The notes under the pieces are model-generated. The model worked only from the letters and a program-made list of their open reading frames with translations. It searched no databases and was not told the DNA's origin. Below are positions 1-64,000 of a stretch of 64,000 nt of DNA, piece by piece. Made by a program: the position numbers and the translations under genes. Within the stretch, counting starts at the first letter, position 1; each line of letters starts with the position of its first letter. The stretch comes from Kondoa subrosea (Eukaryota), in contig BCIN01000008.1 in the NCBI GenBank assembly GCA_039545335.1, positions 941,528 to 1,005,527 of the forward strand. Reading direction: 5' to 3'.

Positions 1-1690
1 TCAATGGTCCATGCCATTTTTTATCATCTTTAAAAGATTCCCATGTATTCTCGAATCCCACCTCCACTTTCTCCAGCATCACAATTCGAGAAACGTACAC
101 CCAGTCCTTTGATATCAAACAAGTTGACAATAGGAACCGCATTCTTGCTTGATAGCTTTTGCTTGAAATGGCTCCAGCTTGAAGTATCAAGAGCTTCAAT
201 TCGAATGGTAAAACGCTCATTTGTTATATTTGATACCCAAATGAATAGTTGGAAAGGGATGTGGTCCTGGAAAAGCTGCAAACTTTTATTTCAACTCTCG
301 GAATCGGTAGAAGCATGAATAATTGGAAAGTCTGCCGGATATTCCGAGAAAGAAGCTCGCGAACAAGAAACTGCACTGTAGTAGCGTATGTGAAGAATAA
401 CATGTTGATTGCTGCAGCTTCTGCAAGTACGAGCATCGAACAGGTAGCAACGCAGTGAGCTTATGTCTGATGCATCGATGAAAGCTTGCTTGGGTTGGAT
501 TTTGCTGGCAATTGGAGAATGGATAACAACACTGTATGTACAGCAGGATATATTGACGCAAATGAGGTTCATGAACGAAGCATTCCAGGAAAACAGGTGA
601 CGGATGCTAAGCGATATACTGTGGGCTTGAAGATTTGGCCTGTTGACACCGCCAATCACAGACGGGATCTGAGAAAGTAGCCGAGCTTTATCAAGCCTTG
701 TAATCACCAGACAAAGAATTGAGCCTGATACTCCAGTAGGTTATTGCAACATGAGTTACGCAATTGCCGATGCAAGGCTGATCAATTGACAATACGGTAC
801 TTGTCGGAAAGCGAAAGCAGCTGCCCAGTGATACCCTCTATAGTTGCCAGACTTGCGAGCGAAGTCGTTGATGTTGTACCAGATCTACGTCCAGATCAGC
901 GAGGGATAGATCTTCTTGCTCATTACCAGTTGAGCTGATCGGCGAATGACAAAGATATAGAGAATACGTGTGTGATAGAGGTATAGGAAGAGCTGCAGAA
1001 CTTGGAGCTGAATTATCTTCGCCTAGATCTCAGCACAATTCACCGTGTTTGACAATAACAAATGAAGCTGTTCTCAGTCCTGCTTGATATGCGGATGATC
1101 TGTAGGCTCTGGTATCGTTCTTTCGCGGGTATTGGCATATCGTGCTTCAGGTTTGCAAGGTCGCTGAACGAGAGCAAGCTTGCCCCGTGACGATCGTGAT
1201 GAACTGGCCCACTTGCAATAAGTCTACTAGTAGTCTACTAGTAGTCTAGTCCTTGCCAAAGATGCTCAGTACACCAACTGCAGAAGTGAGCTTGCCTCAA
1301 CAGAAGAGCTCTTGCGACGGCTTCAGACAAGCATTGATACTCCTTCTGACCCACAAACGCTAGTTTACAGCTCTCAGCACGTGCAATGTTCCATTCAACG
1401 GAGCAGCGATAAGAGACGCTGGCTGGTATGCCCATAACTTTCTATCGGCCAGAATATGAATCCTTTGGCTGATCTCAGCTCTGTGTGAAACTTCCACGCC
1501 GAAGTTCACGCCTATGGGTTCATTTCACTATGCATCTACTGTATGTAAAAAGCACCTCTTCAAAGTCTGGCGTTTCCGCTCCTGTATGCAGACTAAATAG
1601 GTGCAACATGCGGTTTCTTATGACTTCGTGTGTCATCTTGTTCGCTTGTATGCTTCTTCTTCTCCTTCCTCCAAACCATTACTTTCGCGC

Positions 1691-1712
1691 TCTCTCTCTC
1701 TCTCTCTCTCTC
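1691..1712. repeat. (TC)n microsatellite
   Basis: About 11 TC units just upstream of the ATG at 1742. Confidence 0.9.
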
Positions 1713-1741
1713 CCTCTTTTCCTGGGTCTTGTATTTACATC

Positions 1742-3720
1742 ATGCCAACCCTGTCTGAAAAAGGATGGTCACTTCAAGTGGACGGCTCATATGAACGCAA
1801 ATTATATGGCGAAGAGTCTACTCTCCTATACGTCAGGTGAATGAACACTCGTGCCCACGTCTACATCGGATACTTACTCCGCTTGCATTGGCAGTCGACC
1901 CAATCCAAACTTCGTGCTTGGTAAGCTTGCGCTCCTCTGTATGGTAGCACGACTGTTGACTCATTCTTTAACAGGAGGTCAAATGACATTCCGTACTATG
2001 AAATCAATTGCCGCGTTAGAATTCGATAAGCAAATCAAATCCGCTTGGATTCGCTTACGGTACATTTTCCCCGAACTCGCTGCTAGAGGTTTGGTCAGTG
2101 ATTGGAATGATCCTTCAACTTTCAAATTATCATACATGCCAGCAAGTACTGCAACAGTCGCAAATTGGGCGGATCAAACTATGTTGCGCCAAGAACCGAT
2201 GAGCGGTGATACGCTTTATAAGCAATACTTTGGCTCTGTAGTCAGACCGAATGACCAGCATCAAGTTATTGTTCGTTATGCTCCGGAAAAAGAAGGGGAC
2301 TGCTGCGCTTTTCATCTATTGTGAGTTCCGAGGCAAATAACATCATCAATAGCAATTGATGCATTGACAGCTTTACTTTTGGTCATTGGTTAACAGATGC
2401 AAGAGGAATGTTTATGCTATTTGAAGAGCTGTTAAAATTCCTCGAAGAACCTTTGTCAGCAGTACAAGGGTTAAGTTGGCCAATGGAGGTAAACAATCTG
2501 CAGGCGACCTTTGTGAGTCGTTTCTTAGAGAATTCAAGCAACCTTTCCGACATTTTTAAGCAGACTGTAGCAGCTGGATTGCGCAAATTTGTATCGGAAA
2601 ATGTCTTGAACGTGGTAGAAGGGTTCGAAGATATTTTACAAGAGAAACTAGCTGGTGCAGCAGCCGATATGGTCAGTCAACAGGGATACGCAGATCCTTA
2701 CTCACACTTTCCGTTTAGCCGGCCTATATGGGTGCACCAATCGCTTCGAAATCGGTTGCGTCTGATTTGAATAACAAGTATAAGATGCTGTCTAGTCAAC
2801 TTCGATACTCTGCTTCCGATACGTCTCGATTCGTCACTGCTTGCCGTAAGAACCAGACTGGAGTTGGCTCTCTTTTCGCCCTGCTGTCGACTATCGCGTT
2901 CGTTAGCTTCGACGCCCCCAATTCTTTGGAAAGACTAGAAGCATCAAATACTCTTCAGATGGCTATCACTCCTTTAGATTTCCGCTCGCGTATCACAGAT
3001 GAGTTCGGTGGACCTTCGAAGTACTTTTCGCCAACTTGTAAGTCTCTTCTTGCTACCTTGGTTATCCGGAATTCATGGTTCTTTAGTGAGCGGTGCAGGT
3101 GTATCTTTTTCAGCTGCCGAGGCTCTACTTTTGGTCAAGAATCCAGAAGCGATCGACACACAAGTTAAACTCTGGGAATTTGCTGCTAAAGCCAAACAGG
3201 ACCTTATGAAAGCTAAAGTCAGTCAGAGCGAATCTTACTGCCTGGTCTTTTGCTCATCTAAGAGTTGCCTATTAGACTGGTCATACATTTTTGGAACATA
3301 CGCCCAGATTTTGCGATGAGATCAATCCTCGCCTGTGTAAGTTTTGCGGTCTGAATGTTGGACCAGCTCACGTTGAGATAAATAGTGGATCAAATCTTCT
3401 TTGCAGCCAAAGATTGGCAAACATTCTATTCTTCGCCTGGCAGACTATCAGAATTTATACCTTCAGCTTTCGATTCGACCAGAAATTGGACCGCAGAAGA
3501 TCCAAGGCAAGGTACTGCGAGCGAGTTTGCCGTATTGGGCGTGTTAGCTTGGGGTAAGCGCTTATCTTTCGTTGCTGTCGGACTGGCTGACGAGAATGGA
3601 TCAGAGTGGAACGGCGAACTTATCATTGACTGCTTCATCAACGAAGCAAGAATGTCACAAGCAGAATTGGATCGCTATGCGGGCGAGTTACGCAGTTGGG
3701 GAGAGAAAGTATTGCTTTAG
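1742..3720 (+). CDS. CoA-dependent acyltransferase, Tri3/alcohol O-acetyltransferase-like (multi-exon)
   Basis: Exons read MPTLSEKGWSLQVDGSYERKLYGEE..., then AWIRLRYIFPELAA, and an HxxxD-type motif GHWLTDARG at 2381-2407. GT-AG introns link ORFs 1601, 1851, 2408, 2728, 2999 and 3385. Confidence 0.65.
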
Positions 3721-3897
3721 ATCCATCATACGAGCAAAGCTACTAGTATAGTCGCAATTGCAATGAATGAGGCGTTTTGCGGGAATGCGAATACATTGTC
3801 CTCGTCTGCGACTGGTATTATGGCAGAATATGATGAAATAATAAGTAAATGCGACGCGCTTGAGAACAAGCTTGTCCAACACCAAACACATCTCGAA

Positions 3898-5520
3898 ATG
3901 GATCTACAGGAAGTATACGCCTTCGCAAAGGAGCTCAGCATACAAGCTGGAAAGGAGATCAAGCTCGCTTCAGGTGCGTGACTCGTACAGAGACTTAGCA
4001 TGCATTGACCGTCATTTGATCAGATAAACGCTGGGCTGGCAGCTCTTCCTTGGATACGAAGCTGAATGTGAGTAGCTCCTTTCAGTATTGGTCATATGTG
4101 ATTATTCAAGCAGTCTGTCGGTATGTATGTTGCAACATAGATAGTTTACACACATAACGTAAACTGGGCAGATCTGGTCACCGAAACGGATCAGCGAGTA
4201 GAGAAGCTTGTTATCGAGTCTATCAAGTCAAAATACCCTGATCATGTCTTTATCGGTCAGTCTTCACCTCGCTCGAAACATGTCTTTGCTGACTTTATAA
4301 CAGGCGAGGAAAGCTATGCTGCCGGAGAGCGAGTCACTCTAGACGATAGACCGACTTGGGTAAGCTTTAACCCTTTCGCTTTTCGCTGGAGGCGCGCTGA
4401 CGAGTCTCAAGATCGTAGATCCCATTGACGGGACAACAAATTTTGTCCACGGATTTCCAATGGTATGCATCAGGTACTTAGGTCTTGTTTGGATCATGCA
4501 GCTCTGAATTTGCTCAATAGCATCGGTTTCTGCGTTAACAAGAAACCAGTTATCGGCGTAGTCAATTGCCCTTTCCTCAATATCATGTATCATGCTCTGC
4601 AAGGTGATTCAAATCTCTGATGCAAATCTCTTTCAAACTCCCTCCGTAACTTTGAATGCTTTCTTCAGGTCATGGTGCTTATCAAAACGAAACTCGTCTT
4701 CCTCTGTCACAACCTTCTCCGCCAGCACTAGAATCCCTCAGTCAAGCACTCATAGCAGTGGAATGGGGTAACCTTCGATCCAAAGCAGGTTCTATCATCT
4801 TCCTTTTTTGTGCTGTCCTAATTGAGCGAATAGGACGTAATGCAGAAGAAATGTGATTCGTTTACTCGACTAGCTGGTGATCCAGCTTCAATTCCCAAAG
4901 GTATCATGGCGCATTCGCTAAGAAGCCTAGGGTGAGTTCACTTCTTTTCGCGCTATTGCTTAATCAATACGAAAATGACTTCTAGATCCGCTGCGATCAA
5001 CTTCTCTATGGTCGCTACTGGTATGAGAAGAACCGTTGGTTGTGTGGGTCTTCTGACATGTAGCTTACAGGACAAATGGATATGTATTGGGAGATTGGTA
5101 GGTCTTTTCCCATTTGACGGCGGTTGCGCTCAATGCCTAGATAGGTTGCTATTCCTGGGNAAAGACTCATTTTGCATGATACTGGCATGAATGGCGCTGA
5201 ATTATTGCATGAATAGGATGTATGCGCAGGATCGGTGATCGTAGCTGAATCAGGCGGAAAAAGTTATGGTCGCAACGCGGGAACGTTTGACGAAACAGCC
5301 CTGCAAGGTGAGAGATTGTCTTACTAATCCCTCCAACTTTTTCTGATAAGGTGGAATAGGGCGACACTTCTTCACTATTCGTGCTATGGAAGGAGGTGAA
5401 GCAGCTCAGGATAAATTAGCTGCCGAATTCCACTCGGTTATAGAGGTTTGTCCGACTTATGCTCCTTCCCGCTCGAATACATAGCCAATGGCAATCTTTT
5501 AATAGGACTGGGAGCCATGA
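3898..5520 (+). CDS. Inositol monophosphatase, housekeeping type (many microexons)
   Basis: [58 protein letters not shown]; stop TGA at 5518-5520. Confidence 0.9.
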
Positions 5521-5705
5521 AAAAGTAGTTAAGGAAGAACATGAAACAATATGCAATTGCTAGAAACTATAGACATTTGTGAAGTTGCTCCGCTTCCATT
5601 TCATGCCGCGTGAACCAAATAAAGATACCCTCCCTTCAGCATACAACCTATGAACAGCCTCCTCTTCTTCTTTCTTATATACAACCTTCCTCCTAGCCCA
5701 ATCGT

Positions 5706-7551
5706 TTACACCTCAACATGATCACTTCTGCCAATCACCAACTCTTCATCCTCCTCATCCCACATAGGTGGAGCACTAGCTTCTTCTTCTACTTCCTCAA
5801 GTTCAGGCGGAGCAGAAGGAATGATCTGGGTATTGAAACCAGTATAAGAAACTTGAACAGCTTTAGGTGGTTCAGGTAATGATCCGTCCCCATTCTCTTC
5901 TTCTTTGTGTGGGAATTGATATGAATAAAGTTCGGAATGATCTTCATAACCTTCTTCATCTACTTCTAAAACAGGTGCACTACCCACTTGAGTAGCTAGA
6001 GAACCAACAGATTGTTCGGTTTGAGGAGCTGAAGCCAGAGTATGGATTTCTCGAAGTCTTGATTTCTCATCTGTTGCTACATGGGCCACATACATTGATC
6101 GATCTGGTTCTTGATCTTCTTCTTCCATGTGCGCATATTCTGGTTGACTTTCTACTTCAGGTTCAGGAGGATGACGCATAGCTGATTTCTCTGCTTGACG
6201 AGGTGTCTGAATAGTCGTCGCAGCAGAAGGAGGGAGTGTAGAAGAGCCTTGACCTGTAGCGACAGCATACGAAGGAGTAGCAGTACTTGCTCTAGCTGGT
6301 CGATATGCTGGAGGTGAAGCGACGACGGATCCGCGACGTGAACCAGAAGGAGAGATGACAGAGAAGATACTTCGACGTCTTGTGTGAGTGGAAGGAGAGT
6401 CGGATTGCGCCTCCTCGTTTGTAAGAGCAGTTCGAGAATTAGTAGGTTGCAATTGTTCGACTCCCTCTTCTTCTCCATCCGAGTCATGTCCGCTCCTGCT
6501 GTGCTGACCAGTACTGGACTGTACTGACCGGCGTGAAGTAGACGACCGATGTCGTAAAGAGCCGTTGACGGTTTGAGTCAATTCCAAAGCTGAAGCGGTT
6601 AAAGGAGTAGTAATCATTTCCGATGGCACCAGAATAACTTTAGGTTTCCTTCTTGCACCTCTAACGATTCTCTGTTTTGTTTTCCTCAATTTCTTGCGAG
6701 CTTGATGAATCATTCTTTCCCTTGAAGTCAATCCGCCTAAATCCGAAATTGAATTGCTAGCAAATTCCACATCTTCAAACTTCTTGGTCTTGCTTAAACG
6801 TTTCTTTCTAGATCGTTTAACGGTAACACCTCCTATGATTCCAAAAATAGAACAAAAGAGTAGAACCGACGCAATAATGATGAGCGGGACGGTATAAAAA
6901 GCTGTTCTTTCTCGACTGCTGGACCATCCAGCTGGAGCAGAGACTTTAGCGTATTGTGCTGTATCTGTTGTTGCAGCTGCTGAAGCGGAGGCAGTAGCTG
7001 TTGCATAGATTTGCGTGAAAGTGGAAGAAGGTGTTAATCCATTAGAAAAAGTAGATGAGATAGCTTCTGGATCTTCTTGTATGGCTTCTGGCGGGTCGTT
7101 GGGGTCCTCGTCATCGGCAGTAGAAGGGTCAAAACCATCGTTGGCGCTAGTAAGAATAACTTTGCCCTTGACGCCGTATAACTTCCAATCATCTGATAGC
7201 TGCCATTTCCCATCCACGTACTCGTAATAAGGTAAGATTCTCTTGTGTAGAGAAGGAGGAGAGGGAGAGGTAGGGGTAGAAAAGAAAGGAGCGCCACGTG
7301 CTGAAGTGCCAGATACGAGAGTTGAAGTGATTAGGCCAGCCAAAGCTTGACAAGTGCATGGCAGCTTCTTCTTGCGTCTCCTTCGCCGAGCTGTGCATTC
7401 AACAACATAATTAGTTCGAATTCGCACGTATCGACGGGAAAGACATAGAAATAGCCTTCCCGTGTTCAAAAGATTTGCGTTTCAACTTACGTCTGTTCGC
7501 GGACCTCTCTGTGTAATACTCAATAGTCCTACTTGAAGGCCCTGCTTCCAT
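5706..7551 (-). CDS. Hypothetical single-pass membrane protein, Ser/Thr- and acidic-rich
   Basis: 587-aa ORF with one TM segment (VPLIIIASVLLFCSIFGIIGGV) followed by a basic stretch. A short first exon (MEAGPSSRT...) ends at a GTAAG donor near 7490. Confidence 0.7.
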
Positions 7552-7901
7552 TTCCACTCCCTTTCAAGGTCTGAGCGATAAGTGAACCCCGCTTGCGATT
7601 TCCAGGCCAACACAATATTCCCCAAAAAGGCTTTAATTCCGCGTTTTGCTAGGGTAATACAAGGGCCAGAGGTGTGTATCTACCAGGCCAGTAACAGGCA
7701 GAGGGTATTCCGAGGTCTCCCAGTCGGTTGTAGTCTGTTAGGAGAAGAGATTTATTATTGCGACTCCAATAATCGGTTATATGGCCGGGAACGACTCTAA
7801 GTATAGAGCAAGAATCGAAATTCTTCTTTGACCGAAAGAAGCGATTATTACTGTATAACACTGACACCTACGTATATATACTACTGATACAGCACACGAC
7901 T

Positions 7902-9870
7902 TCACGATTGCGCTTTCTCCTCAACTTTACTCCAGAAATCCCGTTCTCGCATATCGTCCACTTTGTCCACACCAGCAGACTTCACTTCGTCATACTCCGC
8001 TGTTTCTTCAGGTATCGCACTATGCTTCTGTCTTGCTTCCCTTTGAGCCGCTGCAACTCTTGATAACGCGTTGAGTAAAGAAGGTGTAGCTTCAACTGGA
8101 ACTGCGCTTGGCAAGTGATTCACAGGAGTAGACATCGTCGGTATCACTGCAGAAGGAGAAGGAAGAAGAGGAGGAGGTGTTGAAGTTCTGCTTTCTTCAA
8201 AATTCTGTCCTCTAAGACCTTGGTATCGAGCTGGTTTTTTGTTTCGATCGCCAAACATCTTTCCTAATAGACCTGGAGACTTGGATTGAATAGGTTGAGT
8301 AGGTAAAGAAGGTAAAGAAGTTTCTTCATATTCATCTTCCGAAGCAGCATCGAATTCATCCTTTTTCCCATCTTTGTTGTAAGCTGATACTAGAGTGTTT
8401 GAGCTCGCATATGAAGCTAAAGAAGTAGATCGTTGTCCATAAGTATCTACCGGACCATCATATCGCTTTTCTTCTCTAGTCGGTGATCGAACGGATTTGA
8501 ATCGAGCAGGTAGATCAGTCAAAGGAGATTGTTGATCTTCCGCGAAGAGAGTAGTACTAGTAAGAGAAGATCGATGTTTGTTCTTAAACATAGACCAGAA
8601 AGATTGCTCAGGTGCCCAAACTCCTTTCCGACCATTGAAAGAAACGTCCATATCTTTCTCTTCATCGATGAAGTGATGTAGATAACTGACGTTTCAATCA
8701 GCTTGGATTATTCATCATGAGGTATACATACGCATTGAAAGTCGCATCCGGATCTTCGCCAACCCGAGAATACAACCACCATTGAATGCCAGTCGCAAAG
8801 AAGCCTAATAACCAAGTTCCAGCTAGCAATCCTTTGAATTCCTTCGAGTTCCAATTCACAGTCATTGTATCTCCTATTGTAGTATAAGAAGGAATACCAT
8901 TCGGTTTAAGGAAAAGACCAGGTAAATCGATGAAACCGATTTGTTTGTGAAAATCGATAGCGCAAGCGATCAACCATGCACCGGCGATTGAAGAGAAGAA
9001 GCAGAGTGATTTTGATGATAGAGAAGGCCGGATTGCTGGAAGAGCTACAATACAGGACATGATGAAGGCGAATACCAATGGAACTATAAGAAAGACTTGA
9101 CGGAAGACTGAATTTGTCATTTGGAAAGATCCGAGCAAAAGGTTGGCACTGTCAAGAGCTGTTAGCGAGGCCCGAGAACATATGATTCTACTGACAGAGC
9201 GAGTCTAGCGCACGGGATCAGCTAGATTAGGCAAATGAGGGCTAAAGCTTACCCTCCTACTAGACCTTGAGTAGCACGACCAACATAATGCGATCTTGCT
9301 GAAAGCAGACCTCCAATTACGCTTGTGACGATCAGGATAGCTAGTAAAGCCATAGATGAAATTGGACTAGTTGTGCGACCTTCTTTTTTTGACAAGACCA
9401 CCAGCATCACGAATATCGAGGCGAGTGCTAATGTATGCGTAATCAGCTGCAGTAGCTCTTATGCCTGTCGACTTACGAAAGAAGATTACTCCGCCTATGA
9501 AACCACCTAAACCTGAAGCGAAATATGCTCTGCTTGAAGGATTGCCTTGTTCCTTGCCCATCTTGTTACCCCATCTCAAAGCTCGAACGTAGATAAAGCA
9601 AGAAGCCAGTCCTAGTATAATCATCGAAGCGGACAGAAGCACTCGAGCTAGAGAAGGTAAATCTTGGATCAGTACGCTGAGCATACCTAGACCTGTGCTC
9701 GATGTGGAAAGATCAGATGTAGCGGTCACTTGAAACCGAGGCTTGCTAGTAGTCGGATCAGATATAGCTTGAAGACTTTCTCGCAAGTGTGCTGCCTTCA
9801 TTTGATCGCTCCATGATTTCAAAGCTTCGTAGATGGCTGCACCATCTAATGAAGTACTTGTGAAGGACAT
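7902..9870 (-). CDS. Multi-pass membrane protein (DUF4203/TM7S3-like) with disordered C-terminal tail
   Basis: Hydrophobic ORFs 9367-9870 and 8698-9138 (SSIAGAWLIACAID..., LGFFATGIQWW) spliced to ORF 7902-8651. Confidence 0.6.
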
Positions 9871-10225
9871 GGTAGCACGTTGGGTGTAAGAGAAGAGCGC
9901 AAACGAAAATGGAAATGGAAACGAGCATGAAAACTGGACTCCTATGAATGCAAACGCGTGATCTGGGAGAGAGCTCTACGATAGCGACACAGAGATACGC
10001 TAAACGCGATCAGACGGCAAAAGAAGCGCGAGACCTTTGTTCAAGAGCAAGCTGCAATGCATTGTTTTTCGTTTCGAGTGCACCAAGTGATGACGCAACT
10101 TCGGACTTTCACCTTGACGTCTGTCTCTTCTGCTATGCTCTGTGATGAACCGATGTATTGTAACATTGTAGTCATTTCATCAAAAGTACATAATTCCCAA
10201 GTATTGCAATAACCCAGTCTCGCAT

Positions 10226-12534
10226 TTACACTTCCTCTGACTTCTCGTAATATCCAGCTGCTGCTTTCTCTTGGGCCACAATCCTGTTTGCTCCACGAGC
10301 CTGTTCGATGATCTCCATAGTTTTGGCTCTTTTTTGAGATGCACGGCCCGGTACACTGAACAAGATATCCATCTGATGACTAATGTCAGACCAGCAACAA
10401 GCCTTGCAGGAGAATTCTTACCTCTTCCAGCGAGATACCTTTTGTCTCGGGCACAAACAGGAAGACAAAGATCAATCCGAGGACTACAGCCGTTCCAAAG
10501 AGAATAAAGACACCGTAAGTGATGCTCTTGACCATGTAAGGGAAGCTGGTGGATGGAAAAGCGAGCTCAGTATATATTGTTATATAAAGACGGAGAGACA
10601 TACGAATAAGCAATGATGAATTGAGCTAGCCATTGTGCCATAGTCGTGATCACAACACAGACAGCTCGAACACCAGAGGGGAAGACCTCGGCACAGAAGA
10701 CCTGGAAAAATGTCAGCGCAAATAAATGAGAGGGTTGGACAGGGTATTTACCCATGGAATGCCGTTCCAGGAGAAGGCATAAAAGACCGCAAAGAGGTAG
10801 ATTGCGACTAAGGCAAAGTATGCTCCTCCGTCAAGAGCTGCCGAAAAGAGAACATCACATCAGCTACGACACAAGAATCTCGAGGCCTTGACATACGAGG
10901 TGGAGCATTGAAGGAATTGCTGACGGCAGAATACACGGCAATATAATAGTGACTGAAAGCAGCGCCAACTGAACCGATTAAGAGAGCTTTGCGTCTTCCG
11001 AGGCGATCAATACCAACAACCATCTGAATGAAGAATCGTCAAATGTGAATACTTCACAACAAGATTGAATTTGCTTACGAAAATGAGAGTCGCGACAGCC
11101 TTGACGATACCGTATATACCAGTAGCCAAAAGACTGACGTTCGTTCCGGTGAATCCGATGGACTTTACAATTGTAGGCGAGTAGTAGCTATGCACATAAA
11201 GTCAGAAGATATCTTGTGACCAGAAAGAGCAACCTACTTGAGAGCATTGATGCCGCTAAAATTTTGGAAAAACATCAAAGCCACGCCCAAGCCTAGACGC
11301 TTCAAGATACTGGGTTGACTCATAACACGGAGCTTGCTGGCCAAAGAAGTTTCTCCTTTGGTGATTGCCAAATCTCCAGCAAGTTGTTGCTCGATCGCAT
11401 TGACTTCGTAATCGATGTACTACCGAAAGATATGACTTTAACATGCGTTCTTTCAAAGAGGCATACAGGCTTACCTCATGATCTACAGGAAGATTTCGCA
11501 GAGTAGACAGCACCTTGCGAGCTTGATCAATTTTGCCCCGTTCAACAAGATAACGAGGACTCTCTGGCTGCAAGATCATAGCCGCCAACAATAGCGCAGC
11601 TGGAGCGAGTTGTAAACCGAAAGTGATACGCCACTGACTATTGGATGCTGCCATAGTTGTAGAGACACCCTATACGTAGCGATATAAGATACGTATTCAT
11701 CTCATAGTCTCTCGTAAGGGGAAAACAAACGTAGTTGACCCAGAAGCTAACCGATATAGGTGAATTAAGCGCGGGGCAAAGATATGAAAAATGCACGACT
11801 TACCCAATAACCAGCCAGAATTGCAGCTGAATCTCAAAGATACCAATCAATCTTCCTCTGAGAGCAGGTGGAGCGCATTCCGAGATGTATAAAGGTACAA
11901 TCAAAGACGAGGAACCAACACCGAGACCGGTTAAGACACGTCCACCGTCTACAGGCGTATGAACGTCAATGTAGAGCACCAGTAGTAGCCACCTGATACT
12001 CACAGATCATGCCAAGGCCAGTTGCAGCAGTTTGGATAGCAGCACCGATAGCGAAAAGAAGACCAGCGATCAGAAGACCAGGTTTTCGACCAAGCTTTGT
12101 AAGGATAGGATAGACGAAGAGTGCTCCGAAGAAGCAACCTCCTTGGAAAGTAGACACTGTTTGGATTGATTTAGGCTTAGGGGAATGTAAATGAATGCGC
12201 GAAGACTGACCGATATGCGACGACAATTCAGTAGCAGTTGCGGCATTGAGTCCAAATCGGCTGCGAAAAGCAGGTAAAGCGATTGTTCCGCCAATGAAAG
12301 CCGAATCGTAACCTATAAAGCAAAATTTAGTGGGCACGAAGGAAGCACGTAAAACTTGGCATACCAAACATAGCGGAAGCAAAGGAGGCCGAGAAGGCAA
12401 GGGCGTATGGTCTCCATCCATACACTTGAGAAGGAGCAATGTGCTCGCTATCGGACAATATTACTTGTTAGCTTTAGGTTGATCAACCGGATGCGACAAA
12501 CTTACGACTGATCTACTGGACTGAAGATACCCAT
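10226..12534 (-). CDS. qutD: Quinate permease (MFS sugar-porter family; QutD/qa-Y-like)
   Basis: N-terminus MGIFSPVE...[68 protein letters not shown] and [10 protein letters not shown] motifs; cluster context. Confidence 0.88.
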
Positions 12535-12562
12535 GTCGACTATTCGCTGATGTACTCTGACT

Positions 12563-12568
12563 GTGGGG
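12563..12568 (+). promoter_or_regulatory. Possible CreA/Mig1 catabolite-repression box (SYGGRG)
   Basis: GTGGGG in the ~180 bp divergent permease/dehydratase promoter. A 6-mer can occur by chance. Confidence 0.2.
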
Positions 12569-12714
12569 AGCAGGTCAAGGTTCAGGGAAAAGCCACAGAA
12601 TTCAAAATGGGGCCTCAAATTTCAAACGGGAAGCGGGCAATAGTTTAGTCGCATGGTAATCTTTTTTTTCTGTTTGCTAGATTGCCTGGCCGGCTGTAGC
12701 CTTGTCAAGCAGCT

Positions 12715-13820
12715 ATGGCGCTCTCTATTGCAACACTTTCATTGGGAAGTTGCCAACATCACGGACTTATCGACAAGTTACGAACAGCCAAAATAGCAGG
12801 CTATGATGCAGTAGAATGTAAGCTCCAATCCCTCATGTCGCGGATCGAAAGATATGAACAACTACATTGTAGTATACTATCCGGATTATCTTGCTTGGGA
12901 GAAAACAGTCATTCCGGGATTGTATGTGGCCGGCGATGAAGCATCTCTCAGGGCAGCCAGCAAACTCAAAAAGATCTGTGAAGATATGAACTTGACGCTC
13001 TGCTTGATGCAACCCATTATGGATTTCGAAGGTTGCTTGGTAGTGGAAGATCGGGAAGAAGCAATGGCCAAAGCAGAAGCCTGTCTACGCATTACTGCAG
13101 CTCTTTCGATCCCTATGGTACTCATCGCATCGCGTTGGCAACCTTCTGTACCCATTTCTTCCGATATCGAAGTGATTTCACAAGATTTGGCTGAACTAGC
13201 TGATTACGCTGCTACCCTACAACCTCCTGTCAAAATTGCGTATGAAGCCATCGGATGGGGATCGGTAGTCAACAGGTGGCAGCAAGCGTGGGAAGCAGTA
13301 CAGTTAGGAGATCGCCCACATCTTGGTTTAGTTGTGGATACATTCAACTGGCTGGCAAGAGAGTATGCGGATCCTTTCACACAAGGAGGCATCAAGCAAG
13401 GAGGTCGAGAGGAGTTCGACGCGTCTCTGAGCGAGTTCGTGCAATGTGTGCCGGGAGACAAGATCTTCTTCCTTCAGATAGCGGATGGCAAACGCTTTTC
13501 CAAACCACTTGTTCCATCGGGTGAAGATCTTCCTCTCTTGCTGCAATGGTCTCGAAAACATGTAAGTACTTCGATTTGTGTCTGATAGACCACGAGCACG
13601 GTTGACTCTGGTTGCTCAGCGACTATTTCCATGCGAAACAGCTCACGGCGCCTATCTTCCTATTCTTCCTATCATTCGAGCATGTCTCTCCTTGGGCTAC
13701 ACTGGACCTCTTTCGCTCGAAGTATTCAACTCGAGTCTTCTGAGCCAAGATCCCACAACTGTTGCTCTTCATGCCAAGAGAGGAATGCAAGGGTTGCAGC
13801 AAATGCTCTTGAGACTTTAG
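12715..13820 (+). CDS. qutC: 3-dehydroshikimate dehydratase (QutC/qa-4-like, xylose isomerase/AP-endonuclease-2 TIM barrel)
   Basis: SIATLSLG, IAYEAIGWG, VDTFN, FFLQIADG, WSR..RLFPCE..GAYLP, GYTGPLSLEVFN; two introns. Confidence 0.88.
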
Positions 13821-14185
13821 AATGCCAGTCAGTGGTCTTGCTACGCAGTCTTTGCATCGCTGACTTGTGTGCATAGCTCGTGGATCACCGGTGCCGCATA
13901 TATAGGGACTTTCTTCTTCGATGTAACATAGCGATACCGTCATATACTTCATTGTCCAAAGCATAGAGATGATCACCACCCAATTGATCGACACTCGACT
14001 CGAGCAGACAGGTTTGATTGAGACATGTTGCGTGACTATATGACCAGTGTGCGAAGTTCTTGTAAAAAAGAAGAGAGACAAAGAGAGAGGCAGAGAGAAA
14101 GAGAAAAAGAGCGGCTTCGAGAGAACGCAGACAAAATTTTCTGCCGCAATTATATACAAGAAGATACCTTCTGTTTAAACCCTGC

Positions 14186-17104
14186 TTAATTCCACAGCGA
14201 ATCGAGACCGCTCTGTTGCTGATACCGATTGAGGAGGTGGTCGCTGTTGTCCCCAATGGGGGAGGACGGTCGAGTATCGCCTCTAACACCCAACCAGGAA
14301 AGCACTTCGTCGCCGTTTGCCCTGCGCAAAACATCAACATGATGTTGGACCGTATAGTGAGCATCTTACCAATTAGCGATATCAAAAGATCCCATTGCTG
14401 CATCTAAATCTATTCCTTCAATATCCGTGCTCATCATACTGTTGGATCTGCCGTTCAAGGTAATTGCACTATCCAGCGGATTCGGAACATTCATCCAATC
14501 TTGTGTATCAGAAATTGGTGCAGAATTCGATGAAGAGGCTTGAAGCCGAGACAGAGAATTAGAGAAACTGGATGTAGACATGATGGATTCACTAGGAGTG
14601 ATTGCTGATGGAAATTGAGCCGGACTAGTACTTTGAGGTAATTGGGATACACCACATATTGGAAGACCTTGAAGACAGGAAATAGTTGTATTTATTGCAG
14701 GAAAAGCAGAGGAGAGCTGTTGTAAACTTTGTATGCAGAGATCGAGACTTTCTTTTTTGGGCCCATGAGCTATCTCTTGCATTGTTACTGCAGCAATGAC
14801 GACGCAGTACTCGAATAAGGCGGGTTGCGAGCGGCAAAGAGAAGGAGACTTGATCAGCAGGATCGACTGATGGAGACTTGTGAAAAGGGCTTCGGTACTG
14901 TTCGAAAATCCGGCCAGCCTAAAGCGAGTATTAAAGTGGCGCAAAAAGAACATATATCTCCAAAACCCACTGAAATTTCAAAGCCAATGTCACTAAAGTG
15001 TGACGAAATAAAGCTAATCCAGTCTTGTTTGGTGGTAGTATAGCCGTATCGCTTAATCGAAGATGTTGCGGTAGTGATGACTCCCACTGTGAAAGCCTCG
15101 CAAGAACATTTGGAATCTACCAAAGAGTGGTGAAATAATGTAACAAGACCTCTGTAACAGAGTACGAACCATGTTGGTGATTGTGCTTGATTGATTGAGC
15201 GAGGTATTGATGATCTTGCAGAGTTCCGAGCCAATCATACTCAGTTTCACTAGCTCTACAAACGTAGACAGCACGTGGTATCGCGCTATGCTAGTTTGCT
15301 GATGCTGAGAAAGCTGAGCAGGTAAAGGTCTCCATAATTCAACTTCTTCGGGGCCGACCGTGGATGGCAAAGGCAACTCTAGAGTTGAAGATTGCATCAA
15401 AGGTGTTTTGCCGATTCGCAGACTGATCAGAGTATCAAGGACCAAGAGACCATAGAAAGTGCGAAGAGCGTGAATTTGATCTTCGCCCTTATAGTAGGTA
15501 GATTCCGCTTTGCTTAGGCCTAGGTCAATAGCCATGTTGATGGCCAGAGCTGACGACTCAGTCAGCGCCTCGACATTTCCCATACACACGGACATTTCTA
15601 CTGACCTGCGTGGGCGCTGGCTAGTACTACAGATCCTTCGTTGAGATAGCCAAAAGAGATTAAGATCAGTGCTTGACAAGTAGGTAGTGACGAAGCTGGT
15701 AGAGCAAGAGTAGCAGCTAGACTCGCTCGCGCCAGCATTTTTGGTACTTCGAATCGCGCTTGAATGTCTGCATTGTTGAGATGAGGTAAAGCCAGGGCAA
15801 ACATGGCAAAGAGAAGTTCTGTTCTCATTCCCGCGTCATTGATCATCATTGATTTGCTGCTGTGTTCCGATTGCATGCACCAGGTTAATACTTTCTGCTT
15901 ATCGACAATTGGCAGGAAAGAATGGAAACCATCTTGCAAATAGGCATCCATAAGCGTTATCATGATATGCTCATCTGGAAGTTGTAGATCTGCGATTGAT
16001 GGTGGTGCTTTGATTTCGACTGGAACTGATAGGCGGTACGGACTGGTCGAATTAGCCAATAGCGAAGCGTATGAAGTAGCACCGAAATCGATTGAAGCTG
16101 CAGGTAGCAGAACAGACTCATGCTTTGAAGGAGAGGGTGGCGGCTGTAGAGAGGGATCAAGAAGCATCGGGAATGATGCTGGCGGGAGAGCATCGCTGCT
16201 TTGCCATATTGGAGGAAGTACATCAAAAATTGTAGGGAGTTGCTTTGGAGGCAAGACTAAGTCGTTCGTAAACAGACTTGAATCCAAAGGAGGCAATTGT
16301 AGGTCCGATTGAGGCGAATGAATTGGCTCTTGAGAGAAAGAAGGGCCGGCAGGTGGTAGAGCGGAAGTGCTTATACGGCGCTTCTTGTTGCGATTAGAAG
16401 TGTCGTCCTCCTCCTCTTCCGTCGTTTTGCTGTCAAGCCATGGTGCAACGATGCTACTTTTCCAAGCTTCAAAGGCCACATCTTCAGATGGTGAAGTTGG
16501 TAGACTATCATCTAATAGCGCAGATAAAGCTGAAGCTAGGTCGGGATAGAGGATAAGAAGGCTGCCAAAGATAATTTGCAAATGTCGTAGCTGGAGAGAT
16601 GCTTGAGAAGCAAGTTTTGAATAGCCAGCCGTAGGCCCTCGACGTTTTGCTGGCCTGACAAAGAGGTAATACGAATCAGCTTTGGACTAATCGCAATACT
16701 TGAGACAAGAAAGAGGCTCGAGAAGTGCGTGTATCCGAGAAACAGTGCGCAAGAGAGCAAGCATGTTGGAGCGAAAAGGACGACAGGGTAGCAGGAAGAA
16801 GTGGAAACTCACTTGGTATAGGTGCAATCGGGTCCTTTACCAGCTGCAAGACACTGTCCACAGGCAGGCTGCTCCGCACTTTTGACATAAATCAGCTTCT
16901 CCGGACAATACTCCAGGCTCGCGGACTCACTCGCATTTCCTGCGTTTGCGCGAGCACGGACTAATGAAACCATCAGTGAAAGGTTTACCGAAACGCTACG
17001 CTCTTACTCGCAGGCTTTCGTGACTCTTTTGCGAGCTAAATGCAGGACAAATGTTGAGCCTGGCTTGGCCAATACAACGACCTGGACGCACTGGTATCGG
17101 CCAT
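14186..17104 (-). CDS. Zn(II)2Cys6 transcription factor with fungal-specific TF domain (QutA/qa-1F-like activator)
   Basis: Spliced microexons give RKRVTKAC-x-PCSRKRRKC...PACGQCLAAGKGPDCTY. Middle homology region: YLQDGFHSFLPIVDK, LAINMAIDLGL, RTFYGLLVLDTLISLRIGK. Divergent from the repressor-like gene. Confidence 0.85.
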
Positions 17105-17307
17105 TCGGCACCGTTTGTATGATGTGTCCGCCTAGCTGACCCTCTTGCGTCGCTCCTCAAAGTGCCGACTCGCGGTGTCTAATCAAAATATTGGATCCCC
17201 CGAGTCCAAGCCAAGCTGCGATTGGCAAGCAGTAACGGAATCCAAGTTGCTGCTAGTGCTGAAGAATATAACTGCGCACTGCTTTCCGAGAAGTCTACTC
17301 AGCACGA

Positions 17308-19793
17308 ATGGATACTGTTTCCTCAAGGTCAGCATCGGAAACAAATCTCCATGGACTTTCGGCGCTGGCATTAGCTGCACAGCAACAAAGTACTGGATGC
17401 TTCGCTGAGGTATGACTTGAGCTGCGCTTTGTGTCTAAAACCTCATTCGCTGCAAGGATGCAAGTCTGATCTTACTGGGAGGAAGAGCATCGGGCAAAAC
17501 CACCATTGGCTTACTTACATCTACCTTTTTGCACTGGCCTCTTATCGACGCGGATAAGCTTTATGAAAAGATCTATCATTGCTCCATTGCCGAATCCGTC
17601 GCGAAACAAGGCTTTCCCTTATTTCGTGATCGAGAAGAAGCTATGTTGCGCAAACTGTTGGATCTGTATCCCCAGGTAAGCATGAGTAAGTGCGTTATAT
17701 TTGGTAGCTGAAATTCTTCGTTATCAAGAAAACGGTCATTGTGCTAGGCGCCGGTATCGTCGAACGTGAAGCCAACAGACGACAGCTTAAATCCTGGGGC
17801 GAGTCTGGGAAACCAGTCATACACGTATGCCGAGATCCGTCTTCGGTTTTGGCACATCTTTCGCGGCGTATATCTCGTTCTACGTATGCCAACTTAGAGG
17901 AGGAATACGATCAAGGTATATATCGCTATTTGAGAAAGGTCTGGCTCGCTGACATGTGTCGTCAGTCTGGCGAAGACGTCTGCCTCTCTGTCAGTAACCA
18001 AAAGTGAGATTGGCGAGAATCGCTTACCCATTTTTTCTCTAGATGTGGAAAGCTCGAATGCGGAATTCTTCAATCTCGAAGCTTGTCTACCCATAGATAG
18101 TCCAGCGTCCACTCTCGCTCTTAAGCCAGTCGAAAAGGCCGTTCGTCAATTCCTGGTTCACATCTATGGCCTGGTACCCTTGGTGAAGCCGTTGGATTTG
18201 AGTTGGACTGCGCCTCGTTCTTTATGTCTAGTCCTAGATGGATCGTCGACGGCAGCTATGGATGCAGAAGTATTAGACAAAGCTTGTGCTGGAGTTCAAG
18301 CGGTCGAATTTCGAGTTGACAAGGCTGATTGTTCTGATGGAATTGCAAGGCATGCAAATGGACATTCGGAAAGTCTTGGTTGGTTCCCTATCTTCCGGAC
18401 ATTATCTTTCTTGCGGCAAAATTCTGGTTTACCAATTGTCTTCACTCTTCGAACGAAATCTCAAGGCGGACGCTTTGCCGCCAGCAGATCCGAATACATC
18501 CAACTTATTGATCAAGCATTCCGGTCATGTTGCGAAATAGTTGATATCGAATTGATCTTGTCGGATGGGGAAATAAACTCGCTCATGAAAAAGAGAGGCC
18601 GGTCGAAGGTTATAATGACATACTGTTGGTCCGATGCTGAGCAATACATACAATGGAATGGTATTGAGGTTCAAGAGATGTATGAGCGGGCGAAGAGATT
18701 GGGTGCAGATGTTATAAAACTAATCAAACCAGCAAGAAACATCTCGGACAATTTTGCAAGCTTGTCTTTACAAGAATCTTTGGCTGACAGAAACGATATT
18801 CCTCTGATTGCTCTCAACTCTGGTGGCCTTGGACGGATGTCGTATCTATTCAATTCGCTCCTCACATCGGTCAATGCAACAAGCGATTTGTCTATTCAAG
18901 ATGAATTTCTTTTTTCGGCTTCAGACTTGCGCCAAGCCTGGCTGCTCAACGGAATCTCGACAGTGAAAACAATACGGTACTCTCCTACCCAATCAACAAA
19001 CAACAACCACCCAATGCAACTCATCCAAAACGCTATAGCTAAGCTCAATCTGCCTGTCGAATGCAAGACCACTCAAGAGCAGATGTCAAATATCCACTTA
19101 GATACGCATTGCGCAGGAGCTCTCGTTGAAATGCAGCGTTCGGATAGCCTTGAGCAATGCTCTGCGGCTGTAGCATCGATTGGCCATGGCGATACAATTC
19201 TAGCAGAATACAAGACTGCTTCATTCGCCGTCAAACAGCAACAGCCTACTGTCGGCCATTCTGGGTTCTATCTTGAAAATCTCCGCTCGAAGGCTATATT
19301 CAATTGTCTGACCACAAACCTCTCTCCCGTCAACGCCATAGGCTCTGCAAGTACCGCAGTAATTGTTGATGCTCACAGCAAATCTCATCGCGAAGTCCTC
19401 TACAGTCTCGCGTCTCTAATGGATATCAGTCTCATCTTCACTGTCAACTGTTCCCCTGCAATCCTCGATTTCGCTTCATCTCTTTCGCTCCCTTCGTCTG
19501 CAAGTCTCCAAATCATACAAGCTCCTTCCCTCGATCAGATACCTCAACAACAGGCGCATCGTTCGCCTAGCATTATTATATTCTGCGACCAAACTAGTGA
19601 ACTACCTCCGGCGTTGGTTGATACACCTACTGGAGGAACAATACTGGCTCTCGGCTCTCAGAAAGGAAAGTCTCGAGCAGACGGTTGGATTGAACTTGGT
19701 TCGGCATCTGTCGAACAGGAATTGGTGGCACTTCAATTCGAGGCTCTCACTGGTCAAAGATTGCCTCAAGGAAACGTCGAGAACAAGGTGTAG
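17308..19793 (+). CDS. qutR: Quinate repressor-like protein (QutR/qa-1S-like): shikimate kinase + type I DHQase + shikimate dehydrogenase-like domains
   Basis: P-loop LILLGGRASGKTTIG, FRDREEAML, VLGAGIVE; DHQase-I-like AVEFRVD, LPIVFTLRTKSQGGRF, DIEL, DVIKL; degenerate dehydrogenase C-terminus. No DHQ synthase or EPSP synthase domains. Confidence 0.8.
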
Positions 19794-19874
19794 GTACAGC
19801 AGCAATGAAGCGGCCCATACAATTGAACATAGATCTTTTCCTTGTACATTAGACACGAGTTTCTTATATAAATA

Positions 19875-20567
19875 TCATGATCTGGCAGCCTTCCGTTCAG
19901 CAGCTCGTTGAATAGCAAGACGAAGACCAAGCTCGTATCCAAAATAGCCGGCTCCTATTATTGTACCTGCACAAACTCGCGCGACAGTACTTTTATGACG
20001 GAACTGTTGTAATTTGATTAGCTGTAGCAATGAATGGCAGAAACAGAGACGAACTTCTTCTCGATTATGCACGTTAGATTGATGTACTTCAATGACAGGA
20101 GTCGGGGTTGCTTCAATTGCGTCATGCAGGGCATAAGAATAATGAGTGTAAGCACCTTTGAATTGATTAGCATCGGCAGATCGTAATCGATCAAGAAGAT
20201 GATTACCAGGGTTGAAAACTACACCCGCCAGACATCGCGAGTATTGTATAAGCTCGCAAAGTTCTCCTTCGTAATTCGATTGCGCGCAGACACTGCAATA
20301 GACATGTGAGATGAGCACAAAATCAGATATCTTTCAAAAGCTTACACCTTAACTCCTAGCTCAGCTCCAAATGCTGTTAGCTTCTCCTCCATATCTGCAA
20401 GCGTCAAAGTAGCGTATCTTCTCAAATTTACGATCAGGTCGAGTCTCAAGACAAAGCCATAGCACTTACGAGCCTGCTGCATCTTCGCGATACCCAAAGA
20501 GATTGTGATTGACGCTGTGCAGGAAAAGAAAAGTATCTTCCTCTCGATCTTTCTTCAGTGCTTCCAT
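19875..20567 (-). CDS. qutE: Type II 3-dehydroquinate dehydratase (QutE/qa-2-like)
   Basis: Spliced product: FLHSVNHNLFGYRE...QSNYEGEL...VFNPGAYTHYSYALHDAI...IEVHQSNVHNREEFRHKS...GYELGL. Confidence 0.92.
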
Positions 20568-20631
20568 TGGGTCAACTTTGCTCAAGCGGGTAACTCCAAC
20601 TTTTTTCTTGAATTGGTTGCTCGATTCTCCA

Positions 20632-21820
20632 TTAGGTGAAGACTTCTTTTGTACTAGATCTTCCGCTTCGATTTTCTGAAAAGCAAACCCTTTAGATGAT
20701 GGTAAGAAAGTAAACGCTGCACATACTGGCTTATCAGCTTCAGCCAGGAATACTCGTACATCTTCTTCGACTTTGCCTAGACTAGTCTTGCCTTGCCAGA
20801 CTATATGGAACTGCTGTCAGCTCCTTCTCATCAGACAAATGGAACGAAGCTTACGATACTGCTGAGCTAAACCTTGCTCAATCATAGCTTCAATACCAGA
20901 GACCACTGTCCAATTCCTATCTTGAGCATTCTGCATCATCGAAGTCCATCTTGGCTGTTTATAATTATCAGCAAAGTGCCAAAGACAGGGCTACCGGATA
21001 TCAAACTCACTTTGTAGCACATTTCAAGGAAATGTCTACCCTTGAAATCATCTTCAGGTTGAGCATGGTCTTTGAGCTCGAGCAAGAACTTGGCAATAGT
21101 GTAAACCATCTTTTCTTCTTCTGTAACAGGATCTATAGCTGGAATAGCACCAACGCCCAAACGTAATCGAGAACCAGATTGTTGTAAATTTGTAGTCTCT
21201 TCACGTGCTTGTTCGAGCGAAGTAAGGTGGATAATCTTGAATTGAGGATAGTGCTTCACCACCGCTGCTGTCTCGTTGGCATCGCGGTTGAGTAAGAAGA
21301 TAGTGTCTATGCCTAGGGACTGTAAAGCGAAGACAGAAGCTAGCGTCGTTCCACCGCCCCCAATGATGAAAGAATAGGAAGGGGAAGTTGCAGGGAAGAT
21401 AGGTTTAGTAGAATCTGCAAGATAATCTTGATATTTTGGATTCTCTTGAGCTATTGAACGAAGAAGAGCGTTACGAACGCCTAAGTAATCTGTATTTGTG
21501 CCAACGAGCAGAGGTTCTTGCTTCCCTTCCTCAAATTCCAGGTAAACAGTGTTGCAGGATCCTATTGCTTTGCTTGCAGGAGCCAGCTTGTCTACATACT
21601 GTAGCACTTCGACTTTGTTAGGCATCGTCACAGCGCATCCGCCAAAATCAGCACGTTTGACCAATTGCTGAAAGCGAGATGATGCAATTGACTTGGCTTC
21701 TTCCAATTCATACTGATGCGTTGGAAGACCGGAGTTGTCAAAGATGTAATTATGCAGAGCGGGAGCGCTGCTATGTGAGATAGGAAAGCCAAAGAGATAG
21801 AATTTCGGTCGACCGTCCAT
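20632..21820 (-). CDS. qutB: Quinate/shikimate 5-dehydrogenase (QutB/qa-3-like)
   Basis: YLFGFPISHSSAPALHN, GCAVTMPNK, IGSCNT, GTNTDYLG, IIGGGGTT, EMCY, GIEAMIEQG. Confidence 0.92.
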
Positions 21821-21974
21821 GTCAATGGATAGATTAAAGATGAAGAGCTTGAAGATGGTTTGGTTGCTTTGACAGGCGGAAAGCAAGAGAGCGGAAGACC
21901 GCAACGCAAAATACGGTGTCTCAAAATCGATCAGCCGCATGTCTCTCATTTGCTAATACAGCGTCAATCTTCGC

Positions 21975-23478
21975 CTACAACGGCCTTTCGTAATCAATCC
22001 GCTCAACACGTTTCCAAACTTCCTTCGCAACCCTTTCTTGACATTGACGAGGCGTTGAACCATCTTCACCCGAACAACCTCGCAGACAAAGATACAATCT
22101 CGAGCCTAGACCTGCAATAGGTAGCGGAGCATCTAGATCCTCGGGTGGGTTAGCAGAGAAAGTAACGCCGCTGTCTTAATGTTAATAACGATATCAAGGC
22201 AAAAGACGGCCACCGCACCCAGCTTCCGAAAGAATAATCATTCCAGCCTGGCAAGATAGAATGAGCTCAACGAATAACGAGGATTCGCATACCGCTACAT
22301 CCCACTCCCTATCAAGTAATTTGTTTTAGAATAGATCACATATTCTGATATCCAGACTTACCAACATCCTCCTTCCCAAAAACAATCTATTGATCCAGTC
22401 GCGACATATGCGATATCAAGTGCGGCAGATCCTAAGCTTCGAATACCATGTACCATACCTGATCAGAGCATTTCAGCTAACGATTGCTTCTAAAGATGTC
22501 GATCCACTAACCGCCTTTACCACCTCGAGAACCATACTGACAAGCCATATTCCAGAAGGACCTCACTTTCCTTGATAATTTCCCATCAAGGTCATCTTGT
22601 CTTTGTTTTCCCCACTGGACATACATATAAGTAAGCTAATGATATACTGTAGAAAGCGATCCTCGACATACTTCACAGGCAAATAAGCAACCTTTAGGTG
22701 CATCGAAAGGAAATGGAGGTGCAGGTGATACGTAAGGAAGCTTGGTCGAATCACTTGTAGGAGGCCAGGAGAAGTGAGGGTTCAGTGAAGAAGACTCGAT
22801 AATAGTCAAGTAGGATCCATGGTTGAGAATTCCAGAGAAGAGAGTCATTCCTGCATTCTTTGCTATTCCACCTAAACATGGAGCAAGAATACAGCCAACG
22901 ACAGGTTGGCCTCTATCCTAATGTGAGCAGAAGCATACGAAGGAAAGGCGGAACAAACTTAAGACAGAGCGCGACAGACTGGGAAGAAGATCAATGGACA
23001 GCAGACATTGTTGAGCTAATGACAGACTATACACCAATTAGGGAAGAGGCTGCGAGTACAGATAAGCACATAGACTATAACAGAAAAGCGAACGTAGAGC
23101 TACTGTGTCCAATTCACCGTGCCGTCGACTGCGGTAAATGAGCAACAGGAAGTGAGACAAGCGTAGCAGCGGACTAGGATCTATTATCCAGCATGGCCTA
23201 GAGTCCTCGACCAAATATCTCTTGCTTCCGCTTACATCGTAGCTCTCTTCACCAATAATCTGATGATCTGGATAACGAGCAAGAATGGAAGAACGGATCA
23301 GTTCTTCGACGTCTGTATCTGCCTTGGTAACGAGATCTGCTGAATTCGCCTTTACTCTTATCGACAATTCTTGAGCGGTATTCCGTGTTCTTGCTTGAGC
23401 TTGTTCTATAAGAAACAGGCCTGCTTGATGTAGGAGCTCTGCAAGAAAGGTATGTGCTTCTATCAAGTCAAGCGACAT
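21975..23478 (-). CDS. qutG: Inositol monophosphatase-family protein (QutG/qa-X-like)
   Basis: ADLVTKAD, IIGEES, WIIDP.DGTVN, EWDVA.AG.IILSEAG; C-terminus GSRLYLCLRG...QERVAKEVWKRVERIDYERPL resembles QutG/qa-X C-termini. Confidence 0.85.
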
Positions 23479-23921
23479 CAGTCAAGGTCGAAGTTGGAAG
23501 CAAGCACGGTGCGCGATTTTCACAATTAACTACTATCAGCTCCGGCAAGTTTGACTCAAGTTTGCTTCATTCCATTGAATCTCAACAAGATACTTGTACT
23601 AAACCTATTCGACATTACCTCGCGTCTGAAGTGGATTATAGAACAGTTATGGTCCCTTGCACTATTCACTCCCAAGTTAGCGACGGAGAGAGACTGTAAC
23701 AAGGAGTAGATACCTTTGATCAAGGATGTACTTCGAAAAATTCCCGAGCCATCTCTGTATCCGCCTAAGTTGCGAATCTTGGTCTGTGCTTAATTTAGAC
23801 TACGTGACGACGATTTGACTGTAGGTTCGTGACCACCACCTTGAGCTTCGTCTGAAGAAGAATGCGTAAGCGTAAGCACGATGACGCCGATCCTGCTGGT
23901 ATTCCCTTTTATCCCGGTCTG

Positions 23922-24566
23922 TCAGGACTGATTCTCCTCCAGGAGTAGACTCTTTTTGACTATCCAATCAGTTTGTATGTCCTAAGTAGGACAATTCAAT
24001 CAAACTAGCTGTCGAACGAGGTAAAAGCTGGGCTCACACCACCAACATCGAAATCATGTTGACCACAGATTTCAAGGCCTTGTTTCTTATAAAATCGTAA
24101 GGCTTTCGCATTTTCCTGCTAAACGTTCAGCTCTACATACGAGAGCATAACAGATATGTATTACCTGCCAAACACCAAGCCATAGTTCTTCATAACCTTG
24201 ATCTCGAGCCCAAGCTTCCGCTTCTTGCATCAACGACTGAGCAATCCCTTTCCCATGATAATTGCTATCCACATACAACTTTTGCAATTCAACAGCTTTA
24301 GGACGAGTAATGCAAGGTTCAGTAGATCCAGAATTCATTTCCGCATAACCAGCCAGTTTCCCATGATCAAAAGCCAAGATCCAACGACGTTTCGGATCTT
24401 CTATTTCAGATGTTAGAGCCGCGATCGAATAAGCGTCGTTGAGGTATTTATCCATTTGAGCTGGAGTGCATGAATGGGCAAAGCCTTGTCGGAAGCATCT
24501 GCATCCAAGATCGCTGATAGCCTGTGCGTCTTCAAGTGTCCCTATCCGATGAACAATATCGAGCAT
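23922..24566 (-). CDS. GNAT N-acetyltransferase (PaiA/spermidine acetyltransferase-like)
   Basis: ELQKLYVDSNYHGKGIAQSLM, LWLGVWQ-ENAKALRFYKKQG, QHDFDVG...DIQTDWIV. Confidence 0.85.
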
Positions 24567-24959
24567 AGCGAGCCAAGGGATTAGACAGTCTAGGAAACGA
24601 GTTGGACCGATTTGAGGTTATGTAGCGCGACTGCAAATAGCAGAACGGTCGGGACTGTTATGAATATGTTCTTTGATGCGATAGACAGCACTAGACCATG
24701 CAACAGCAAAGAGATACAGAATGATAAGTCGCTGTCATTAGTAAAGATGTTTTGTTGTCTAATGCACACAAGCAGCTACTCTTTGGCAAGTCTTTTGCAG
24801 CTATTGTTGCTTACCCTTGCAGTCACATATCATTCCAGTCTCATATTCTTGCAAGTTATTCAGCAGTGTATTCATCTCATTGCTTCTCTGAGACTGCTCG
24901 AGTTTCTATCAGCTGTGATTATCAGCTGTGATCATTCAGGAAAGGGAAAGGACTTACTT

Positions 24960-26896
24960 TCAGCCCTTCTTCTCCGTAAAGATGATCTCATCCTCCTCTA
25001 GCTTCATCTGATCAGCAGCAACCCATTTCTTGAGCTTCCGTTGAACCACTTTCTTTTCCGCAATCGTCAAACCATCCCAGCTTTTCTCCTCATCTTTATC
25101 CAATAAAACCGCTCTGAAATCTTCATCGTAGAGTTCTTCTGCTCCAATGTTCTGACTCTGACAGTACAGAGCAGTTCTTTTCGCAAGCGAATCTTGCGGA
25201 ATGAACAATACGATTACGGAAAGCAATTCTTGATTCACATCAGGCGAAGAAGAAGAAGCAGTGGGAGGAAGAGAAGGTTGCGAAGGTTCTTTGTCCTTCT
25301 CAGAAGCAGGAGCAAGGATGGAAGAGGGCACTCGGATATCCAGATTGGTATAAGCGAGCTGTCCATCGGAGTGCTCGCTATGAGAGAACTCGACTTTCAG
25401 GATAGTCCTACAGAAAGATAATCAGCCTAGTTCAGCTTCGATGAAAAATAGTAGAATTACCAAATGCCTTCTTCGTCCTTAGTTGCTTCAGCTCTGGCCT
25501 TACACTTCCGCTTTGCAGCGCCTTTCCGCTGCTCACCTGAATGAATGCACCGAATCTTGCAAGAGTCACTATGCTGCCAAAAAGGATCCCACTTCCAACT
25601 ACTTCCAGCTGGTACGCTTTGCTTGAGTGCGTCGATAAAGCTTTGGCGCGAAACGAATTTGACACCTTTCTTCAGACGAATGACTTGGGTGGTACAAGGT
25701 GTTTCGGAGTCTGCTGCCACAGAATAGATTCGTGAGGAATGGCTTGTAGTTGCTGTAGATGCAGAAGTCACATCTTGATCAACTCTCCTGCGCTTGGTCG
25801 GAGCTTGAGGTGGCACTGAAGCAGCTTGGGGAGATACAGAGCGAGCTAAGAGCTGGTCCTGCGCAGCGCTGCCATCTTTCTTGCGCTTGCGCTTGACTTC
25901 TTCAATGATAGGTTCTGCTTGAGTTCCAGGTGTAGGTGTTGCATTTGCTTCAGTATGGCTCTTCTTGCAAACTTCAGTTGCATCTGCTGCTACTTTCGTC
26001 TTCTTCCGCTTGCGAGGCTGCTCAGGTCCAAATTCTTGAACTTCATCACCGGATTGCACGTCTTCAGCAGGCGTCGACACGTTTTCTTGCTGTTCGCTCC
26101 TTCTTTCGCGAGCTTTGTTAGAGGAAGATGAAGCAGCCACACTTCTTTCAGGCTCTTGGAAGTTGTTGCCGCTGTCTCTGCGAGCATTATCCGGCTGACT
26201 TGCTTCCATTTCTTCGTCAGTTTCAGGATCTAAATCAATCGCTTGTCGTTTGAAATTTGCTGTCTTACTTTTTGTCTTTTCCGTGCAGGCTTGTGTCCTC
26301 AGAAGCTCAGCCCTCGCAATGATTTCTGGCTTGATTTAGCCAAGACACGCAAATGTGAGCACAGAAACTCACTCTGTTCAAGGATATAGGACCGTCCTAA
26401 AGAGATATCCAAAGAGCCATCTTTCATTTGGATCTTCGCCAATGTACTTGGCAATCTCATTCCTCCGGTAATGGTAGGATGCATGACCGTTCAAGTTTGC
26501 ATCTGCACAGCTGGTGAGTGATTGAACCTTATCAAATAGTACTTTGAGTCGGAGTCGCAGAGTAGGGCAATTGTGATTTTTCGGGTATGTATAAGGCGCT
26601 CCGATGCGGATGGGTTGAGACAGGTAGAGTACACTACGGAGGGCCGATAACTGCGTCAAGAGCACTTGAGTATTCTTGATCCCGCCTTTGCGGTTCATTT
26701 CCAGGTCGATATGATAGGCTGCGGCCAGTTCCTTGAGCCTCTGGCGCGACATATCCTTTAGCACTTCATTCGTGCGCAGGTCATCGAATGCAGAATCATC
26801 CAACGACAAGCCATACAGAGTGGGTCCGTCTTGAGTCACTCGAAAAGTCGATTCGATGATCTTATTCCCTTCAAGAACGGTAATTGCCTCGCTCAT
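24960..26896 (-). CDS. Hypothetical protein with FAR1/WRKY-GCM1-like Zn DNA-binding domain (junction near 26380 unresolved, possibly disrupted)
   Basis: KGVKFVSRQSFIDAL...IRCIHSG...KCKARAEA...GIW-TILKVEFSHSEH; paralogous to 35755-37302. Confidence 0.55.
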
Positions 26897-27504
26897 TGCT
26901 GTACAGAGACAAGAGAACAAGCTGTTTCTGAGATGGAACAGCCTAGCAAAGGTACGGCGTTTTCATAGAATGTGGAAAGAAATGACTGAAAGAAACTTGA
27001 TAATTCGAATGAAGCAAGGTCAAAGAGCGACACTCATTAGCAGCCGCACAAGCCGAATTTCAAGTGAGAGGACAGAATTTACGATACAAGCATGCAGTAG
27101 ACAGAGCTCGCGCATGCGAGTCTCGTTGCTGTTTTGAATTTGCCGGTATGTACTAGCATTGGGATGAGCTTCCTAGGTCTTCCTGCGTAACTCCACACAT
27201 TACCATATTTCGAGATACAATTGGCAAAGGAGACTGAAAAGAGTCTGAAAAAATGTTGTCCGGAACTGAGATACGATTCAAGTTCAACATAGTGGACGAA
27301 AAATACATAGCGGGACGCCGCGATGCGATGCCAAATTTGACAGTGGCATCAAGAGTCACAAGCATAGATGCAACCCTCTGTACTACAACAAAAGCCAATT
27401 GCATTAATAGTCCGGAGGAGGGAACGTTGAGTTTCCAGCTAATCGAGAGTGTATGAGCCATGTCAGCTTCAGTTGAGTGAACCTTACAATGAACGACAAG
27501 ATTG

Positions 27505-29605
27505 TTATCTCAAACGCAACTGCACGGATGTCTGCTCAGCTTCTTGGTCATCCATGGTAACATCAATATCAACATCTTCTCCATAGATTGACTCTCTTCT
27601 TCCACCAGCGGAATGAGCAAGACCCAGGTCAGATACCCACGATTCATCCCATTCGGCAGGAGCATCAATCTCGTCTTCCTCCTCATCCCATTCATGTTTC
27701 TCCATCTCAAGCTCTTCTTCCAAAGCATGTAATGCACTGAAATTATTCGGCAAACTGAGCTCAAAGCCATACCCACTATCATCATAAACGCAAGCTGCTT
27801 CTCGTTGCAAAGTACCTGAGCCTCGATGCGTAGCTAACAAATGAATGGCTTGTTGTTCGAGATCGTTTTCAAAATCATCAGGTCGAACAATAATGTCGTC
27901 GTCTTCTACGTCCTGCAAGGGCTCATCTTCTTCTTCTTCTTCTTCTTCATCCTCGTCTTCCTCATCCTCATATCCAGTACGAAAAATGTACGGCTCGTAG
28001 AGATGCAAAGGCAAAAGTGGTTGAAAAGAGGCAGTATGCTCATCTTCTTCAGCTTCAGAAAGCTCAATTCGATTAATGGCTGATCGATCCTGCAAAGGTG
28101 ACGAGAATCTCCTAGTTGATCGAGTCACAGGCGCATAAGAAGGTGGGGCGGGAACATTTTGACCACGCAAGCGCAAAACTGATCGTCGACCAACGACTCG
28201 ATTGTAAGGCGAAACGGTAGAGTTTCGATTCAGGTTGGCCATGGCTTTCGCTTTGGTTGATTTGGGTTTCACCCTCTTTTTCGGTGCATTCAAGTTGATT
28301 TGACGCAAGTTGATCAATTCAGCTCGCAAAGCTTGCTCTTCTTTTTCGTCCAAATCCTCAGCTTGCAACTTCATGTGTTCGATCTTTTCCATCAGGCGAT
28401 GAACTCGATGATTGAGCGCGAGCAAAGTGCTTTTAACCGACGGATCTAATAAGCCGAGCAGATTTTGATGAAGAGACTGAGGTGGAATGAAGGTTAAAGA
28501 ATAAGTCTCATCTTCTTCGCCAGAGTCGTCGGAGGTCGAAGTAGTGGAAGACTGAGTACGTGTATAAGCAATAATCTCATGATTCTCTTGAGAAGATGAT
28601 GCAAGCTGATCCTTTGTGCTCGATGAATGAGTCGAGCGCTGAGAAGCTGGACTAGCCGGTGGAGTAGAAATTAAGCAGGACTCAATAATCGTCTGACCCA
28701 GCTCGAGATGACCGCAGACGTCTGTAAGCAAGCCGAAAGATTCCTCTTCGATAGATCGATCCGATTCAACTGGGTTCTGGATGTCGCGCTGCAAAGTACG
28801 AGCCAACCAAACTTTTGTTTCTGGTGCGACAAAGTATTCCTGTTGAAAAGTAAGTCTGTTGAATGTCAAACAAAGTAATATCGACAGACTTTTGGGGCCA
28901 GAATAGTTGCCATTTCGCCAGAAAGCTTTCGAGCTACTCACAAAAGAGTCATCAGCTGGATACATCTAAAGACAGCGACATACCAGCTGATTTCTAGCAG
29001 ACCAAGTCTCGAATATGCCAGCAAAACAGCAAAGGAACACTCACAAGCTTTTCGATCTTACTGTAGGCGAACCACTGCGCATAAGTACGAGGAAGCAAGT
29101 CTTTGAGCATAGGATTGACAAAGCGGGTGAACAGGTTGAGCAATTCGGATTTCGTTGAACGAGTCAGCCAGTTTAGGCCTTCTTCAACGTGTTCTTGTCG
29201 AAAGCTGCCATTCATGATCAATTCTTCGACATTAAAGCGTACAGATGTAGAAGCTCTAGATTCCTCAGCTACAGGTGAGGGTGTCCTGCGATCTTCGTCG
29301 TCGCTATCGGGAGCCAATGGCCATTCACCTGCGGCCATAGATGCCGCGACTGATACATGTGTTAGCCATGCGAGATCTCTGAGAAGCAATCTGAACACAC
29401 TAGTCTCTGATGTCAAGGAGCAAAAGAACTCGTAGGCTTGCATCATATAGCGCAGCCAAAGCATCAAACAATCTTGAAGCGAATCTGCTTCTTCTGCTTC
29501 CCATTGATCATCGTACGTATCAAGGTAGAGCTGACTGCCATCGTTGAACATGACTGTTACGAGACCTTGTCCAACATCGAAAGTAATGTCATCAATGATT
29601 GTCAT
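27505..29605 (-). CDS. Hypothetical protein with acidic low-complexity C-terminus
   Basis: 203-aa and 486-aa ORFs linked by GT-AG introns; coiled-coil segment and poly-D/E tracts. Confidence 0.65.
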
Positions 29606-30185
29606 TCGCCTGCTTTAATAGTCAACACTTTGGACTGCAGATGTGACAGAAGACTCACCAGATAGAGCGACTGGAAATATACCGTATCAGAAGCTGTTCT
29701 TGCAAGTGAGAAGCAGACCAACTCTGCATGTAAAGTCGTATCTACATGGATTCATGAGAAAGGGAGACAAGAAAGAGCAGGGAGCGTACACCAATCAGCT
29801 TCGAGCTCTTCTTGACAAAAGGTCTGTATGCGTGTGAAAGGTTCAGGTGCATGTACTTTGCCTTGCCGTGGATCTTTGTTGGAATCGCTGAACGCATCGC
29901 AAATCGGTAAAGTCAAGACGAATTCTAGCAGCGACTTGGGTAGCGACTCGAAGCTGCACTAGTAGTAGAGCTCAGCAGGAGGGATAAGCGTCAAAGTCAA
30001 AGTTTGAGGTTCCGACATTATCGTCTACGGAAAACAACAAGTTTCGAAAAGTCATTGCGAGAGTCAAGCGGACGACAAGAATCGTAGAAGAAGTAAACGA
30101 TATTATTGTCCTAATGCAAACCTATAAAAGAAGCTCTATGCGATCGAAGCGGTACTGCAAAGAAGTGTCCACTTCCTGAAACTGC

Positions 30186-31347
30186 CTAAGCCAAAACGAC
30201 AGCAGCTACACCAGCCAAAGCGAGAGACCCGACAGAGGCGTAAAGAGCTTGGGCACCAGATGCAGGAGTTGAGGTAACACTATATGTAGTTTCAATTAGC
30301 GAAGTGTCAATTGCTGAACAATGAAGTCATTACGCGGCTGCGGCTGAAGAAATCTTGGAAGAAGCAGATGATGCACTGCAGAAGATCGGATGAGATGTTG
30401 TACAATGCATCGTGCCGTTAGAACTTACACGCTCGCGATCGAGGAGGCTACACCCATTGACGAGCTGCGAGACATGCTCATAGATTCGGCCATGCTAGAA
30501 GAAGCAGAGCTGGCTGATGCGGCTGCAGATGAAGAGGCAGCACCTGGGGCGCTTGTTCTGCGCATCAAGATCAGTAAGTGACGAAAAATGCGGCCCAAAA
30601 TATCTTACACAGCGGGTGCACTAGTAGCTGCCGCAGAGGATGCAGGAGCAGCGCCCCCAGCAGCACCGGAAGCGTTCACATCGCCATTGATGCATCCAGT
30701 ACTAGAGCCAGCAAGCTACAGCTCTGAGTCAGCTTTGAGAGCCAAACCAGACAAACGACCACTTGCGATGGTAACCTTTTTAAAGAAAACTTGTATTAGT
30801 TTATCTCCTGCACCGTTACATTACGGCTACATACCTGATCGCTGTAGTTGACTGATCCGCTATAATATTACATGAGCAATGCAGAAACATGTCTTTCAAT
30901 CAAACATACGTAGAGTCTCTAACGGAAAGAGTGATTGAAGTTCCGGCAGCCAAATCAACAGTCCAGGTCAAAGAAGTACCGCTTTGCTCAGGGAACTGTA
31001 ATTTTGCGTAAGCACAGTCACGTTACCAAAGAATTGATACATACTTGCTTGAGAGGAGTTCCACCAGATTGACCACCAGGGAGGATGGACAAGAAGTAAG
31101 GAGGAGCTCCACCAGACCAAGAGAGAAGACCACTTTGGGAAGAGGCAAAAGAAAAGGTCAGTGCGTGCACAGCATCTCAGTCATAAATTCGGAGCCTTAC
31201 GGCTGGCAAGTCAACAAGGAGGCAGGAGTCTATGTAGAACGTCAGCCTGTGCTACTTTATAAGCCTCGGAACACTCACGTTGATCAAAGCTTGGGCCATG
31301 GCATTTCCAGCGCAAGCCAAAGCAACGAGAACGAAAGAGGAACGCAT
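30186..31347 (-). CDS. Secreted, probably GPI-anchored Ser/Ala-rich cell-surface protein (basidiomycete-type)
   Basis: Signal peptide MRSSFVLVALACAGNAMAQ; INTPASLLTCQP...GGAPPYFLSILPGGQ...FPEQSGTSLTWTVDLAAGTSITL; Ser/Ala-rich stalk; hydrophobic C-terminal tail. Confidence 0.8.
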
Positions 31348-31856
31348 TTTGTTTGAGTTTTGTTTTATGTAGTGAGTGTAGTGTATAGAGTTAGTCGTTG
31401 ACAGAGTACAGAAAGGATGAAAATTCGTGGTCAAGAACAACAGATGAAATCGAAGGCATGCGCCAGCTTGGTGGCAATAGGGGTCTGTGCTGAAAAAGAA
31501 CTTGGCAAGAGTGATACCGTGCACAAGATAGCACCAGTGGGAGATTGTAGGCACAGAGAACATACTGAAAGAGGCAAACGAAAGGAGAAACGAGATGCTT
31601 CGCAATGATTCTGGGAAACGGAAATAGCACATGGCTTGAGGCAGCATAGCGTTCAGCACGAACTATATATAGCAATGAGAGTCGATGTAGATAGAAGTCA
31701 TCAATCTATGAAGGGAAAGAGGATAAAGAGAGATAGAAGTGTTTCACCCAGACCTGAACATTTCCAACAATGAGTTTATAGAAAGACTGATACTGCAACA
31801 AAAAGCTACGTACAGCTCTCTTGAGATCTCTGCATAGATCATATCGAAAGGAGACT

Positions 31857-32320
31857 CCTGAAATGCTAAGTCGACGCATATTAATGAGAAGTTGCTGGCC
31901 AAAGAAGTTTCTCCTTTGATGCCGGCCAAATCTCCAGCGAATGGTATGCAAGGTTGATCAATTTTACCCCGTGCCACAATACAACGTAGACTCTCTGGCT
32001 GGAAAATCATGGCAGCCAACAACAGCGCAATTGGAGCGAGCTGTAATCCAAAAGTGATACGCGATTGACTAGTGATGGAAATACCCTATGTATAGCGTTA
32101 TAAAGACGTTCTTCATATCGCAGCGTCCGAAATATTGCGAACCAAATTGCCCAAACCTATCGCCGGGAAACTTAGCGCGCGAAAATGGTACGAAAATGCA
32201 CGACTCACCCAGTAACAGGCCGCAATTGCCTCTGGTTTTGAAAGATACCTACCAATCAATCTTTCTCTGAGAGGCAGGTAAAGCGCATTCCGAGATGTAT
32301 AAAGGTATGATGAAAGACAA
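31857..32320 (-). pseudogene. Decayed partial duplicate of the quinate permease gene
   Basis: Nucleotide similarity to ~11303-11910, including intron sequence, with an internal deletion and frameshifts. Confidence 0.85.
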
Positions 32321-33008
32321 TCGAATCTGGAAGGCTTTCCATGCCAAAATGTATTGCAATGACAAAAATTTGTGTTGTAGGCTATTGACGGCAGAGAGAC
32401 TATCTGAAAGTCAGCTGTAGTCCGTCGTGAGGCGGAGTAAAGGTGGATACATCGTAGAAACAGTCGTAAGGTAACTGAAAACGGTTGAAAATCAGAGGTA
32501 TCGCCTAGGTACAAGAGAGTAACACTATTCGAAAGAATAAGTAGCCGATCTGGTGGGGTGGATAGATGCACGCCTTGACTCTTTGTTGCAGAGACGACTT
32601 CAGCTGACGAAAGGACAAAGCTACAGAAAGAGTGAAGAAAAAGAAGAAGAGGTGCTGTGTCAACACAGACAGGAGCGCCCTACAGTGCAGCGACTGAAGC
32701 TGCCAATTTCCCTCCAATTCTGTACCAGCTGCAATATGCTCGGATATAGTCCTTCTCTCTTTCTTGAACGGCAATTCTTGCATGAAAGCGGTGCTCGACA
32801 TCTTCTGTAGTCCGGAGGAGTAACTCGCCCTCTTCAGTGGCGTAGTACCATGCTTTGCGGTGTTTTACGCAGCTCGAAATAGCCTTCTGTCCATTTACTG
32901 TTCTCAGCTGTCTTCTGACTGTGCTGGTTGACTGTACTGCGCAGGGCCCCACTTGCTGGTTCTTTCTGTCTGTTCTTCGTCTCTTGTTCTATCGTTTCCA
33001 AGATCACA

Positions 33009-35310
33009 ATGTCGTCGAAATCGAACAAGACTGCTTTGCCGGATTTGTTCTCTGCTTCGCTTGAAGATGTCAAAGCCGGATTAGATGCATCTGCTTTCTC
33101 TTCCGTTGATCTCGTTACGGCGTATCTTGCGCGAATTCAAGAGGTGAACCCGAAGCTGCGAGCTGTATTAGACATCAACGCTGTTTGTCTGTTTTCTGCC
33201 AGGACCAACGATTACTAAGCATCTCTCCGTCTAGTATGCAGCATTGGATGCTGTTCGTCTTGATGCCGAACGCAAGAACGGCAAAGTACGCGGTCCGCTT
33301 CACGGAATACCTCTCGTATGTTTTTAGTCAGGTCGTCTGCGGCAGTACTGACTACATTGATAGCTTCTGAAAGACTCCATCGCGAATGAGCGTCCGGAGT
33401 AAGGCCATATACCTTCTCTCTTCAATCGTCTGAGACGCGTTTTCTAGTCAAACCTATATGAACACAACCGCCGTAAGTAACGCGTAATCTTTCGCCGGCT
33501 CCCTTGCTGAACCATCTCCTTCTGTAGGGAAGCTTTGCGCTTCAGGGATCTGTCCCTTCCGAAGACAGTACGCTGGTGAAGAAGCTCAAGTAAGTGTACA
33601 TCTCAGACTGAAGTTTTGACTGATGCGATGTTCCAGAGAAGCTGGTGCGATCATCTTGGGTAAAAGTAAACCCCTTCACACAATGTTATCCTGGCACATA
33701 TCTGATCCGAAGAATTAGCTGCCTGCACAGAATTTGGCAACTACCGTTCAGACCCAAGTGACTCGTGCGTTCTTTACTCGGGTAATAATGATTGCTGAGT
33801 ACTTTATAGTGGCTGGAGCGGAAGAGGAGGTCAAGTCTATGCTGCGTACTTCGAAAAGCAAGGACCCAGTGGAAGCAGCTCTGGCTCCGGCGTCGCACCT
33901 TCCGTCGGATTATGTCTAGCAGCTATCGGAGGCGAGACTTGTGGATCTATTATCTCTCCTGCTTACATTTCCAATATCGTAAGCCTTGATAACTTGTCCT
34001 GTAGCAACAGCGCTGAAAATTCGGAGCAGGTCGGTATTAAGCCTACACCTGGTCTGGTCTCTCGACATCTTGTTATCCCTATATCATCAACCATGGATAC
34101 TCTTGGACCTATGGCTCCTGATGTTAAGACTTGTGCAGCAGTACTACAAGCAATCGTCGGCAAAGATAGTAAAGATGCTCTAACTCAAGCAATACCTTTC
34201 GAAGTAGCGCCAGACTACGTTGCTGCATGCAAAAAGGATGCCTTGAAAGGTGTACGATTGGGTGTTCCGTCAAGCTACCTTGAGGTTAAAGTCAAAGATG
34301 AAAAAGCGGCTCTGAATGAAGAAGAACTGACCATCTTCCGCTCGATGTATCCTATACTACGTGATCTAGGTGCTGTCATTGAAGAAAATGCCGATTTCCC
34401 CGAGCAAGAGGCATATCTCAAGGATACGAGTGGCGTACGCATGTTTTGTCTTGTGTCTCATACAGGACTGATTCATATCTCATCCCAGAGCAAAATCATG
34501 ATTGGCGAATTTTCAGAAGCATTCGCCGAATATACAAGCAATTTGTCGGATATTCCTACAGGTGTCAAGACGCTTCACGATTTAATGAAGTTCACTATGG
34601 CTTGTCCTGGAGAAGAAACTCCCAAACGTAATATGGTCAGCTGCTCTACTTGAAATGCTTGTCGAAAGAAAGTTTAACGAGCTCACAGATCGAATGGGAG
34701 CGCGCGGCTGTAGGCAGCACTAAATCACCAGAATACATCAAGCTTCTTGAGACTAATGCCCGTTTGGGAGGAGAAGGAAGCGTCCTAGGCGCTATGAAAG
34801 AGGTAAGACTCCGTATTGTTGATTCCCTCTTCCTCTACTGAAGTCATATTTAGCACAATCTGGATGCGATGATCGTCCCTTCTTCTCTCTATCGAGTAGC
34901 TGCTATATCTGGTATACCTATGATCACGGTACCTTCAGGGTATGTACCAGCCATCTGACGTCGATCTCTGCTGAAATCATTGTGCAGACACTCTTCACCT
35001 AACCAAGAACTCAAAGCAAAGGATTGTGGACTAATCAACAAAGAAGGTCCAAACAAGCCATACGGGTGAGCTTACGTCTTACCTTCTCTTGCCTCTAGTT
35101 TCCTCAAGGTCTTGCTTACAGAATCAGCTTCATCGGACCTAAATTCAGCGAAGAAAAGCTCATTGGACTAGCCTATGCATTCGAGCAGGCAACACACGTG
35201 AGTGAATTGGTACTTTCAGGTCCCTAGCTGAGCCTTAAATATAGATTCGAAACAATGTTGAACCTCTTGTCAAGCCGACAACCCAGCTGAAAGATGTCAT
35301 GAACTGGTAA
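33009..35310 (+). CDS. Amidase signature family enzyme (multi-exon)
   Basis: RGPLHGIP.LLKDSI, GAIILGK, GWSGRGG, PSGSSSGSGV, GGETCGSIISPA, VGIKPTPGLVSR, YAFEQAT. Confidence 0.92.
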
Positions 35311-35754
35311 GCGTATGTGAAGATCCACTTTTGTTTGATTGACCGCGGTCTACAGAGCCTTCCTTTCGTTGCGCCTTGGCTATTGGTATTGGGGCGCATT
35401 GCGGGATAACGATAACAAAGCGCCGTAGAGACAATGATATGCATTAAAGTGCTACAAACTTCATATAGCGCAAATCAATCGGCGCAGTATCTACGGCCCA
35501 TTTTGGTCAGAGGAGCTATGTATAAGTTGCAAGAGCTATAAGCTATGCAAAGTAGATTCATTTGGAAATATGCGATTCAGCATCCGTATCCTCCTTGTTT
35601 CGTTTCATGCTGTTGTAGATGATGAAGGTATAGGATGGCGCCCAGCAATGATTAGATATAGATGAGATCTACGATCTGAGCTTAGCTTGCCCTCCTGTAT
35701 CTGGGAAGACAGGACTGACGAGCATAAAAGTATTCGATCTTCATACGATTCGAC

Positions 35755-37302
35755 TCATGAATCCTCTAGCTTGACCTTCTTTCGCGCTTGTCCTTCAAGT
35801 GACAATTCCCCAAGCCTTTTCTTGACCTTGAATAGCTCCGAGGCAGATAGTTCATCCAGTATAGCCAGTAATGCTGCACCATCGGGCAGTGAAGAATTTG
35901 TAGCAGAAGGAATTGGTACATAAGGGTCAGTGAGCAGAATGTCAATGATTGTGGTGGGTGAAGGCTCGTTGGCATGAGGTCGGTGAGTCGCCTCCAGCAT
36001 GACCATAGTCCTGTTCGACACAACGATTAGTTTTTATGGGTCACTTCACGACAGGAAAAACTTACCAAATGCCTCTATCATCACACGTAGCCTTCGCACC
36101 AGCTTTGCATTTAGTTCTCATGCGACCAGAGTGATTACACCAGACATGAATAAGAAGAGAAGAAGTTTTATCGACATCCCATCCCCACTGTGCACCGTCG
36201 GGAATGCAGAGGGACAGAGCAGAAATGAGAGCATCCTTTGATCGAAATTTACTTCCGGTTTCAAGTCGAGTAAGAGATGATTGGTTGTTAGAAGAGGTAT
36301 GGTTAGGTCGTTCAACAGACGAGATGTGTGGTTAGGGCAATTGAGGTACTACAGGTCTTGCACGAACAACTGATGCAGTGTTCGAAGGTTGTTGCGCATT
36401 CTTTGTCTGATTTCGAATGATCGGAGGAGCAGAAGGAGTTGCTGCGGTCGTTCTCTCGTCCTGTATATCCTCAGAGCTGGAGGACTCTTCTGATTCAGAT
36501 TCTTCAGATTCCGACTCATCAGACGTTTCAAAGCTTTCTGTCAATTGCCTCTCTTCTGGTAGTATACCAGAGCTGGAGGACTGTTCTGACTCAGATACTT
36601 CTGCTTGATCTTGCTGTTCATTTGAAAAAGGTATTGGAGTAGCTGCTCTTGCTTCAGTCTGCTCAGGTCGATCCAGCTTGTTGCGAATCTCTGCGCATAT
36701 AATTCTTTAGCGCAAGTCGGTACTTGAATTTGGAAGGATGTACGTTCACAGAGTAAGTCACATCTTTCCGCATCCAATCTATGCTTGATCAACGGGTCCT
36801 TCCCAAGCTTTTTCGTAAGTTCGTTCCTTAGAAAATGCCAAGAGGCATCTTCAACCTTCCAAGGTCTGGACTTCCATTCCATCTGTAGAGTTTCGAACCC
36901 GCCGGGGAGTTCAGTTGCTAGTTTCTTGAGTTGGAAGCGTGTACTGGGTCCATATTCTCCAGATGGCCCGCCGCCAACAAGAACAGGTGGATGCAGACAA
37001 ACCATCCGTTTGAATCTGGATAATGTAGCTGTGAGCGCTGATCGGTTGACAACCTTGCCCTTGACATCTTTCTAGATTCTCAAACCGCATAAGATGGCCA
37101 ATTCACTGATCTTCTGATCCGGCAAATTATCAAAGATGTTTACATAACGAAGAGGATCCCATCGGGATATGCTGATGGATAGACCATTTATAGTGTGGTT
37201 GTAAACATTTCTGTGTCGCAGAGGATGCTGCAGCGACCCGGCAGTGGCAGTATTTGAAGGTGAATGCTTGATTCGTTGGCCTCTGCCCTTCTTCTTCGCC
37301 AT
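35755..37302 (-). pseudogene. FAR1/WRKY-like domain gene with two in-frame stops (paralog of 24960-26896)
   Basis: Reading frame continues through TAG at 37072-37074 and TAA at 36332-36334. Domain GSKFRSKDALISAL...WCNHSG...KCKAGAKA...GIW-TMVMLEATHRPH. Confidence 0.65.
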
Positions 37303-37712
37303 TCTTCAAACGATAGTCAGGATGCAAAGGTTGAGAGATGCAGACTTTAATAAACGAGAATGAAGCCCCGGGACTCAGGGTTTCCAGCCTTGGTATCTCG
37401 ATTCAGGTATAGCAGCAGCCCGGATATCTGATGAGGGTCTATTCTAAGCCAAGTCTGGCACTTTTTTCGAGCTTAATCGGTCGCTCTTGTCCAACCTTAT
37501 GCTCGACACGAAACAGCGAGCAATGCCTCGAAATACCTTCTCATTACTATATCCAGCACTGCTTTGATCTGACTAGCTCAATTTGAGTTCCATCTGGAAA
37601 GAATTCGTTCATTCTGTCGAGCAATCCCATGATCTGCTTTGTTGTCTGCTTTGTGTCTGATTCTGCATCACCTCTTTTCTTCGCTTGAAACCCGCAAGAT
37701 TCAGTTGCGCTG

Positions 37713-39167
37713 ATGAAACCTACCACTTCTTCTCGCTCTACTTTGACAAATCACATCTTTCCTACTCTTTATGTTTGCTATCTTTTGCGCTCGTAAGCTC
37801 TCTGTATCGCTTCTCTTTCACAATCTCATCATGTAGTACAGCAAGAAAGATGGTGTCTTCTCGAATCGCACCTACATTGGGTCTTCACCTCATCCACCTC
37901 GTCGGATTCGTCAACATAACGGTGAATTGAAAGCAGGCGGAGCAATGCAAACCCGTTGGGCTCGACCATGGGAGATGGAAATCAATGTCTATGGCTTCCC
38001 ATCCAAACTAGCTGCTTTGCAATTCGAATGGGCTTGGCAGAAACCTCAGATATCAAGACATTTGAGAAACGATCAAGGTCAAGCTTGGTTTACTGCTCAA
38101 CCTGGGAAAGGAGGTAATCATTTTCAATACAAGATCGCTGTGCTGCAAAGGATGTTGAGTTGCAATCCTTGGAATGGTTTAGGTTTGAAGATCAGGATTT
38201 ATTCGGATGAAGCGCAAAGAGTTTGGGATGAGGCTTTGCGAAATGGCCCTTTGACTGCAAAGCCATATAAGAGGGCTGGTTTAGTCAGGAAGATTTCGAA
38301 CGAACGATTAGCTAGTGGTGATCATTGGCCGAACTTGGATCATGTACCTATCATTTTGAGAAGAGAAGGAGTAGATGGCAAGAGATTGATGAGGGAAAAC
38401 TCAAAACGATATGCGCAGAAAGATTGCTTGGATCCCATTGATACGGAAGATCGAGAATGGGCTGTAGAACAATGGTCAAAATGGCAGACGATTCAAGATC
38501 AGAAACATGTGTGTTCATGCTGCAAGAAAGCAATGGATACAGAAGTACGCTTTGTGTGGTGAGCAATAGAATTTCACTGATCTTATGGTTACAGGATCAT
38601 CTTTCCTTCTCCTTCTGTCCCGAAGCTAAATGTACTTCAGTCTCGCATATTGGTTGTTTGGCAGAACGGTACATCACTTCTGATAGTCTTCTACCTACTG
38701 TCGGTACCTGTCCAAGCTGCAAGACCACTCAATATTGGTCAGAGCTAATTCGAGGGTGCTTCCGTCGCAAAGATGCTGCGGAAGGCAAATATGATAAGAA
38801 GCGACGAAAGAGAGCTGCCGAAATATCTGAGGAAGAAGAAGAAGAGGATGAGGTCCAAGTAGAAGAGGATGACCATATGGAAGAAGAGCAAGAAGAAATC
38901 ATCAAGCCAAAGAAACGTGCCAGTACAAGCAAATCGAAGACCAAGACTCGGTCTTACTCTACCTCATCTGTCTCCGCTATCGATTCAGACGAAGATCCAG
39001 AGCGGTCTATCGCCTTCGAAGCTGCTGCGGAAGGATCGTTCGATGCTGGTGGATTATATGCTTATGAAGAAGAAGATCAAATGATGCAAATATATGAAGA
39101 TTCGAACGGAAATCTAGATGAGCCATGGTCTATGGAGTCTCTTGGAATTAGTAAAGGAGAGCTATGA
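37713..39167 (+). CDS. SLX1: Structure-specific endonuclease subunit Slx1 (GIY-YIG + C-terminal Zn finger)
   Basis: YVCYLLRS...[25 protein letters not shown]...RPWEM...[20 protein letters not shown]...CP..C..SHIGCLA...CPSC. Confidence 0.93.
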
Positions 39168-39748
39168 GATTTCATCTACATTCTGCAAGTATGCTCTAGC
39201 GAGGTAAGTTCCAATAAGCTCGTCTTGCTCCGCCACTCATTTTCATGCGTAGTTCTGTAGCTGCGAACTCTTCTACCTGCTCTCTGGGTTTCACATGCTC
39301 TGGAGTTTCATTTGTGAGCATATCAGTACACATACTGTTTCATGTTGTCATATCTTGGATTGAGCGTGTCAGTAGTCCCTCACTATGTATCTGCTCATCA
39401 AGGACTGACTCAGCTCTGGACCAGCGCTCTGAGGGGCCTCTTTCCTCTTGCACTCTGACGGTTCGAGTACTGTGACAATTCTGCGGTCTTTCACAGCTTG
39501 CCCAAAGCACAAGAAGGCTGTTTTCCGCGTGTATAAGGACTGAAGACCGCGTATGATTATGCGGCACAGTTGTCGTATCGCGATGCTAAGATGCAGATAG
39601 TTTTGTAATCTGAGCGCTAAGCATTTTAAATATACTCGATTAGTGAGAATGCAAAGCTGCAAACGCTGAAGCTTTCGCGCGCATAGACTCGCGCTCTTAC
39701 CAAACATTCGCGAATAAGTAAGCTTGTCTCGCAACTTTGACGTGGTCG

Positions 39749-42700
39749 ATGTACCAAAATCAGCAGCACCACCAGATTCCATATGGAGGAGCTCAACAGC
39801 AGCAGTCTGGTGCTCAGCAATGGGCCAATATGGGCTCTCCTGCTGCTTTCACACCGCAAGCCAATATGAATCCCTCAGCGCAATCTGGCTACTTTGCTCA
39901 GCCTGGCCAGACTGCAGACGTGAATCAGCAGTTTGATCAAATGTCGCTGGCTTCTCCTGCATTGGGCTCTGGTACTCGTTCAAAGAGATCTGCAAGGGCT
40001 TACCACGCAGAGTCCAGCACTGCTGAATTGCAAGCTCGTCACTCACCAGCTCTGCCTCCACCACATCCTGATCACTCTCAGCCTCAATACACTCAGCAGT
40101 ATCAGCAAGGGCAAACTCAGCAATTTCAGCAAGATCCGCGTTATGCCCAAGTCGAGAACTCTCATGGCAATCTGCAACAAGCTCCTCCTCACTCTTCCGG
40201 TCAGCACTTAGCACCACAACAAGGTCCTGCTCGATCAGGTTCAGCAGGAGGTGGAAGAATTGATGTCGATCAAATCCCTTCGCCCATAGCTGTTCAAGCT
40301 GCGAATCAGCATAAACTGGATACTGAGTCTGAAGGCATATACTACTCCTGCTCTCGAATGGAAGTACCTCATTCAACTACTCAATACACAGCTGTCGATC
40401 AAGGCAATGCTACACCTCGTTATGTTCGAATGACTACTTATGCTCTACCTACTACGGATGATTTAGCTGCGGCTGCGAATATTCCAATTGGTATGGTCAT
40501 ACAACCTTTCGCTTTGCCTGGACCTGGCGAAGAACCTGTTCAATGCGTCGATTTTGGCGAAATGGGTCCTCCCAGGTGTAAAGACTGCAGAGCATACATC
40601 AATCCTTGGTGCATCTTTTTTGAAGGTGGACAAAAATTCTCGTGCAATCTCTGTGCAAGTGTGACGGAAGGTCAGCTGTTCATCAATCATATATCGGGTC
40701 CAAAGCTGATTTAAAAAAAATCATTAGTTCAACCTGAATACTTTTGTCATCTTGATACCTCAGGCAGAAGATTAGATCTAGATCAACGTCTTGAACTCCA
40801 ACGTGGTTCAATAGACTTCGCTGTACCGAAAGAATATTGGGTTCAGCTACCTTCTTCCGCTCCTTCTTTATCTGCTCAACCTCCTTCTACACCATCTCTA
40901 CTCAGCAAAGCTGATCCTTTGGCTTCAGCACAATCACAACAGCAACCTAAACTTCAACCTACTTCTTTACCTGGTTCACGAACTCCTGAACCGCTTTGTT
41001 ACATTTTCGCAATTGATGTTAGTTGGACAGCTGCTCAAAGTGGAATGATCAGAGAAGTTGCTGCTGGAATAAGAGATATCCTTTATGGTCCGGAAAACGA
41101 TGAAGGCGAAAGACAAGGAGGAAGTTTACCGCCAGGAGCGAGAATTGGAATCATCACTTTCGATCGGACGGTGCATTTCTATAATCTCAAGGTCCGCATT
41201 CGCTTTGGCATCCATTTTTGTGAATGTGTGTTCACCAGGATGTTGACAGGCTGGATTGGAACAACCTCAAATGCTCGTTGTCGGAGATCTGCTCGATATG
41301 TTCGTACCCATCAACGAAGGACTACTAGTAGATCCTATCGAATCAAGGTGCGGAATCGCAGTCCATAATTGTATAAGTCCGCTGAGATGCGATATTCTTG
41401 ACAGACCAGCAATAGATACCCTGTTACAATCACTTGACTCTCTCTTTGCTCACACACAAGTGGCAGAAGCTGCACTTGGAGCAGCAGTCAAAGCATGTCA
41501 AGGTGCACTCGTGAGTAATCACTACTTATAGGACGTTTGCACTTGAGAAGCCTAATTTCTGAGCAGAAATACTTTGGCGGCCAAGCGAATATCTTCCAAA
41601 CCTCTCTACCTACTATCGGACCTGGCTCACTTAAACACAGAGAAGATAACAAGCTTTATGGAACAGATAAAGAACGCGCTCTCTTTACCGCTCAAGATCC
41701 TTTCTATCGACAAGTGGGAGAAGAATGCGTTGATGCTGGCATTGGAGTGAATCTCTTCTTGTTCCCTAGTCAATACGTCGATGTGGCTAGTATCGGTCAG
41801 TAGAAGTTACCACTTACGTCAGCTTCTTACTGATTATGTGGTATCTTCATGACAGGTGTGTTGGCTGGATTGACAGGCGGTGAAATTTACTTCCATCCTC
41901 GCTTTGATCCCGTTCGAGATGGAAACACTGTTCGGGCAGAAATGAGGAACGTAGTCGAAAGAGAAACCGCTTGCAGCGTTACCATGCGGATAAGATGCTC
42001 GAATGGTGCGTGAATGATCCTGCATTCTCTGTTTGAGCTCACAAATTCGGGCTACATTGTACAGGTCTACGGATATCAGATCACTTTGGCAACTTCTTCC
42101 AGCGGAACGTGACAGATCTTGAATTCGGTACAGTCGACGCCGACAAATCGATAGCAGCAATCATCAAGCATGACGGAAAGCTCGACGAGAAGCGAGAAGC
42201 ATACTTCCAATGTGCAGTGCTTTATACATCCGCTTTCGGCGAGCGAAGAGTGCGATGTCACAATATCGCTGTTCCGGTCAGTAGCAAGCTTGGCGATGTT
42301 TTCAGACTAGCGGATATGGATGCTACAATAGCTATTGTTGCGAAAGAAGGTATGTCTGCGGTGTTGGAGCAGTCAATGACGCTAACGGGAGATGATGTCC
42401 TGCAGCAATCACTCAGACCCTGTCGAAAACGCTTCGAGAGGTCAGAGATGGCCTGACGGATCAATGCGTGAAGGCTTTGCTGTCATATCGAAAACATTGT
42501 GCATCGGCTACTTCGCCAGGACAGGTTAGTCAAGTAACATCCAGGAGAGCGAGGTTAACATATCAACAGCTCATTCTACCTGAATCATATAAACTCTTTC
42601 CTCTACTTGCTCTAGGCCTTATGAAGACTAAGGCATTAAAAGGTATGAGACTACACTGCTCTGCTGGATTAGCAGTTCAATGCTTGAATTCTTGTAGGCG

Positions 42701-43609
42701 GCCCAGTCGCTTCGGACGTTCGAACATACTACATGCGAATCATCAAAGCTATTCCTGTGCAAGCGATAGTTGAACTTCTGTATCCTCGTTTCTTTCCTCT
42801 GCATGTGATGCATCCCGAAGATGCTACATATACTCAAGATGGTCGATTCCAATATCCTCCACAACTACGGACGAGCTATCAGCGAATGGAAGCTCATGGG
42901 GCCTATCTAGTCAGTAGGTGCTGGAGCTGTTTCGGTACTTATTCCAGCTGACTGTCGCCCTTCTGTCCAGTCAACGGCGAGACAGCTATCTTGTGGCTTG
43001 GCGCAGGCGTATCACCTCAAATATTACAAGATCTATACGGAGTCGATGACCTGAAAGACATTGACAAGAGAATGGTCAGTCCGAGCTGCGTCCACGTTTG
43101 CGTGTACTGATCGCGATTCATCTCACAGACTGCTCTGCCAAGGTTACCTACTCTGCTATCGGAACAAGTCAGAGCGCTGCTCGATGTACTGCAAATAAGG
43201 CAACGGCATCGCTGTTTGCCAATACTTATAGCGAGACAGGGCATGGATGGTTCAGAGGTGAGTTGTTCTTTCTCGCTAAGCTACTCCGGTGACTCTGCTC
43301 GCAGATGGAATTTGCAAACTTGCTGGTCGAAGATGCAAATAACGATGCCTTAGGGTGAGTGATAAACCTTTCGTACTGCGTGGGAAGACTTATGCTTGCT
43401 CAACAGCTATGCTGACTACCTTTGCGCTGTACACAAAGCCTTGCAATCCGCTCTTGCAGGTCAGTAATGTCATTTCGTTGTTTCGTCTGTTCATCTTTTG
43501 TCACAGGCGAAAAGAAAGAAGCGGAGATTGATTCTTCAAGCTTATGGCGAGGGTCAGTCTTTCTCGTTCGTTCGAAGCGATCTTGCTTATATGCCTTTTC
43601 AGGTGGTAG
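39749..43609 (+). CDS. SEC24: COPII coat protein Sec24
   Basis: Q/P-rich N-terminus; GPPRCKDCRAYINPW...FSCNLC zinc finger; trunk FAIDVS; FQCAVLYTSAFGERRVRCHN; SPGQLILPE; gelsolin-like region. Confidence 0.95.
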
Positions 43610-43669
43610 CATTTTTGTATAGCATCAGACGATCTGTTACGACCTCACGAATACCATTGCAATCGTTTG

Positions 43670-45081
43670 CTAGTCATCCCACCCTCTCATCCGGCCAGAA
43701 CTCTTCTTTACTGGACTGCCATCGAAAAGGTCTGAAGCGAAGTTCCTGCTTTTCACTGGACTAACGGCGCTGGGTCTCGTATAAGAACCTTTGCTGGAGA
43801 TCTCTTCTTCCTGCTTGACTGTTATTACTGAAAGTGGCTCTTCTTTCACATCGCCACTCCAGGCTCGTAATCCGCCAGACTGATTGTCAAACAACTCCAA
43901 AGGCTCTGCGTACTCTTCTCGTTCTCTGGCAGGGGGCGGCGTTCTTTTCCTTGATGTCGGCCTATCATTCCCATTGAGATAATCGTTCATCTCTCTATCA
44001 AGTTCTCTCCGCTTGCTCATAGGACTCAAGCTTCTTTGCCTTCTATACGACAACTCCCTCTGTCTGCCTGATCCTCTTGACATCCGGTCCAACAAGTCCG
44101 ATTCTCTAGATCTTGCATCGCTTTCCGGCTCTTCTCCAGCAGCGTACAGATCCATCTCTCTGTCAAGCGCTTCCATCTCCAATTCCGTTTCTCTTTCTCT
44201 CTCCATTCTATCTCTACCTCTTTCCCACTCAGGTGAAGAAGCTCTCAATCTTTGTCTGTTTTCTTCTCGTTTCCTTCTTCGGTCAGAGTAGAATTGACTT
44301 TTACTAGCTGCAAAAGCATCCTTCTTATCCTTGATATTGGCAATCCTCAACCAAACCGGAGCAGAAGGATAGACGTTATCGAATAATCGAGCAGGATAGT
44401 AAGAACTGAGAAGGGAAAGATCTTCAGTTAAAGCTTCGGTATAGAAATCTTCTAATCTTGAGAAAGCGGAAGAGAGATGAGAGGTGAGTTGTTGAGATGG
44501 ATCGAGGTTGAGTAAGAGAGATTCTAGACCTGCTATTGAAGTAGCTGGTGATGAGAACAAGAGGACTAGCCTAAGGGATGCAGACAAAGATATACATGAG
44601 TGAACAAAGAAGTTGCCCTTGAAACAAAGCGGCATACGATGCATCGTCTATCCATTCTAAACCAAGCAGAGAAGAAGGATCCAGTAAATTTGCATTGGCC
44701 CAAGTGAGAACTGCTTTCGTATCGAGTTGATTTACTGAAAGCGAATAGAGATACAGAGCGTTTGGTCTAAGATGAACAGCAGCTTCCAGCAAATAAGAAG
44801 GTGGTGCAGCATCCTCATCACCCAAATCAGGCAGAGTATCTGGTAAAGCCTGTCGACCGAATCTTGCTTCCCTCCGATGTTTCTCTTGTCTAGCGCGTAG
44901 AACGTCCTGATCATCTGATTGTAAGCATCGAAAGCAGAACATCTTTAGGCTCGCTGACTTCTGGGATTGGCTCTGAAGCAGCTGGATTTTCATACAAGCG
45001 ATTCTGAGGCAGAGCTTGGGAAGTGGACGCTATTGGCTCTTCTGGCACGTATGGAGTATCATATGGCTCGTCTATATCCAT
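43670..45081 (-). CDS. NCBP3/DUF2414-like RNA-binding protein
   Basis: REARFG, LRPNALYL...LGLEWIDDAS, LRIA...DKK; ELDREMNDY repeats and an R/E-rich tail. Confidence 0.65.
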
Positions 45082-45282
45082 CTGGGGCAGCCACGGCAAA
45101 GGTTATAGAAGAAAAGACTCGTCGGACGTTGGAGCGCAACAAGCAAGTTCCAACTCTCAAGAAACGCAGTGAATCTCAGCCGGGAATCGTCTCAAAGCAG
45201 TGCCGAAGCGATAGTGAATCTGTCCTCTTATAGAAGGTGCAGCTGATCGTTCACCGGTCGTGAAATTTGGCAGTACTTTAGG

Positions 45283-46335
45283 ATGGCTACAGCAGAGCCC
45301 CCAAAGTTCAATAAGCAGCTTACGAGCGAAGAGATGCTTGAGGCGAAGAAGTCAGCTCTGAGGGCGTCTAGCGGACTGTCGGAACGGAATTGGACACAGG
45401 TCGCACACATATCCTGACCAATGACAGAAGTGTCGCCTTCAAGAGTCTTCTTTTCCAACACTTTATTCTTTCTTCTGGTTCTGATCTCATTCAAGCCCTG
45501 CATGCTGTTTCTCTTGAAGATGAAATCGCGATGTCGGCGTTCACTGATAAGAATCCAATGCCATACATCGTCACTGCTGTATACAATCTGCTGAGGGTTC
45601 CGACTTATCTTTACAAGCAACCCTTACCGGTCGCCTTAAAGCTTCTCAATGCCTATTTCGACATTATTCTTTCTTTCGCTTCTACAGTCCATCCGATCAC
45701 TCCAGAAGCTGCAGGAGACGACAGAGCAGCTGAAGAGCAAGCTATCTCCAAATCTCTCATGCGACTATTACGTACATGTATCAGCCGCCTTGATGTAGTT
45801 GAAGAAGGTTTTCCGGATCTTATTCATACCGGTGTATACACAGACTCCAAGCATAATCCCAGAAATCGATCCTCACCTCCTTCCAAAAAAGCTATGCTCA
45901 TCCGACTCCTCAATTTCTCTAATGGAGATATCAGAAAAGCTGCAAGCGCCTTATCTCACTTTCTAGGATACTCAATACCCAGATCTAGATACGAAGACGT
46001 TCCTCCAATTACTGCGGAAACGATGAAGAAAACAGCCGAAGAGAGATTAAACCTCAGCGCGGATCTGATGGAAGAGATCAAAGCCCAAAGGCTAACCGTG
46101 TGCTTTACTTGTGGAGGATACAATGAAATACCGGAGCAAGGGAAAATGAGGTTGAAACCTTTCCCTATTTGTACTGGCTGTTTGGTGGCATGCTTTTGTT
46201 CTGTAGCATGTCAAACAAAAGGTGAGCACCTATATTATGCGGTATAAGAGACCAGAGGCTGACAACTCGCTAGATTGGAACAGCGGGTCAGATGGACACA
46301 GGTCTTTGTGTAAGAGAATAACGATATCTTCATAA
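45283..46335 (+). CDS. MYND-type zinc finger protein
   Basis: CFTC...CTGC...FCSVACQTK-DW...HRSLC at the C-terminus, across an intron near 46222-46273. The 5' exon structure is uncertain. Confidence 0.7.
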
Positions 46336-46709
46336 GAGAAATCCAAAAGCTAGTCATTTGCTTGCTTGTGACTACTTGGCTGATTTATTGCGATTTGCCT
46401 GCACAGTAGTCTCTAAAGTCATTTACTGTGCTGATCATCAAACAAATGTCCATAATTGCACTATCCCGGAAATCTTCCTTTATGGGCTTTCATGGCTTTT
46501 TCCGCTCGGCTGACTGAGTTTGCGCAACTTGCGAATATCGCGATTGGTCCGTTCTGAACCCTATATTATGAAGGTTGTCTATTCTTAATATGATCTGTTT
46601 CGTCTCTATAACTGACACTCCTTTGTTCTGAGATTTTCGAAGGATTGATCTGGAATCCCCTCTTTCCATCTTCCATATATCTCCTATTGGTGTCTCATTG
46701 ACTCTCATC

Positions 46710-47742
46710 ATGACCGCTTTTCATTCTCGTCCGTTCGCGTTCCACGACTCTGAAACGGGAATTTCAAGCCAGCGTCTTAGTGTTGCCGAATTTAGAGAAT
46801 TGCAGGAAGTGGCCCAGAGAGCTAAGCAGCGCCGCGAGTATATCGACCATCCTCTCAACCCTGGTCGTTTGCTGGCCGAACAGCATCACGCTTTAGGCAT
46901 TCGACATGCCCATGATCAGAGCTGTAAGCTAATCTGATGCCGCTTCTGCATCAGCTGATTAGACTCTTCAGTGACAGGGGACAACAAATTAGCCTATGAT
47001 CGACGCAGACTAGCATTAGCTCACGAACATGCCGAGCAACAAGCTAGAAACGATTCGGACGCTATCAAAGCTCTTTCAGATCCAACTGATATCAATTATC
47101 TCTATCAATACCAGTTCGCTGAGGCTAGAGCTATGTATGGGATTGCGCATCCTGGCAAGTCTCGAATATAATCATCTACCCCGTTGTCTGACACTAATTT
47201 TTATGTGTAGTCGGACCGAACAATCCTCTACAAATTTATCACAACGAGCACAAAGCTCAAACGGAACTACCCATGAGAATTCGGTATGAAGCAAACTTAG
47301 ATCACGAAGGAGGTTCGAAGAAAGCTAGCCCAGTCATTCCCAAACGGGCTAAAAAAGTGACGGAGGAACAGAGGGAACAGTTGAAGGACCGACAGGAGGA
47401 AGAACAGAAGGAGTACAGAGCGATCCGGGACCATCTGAATGTTCATAATCGTAGCTGATACACTGTGGTAAATCGCTATTGTATCAACATCGACCTATGA
47501 TTGGGCCATTTGAGACCATCTCAAACCAGTTGACAGCAGTATTTCGAAAGGACGCCCATACCGTATCTGTTGAGATGAGAAGCAAGAAGAAGAGGAAAAG
47601 CTGAATTGGTAACACCTCTTGGCGAAGGAGAAAATAGAATTCAAGATAACGGCGATAAACGAATATATGAGATCAGATATATGACTCGACTAGTCAAAGC
47701 AATCGAAGAAGGTCAGACGGAAGGTTGCAATAACTCTGTTTA
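46710..47742 (+). CDS. Hypothetical multi-exon protein
   Basis: Consecutive charged, helical-looking ORFs (46698, 46971, 47273) separated by intron-like sequence. Confidence 0.4.
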
Positions 47743-47927
47743 AGTCTGAGATACATAGCGATCTCGACGTGCGAAACCTCTTCGAACAAGAGCTTCTGTA
47801 AGTCACACGGCTTTAAAAAGACATCAGGAAGCCCGAGAACAGCCAGAAACGGAGACAAATATTAGTCGCCATTTTGGGCAATTCCAAGCCTAATCTCAAT
47901 TCGAAACGACCTAATACCCGCCTCGAA

Positions 47928-49168
47928 ATGGCCACAAACGCGTCTCCAGCATTTCAGAGTAGCTCTACGTCGCCTCAGAAAGCTAATGGAGTAGCAGGAA
48001 GGCGTGTCAATCGCATGCGAAAGGGTTTACGAAATGAGGTCGGTGCTATATCATGTGCTATCGCAGGACAGCTGCTAATGTAGAACGCCAGGCTATTGAT
48101 CAATTACATGGTCCCACTTCACTAGACGACGCTTCTGAATCGCCCTTTGCAACTCAAGAATATCTCGCTGCTCTGATTCGAGCGGACATTCACGACATAG
48201 ACAAGATTGTAGCTGTACCTAAAGCGAAACCTGGTTCGTTTAGTAAAGGAAAGAGTAAAGCTATTCAAGGAGAAGAGGAAGCCGAAGCTGTTGATGCTCG
48301 ACTTTGGCTTTACGAAAGTCTGAGACGGATTTGTTCTGATTTGAGTGTACCTTGGTTGGTTTCCCTGCAGTCGGTATGCACAAGGGAGAGCTGTGGAGAA
48401 ATGAAAGGTGAGCTGAAGTCAGGTCAGCCTAGAAATGATGCTGAAAGTTGCTGCTCAGGCGGAGAATGGCTTTATTTATGTGCTGCACATGCTTCAGCTA
48501 CAGAGGTGGGCGATAGACTGTCGATTCAGTGTAAATCTGATGTGGCTGTTTGGGGGACCTACAGACTGAGTGCTGTGCTGTTCGTAAACTTCCAGAGTGT
48601 TGTTTTCGCCATTAACCTCTTTACAGATCGATTATATAGAACATACTTTGAACGCAGCTACAGCACTTCTTCTTTCACCAAAGCATTTCCCGTCACGGTA
48701 CGCCTCTCACCCGTGAATCTTGTTGTAGCTGACTGCCACGACTTCTTTTAGACTCAATGTACCTGAAAGCTCGGCGAAACATCTAGCTGCTACTGCTCGA
48801 AGATTATATAGGATATTCAGCCATGCATATTACCATGTAGGTGACTGGACGAGCGCCGTTTGAGTATCTTTTTCATGCTTGCTTCTTGCCAAATCCTACA
48901 GCACGCCGACACTTTTCATGCATGCGAAGTGAGTCAAATTTCTTCATTACCAGTTAACGGTAATCGACTGACAAGCTTATCTTCACAGGCTGAAACTTCT
49001 TTGTATTCTCGATTCAAGAAACTGCTCAGCGTGCAATTGCCGGATGAAGAATTGGTTGTACCTGCCTCGTACAAATCTGAAGAACAGCCTCAAGAAGACG
49101 GAGGAAGGGAAGAAAGCAGAGGAGTCAACCAACAAGGAGTAGAAAAAGAGGAGAAGGAAAAGCGTTGA
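47928..49168 (+). CDS. MOB1/phocein family protein (Mob3/MOB4-like)
   Basis: FATQEYLAALIRAD, VDARLWLYESLRRI, CTRESCGEMK.GEWLYLCAAH, CCA.DYIEH, RRLYRIFSHAYYH, EAETSLYSRF. Confidence 0.88.
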
Positions 49169-49488
49169 GAGGAAGGAAAATGTTATCGAATAGAGTAAGT
49201 TGGGCGAGAGTTCTTTGCGGTAGCTAGCAAGCTCATTAATGTGCAGTCTGTACATAGCACTCGTTCAACATCATGCTTGCACAAATGTATTGACTCAAAT
49301 GCAGCTGCGGACCACCGCAGAACAGTGCTTAAATTCATCTGTTTTGCATGATTCGTTTGCGTTGCCGATCGAATACCACAGCTTTTGACAGCCGAAGCTC
49401 TTGTGGCTCTGCTTCTTGGCAACCCTGCAGAATTTGCAATGCCTCGGCAATTAAGAATACAATTGACAATGACAAAAACCCGAATAAG

Positions 49489-51682
49489 CTAGACTTTCCA
49501 AGTCCCTTTCCGCTTGACCAGTATCTGCCTACTAGCTGCGAAACATGCAACCGCTGCCAGCAGAGTCGCTCCTGCCCATGAAGCTGCTGCTGCCCAGTGA
49601 TAATCATCCCCGAGAATATAGCCAGCAACGGGGTTGCCTTTGACCAAGGAGCTTAGTACACCTCAAAAGAGCAGACAGTCATGTATACCTATTAAAGCAC
49701 CAGCACCACTGAAGAAGAAACTGCAAATTTGTATTAGCTTTTTGACGAACACCAGTATGCGATACACGTACGCAAGACCTAAGCGAATCCCAATCTCGCC
49801 AACATTATTGGCGTATGCTGATGATGTGCCAGGAATCATTGACACGTATGCCCCCGAGCTGAAACCGTAAAAGATAGCAAAGCAGATGATACCAGCGATA
49901 TTTCCGCAAGCGAGGAAGACCCAGCATAGAATAGCTGAAAGAGATAGCAGAGGAATAAGTAGATTGAAAATTCCAAACTTGTCTGCTGCAAAGTTTGGGA
50001 AGATTCGTCTGATGAACAATGTCAGCGAGAGTATACAGGAGAAGCATGTCTACTACTCACCCAAAGAAGGACGACCCGTTCAGGATCGAAATTGTATAGA
50101 AGGATAGGGTTTCGCTGATTCCAGATTGCCGCGCATAGACTTGTAGATCTATTGTAAAATCTTAGTATGTGCATACAATCTATTGGGACTAAACTTACAG
50201 AAAAAGGGAAAGAAGCTGTAGGATATTTAGCTATGTCTAAAAAACCTGAATGGAAATCTCACAGCCCGACTGTATAAGGTCAGCACTGCTCAAACTGAAG
50301 AGATATGTACACTTACGATTGCCTAGCAGTGCGCCGCACAGAACTAGCACGAAACCAGGATCGATAAACATGGCCTTGTAGCTGAGTTTCGATGCTTTGT
50401 TATCAGACTTCTTGCGCGGCGGTATCCTTGTTCGCATCAGTAAATTCGCCATGACCAGAAACGCCTACAACTGATTCAGCTTTTGTGCTTGAGCGAAAGT
50501 AAAGGCAGAACTCACCAATACCACAAATGCGGAAATTCGCACGCCCCAGGCAAAGCCAACTTTACCTTCAAACAGATTGTTGAGCATAATTGGAAAGCTA
50601 TTGATGAGGTCTCAGTATACAGAAAACTTCAATAGTAGAGACTTACACTATGCCTCCGACAGAAGATCCGGCTACAACAACACCTGTTGCTCTACTCGCA
50701 ATCAATTCGTGTTTCGAGGCAGCGGACTTTGACCCACAGTGCTCTCCTTCTTCGGAACCAATGCGATACAACACCAATAGCCGGTGTCAATAAGCAGCCT
50801 AATCCAAGCCCTATCCCTAGGCCTTGCGCTAGGAATATCTGCACTAGTTTTCAGAGTTGCAGGAGAGCACACACAGTGCCAACCTACGCTATAGTATTGA
50901 TTCGCGAGCGAGACCACTAGCAAAAAGACTAAGCTTTGTGCGCCGGTCGTCAACAAGACGAAAGACATACTCATGAGACTATATCCATGTCAGCAAAAGT
51001 GTCAATAATGTAGGTAGACCTTACCATATCACATAAATCACAGTACCAACTATCAACAAATGGTGGAAATAGCCGGCATCGAACAGTGGTCCAGCAATCT
51101 GTCTTCATTATGAGGCGTGCAAGGTATATGAGCCTTTCGACACACCATGCCAACAGAAAATAATAGAAAGGTTTGCACTGAACCAATCCATGAGATGCTG
51201 CACAAGAGAGATGAAGCGTGCGCAGAGAGTGCGTGTTGGTACAGACTTACTCCGCAGCAGTCTTGGTAGGTAAATAGTTCGTCAGGTAGTAATCCTGCTC
51301 GCAAATAGGATGAGGACTTCGAAGATTCATGACCCGCATCGAACTTACCTGATATACTCCAAACTGCCGGGGGAAAAGATGTATCAGATGATCGTACCCT
51401 TAGGCTTAGACGAAGATTGAGTCTCACAGCATTGACATAGCTGAGCATATTTCGTTAGAGCGGAAAATCAAGCCAAGTTATACAGACGTACCCGAATGAG
51501 CAGAAAAGCACCATACTGGATCCAGCTATGGTCAACCATGCGCGTAGACCTCCATCAGGCGGATCATTTGCTATCGCTTGCGGCTGTGGTATATCAGGAG
51601 TTGTCCTCTTCTCAGTTTCGAAATCTTGCTTTGCACGTATATCCTGACTCTTTGGAGCATCACCTGTCACTGAAGCATCCAT
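49489..51682 (-). CDS. MFS monocarboxylate-transporter-like protein (MCH/MCT family)
   Basis: DPPDGGLRAWLTIAGS, ISWIGSVQ, AQGLGIGLG.G..L.PAIGVVSHWFRRR, GRIFPNFAADKFG, FYGFSSGAYVS, C-terminus KRKGTWKV. Confidence 0.88.
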
Positions 51683-51906
51683 GGTCGCCCGATACTGAGA
51701 GGGAATTGAAGCATTTTAGGCCGCTTGATCAATAAACCGAGTCAAAGGTTTATACTTAGATTCGACCGTATTACATAAGCAGATCTGCAAGACTTGCTCG
51801 TGTACTCAATTTTCAACAGAGTAGCTATAAAACTGGACAAAAGATGAAATGCATGTCTTCTGTACGAATACAAAGTGATAATCTAAGATCGAAGTACATA
51901 GGAAGT

Positions 51907-52508
51907 CTAATGAGGTACCCTAAATGCTTGTGCGATCCCTGTTTTGGTAAAGATCACGTCCTCAATTCTGACATTCGGAACAAAGACGTGACGTTTATGT
52001 AGTCTTTCAAGCAGGTGCGCAACGAAATCTTGACAATTCTCTTCAGCAATATTCTCGAGGATACCGTTTCTGAGATTCGAGCCACCAAGCCTAGGTAGAA
52101 GGAATCTTCCTTCTTCTGCGATCAGATCTGAAATGTCTGCGAGCGGACTATTGACATGACCAATCAATTGAACTCCTCTTTGCCTTCCTGAGTAATGGCT
52201 AAGAGAAGCAATTTCATGCGATTTATTACGGATGCGCCATCCCCCCGTATTGGATTTCTGTTAACATCGACCGTCAAGGCAGCTCCATTGTCACTGCCAA
52301 AATAGAGTGTCCAGTGATGTAGTATAACTTGACCTTGACCCAGCCTATAGTATGCAAGATAGACAAAGTGAGGTGGTAGACCCATACGTGCTTGATGATT
52401 AGGCTGGGCTGCTATGAGATGCATAGGATGATTCTGTGGGTGAAGCGTGTGGGTAGCATGAACGCATTCTTGAGCATGGCGGTCTGGGATTGGGCATCGG
52501 CAGGACAT
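51907..52508 (-). CDS. Small hypothetical protein with HW...NCQDF motifs (possible permuted papain-like/NlpC-P60 fold)
   Basis: LHHWTLYFG in exon 1 and ENCQDFVAHLL in exon 2. Confidence 0.45.
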
Positions 52509-52600
52509 GTTTGCGTGTTGATTGAGTACAGGAGTGCAGACAAAACGAAGAAGAGGATGAGAAGAGATCAGAAAGAGAATTTACGAGAGAGCTTTTATGC

Positions 52601-53705
52601 TTAAGCTACACCGCGGGCTCCGCGCTTGCAACGCGGTCCATGGCGAATGTGCCGAGGTTCACAGCATGTAACATAGCCTGTTACGGCCAGCCGAGCACAT
52701 ACGAAGCATTGGTCAGATTCCAATATGGGAACAGGACACGAGTCGCGAAATATAAAGGTAGACTTTGCGCAAAGCGGAGGCAGTAGTATTTGCTCTACAT
52801 ACAGGGCAGCACTGCGAGCAACATAAGACTGCTGAAACGACGCCATAGGAAAGAACATACCGATCCGCTCTTCGACAAATGTGCCCGAATACAGCTTGAG
52901 CAGAAGAGGTGACCGCAAGTAGTTACTTCTGATCCTGTATAAAAGAATTCAGATGCTACCAAAGTGAGACTTTCTGGGATATACCAATCATCGGCTCCGC
53001 CAGACAGATAATGCAGCTCGGTCCAACATATTGGGTGACAATCTTCTCCAATGTCTTTTCTAAAGTGATGGTCTTGACTACGATCGGCTCAAGAGATGGC
53101 TCAGAGAAGATGAAGGGCTTGCGAGAGTTGTCTCTAGTGATGTAAGGTATTGGTCGACCGATTTGACCAGCGAGAGTATCGACAGGTATCAGTGTTTTGC
53201 AAACGAGGATCCTACATCACGTATCAGATTATTTATGCATACGATTGGGAGAGACTTTACCTTGGAGCGCTGGCATAAAAAGTCCAACCATATTGCTCAA
53301 GTCGAACCAAAGAATACTCCCTTATTTGGAAAGCATCGATTAAGCCATAGAGAGATGGATGGACTGCTGCTATGACTGTTTCTTTGCTATCAGATAGGAC
53401 GAGGTGCATTTGATAGCCTTCTGCTGATGTAACTCGTTGAAATTGTTTGATCCGTAAGACTTGCAAGATTGGTCGATACCGTCCAATAGAATCGTAGGGC
53501 TCTTCATTAATTGATGCTACAGTGCCTTGGACCAATCTGCACAAAGAATCAGATCCTGCAGGATTGGGGATATATCAAGAATGCTCCTGCCTTGCATCAA
53601 ACAATTGACCTGGTACAACGGCAATTCGCTGTACACCCCAAGCTCCAGACATGACGGTTTGAGAGGTGGATTTATGTATATTTGCAGCGCAGTATGAAGT
53701 TCCAT
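52601..53705 (-). CDS. Hypothetical protein containing an RPA70 N-terminal-like OB fold
   Basis: RPILQVLRIKQF...MHLVLSDSKETVIAAVHPSLYGLIDAFQIREYSLVRLEQY. Gene limits are uncertain. Confidence 0.5.
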
Positions 53706-54347
53706 CGACCTTCATACCGTTAAAGGTTTTTTTGCATTTAATGCGGGAAATGCAGAACTTCACAGAAAAGGATTTCTGAGATGAATCAGCGTAGAGAAGA
53801 ATCACACCGTAGAGATGAAGATATATACAGCGCAATGGAGAACAAAAGCATATCGAACCAGCGACAATTAGGGCGAAAAACAGCTCTTTGAAAGAAACTC
53901 AGCGCTGTGTCGAGACTGCGCTGGCGAGATGCTTTGCTTTCTATTTGGGATCTTTCGTTGTGATCTGATTACTTGAGCACTGAGTTCTATGTTGCGGCCA
54001 ATGGCGCTTTTGACATTCTGATTACCATGGTTCAGCATTGTTGTAAAATAAGTCCAGCGCAAGCTCACCAGCAGAGCAATCTACAACCGATAGAGATCAG
54101 ATAGACACGTGTTTTAGAAGCTTGTAAAACTCACAAGCTACTTTCTTGCATCTCGAACATCTCCATGCCTCGATCTGATGATTCGGTCTGGCACTACAGA
54201 CCGCACAATCCAACTCAGGGCAATGTGATCTTAGAGCAACTACAAGATTGGGGAATGCCAAGACATCAGAACCGAGGCTATGTTGAGTGAACGAGAATTA
54301 AATTGGCTATGAAAATACAGTTAGCGACATAACTGTGTAACAAGATA

Positions 54348-55000
54348 TCAAATGTTCCTTTGAACAAAAGATTTGGTCTTTTGTTGACTTGCTGTAAGCG
54401 CAACAATCAGACTCGATAGCAAGCACAGCTTGAAGATGAATTTGCTGACTTGCGCGTTTCGTACCAGAATGTAAGAGGAAGTGATACTGCCTCCTTCAAA
54501 ATCTGCATCACTTGCATAAGCAGCTAGATAGACCATAGACTTTGCTGGCTCTTTCAATTGTAGACCGAAATAGAGTATTGGACCGTGAGCGCCTAATTCA
54601 GTTTGAGCTCTGCGAATCAAGAGAATGTGTCATCTACTGTTATGATAATAGATGAATGACTTGCAGATTCTTGTCGGTTGACAAAGCTCTAGCACCGGCA
54701 GGATAGGTTTCTTTGGCTGCTTTAATTTCATTGCGGATAATCAGGTCTAATTCATCCAACCACTTGAAGGCCATAGCATCTGGATATTGACTAAGAGGAA
54801 AGCCTTGTATCTTGACATTCTCTGTCAGCCTAGGTACGAGCTATACGAAATGAGGAATAACCTTTGTTGCAAAGTGATCTGGTGGATAAGTAGTCAAAGA
54901 GGGATGTAAAGAAACGCTGGATCTTGCTTTCTGCATCAATTGATCAAGGACTTCCGTTGCTGATGTTTTGGTGTCATAAATGGTGCTTTCAAAGAATCTC
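54348..55000 (-). CDS. Hypothetical multi-exon protein
   Basis: Open, protein-like exons (YDTKTSATEVLDQLMQK..., IQGFPLSQYPDAMAFKW..., AQTELGAHGPILYFG...) separated by intron-like sequence. Confidence 0.35.
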
Positions 55001-55507
55001 TCAGCTTTCGTTGCACTAAAGATACGATTGACTTACGAAACGCCAAAATGATCAATGTGGGTGTAAACTTGACCAGGTCCAAGCAAGAGGGAAGACATGA
55101 TAGAAATGAGTTGGCTGTAGCAGGGCAAGGAATTTCAAACGAAATTACATAAGGAAGCAATCCGAGGGAATGAATAGAATCGAAGTTTGCAATGCGGCAC
55201 TGCGGCAGCCGGGCAATCAATCGGTTGTCGACACCATATGCGTGTGAAGACACATTAAGAGATACAGAAGAAACACTGCAGAAGCAAGGAGTGGCAGATA
55301 GAATTTCTACGAGTTTCGTGTCTTCCCTTAACCGCGAAGCAGCTTGGTAGCTCTGGAGTCAGATTGAGAAATACCAAGACAGAGCTATTCACAGACTGTT
55401 GCGAGCTTGATCTACGTGGAACTGCTCGTTACTGGACAAGAGACTCGATTTTGAGGATTGCAACCTTTGATAGACGGCTCAAGTGGGAAATCTACGCGCG
55501 CAACAAT

Positions 55508-56787
55508 ATGGCCAGCGAAATGGATGTAGATCAAGATCATGCCAGACCAGCCAAGCGTAAGTATCAGCAGCTCTCACCCACAATCCTCGCAATGTTGATT
55601 CAACGAGGTGACAGGTCTTCATATGGACGAATCAATGGATATAGATCCACAAACACCTCCACGACCACAACAAGCAGAGAAGAAGTCTTTGGTCGATTAT
55701 CCTGGTAGCTCAATCATTTCAGAGCAATCCGACAACAGCAGCAAGAGACCTTTGGACCGCGATGAAGCCAGTCTGATACCTTGGTCTGCTACTTCCAGTT
55801 GGGCAACCATTAAGGACGACAGTGTCATGTCAGTGATTGAAGCGCCAGTCAAGGAAAGGAAGAAGGGTAAAGCGAAAGCGAAAGTAGAGGCTAGCCAGGA
55901 GCACGAAGAGGAGCTAATACATAAACCGACTGCAGCTGCTGTAAGTCTTTCTCATTTGCAATTTATCAAAGCTGAGTGCTAGACAGAATTCACATCTTTC
56001 GCAACCACATCTTACTCAAAACAACTATCATTACGCATCGCCACCTTCTTCCTCCTCGTCGACAGCAGAAAAGCAGTGGCAGAATGCTCAAGTACCAATC
56101 ACACTTTTAGGCTACGCTCAATTCTTCTTCAACTTTTCTTTACTCTTGCTAGCACTTTATCTACTCGTCCTATTCATCTGGACAGTATTAGTAGATGTAG
56201 CTGAAAAAGTGGACCTCACTACATCTGAACTCCGTCAAGAAGTTTACGATTGTGCTGAAGCTTTCGCAACAAACAATTGTTTGGGTTACAGAGAAATTGG
56301 CAAAGTAGCTCCTGCTTTATGGAGTATGTGCGCCAAATGGGAATCTTGCATGAACAGAGATCCAAGAAAAGTTGGTGGGAAAGCTAGATTGGCAGCGGAA
56401 ACTATGGCTGAAATCGTAAATGGGTTTGTGGATGTCATTTCTTGGAAAACTGGGGTTCGTATAACGGGTACTCGCGCTGTTGAGCTTTCCGCTAATATTT
56501 GAGAATCGTGTGAACAGTTTTTCATCCTGGCTGCGATAGCTACAATAGTTTATGTCGCCAATTCGGCAATCTCTTCCTACAATCATCATAATATACCTCC
56601 TTACGCTTCACATGCTTGGCAACCACCTACTATGCCGAGAATGCATCAATCTCTTTCCTCAACCGGTCTAGAAGCTTTGCAAGGTCATCAATTTCAACCA
56701 CATTTACCGACTGAAACTCAGCAGATCAATAATCAGATTCATAGGCAGGCAGCACCGCTACAGAAAAGAAGAGGCTGGTTTAGTTAG
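55508..56787 (+). CDS. BRL1: Nuclear envelope/NPC biogenesis protein Brl1/Brr6
   Basis: LGYAQFFFN TM helix; four-Cys lumenal motif C...NNC...APAL..MCAKWESCMNRDP; AETMAEIVNGFVDVISWKT; second TM helix. Confidence 0.88.
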
Positions 56788-57189
56788 TTGTATAGGTAAG
56801 TAAGCCTTTGCAACTGGTACTCGCATGCTAGAAAGCTGATGTTGGGCTCAGCATCACCCTCTTTGCAGCATCTTTCATCGCATAAAGTCATTATTCATCA
56901 TTTACCGTCACTTCTTTTTCGTCTTCTATTTCTCTTCTTCTATCTCCCATTATCACGACTATTCTGATCGAGTATATCTTCACCACGGCTTCAAGCTTGT
57001 GGTGATGCATTGACGAGAACTCTTTTTCTCCGCATCTGATTTGGTCTACTTCAATCTCTGATGAACTTGTGCTCTTGGATATGCCAAGCAGCGCAAACTC
57101 TTTGATACAATATCAATGACGATACATGCTCGAACTATCTCATTTTCTATCCTATCCTATACAAATCGAATGCGAGGTGTCATGTTCTA

Positions 57190-58377
57190 TTACCAAGGTA
57201 TTTCTCTTCCTTTATAATCTCTGCAAATCCCGTTTGTTAGCTAAAGTATTTGGCGGTAGTGAGTAAAGACTTACAAAAACTTCCCTCCATCTTTATCGCC
57301 TTGTTGCCCAATAACCTCGAGCAGCTGGAAGCAAGGTGAATCAGTCCTTTAAGACATATACAACAAGAAGCTCAAGACTGACTAGTTTGGCTGCTGTTTC
57401 GGCTGTATGAATGCCTTCTTCCTGATCAGCCTTCTTCTTATCTACGTAACCCTCAGACAATTCAGATATTGTAGTACCGCTAAATTCCTGGTTAGATAGC
57501 AAGGAGAAACAAGGGAAGAACGAACGGGTGAAGTGCTAATGCGATAGTAGGTGCAGCTGATCGCATTGCTAATTGTCTGTTCAGGCTGACGATGATTTGG
57601 TTGACAGCTGATTTGCTTGATCTGTAACTATACCATCCTCCACCTGCAGGTTAGGCGGACATGATCAGATATTTTACCGGAAAGAAAGAAAGAAACAAAT
57701 AACCTCTGTTATCGCCTATCGAACCAACTCTTGCACTCATACTAGCTAAGACGCTTAGGCCAGAACGAACGTAATCTCCTCCTTCATTGTTGTCTGATTT
57801 TCCTTCTGCTTTCTTTTTAGGTAGCAAAGGAACGAAATGTTTGTAAGTGAGCATATGACCCAAAGTATTAATTTCGAAAGATCTGAGCGCTTCTTCTCTA
57901 TTGATCTTTTCGATTGCTTTCTCAGGTCTCAACTACTCTCTTGCTCATCAGCAAAATTCAACCCTCGTAAAGATATTCAAAACGAACTATTCCCGATACG
58001 TTGATCAACAACCTTAATGAATCATTCCCGTATTTCTTGGATACTTCATTCGCAGCATTAGCGATCGAGTCTTCTTTCAATACATCCAATTCCAAAGTAG
58101 TCAAACGATTTTCTTTCCCATCCAAACCATGTAAGATGGATTTTCTAGCTTCATCAGGTGATCGAGAAGTTGCTACTACTTTCAATGAAGTATTGTTCAA
58201 TAGATGACGCTGTGTATGTTGGATGATCAGCAAAGAGGGAATGTGGGGTATAGCAACATGATGAGACATCTTACAGCGAATTGTAAGCCAATACCTCTGT
58301 TGATCTGATCAGCATATATAGCAACAGATTTTGAGGGAAATATACCTAGAAGAACCTTGTATGACTGCAACAGACAT
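57190..58377 (-). CDS. Short-chain dehydrogenase/reductase, CsgA/C-factor-like
   Basis: VIQGSSRGIG, LINVSGI, INTLGH, SARVGSIGDN, GGWYSYRSSK (YxxxK), LHPGT. Confidence 0.9.
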
Positions 58378-58598
58378 GGTTTGATGACAAAAGAGAGTTG
58401 CGAAATTGCAAATGACATCTTCTCCCAGATCGGCCAAGTCGCGAAAGACTGTATACCTGTTTACTATCTCGTGGATTACCTCAGAACTATTGGATATATC
58501 CAGTCCACGTTCTCTCCCGTTTCCTGGCTGTCGAGTAAATTGCATTTGAACGATCGCATTGGAATAGCAAAGAGTCGCTTTGAGGCTGGGCTGCCGCT

Positions 58599-59332
58599 AT
58601 GAAGCAGAAAGGCAGTAAATTCACAACGTCTCCAACCACCGAAAGCATAGACTGGCCTGCACTACCTTTCTCGCGAGAAGATTTGCATATTGAGACTTTA
58701 CTGGAAGATCAATTACTTCTCATTCATAACTTCTTCACTGCCAAAGACTGCATCAGATGGACTTCCTTCTTCTCTTCTCAATTAAACATGACACCTTCTC
58801 CTTCTGCCAAACGAGGCGAAGCAATTCGTAGGTAACCACATATCTAGATTCACACCTCCAGCTTATACCTATTGCGTAAGGAACGAATGATCGTTTCTCA
58901 ATACATGATCCGTCTTTCGCCAATCGACTCTGGTCCGAAACTTCTCTATCTCAACTCTTTTCCCATTTCCCATCAATTCGAAACCCTCTTCATAAAGCTA
59001 GAGCTCTCAATCCGAATATCCGTATATATCGTTATTCTCCTGGTCAACTCTTTAGAAAACATTATGACGAGTCAATACTGGATCCAGAAAGTGGTTATTC
59101 TTCAGAATGGACTTTGTTAATCTACCTAAGTGGGATAGAGGACGGTGTTAAAGGAGGAGAAACAGCTTTTGATTTGGTTCAAGGGAAGAAAGTAACCAAA
59201 GAATTGATTGTACCGCTTACTAGAGGAACGGTATGTCTACATCGACATGGCGCGGAATGTATGCTGCACGAAGGTCGGGAAGTCAAGCAAAGTGTCAAAT
59301 GGGTGTTGCGAAGCGATGTATTGTTCGGCTGA
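58599..59332 (+). CDS. 2OG-Fe(II) dioxygenase, prolyl-4-hydroxylase-like
   Basis: IHNFFT, LNPNIRIYRY..GQ.F.KHYDES (HxD), LLIYLSG...GGET, HRHG..CMLHEG...KWVLRSD. Confidence 0.88.
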
Positions 59333-59999
59333 GGAGATTGATCGGTGTATAATCTGTTACAATGAAGTATATTCACAGAGGTATTACAAAGGTTCTGCCA
59401 ACTCTTATCAGGCTACTTCTCCGGTCAGATATCCCTAGCAAAGTATATCTGTCAACATTACGACCAAAGCGAGTGCATTTGAACTGAATGCGAGATGAAT
59501 TAGTCTAGAACTGCAAAGGTTTCAGTCCTGCAAATGCCAATCTTCGCCTTTCCACTGCCTGCGACACTTTCAGGTGCATTCACTGTGGAATTCTAAAGAG
59601 TGCTCACAAGTGAAACTTCGCCCGAGCCAGGCCTCTCCGCTGAGCTCGACTGTACAGGGTTTCGGCATGGAGATGATCTTCCATCATTTTATCGACTTCA
59701 GCTGATTTCCTGGCTGCATATATATATTGCCTATAGTAATCCAGTGTCTGCGAAGTGGTCAATACAATCTAATTAGGGGCATATGCGGGACAGAGGACTT
59801 CCGCCCCGCAAGGATATAACAGTGCAAGCTTTGATAGGAGGATGCAAGCGGAGAACCGTGATACTGTCTTTGGTAGTGTTGAGAGTAACCGCATTGTGCA
59901 CAACTGTAGCCAGAGGAGTACTCAAATGTCGATCCAATTGGTTTGTGGAATTGCAGACTAGGTGTGTAGCGAAGCAGGCTGTCGGTCCATCTCTGCTAC

Positions 60000-62851
60000 A
60001 TCGTCCAGCAGGACACTGAAGGGTTGAAGATCTTTGTCTTGCAGTAGAACGAGCATAAGGCCGGAAAACATGACCATTCGACTGGAAATGCCATGCATGA
60101 GCTCAGATTCCAGAGAACTACAATGCACCCGTACATGAAGTAGACAATCGAAATGTCCTTCCTCGAGTGATGAGCGAGACTTTGCGACAGATCAGCCCAA
60201 AACTCAAAACTCTGGCGCTCTGTCAAATGCGCACATATAATTGGTTGCACAGGTTGCACAATGTGGAATGACACTAGACGAGGAAGCTGTAGCGACGAGT
60301 AGTGGAAGGCCTCTCTACCAGGCTGCGGCAGCGTAGCTCCATGACGATGTACAAGCTCGTCAGGTCTTGTAATCACCTACTCGACACAATTTCCCTCCAT
60401 TGCGCATCATTACGTCTGGCGTCTTGCTGCAGCGCTTGCATGTACTGTGTAGGACTGTGTATGGTATTCCATTGTTCTTGCAGGGTACCGCATGTTGGCG
60501 GAGCAGAAACAACCCTCGCTCTTGAATTAATGCTGCAAGGTTATTCACGAGCAGTCCATCCAATGGCTCAATTGATACACAGTCCTACTACAGTCATTTG
60601 TTTGCTGTACTATCCTCCAGTCTAGCCGCCATATTCGCATCAAATTGCCCAAGTTCTGTCTTCTGCCCAGCTGTTCTGCTTTTCCATTCGGATAGTAATT
60701 TCGAATCTGCTGGTAGGGAGGTAGTCTCTATGATCAAATGCGGATTGGTCAGAGCAATGACATAAGAAGGTGTTGAAGGTTTGCTGACTTTGTCTTCGTA
60801 CAGAATGGTTCTGCATGCAACTGAAAGAGTACCATTCTGGTGTTCCATCCTGCGCGATTGAAATACTTTCTCTGTCTTCTTGATCCACTTGTGCATAGAC
60901 TCTTCCGAGATTGGGCTTTGCTTGACAAGTCGCATGAAATCGTGCGACAGTTCAATCTTCTTGTTCTTGTGCATCTCTAGAATGACATCCTTCACTGTGT
61001 CCGATCTCCAGTCGCATGATCCACACTTCAATGTCAACGCGCCTGGTCTGGTTCAGCAAAGGTCAGCTCCTATACTTCACATCATCTGAACAGCCGGACT
61101 GACCTGCATAAAGTCTTCCAGATTCTTGATGCCGTGATTCCTACACCAAACCCAGCCATCAGCATCAAAGCCTTGGAAACGTTGTTGGCCATTTCGACCA
61201 TCGCTTTCTTTATCTTGAGTACCATTGCTTTTTCTGCTTGTAATTCTTCTAGAGTCAGTTTGCTAGCAGCTTCTGTTTCCTTCACCGTCTTCAACGGGTG
61301 TACTACGAAGCTCTCTTTATTGAAATGATTGGACTACAAACAAGACCATCAGTATATTGATGACGATCCATTCGCCAGCTTACCAGTTCAGCATGCAGCC
61401 ATGGCACGATATCTTTAATCACTCCACCCTTCTCGTCAATGATTTCGTCTATCATGCCTATAGTTCCTATCAATTGCTTTAGACCAGCTAAGCCTGACAG
61501 TTGATGCGTTTCGAAAGCGTATTCGAGTGGTGTAGCGATATGCGGAGAAGGGTTTGCTGATATAGCTTGTTTGGTGTTTGAAGAGCCACTTAGAAATGCT
61601 CGTTGAGCTTCCTTCAGTTCTGCCAGTGCGTGCTTGTCTAGCTTGATGTGAGAGCAAGAAAGAGCTAATTATAGAGATAGCGATTGAAGTGAGATCTCCA
61701 GGCATAGATGAGGTTGTGGGTCTTCCCGAGTTCGATCGAGGATGGTCATATCCAATAGCTTCTCTTTAGACCAGAATAGCGCCAACAAGGACTTTTCTAC
61801 AGAGTTCATTTGATGATAATCCAAAGCAAGAAAAGCAAGATTTGGTAAATCGATCTGGAGCTGAAGGTCGTCAATGTGTTCTCTGTTCAGTTTAACGCTT
61901 TTTAGCGATTCATTCCTGATCATGTCGAAAGTGTGTTTGTCTGTTACCATCATTTGGTTTGCTGTTTTCCTTTTAGTACCAGCAGTAGCTTCTTCCTCTT
62001 CATCATTGCTTGCTTCTTCAGCTTCAGATAAAGCGAACCCGTTCTTCTTCTTCTCCCTACATTGTCTTTTTGGTCTTCTACCTCCGCTCTCTGTTTCCTC
62101 ATCGGCAGAGCAAGGCGATTCGATACGAGCCCGTTTCTGCGATTGTGGAGAAGTAGCTTCTGGTTGAGAGGCACCTTGACTACTTTTCTTTTTCTCAGCA
62201 GCAAGGTCAGCCCTTGTTTGCCTCAAATGAGCACTCAGAGATGACGAATCGAGTCGGCAAGATGAAAGCTGCTTGTCTAATGAGTCAACACGGATGTCCA
62301 GTGCTTTGATAGTATTCGTTTTCGTAAGCACTTCCTGATTGAGAGCTCTGACTTTATCTTCTGCAAATGCGTGGTCTTGAAGAAGTTGTTCATAGTTGCG
62401 CTCAAGCTGATTGTAGTCTGTCTGCATCTTCTGCATTTTCGTTTCCAAAGCGCTAACTTCAGAATTAATAGCTTGCTATAAATCAACTCATGAACATTCT
62501 CTGTCCAGTTATGGTAGAGAGCAACAACATACCAGTTCGTCGGCTCTTATACCACCAATGAATTCCCGATACTCCTTGATAGTGAGTCCACACTCGGGAT
62601 CAGAATGCAGAGATGCTTTCAGCTCTCTCTTCCGGCACAATTCGACCAGTCCGAAGCGGCAGGCGAGCTTGAATTGATGGTAGGCTTCTTTTGCAGTGAC
62701 CATCTCACTAAACGGGCGTACACATAAGCACCCAGAAGCACGGATGGAAAGCAGCTTACAACTCCAAAAGCGACTTTTCAAATGCTTGAACTATTGCAGC
62801 GAGACCACCAATGCTAGCGAACCGTTCTAAATCTTTGCATATCATGTCCAT
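60000..62851 (-). pseudogene. Large orphan coiled-coil/Cys-rich gene with in-frame stop codons
   Basis: Exons from MDMICKDLERF... through a coiled-coil ORF. The frame continues about 95 codons past TAA 61669-61671 to a GTAAG donor. The downstream CxxC-rich exon has TGA/TAG interruptions near 60360 and 60317. Confidence 0.45.
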
Positions 62852-63318
62852 CTTCTCCTGATCACTCATCACAGGGCCATTGCCAGATGAAGACGATTGG
62901 GAGATATTCATGACTTCCAGGAGGGGATGAGTAAGATGAGAATGATAGACAGTGAATAGAGTACTGTACGGAGAGCAGAAGAAGAGTCCGGTTCAGCAAC
63001 AGTGACACCCAAGCAGAATCGATTTCTAGCTGTCTCAATCAGATAATCAAAGATAGCTAGAGCGCTCAAATACAGTAACTCCTGGAAGCAGACTAGAAAT
63101 GACCAAGACAATGATTTCAGCTAGCAGAGCCGACAGAACAAGGCGGAGCAGTCGTTGTCGAGGAGAACAGATCAAATATCGAATGTTCGACCGCATCGGT
63201 GATTTACAGCTTAAAGCATGCTGTTCCTGCTCCGTTCCGAAATGGATGAAGATCTCAGTCATTAATAGTGCCTGCGGTTCCTCAATATTGATAGAAATAC
63301 ATCGGTTTGCATTGGAAG

Positions 63319-64000
63319 CTAGCTTTGATCCACATCGATACTCGCCGCATACGCTTCCTTCTCCTTCTGTTCCGATTGATCTATCAGGTAGCGAATAGCG
63401 AATGAGTTCTCATCGCAACTGAACAAAACTCAGCGAAGATTCCAAAGGATGGAAGACAAAACTCACATCTTGACAATATGCTGCTGACAATCCTGCAACA
63501 CTTTCTGAAGACTTCGCAGAGTAGCAGCTACCTCCGCTGCTTTAATTTTGAGTGATCGACCATGAGCAGCTATCAGACCATCGATCCACATGAGGTTGAA
63601 TTCGATATGCCGGCTTCCTTTTTCCAGTTCAGAAGCAATAAACCGTATAAGAGGTTCAGCGTAGACTTCTGGTAATTGCGAAGAAAGACGAGGAATATCG
63701 AAAGGATGTACGGATTCGTAAACTTGGCGTATTATTTGCTGTTCATTGAGACGGAAAGCCATGACAAGCGCTTTCAAATGTTCTGAATCATCGATAGCCT
63801 GATCTATTGTTTCAGGAGTCACTTCAATATCGAGATCGAAAGGGTCGAAAGCGGCTACATCAGAATCGAGTGAGTAGACAAGAAGACCTTCAGTTGATGC
63901 AGCAGCCCAACTGCGACCAGCGGGAGAGAACCTTATGCACTTTGTTCTTGCTTCAGGTCTGTACTTGCGTTTTGACTTGTCTCCTTTGATTGCTCCAGGT
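63319..64000 (-). CDS. PWP2: Periodic tryptophan protein 2 (Utp1), 3' end only
   Basis: FDPFDLDIEVTP...LKALVMAFRLNE...HIEFNLMWI; last exon CDENSFAIRYL. Confidence 0.9.

Follow-up and report, generated by a model that had tools for sequence, protein, structure and literature searches.

The qa/qut genes are a textbook eukaryotic gene cluster that has been studied in ascomycetes. For this ascomycete cluster (Neurospora qa-2, Aspergillus qutE/dqdA), the parts of PMC12610400 that deal with it list seven qa functions, namely dehydrogenase, dehydroquinase, dehydroshikimate dehydratase, permease, a qa-x/qutG-like protein, activator and repressor, and present dehydrogenase and dehydroquinase as separate genes. 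According to PMC11381361 the quinic acid cluster is widely distributed in fungi, and the supplements of that paper may well document it in basidiomycetes already. Both activities on one chain, as predicted below for the locus under study, are found in plant DHQ-SDH (PDB 2gpt) and in fungal AROM. These two proteins use the unrelated type I dehydroquinase. Precedents exist for genes that passed from bacteria to fungi and acquired introns, as they do for the fusion of consecutive enzymes. In titles and abstract openings of the literature we found no report of a Pucciniomycotina quinate cluster, of the transfer described here or of a fungal fusion of a dehydrogenase with a type II dehydroquinase; supplementary tables of fungal gene-transfer surveys could list the gene.

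We analyzed a stretch of 64,000 nucleotides from Kondoa subrosea (contig BCIN01000008.1, hereafter the window), a fungal sequence with many introns and a GC content of about 45%. It carries the same seven functions as the ascomycete cluster, the differences being that its dehydroquinase lies on an actinobacterial branch, is 35% identical to an ascomycete-type proxy and is predicted to be fused. At a probability of roughly 68% we read the gene as serving catabolism of the plant compound quinate: it would be the dehydroquinase in a complete qut/qa cluster of a Pucciniomycotina-type yeast, from an old family of Nocardiopsis-kind actinobacterial descent, and most likely fused behind quinate dehydrogenase. 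The probable fusion is a more unusual local feature than the transfer.

The quinate gene cluster and its make-up

The complete seven-function qut/qa set is linked within 10226–23478 (Table 1).

Table 1. Coordinates of the cluster genes and of the features within the predicted fusion gene
Feature	Position in window	Strand	Basis
qutD/qa-y-like permease, approximate limits	10226..12534	-	Pfam Sugar_tr in 7 reading-frame pieces; ends by eye
qutC/qa-4-like 3-dehydroshikimate dehydratase	12715..13820	+	Pfam AP_endonuc_2; NCBIfam QuiC partial match
qutA/qa-1F-like activator, divergent from repressor, approximate limits	14186..17104	-	Pfam Fungal_trans; intron-split Cys cluster, ends by eye
qutR/qa-1S-like repressor composed of shikimate kinase, type I dehydroquinase and other AROM-derived parts	17308..19793	+	Pfam SKI, DHquinase_I; top PDB matches AROM; start by eye
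qutB-qutE, predicted fusion gene encoding 525 residues in 8 exons (shikimate/quinate dehydrogenase joined by a linker to type II dehydroquinase)	19875..21820	-	Open spliced model; Pfam Shikimate_dh_N and DHquinase_II
Dehydrogenase domain, fungal AROM-like (exons 21820-21011, 20954-20855, 20800-20727)	20727..21820	-	NCBIfam and PDB matches
Probable in-frame intron at domain junction, 51 nt	20676..20726	-	GTATGT donor, pyrimidine tract, CAG acceptor
Interdomain linker, 26 codons	20598..20675	-	Codon usage
Conserved N-terminal extension block GVTRLSKVDP, upstream of the 20567 ATG	20568..20597	-	Comparison with L001
Core type II dehydroquinase domain	19875..20567	-	Pfam; alignment; nested among Sporidiobolales enzymes in trees
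HSVNHNLFG motif	20493..20519	-	Read from sequence; NHNxFG common to Pucciniomycotina homologues
Lid Arg to Tyr, six residues between, split by the domain's first intron	20414..20489	-	
Dehydroquinase intron 1, 52 nt, phase 2, in codon before lid Tyr	20418..20469	-	L001: same position and phase
Dehydroquinase intron 2, 53 nt, phase 2	20293..20345	-	Homology of environmental relative P0303 starts at junction
Dehydroquinase intron 3, 51 nt, phase 1, in frame	20156..20206	-	17-residue insertion in alignment
Dehydroquinase intron 4, 51 nt, phase 0, in frame	20004..20054	-	17-residue insertion in alignment
qutG/qa-x-like inositol monophosphatase gene, 350 residues, 9 introns, separate gene	21975..23478	-	Pfam Inositol_P; open spliced model

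From these assignments a working scheme can be proposed that follows the pathway from quinate to protocatechuate as outlined in the relevant part of PMC12610400. The permease would import quinate, the N-terminal dehydrogenase domain would oxidize it to 3-dehydroquinate, the C-terminal dehydroquinase domain would convert this to 3-dehydroshikimate and QutC would yield protocatechuate, with the activator-repressor pair presumably controlling induction.

A comparison locus, L001, comes from a metagenome scan, in which it stood out among the best 80 of 493 loci as clearly spliced and fungal; a scan of viral sequences gave no match. In L001 the monophosphatase gene stands directly before a stand-alone dehydroquinase. 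The end of the monophosphatase model in the window fits the gene end in L001, at an identity of about 49%.

Several neighbors of the dehydroquinase look to be of a different kind from the dehydroquinase itself. For the dehydrogenase the best NCBIfam model is Shik-DH-AROM with 128 bits versus 87 for aroE, both under the cut-off with a partial query, and the top four PDB matches are all AROM. In an Atlas search with the dehydrogenase all clusters among the matches listed were bacterial and none had a Pfam set that includes dehydroquinase; the search is uninformative on origin. The nearest Atlas clusters of the qutC-like dehydratase are eukaryotic, mostly from Ascomycota. By similarity, the dehydrogenase, the repressor and the dehydroshikimate dehydratase thus look fungal. 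Since these three look fungal while the dehydroquinase is of actinobacterial type, the cluster appears to be a mosaic, in agreement with the original prediction. Such a basidiomycete cluster indicates that a single slot can be taken over by a foreign gene in otherwise fungal surroundings.

Further features were seen in and around the cluster. The dehydrogenase has HSSAP at 21770–21790 on the minus strand and NRD in the cofactor loop; related dehydrogenases presumably have H-S-x-S-P at the HSSAP site, and we take NRD to point to NAD use. The gaps between the divergent gene pairs, 12534–12715 (about 180 bases) and 17104–17308 (about 200 bases), are good candidate places for activator binding sites. 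A frame for a GNAT acetyltransferase lies just past the monophosphatase gene (24090–24617, minus strand), and a second gene of the inositol-monophosphatase family (4141–4425, plus strand) is found about 6 kb from the cluster.

Start codon and junction of dehydrogenase and dehydroquinase

The ATG at 20567, at which the dehydroquinase had been predicted to start, turned out to be internal, encoding Met 365 of a longer open frame. Upstream of this ATG the frame is open and contains no in-frame Met. Splicing of three ordinary introns joins the dehydrogenase ATG at 21820 to the dehydroquinase in a frame of 525 residues without a stop, and at the junction intron the frame stays open whether the intron is spliced or retained. 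Immediately upstream of 20567 all 10 residues of the GVTRLSKVDP block match the stand-alone homologue in L001, while 10 of the 30 bases differ, all of them synonymously; in a model of the Sporobolomyces orthologue the block forms a confident strand. Exon 3 and the linker show coding-like codon use in the fused frame only, the linker scoring +0.21 per codon in this frame versus -0.36 and -0.14 in the other two. The acceptor at 20801 is required for the C-terminal W-x-G motif of the dehydrogenase, and against a profile of 13 dehydrogenases the read-through version using it scores 19.2 bits compared to 13.1 and 11.9 for its rivals. The synonymous-only block, the strand in the homologue model, the codon use of the linker and the acceptor completing W-x-G together favor a single predicted fusion protein of dehydrogenase and dehydroquinase, which we regard as probable.

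The opposing arrangement consists of two separate genes. A different acceptor would cut the dehydrogenase short, and the dehydroquinase would stand alone with its start at 20567 or at a weak ATG further upstream. A splice matrix scores the acceptors at 20811 and 20814 at 13.4 and 13.3, above 10.9 for 20801, and both would end the dehydrogenase early; two further acceptors, at the next intron, likewise lead to stops. With about 220 bases the resulting gap would be in line with the other cluster gaps of 155–204 bases. Weak donors can connect the ATGs at 20761 and 20724 to the frame, and every named orthologue stands alone. However, the matrix was trained on only 15 local introns, the early stop costs the dehydrogenase its conserved W-x-G end, and the codon use of exon 3 and the linker is coding-like in the fused frame only. 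A start at 20567 would moreover drop a block that is constrained at the protein level and structured in the homologue. We consider two genes unlikely on this evidence; that arrangement would leave the actinobacterial origin of the dehydroquinase intact. Searched alone against Pfam, the short junction exons gave no match. Two other gene models were discarded: a one-base error in the A-run near 20605, since two reading frames would overlap, and a three-way fusion with the upstream inositol monophosphatase, whose gene ends at 21975 with the same terminal-residue pattern as in L001.

The predicted fusion is seen in one assembly, L001 and all named orthologues being stand-alone. Among the 120 longer proteins listed (374 matches from 8000 scored candidates) there was no fungal dehydrogenase-dehydroquinase fusion; the single named fungal protein among them has 773 residues and contains no dehydrogenase domain, and the three dehydrogenase fusions are prokaryote-like. 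The architecture thus exists elsewhere, with no fungal case among the proteins listed. Prokaryote-like SDH-type II fusions (P0175, P0186, P0204 and P0341) combine the same two activities, P0175 and P0341 in the same order as in the window. Their dehydrogenases are bacterial-type and their dehydroquinases lie outside the clade of the window, which suggests that the fusion in the window arose independently.

Type II dehydroquinases form dodecamers. A fusion would display the dehydrogenase domains around the dodecamer core and could pull the first reaction forward. A natural fusion of a dehydrogenase with a type II dehydroquinase would offer a direct test of tethering for the first two steps of quinate breakdown. 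In 109 of the 120 longer proteins listed (e.g. P0139–P0144, P0159, P0257) type II dehydroquinase is combined with alpha/beta-hydrolase Pfam families, four of them being from named Acidimicrobiia; as a guess, the hydrolase partner could cleave quinate esters.

Motifs, lid and introns of the dehydroquinase

The minus-strand frame with its 3' end at 19875 matches Pfam DHquinase_II with an E value of 3.8e-26 (PF01220, 91.9 bits versus a cut-off of 23.3, the query being the open frame with two of the introns translated as well). A model of the Sporobolomyces orthologue shows the flavodoxin-like type II fold at a pLDDT of 96, with a TM score of 0.93 (target length) to PDB 6cv6. The motifs named in the original prediction, LHSVNHNLFGYRE, EGELCELI and NPGAYTHYSYALHDAI, are all present. 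Their description as bacterial-type rather than fungal-type was too strong: NHNxFG is the normal state of Pucciniomycotina dehydroquinases. What is unusual, and peculiar to the window protein, is the leading His together with the Ser replacing an otherwise invariant Gly in HSVNHNLFG.

Thirteen of the 15 columns invariant in 59 homologues are kept, including the lid Arg and Tyr as well as Asn, His, Asp, Glu, His and Arg positions which we take to be active-site residues. Based on these retained columns the domain is probably active. Both lost columns are glycines. They flank the longer lid, whose kinetics may differ, and with these two changes and a long branch activity may be reduced.

The lid had been described as two residues longer than usual, and a survey of 609 domains bears this out: among the 564 that fit the lid pattern, 561 have four residues between Arg and Tyr, two have eight and the window protein alone has six. 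The two eight-residue lids occur at the same intron site as in the window and are probably annotation slips. The extra residues of the window protein sit right at the intron, making a shifted splice boundary a possible origin of the longer lid; by eye, no GT donor or acceptor restoring four residues was seen at the window locus. The longer lid represents a natural probe of a loop that is constant in length across nearly all family members.

All four introns predicted within the domain, as originally proposed, are GT-AG introns of 51–53 nt, and introns 3 and 4, if unspliced, correspond to exact 17-residue insertions relative to the homologues. The lid intron is common to the window and L001 in position and phase, and L001 has two introns absent from the window. 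Intron gain thus seems to have begun before the two lineages split and to have continued afterwards.

Placement of the dehydroquinase among fungal and bacterial enzymes

The closest named relatives are the stand-alone dehydroquinases of Sporobolomyces, Rhodotorula, Rhodosporidiobolus, Leucosporidium, Microbotryum, Phenoliferia, Meredithblackwellia and Pseudohyphozyma, 55–66% identical to the window domain, and Atractiella contributes a more distant member. We assign the former genera to the Microbotryomycetes and Atractiella to the Atractiellomycetes, all within Pucciniomycotina. These proteins, e.g. Sporobolomyces GAA6007500.1 and Microbotryum SCV73198.1, are orthologues sharing the N-terminal extension, NHNxFG and, in one case, the lid intron. 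They have a four-residue lid and both glycines, whereas the window protein differs by its longer lid, by changes at the two glycines, by its long branch and by the dehydrogenase upstream. In a separate list of 120 proteins, 16 came from named fungi, all of Microbotryomycetes genera, and the other named organisms were all actinobacteria, mostly Nocardiopsis and kin, with 53–71% identity to the Sporobolomyces protein; no ascomycete protein was among them. As the same gene family is present in Rhodotorula toruloides, a yeast used for the conversion of plant aromatics, it can be tested in a tractable host.

Trees were calculated from domains of which 609 out of 639 passed a length filter (P0409, P0416 and P0138 failed), 280 being used for FastTree. 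The first likelihood tree contained 79 rows. For the second, of 72 rows, which was chosen after the first result was seen, 21 long or near-duplicate rows (including fungal P0264) were dropped and 12 named bacteria and 2 partial rows were added. The alignment had about 147 columns and the trees had no independent root. In the 79-row tree the fungal clade (97/79) falls within a group of Nocardiopsaceae and a subset of Streptomyces (96/83), adjoining Nocardiopsis (92/83). In the 72-row tree the fungal clade (100/100), to which the window domain belongs by placement as well as by its N-terminal extension and NHNxFG-type motif, again lies within the Nocardiopsaceae and Streptomyces group (85/83). 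Removal of the N-terminal motif columns gave the same picture, with rough bootstrap values.

Identity follows the trees: the window domain is 53.5% identical to Nocardiopsaceae, 45.8% to a group of bacterial AroQ enzymes with the motif HGINHNMFG and 35.4% to the ascomycete-type enzyme, and L001 reaches up to 73.5% with a Nocardiopsaceae enzyme. Eighteen diagnostic columns of the window domain agree with Nocardiopsaceae versus nine with the HGINHNMFG group, and a short loop is common to the window domain and Nocardiopsaceae. The nearest bacterial branch thus consists of AroQ of Nocardiopsaceae (Nocardiopsis, Thermobifida, Streptomonospora, Marinactinospora) and the Streptomyces subset; in contrast to the fungal proteins these have neither introns nor an N-terminal extension, and those of Nocardiopsaceae show plain NGPNLNLLG. 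In a scan of prokaryote genomes Nocardiopsaceae were not among the titles of the best 80 of 464 loci. A class search over 401 genomes gave best matches of 57–62%, its 20 loci being outside the trees. On these sequence comparisons the Nocardiopsaceae branch of Actinobacteria is the best-supported donor. Since the fungal clade is enclosed by several bacterial branches, we infer transfer from bacterium to fungus. The trees therefore support the predicted transfer followed by intron gain, with the qualification that orthologues across Microbotryomycetes and Atractiella mark it as old and not special to the Kondoa subrosea genome. The family would have entered fungi long ago from a Nocardiopsis-kind actinobacterium, and the dehydroquinase would then have gained its N-terminal extension and introns and taken the QutE role in a cluster whose tested genes otherwise look fungal.

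The likeness of HxxNHNxFG to a subgroup of bacterial AroQ, noted originally, raises the question of a different donor, either the HGINHNMFG subgroup itself (PDB 6cv6 from Burkholderia phymatum; Caballeronia, Priestia) or a chimera with its N-terminus from there. The NHNxFG match is real, some nearby residues agree as well, and nine diagnostic columns are shared; 6cv6 is also the top solved match of the Sporobolomyces homologue, for which no title among the structure matches listed names a Nocardiopsaceae species. AU tests leave a union with this group unrejected (p=0.432, and p=0.155 without the motif columns). However, all three likelihood trees prefer Nocardiopsaceae and none of the three best trees contains the union. 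The subgroup forms a separate clade (100/98) with a longer loop, and a 100/96 branch in the 72-row tree separates the fungal clade from the HGINHNMFG and ascomycete-type groups. Identity to the subgroup is 6–13 points below that to Nocardiopsaceae for every fungal row tested. The window sequence HSVNHNLFG does not match the full motif HG[IV]N[HL]NMFG, and earlier-branching fungal members retain Pro in GPN or GPS. The matching columns are scattered rather than clustered and number 8 in the earlier branches but 12 in Sporidiobolales, as stepwise convergence would predict. The likeness is thus most likely convergent, and a donor in this subgroup appears improbable compared with one in the Nocardiopsaceae branch.

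The ascomycete enzyme was represented by one proxy family, P0331, typed by its top PDB match 3kip, a structure we take to be from Candida albicans. A rival reading is vertical descent from a single catabolic dehydroquinase of a fungal ancestor, rate differences then accounting for the bacterial likeness, or a transfer from fungus to Nocardiopsaceae. In the first, poorer set the AU test, with P0331 standing in for named ascomycete enzymes in unrooted trees, did not reject a clade of fungal enzymes and P0331 (p=0.151). Once proteobacterial anchors were added, in the second set, the single clade was rejected (p=0.0009), and the proxy sits with Gammaproteobacteria (99/87 in the 72-row tree). Successive actinobacterial branches, all without the fungal extension, moreover surround the fungal clade. 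Grouping with the fungal catabolic dehydroquinases, the outcome that would have spoken against a transfer, was therefore not found with respect to this proxy, and we regard vertical descent or transfer out of fungi as highly improbable. P0331 and its cluster mates P0545–P0558 placed with Gammaproteobacteria give a hint that the ascomycete enzyme is a bacterial acquisition as well. More tentatively, then, ascomycetes and Pucciniomycotina might each have acquired their dehydroquinase from bacteria, the former from a proteobacterial and the latter from a Nocardiopsaceae source, followed in the present lineage by fusion, twelve dehydrogenase domains per dodecamer, a remodelled lid and an active-site rim converging on that of a third, unrelated bacterial subgroup.

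In the 72-row tree the fungal clade includes a group with long branches (100/98), made up of the window protein and the partial environmental sequences P0017 and P0303, which is nested in the Sporidiobolales enzymes (99/96). When the N-terminal motif columns are removed, the group nests beside Sporobolomyces (97/95), and forcing it outside all named Microbotryomycetes gave a borderline result (p=0.054). If the host is not a member of Sporidiobolales, this nesting would add a second, fungus-to-fungus transfer. P0017 and P0303, the nearest relatives of the window domain, and the eight cluster mates of P0303 (P0507–P0514) are environmental fragments, apparently cut at introns, on contigs of up to 32 kb. 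Meredithblackwellia eburnea has two members of the clade, P0264 and P0414, of which P0264 is very divergent.
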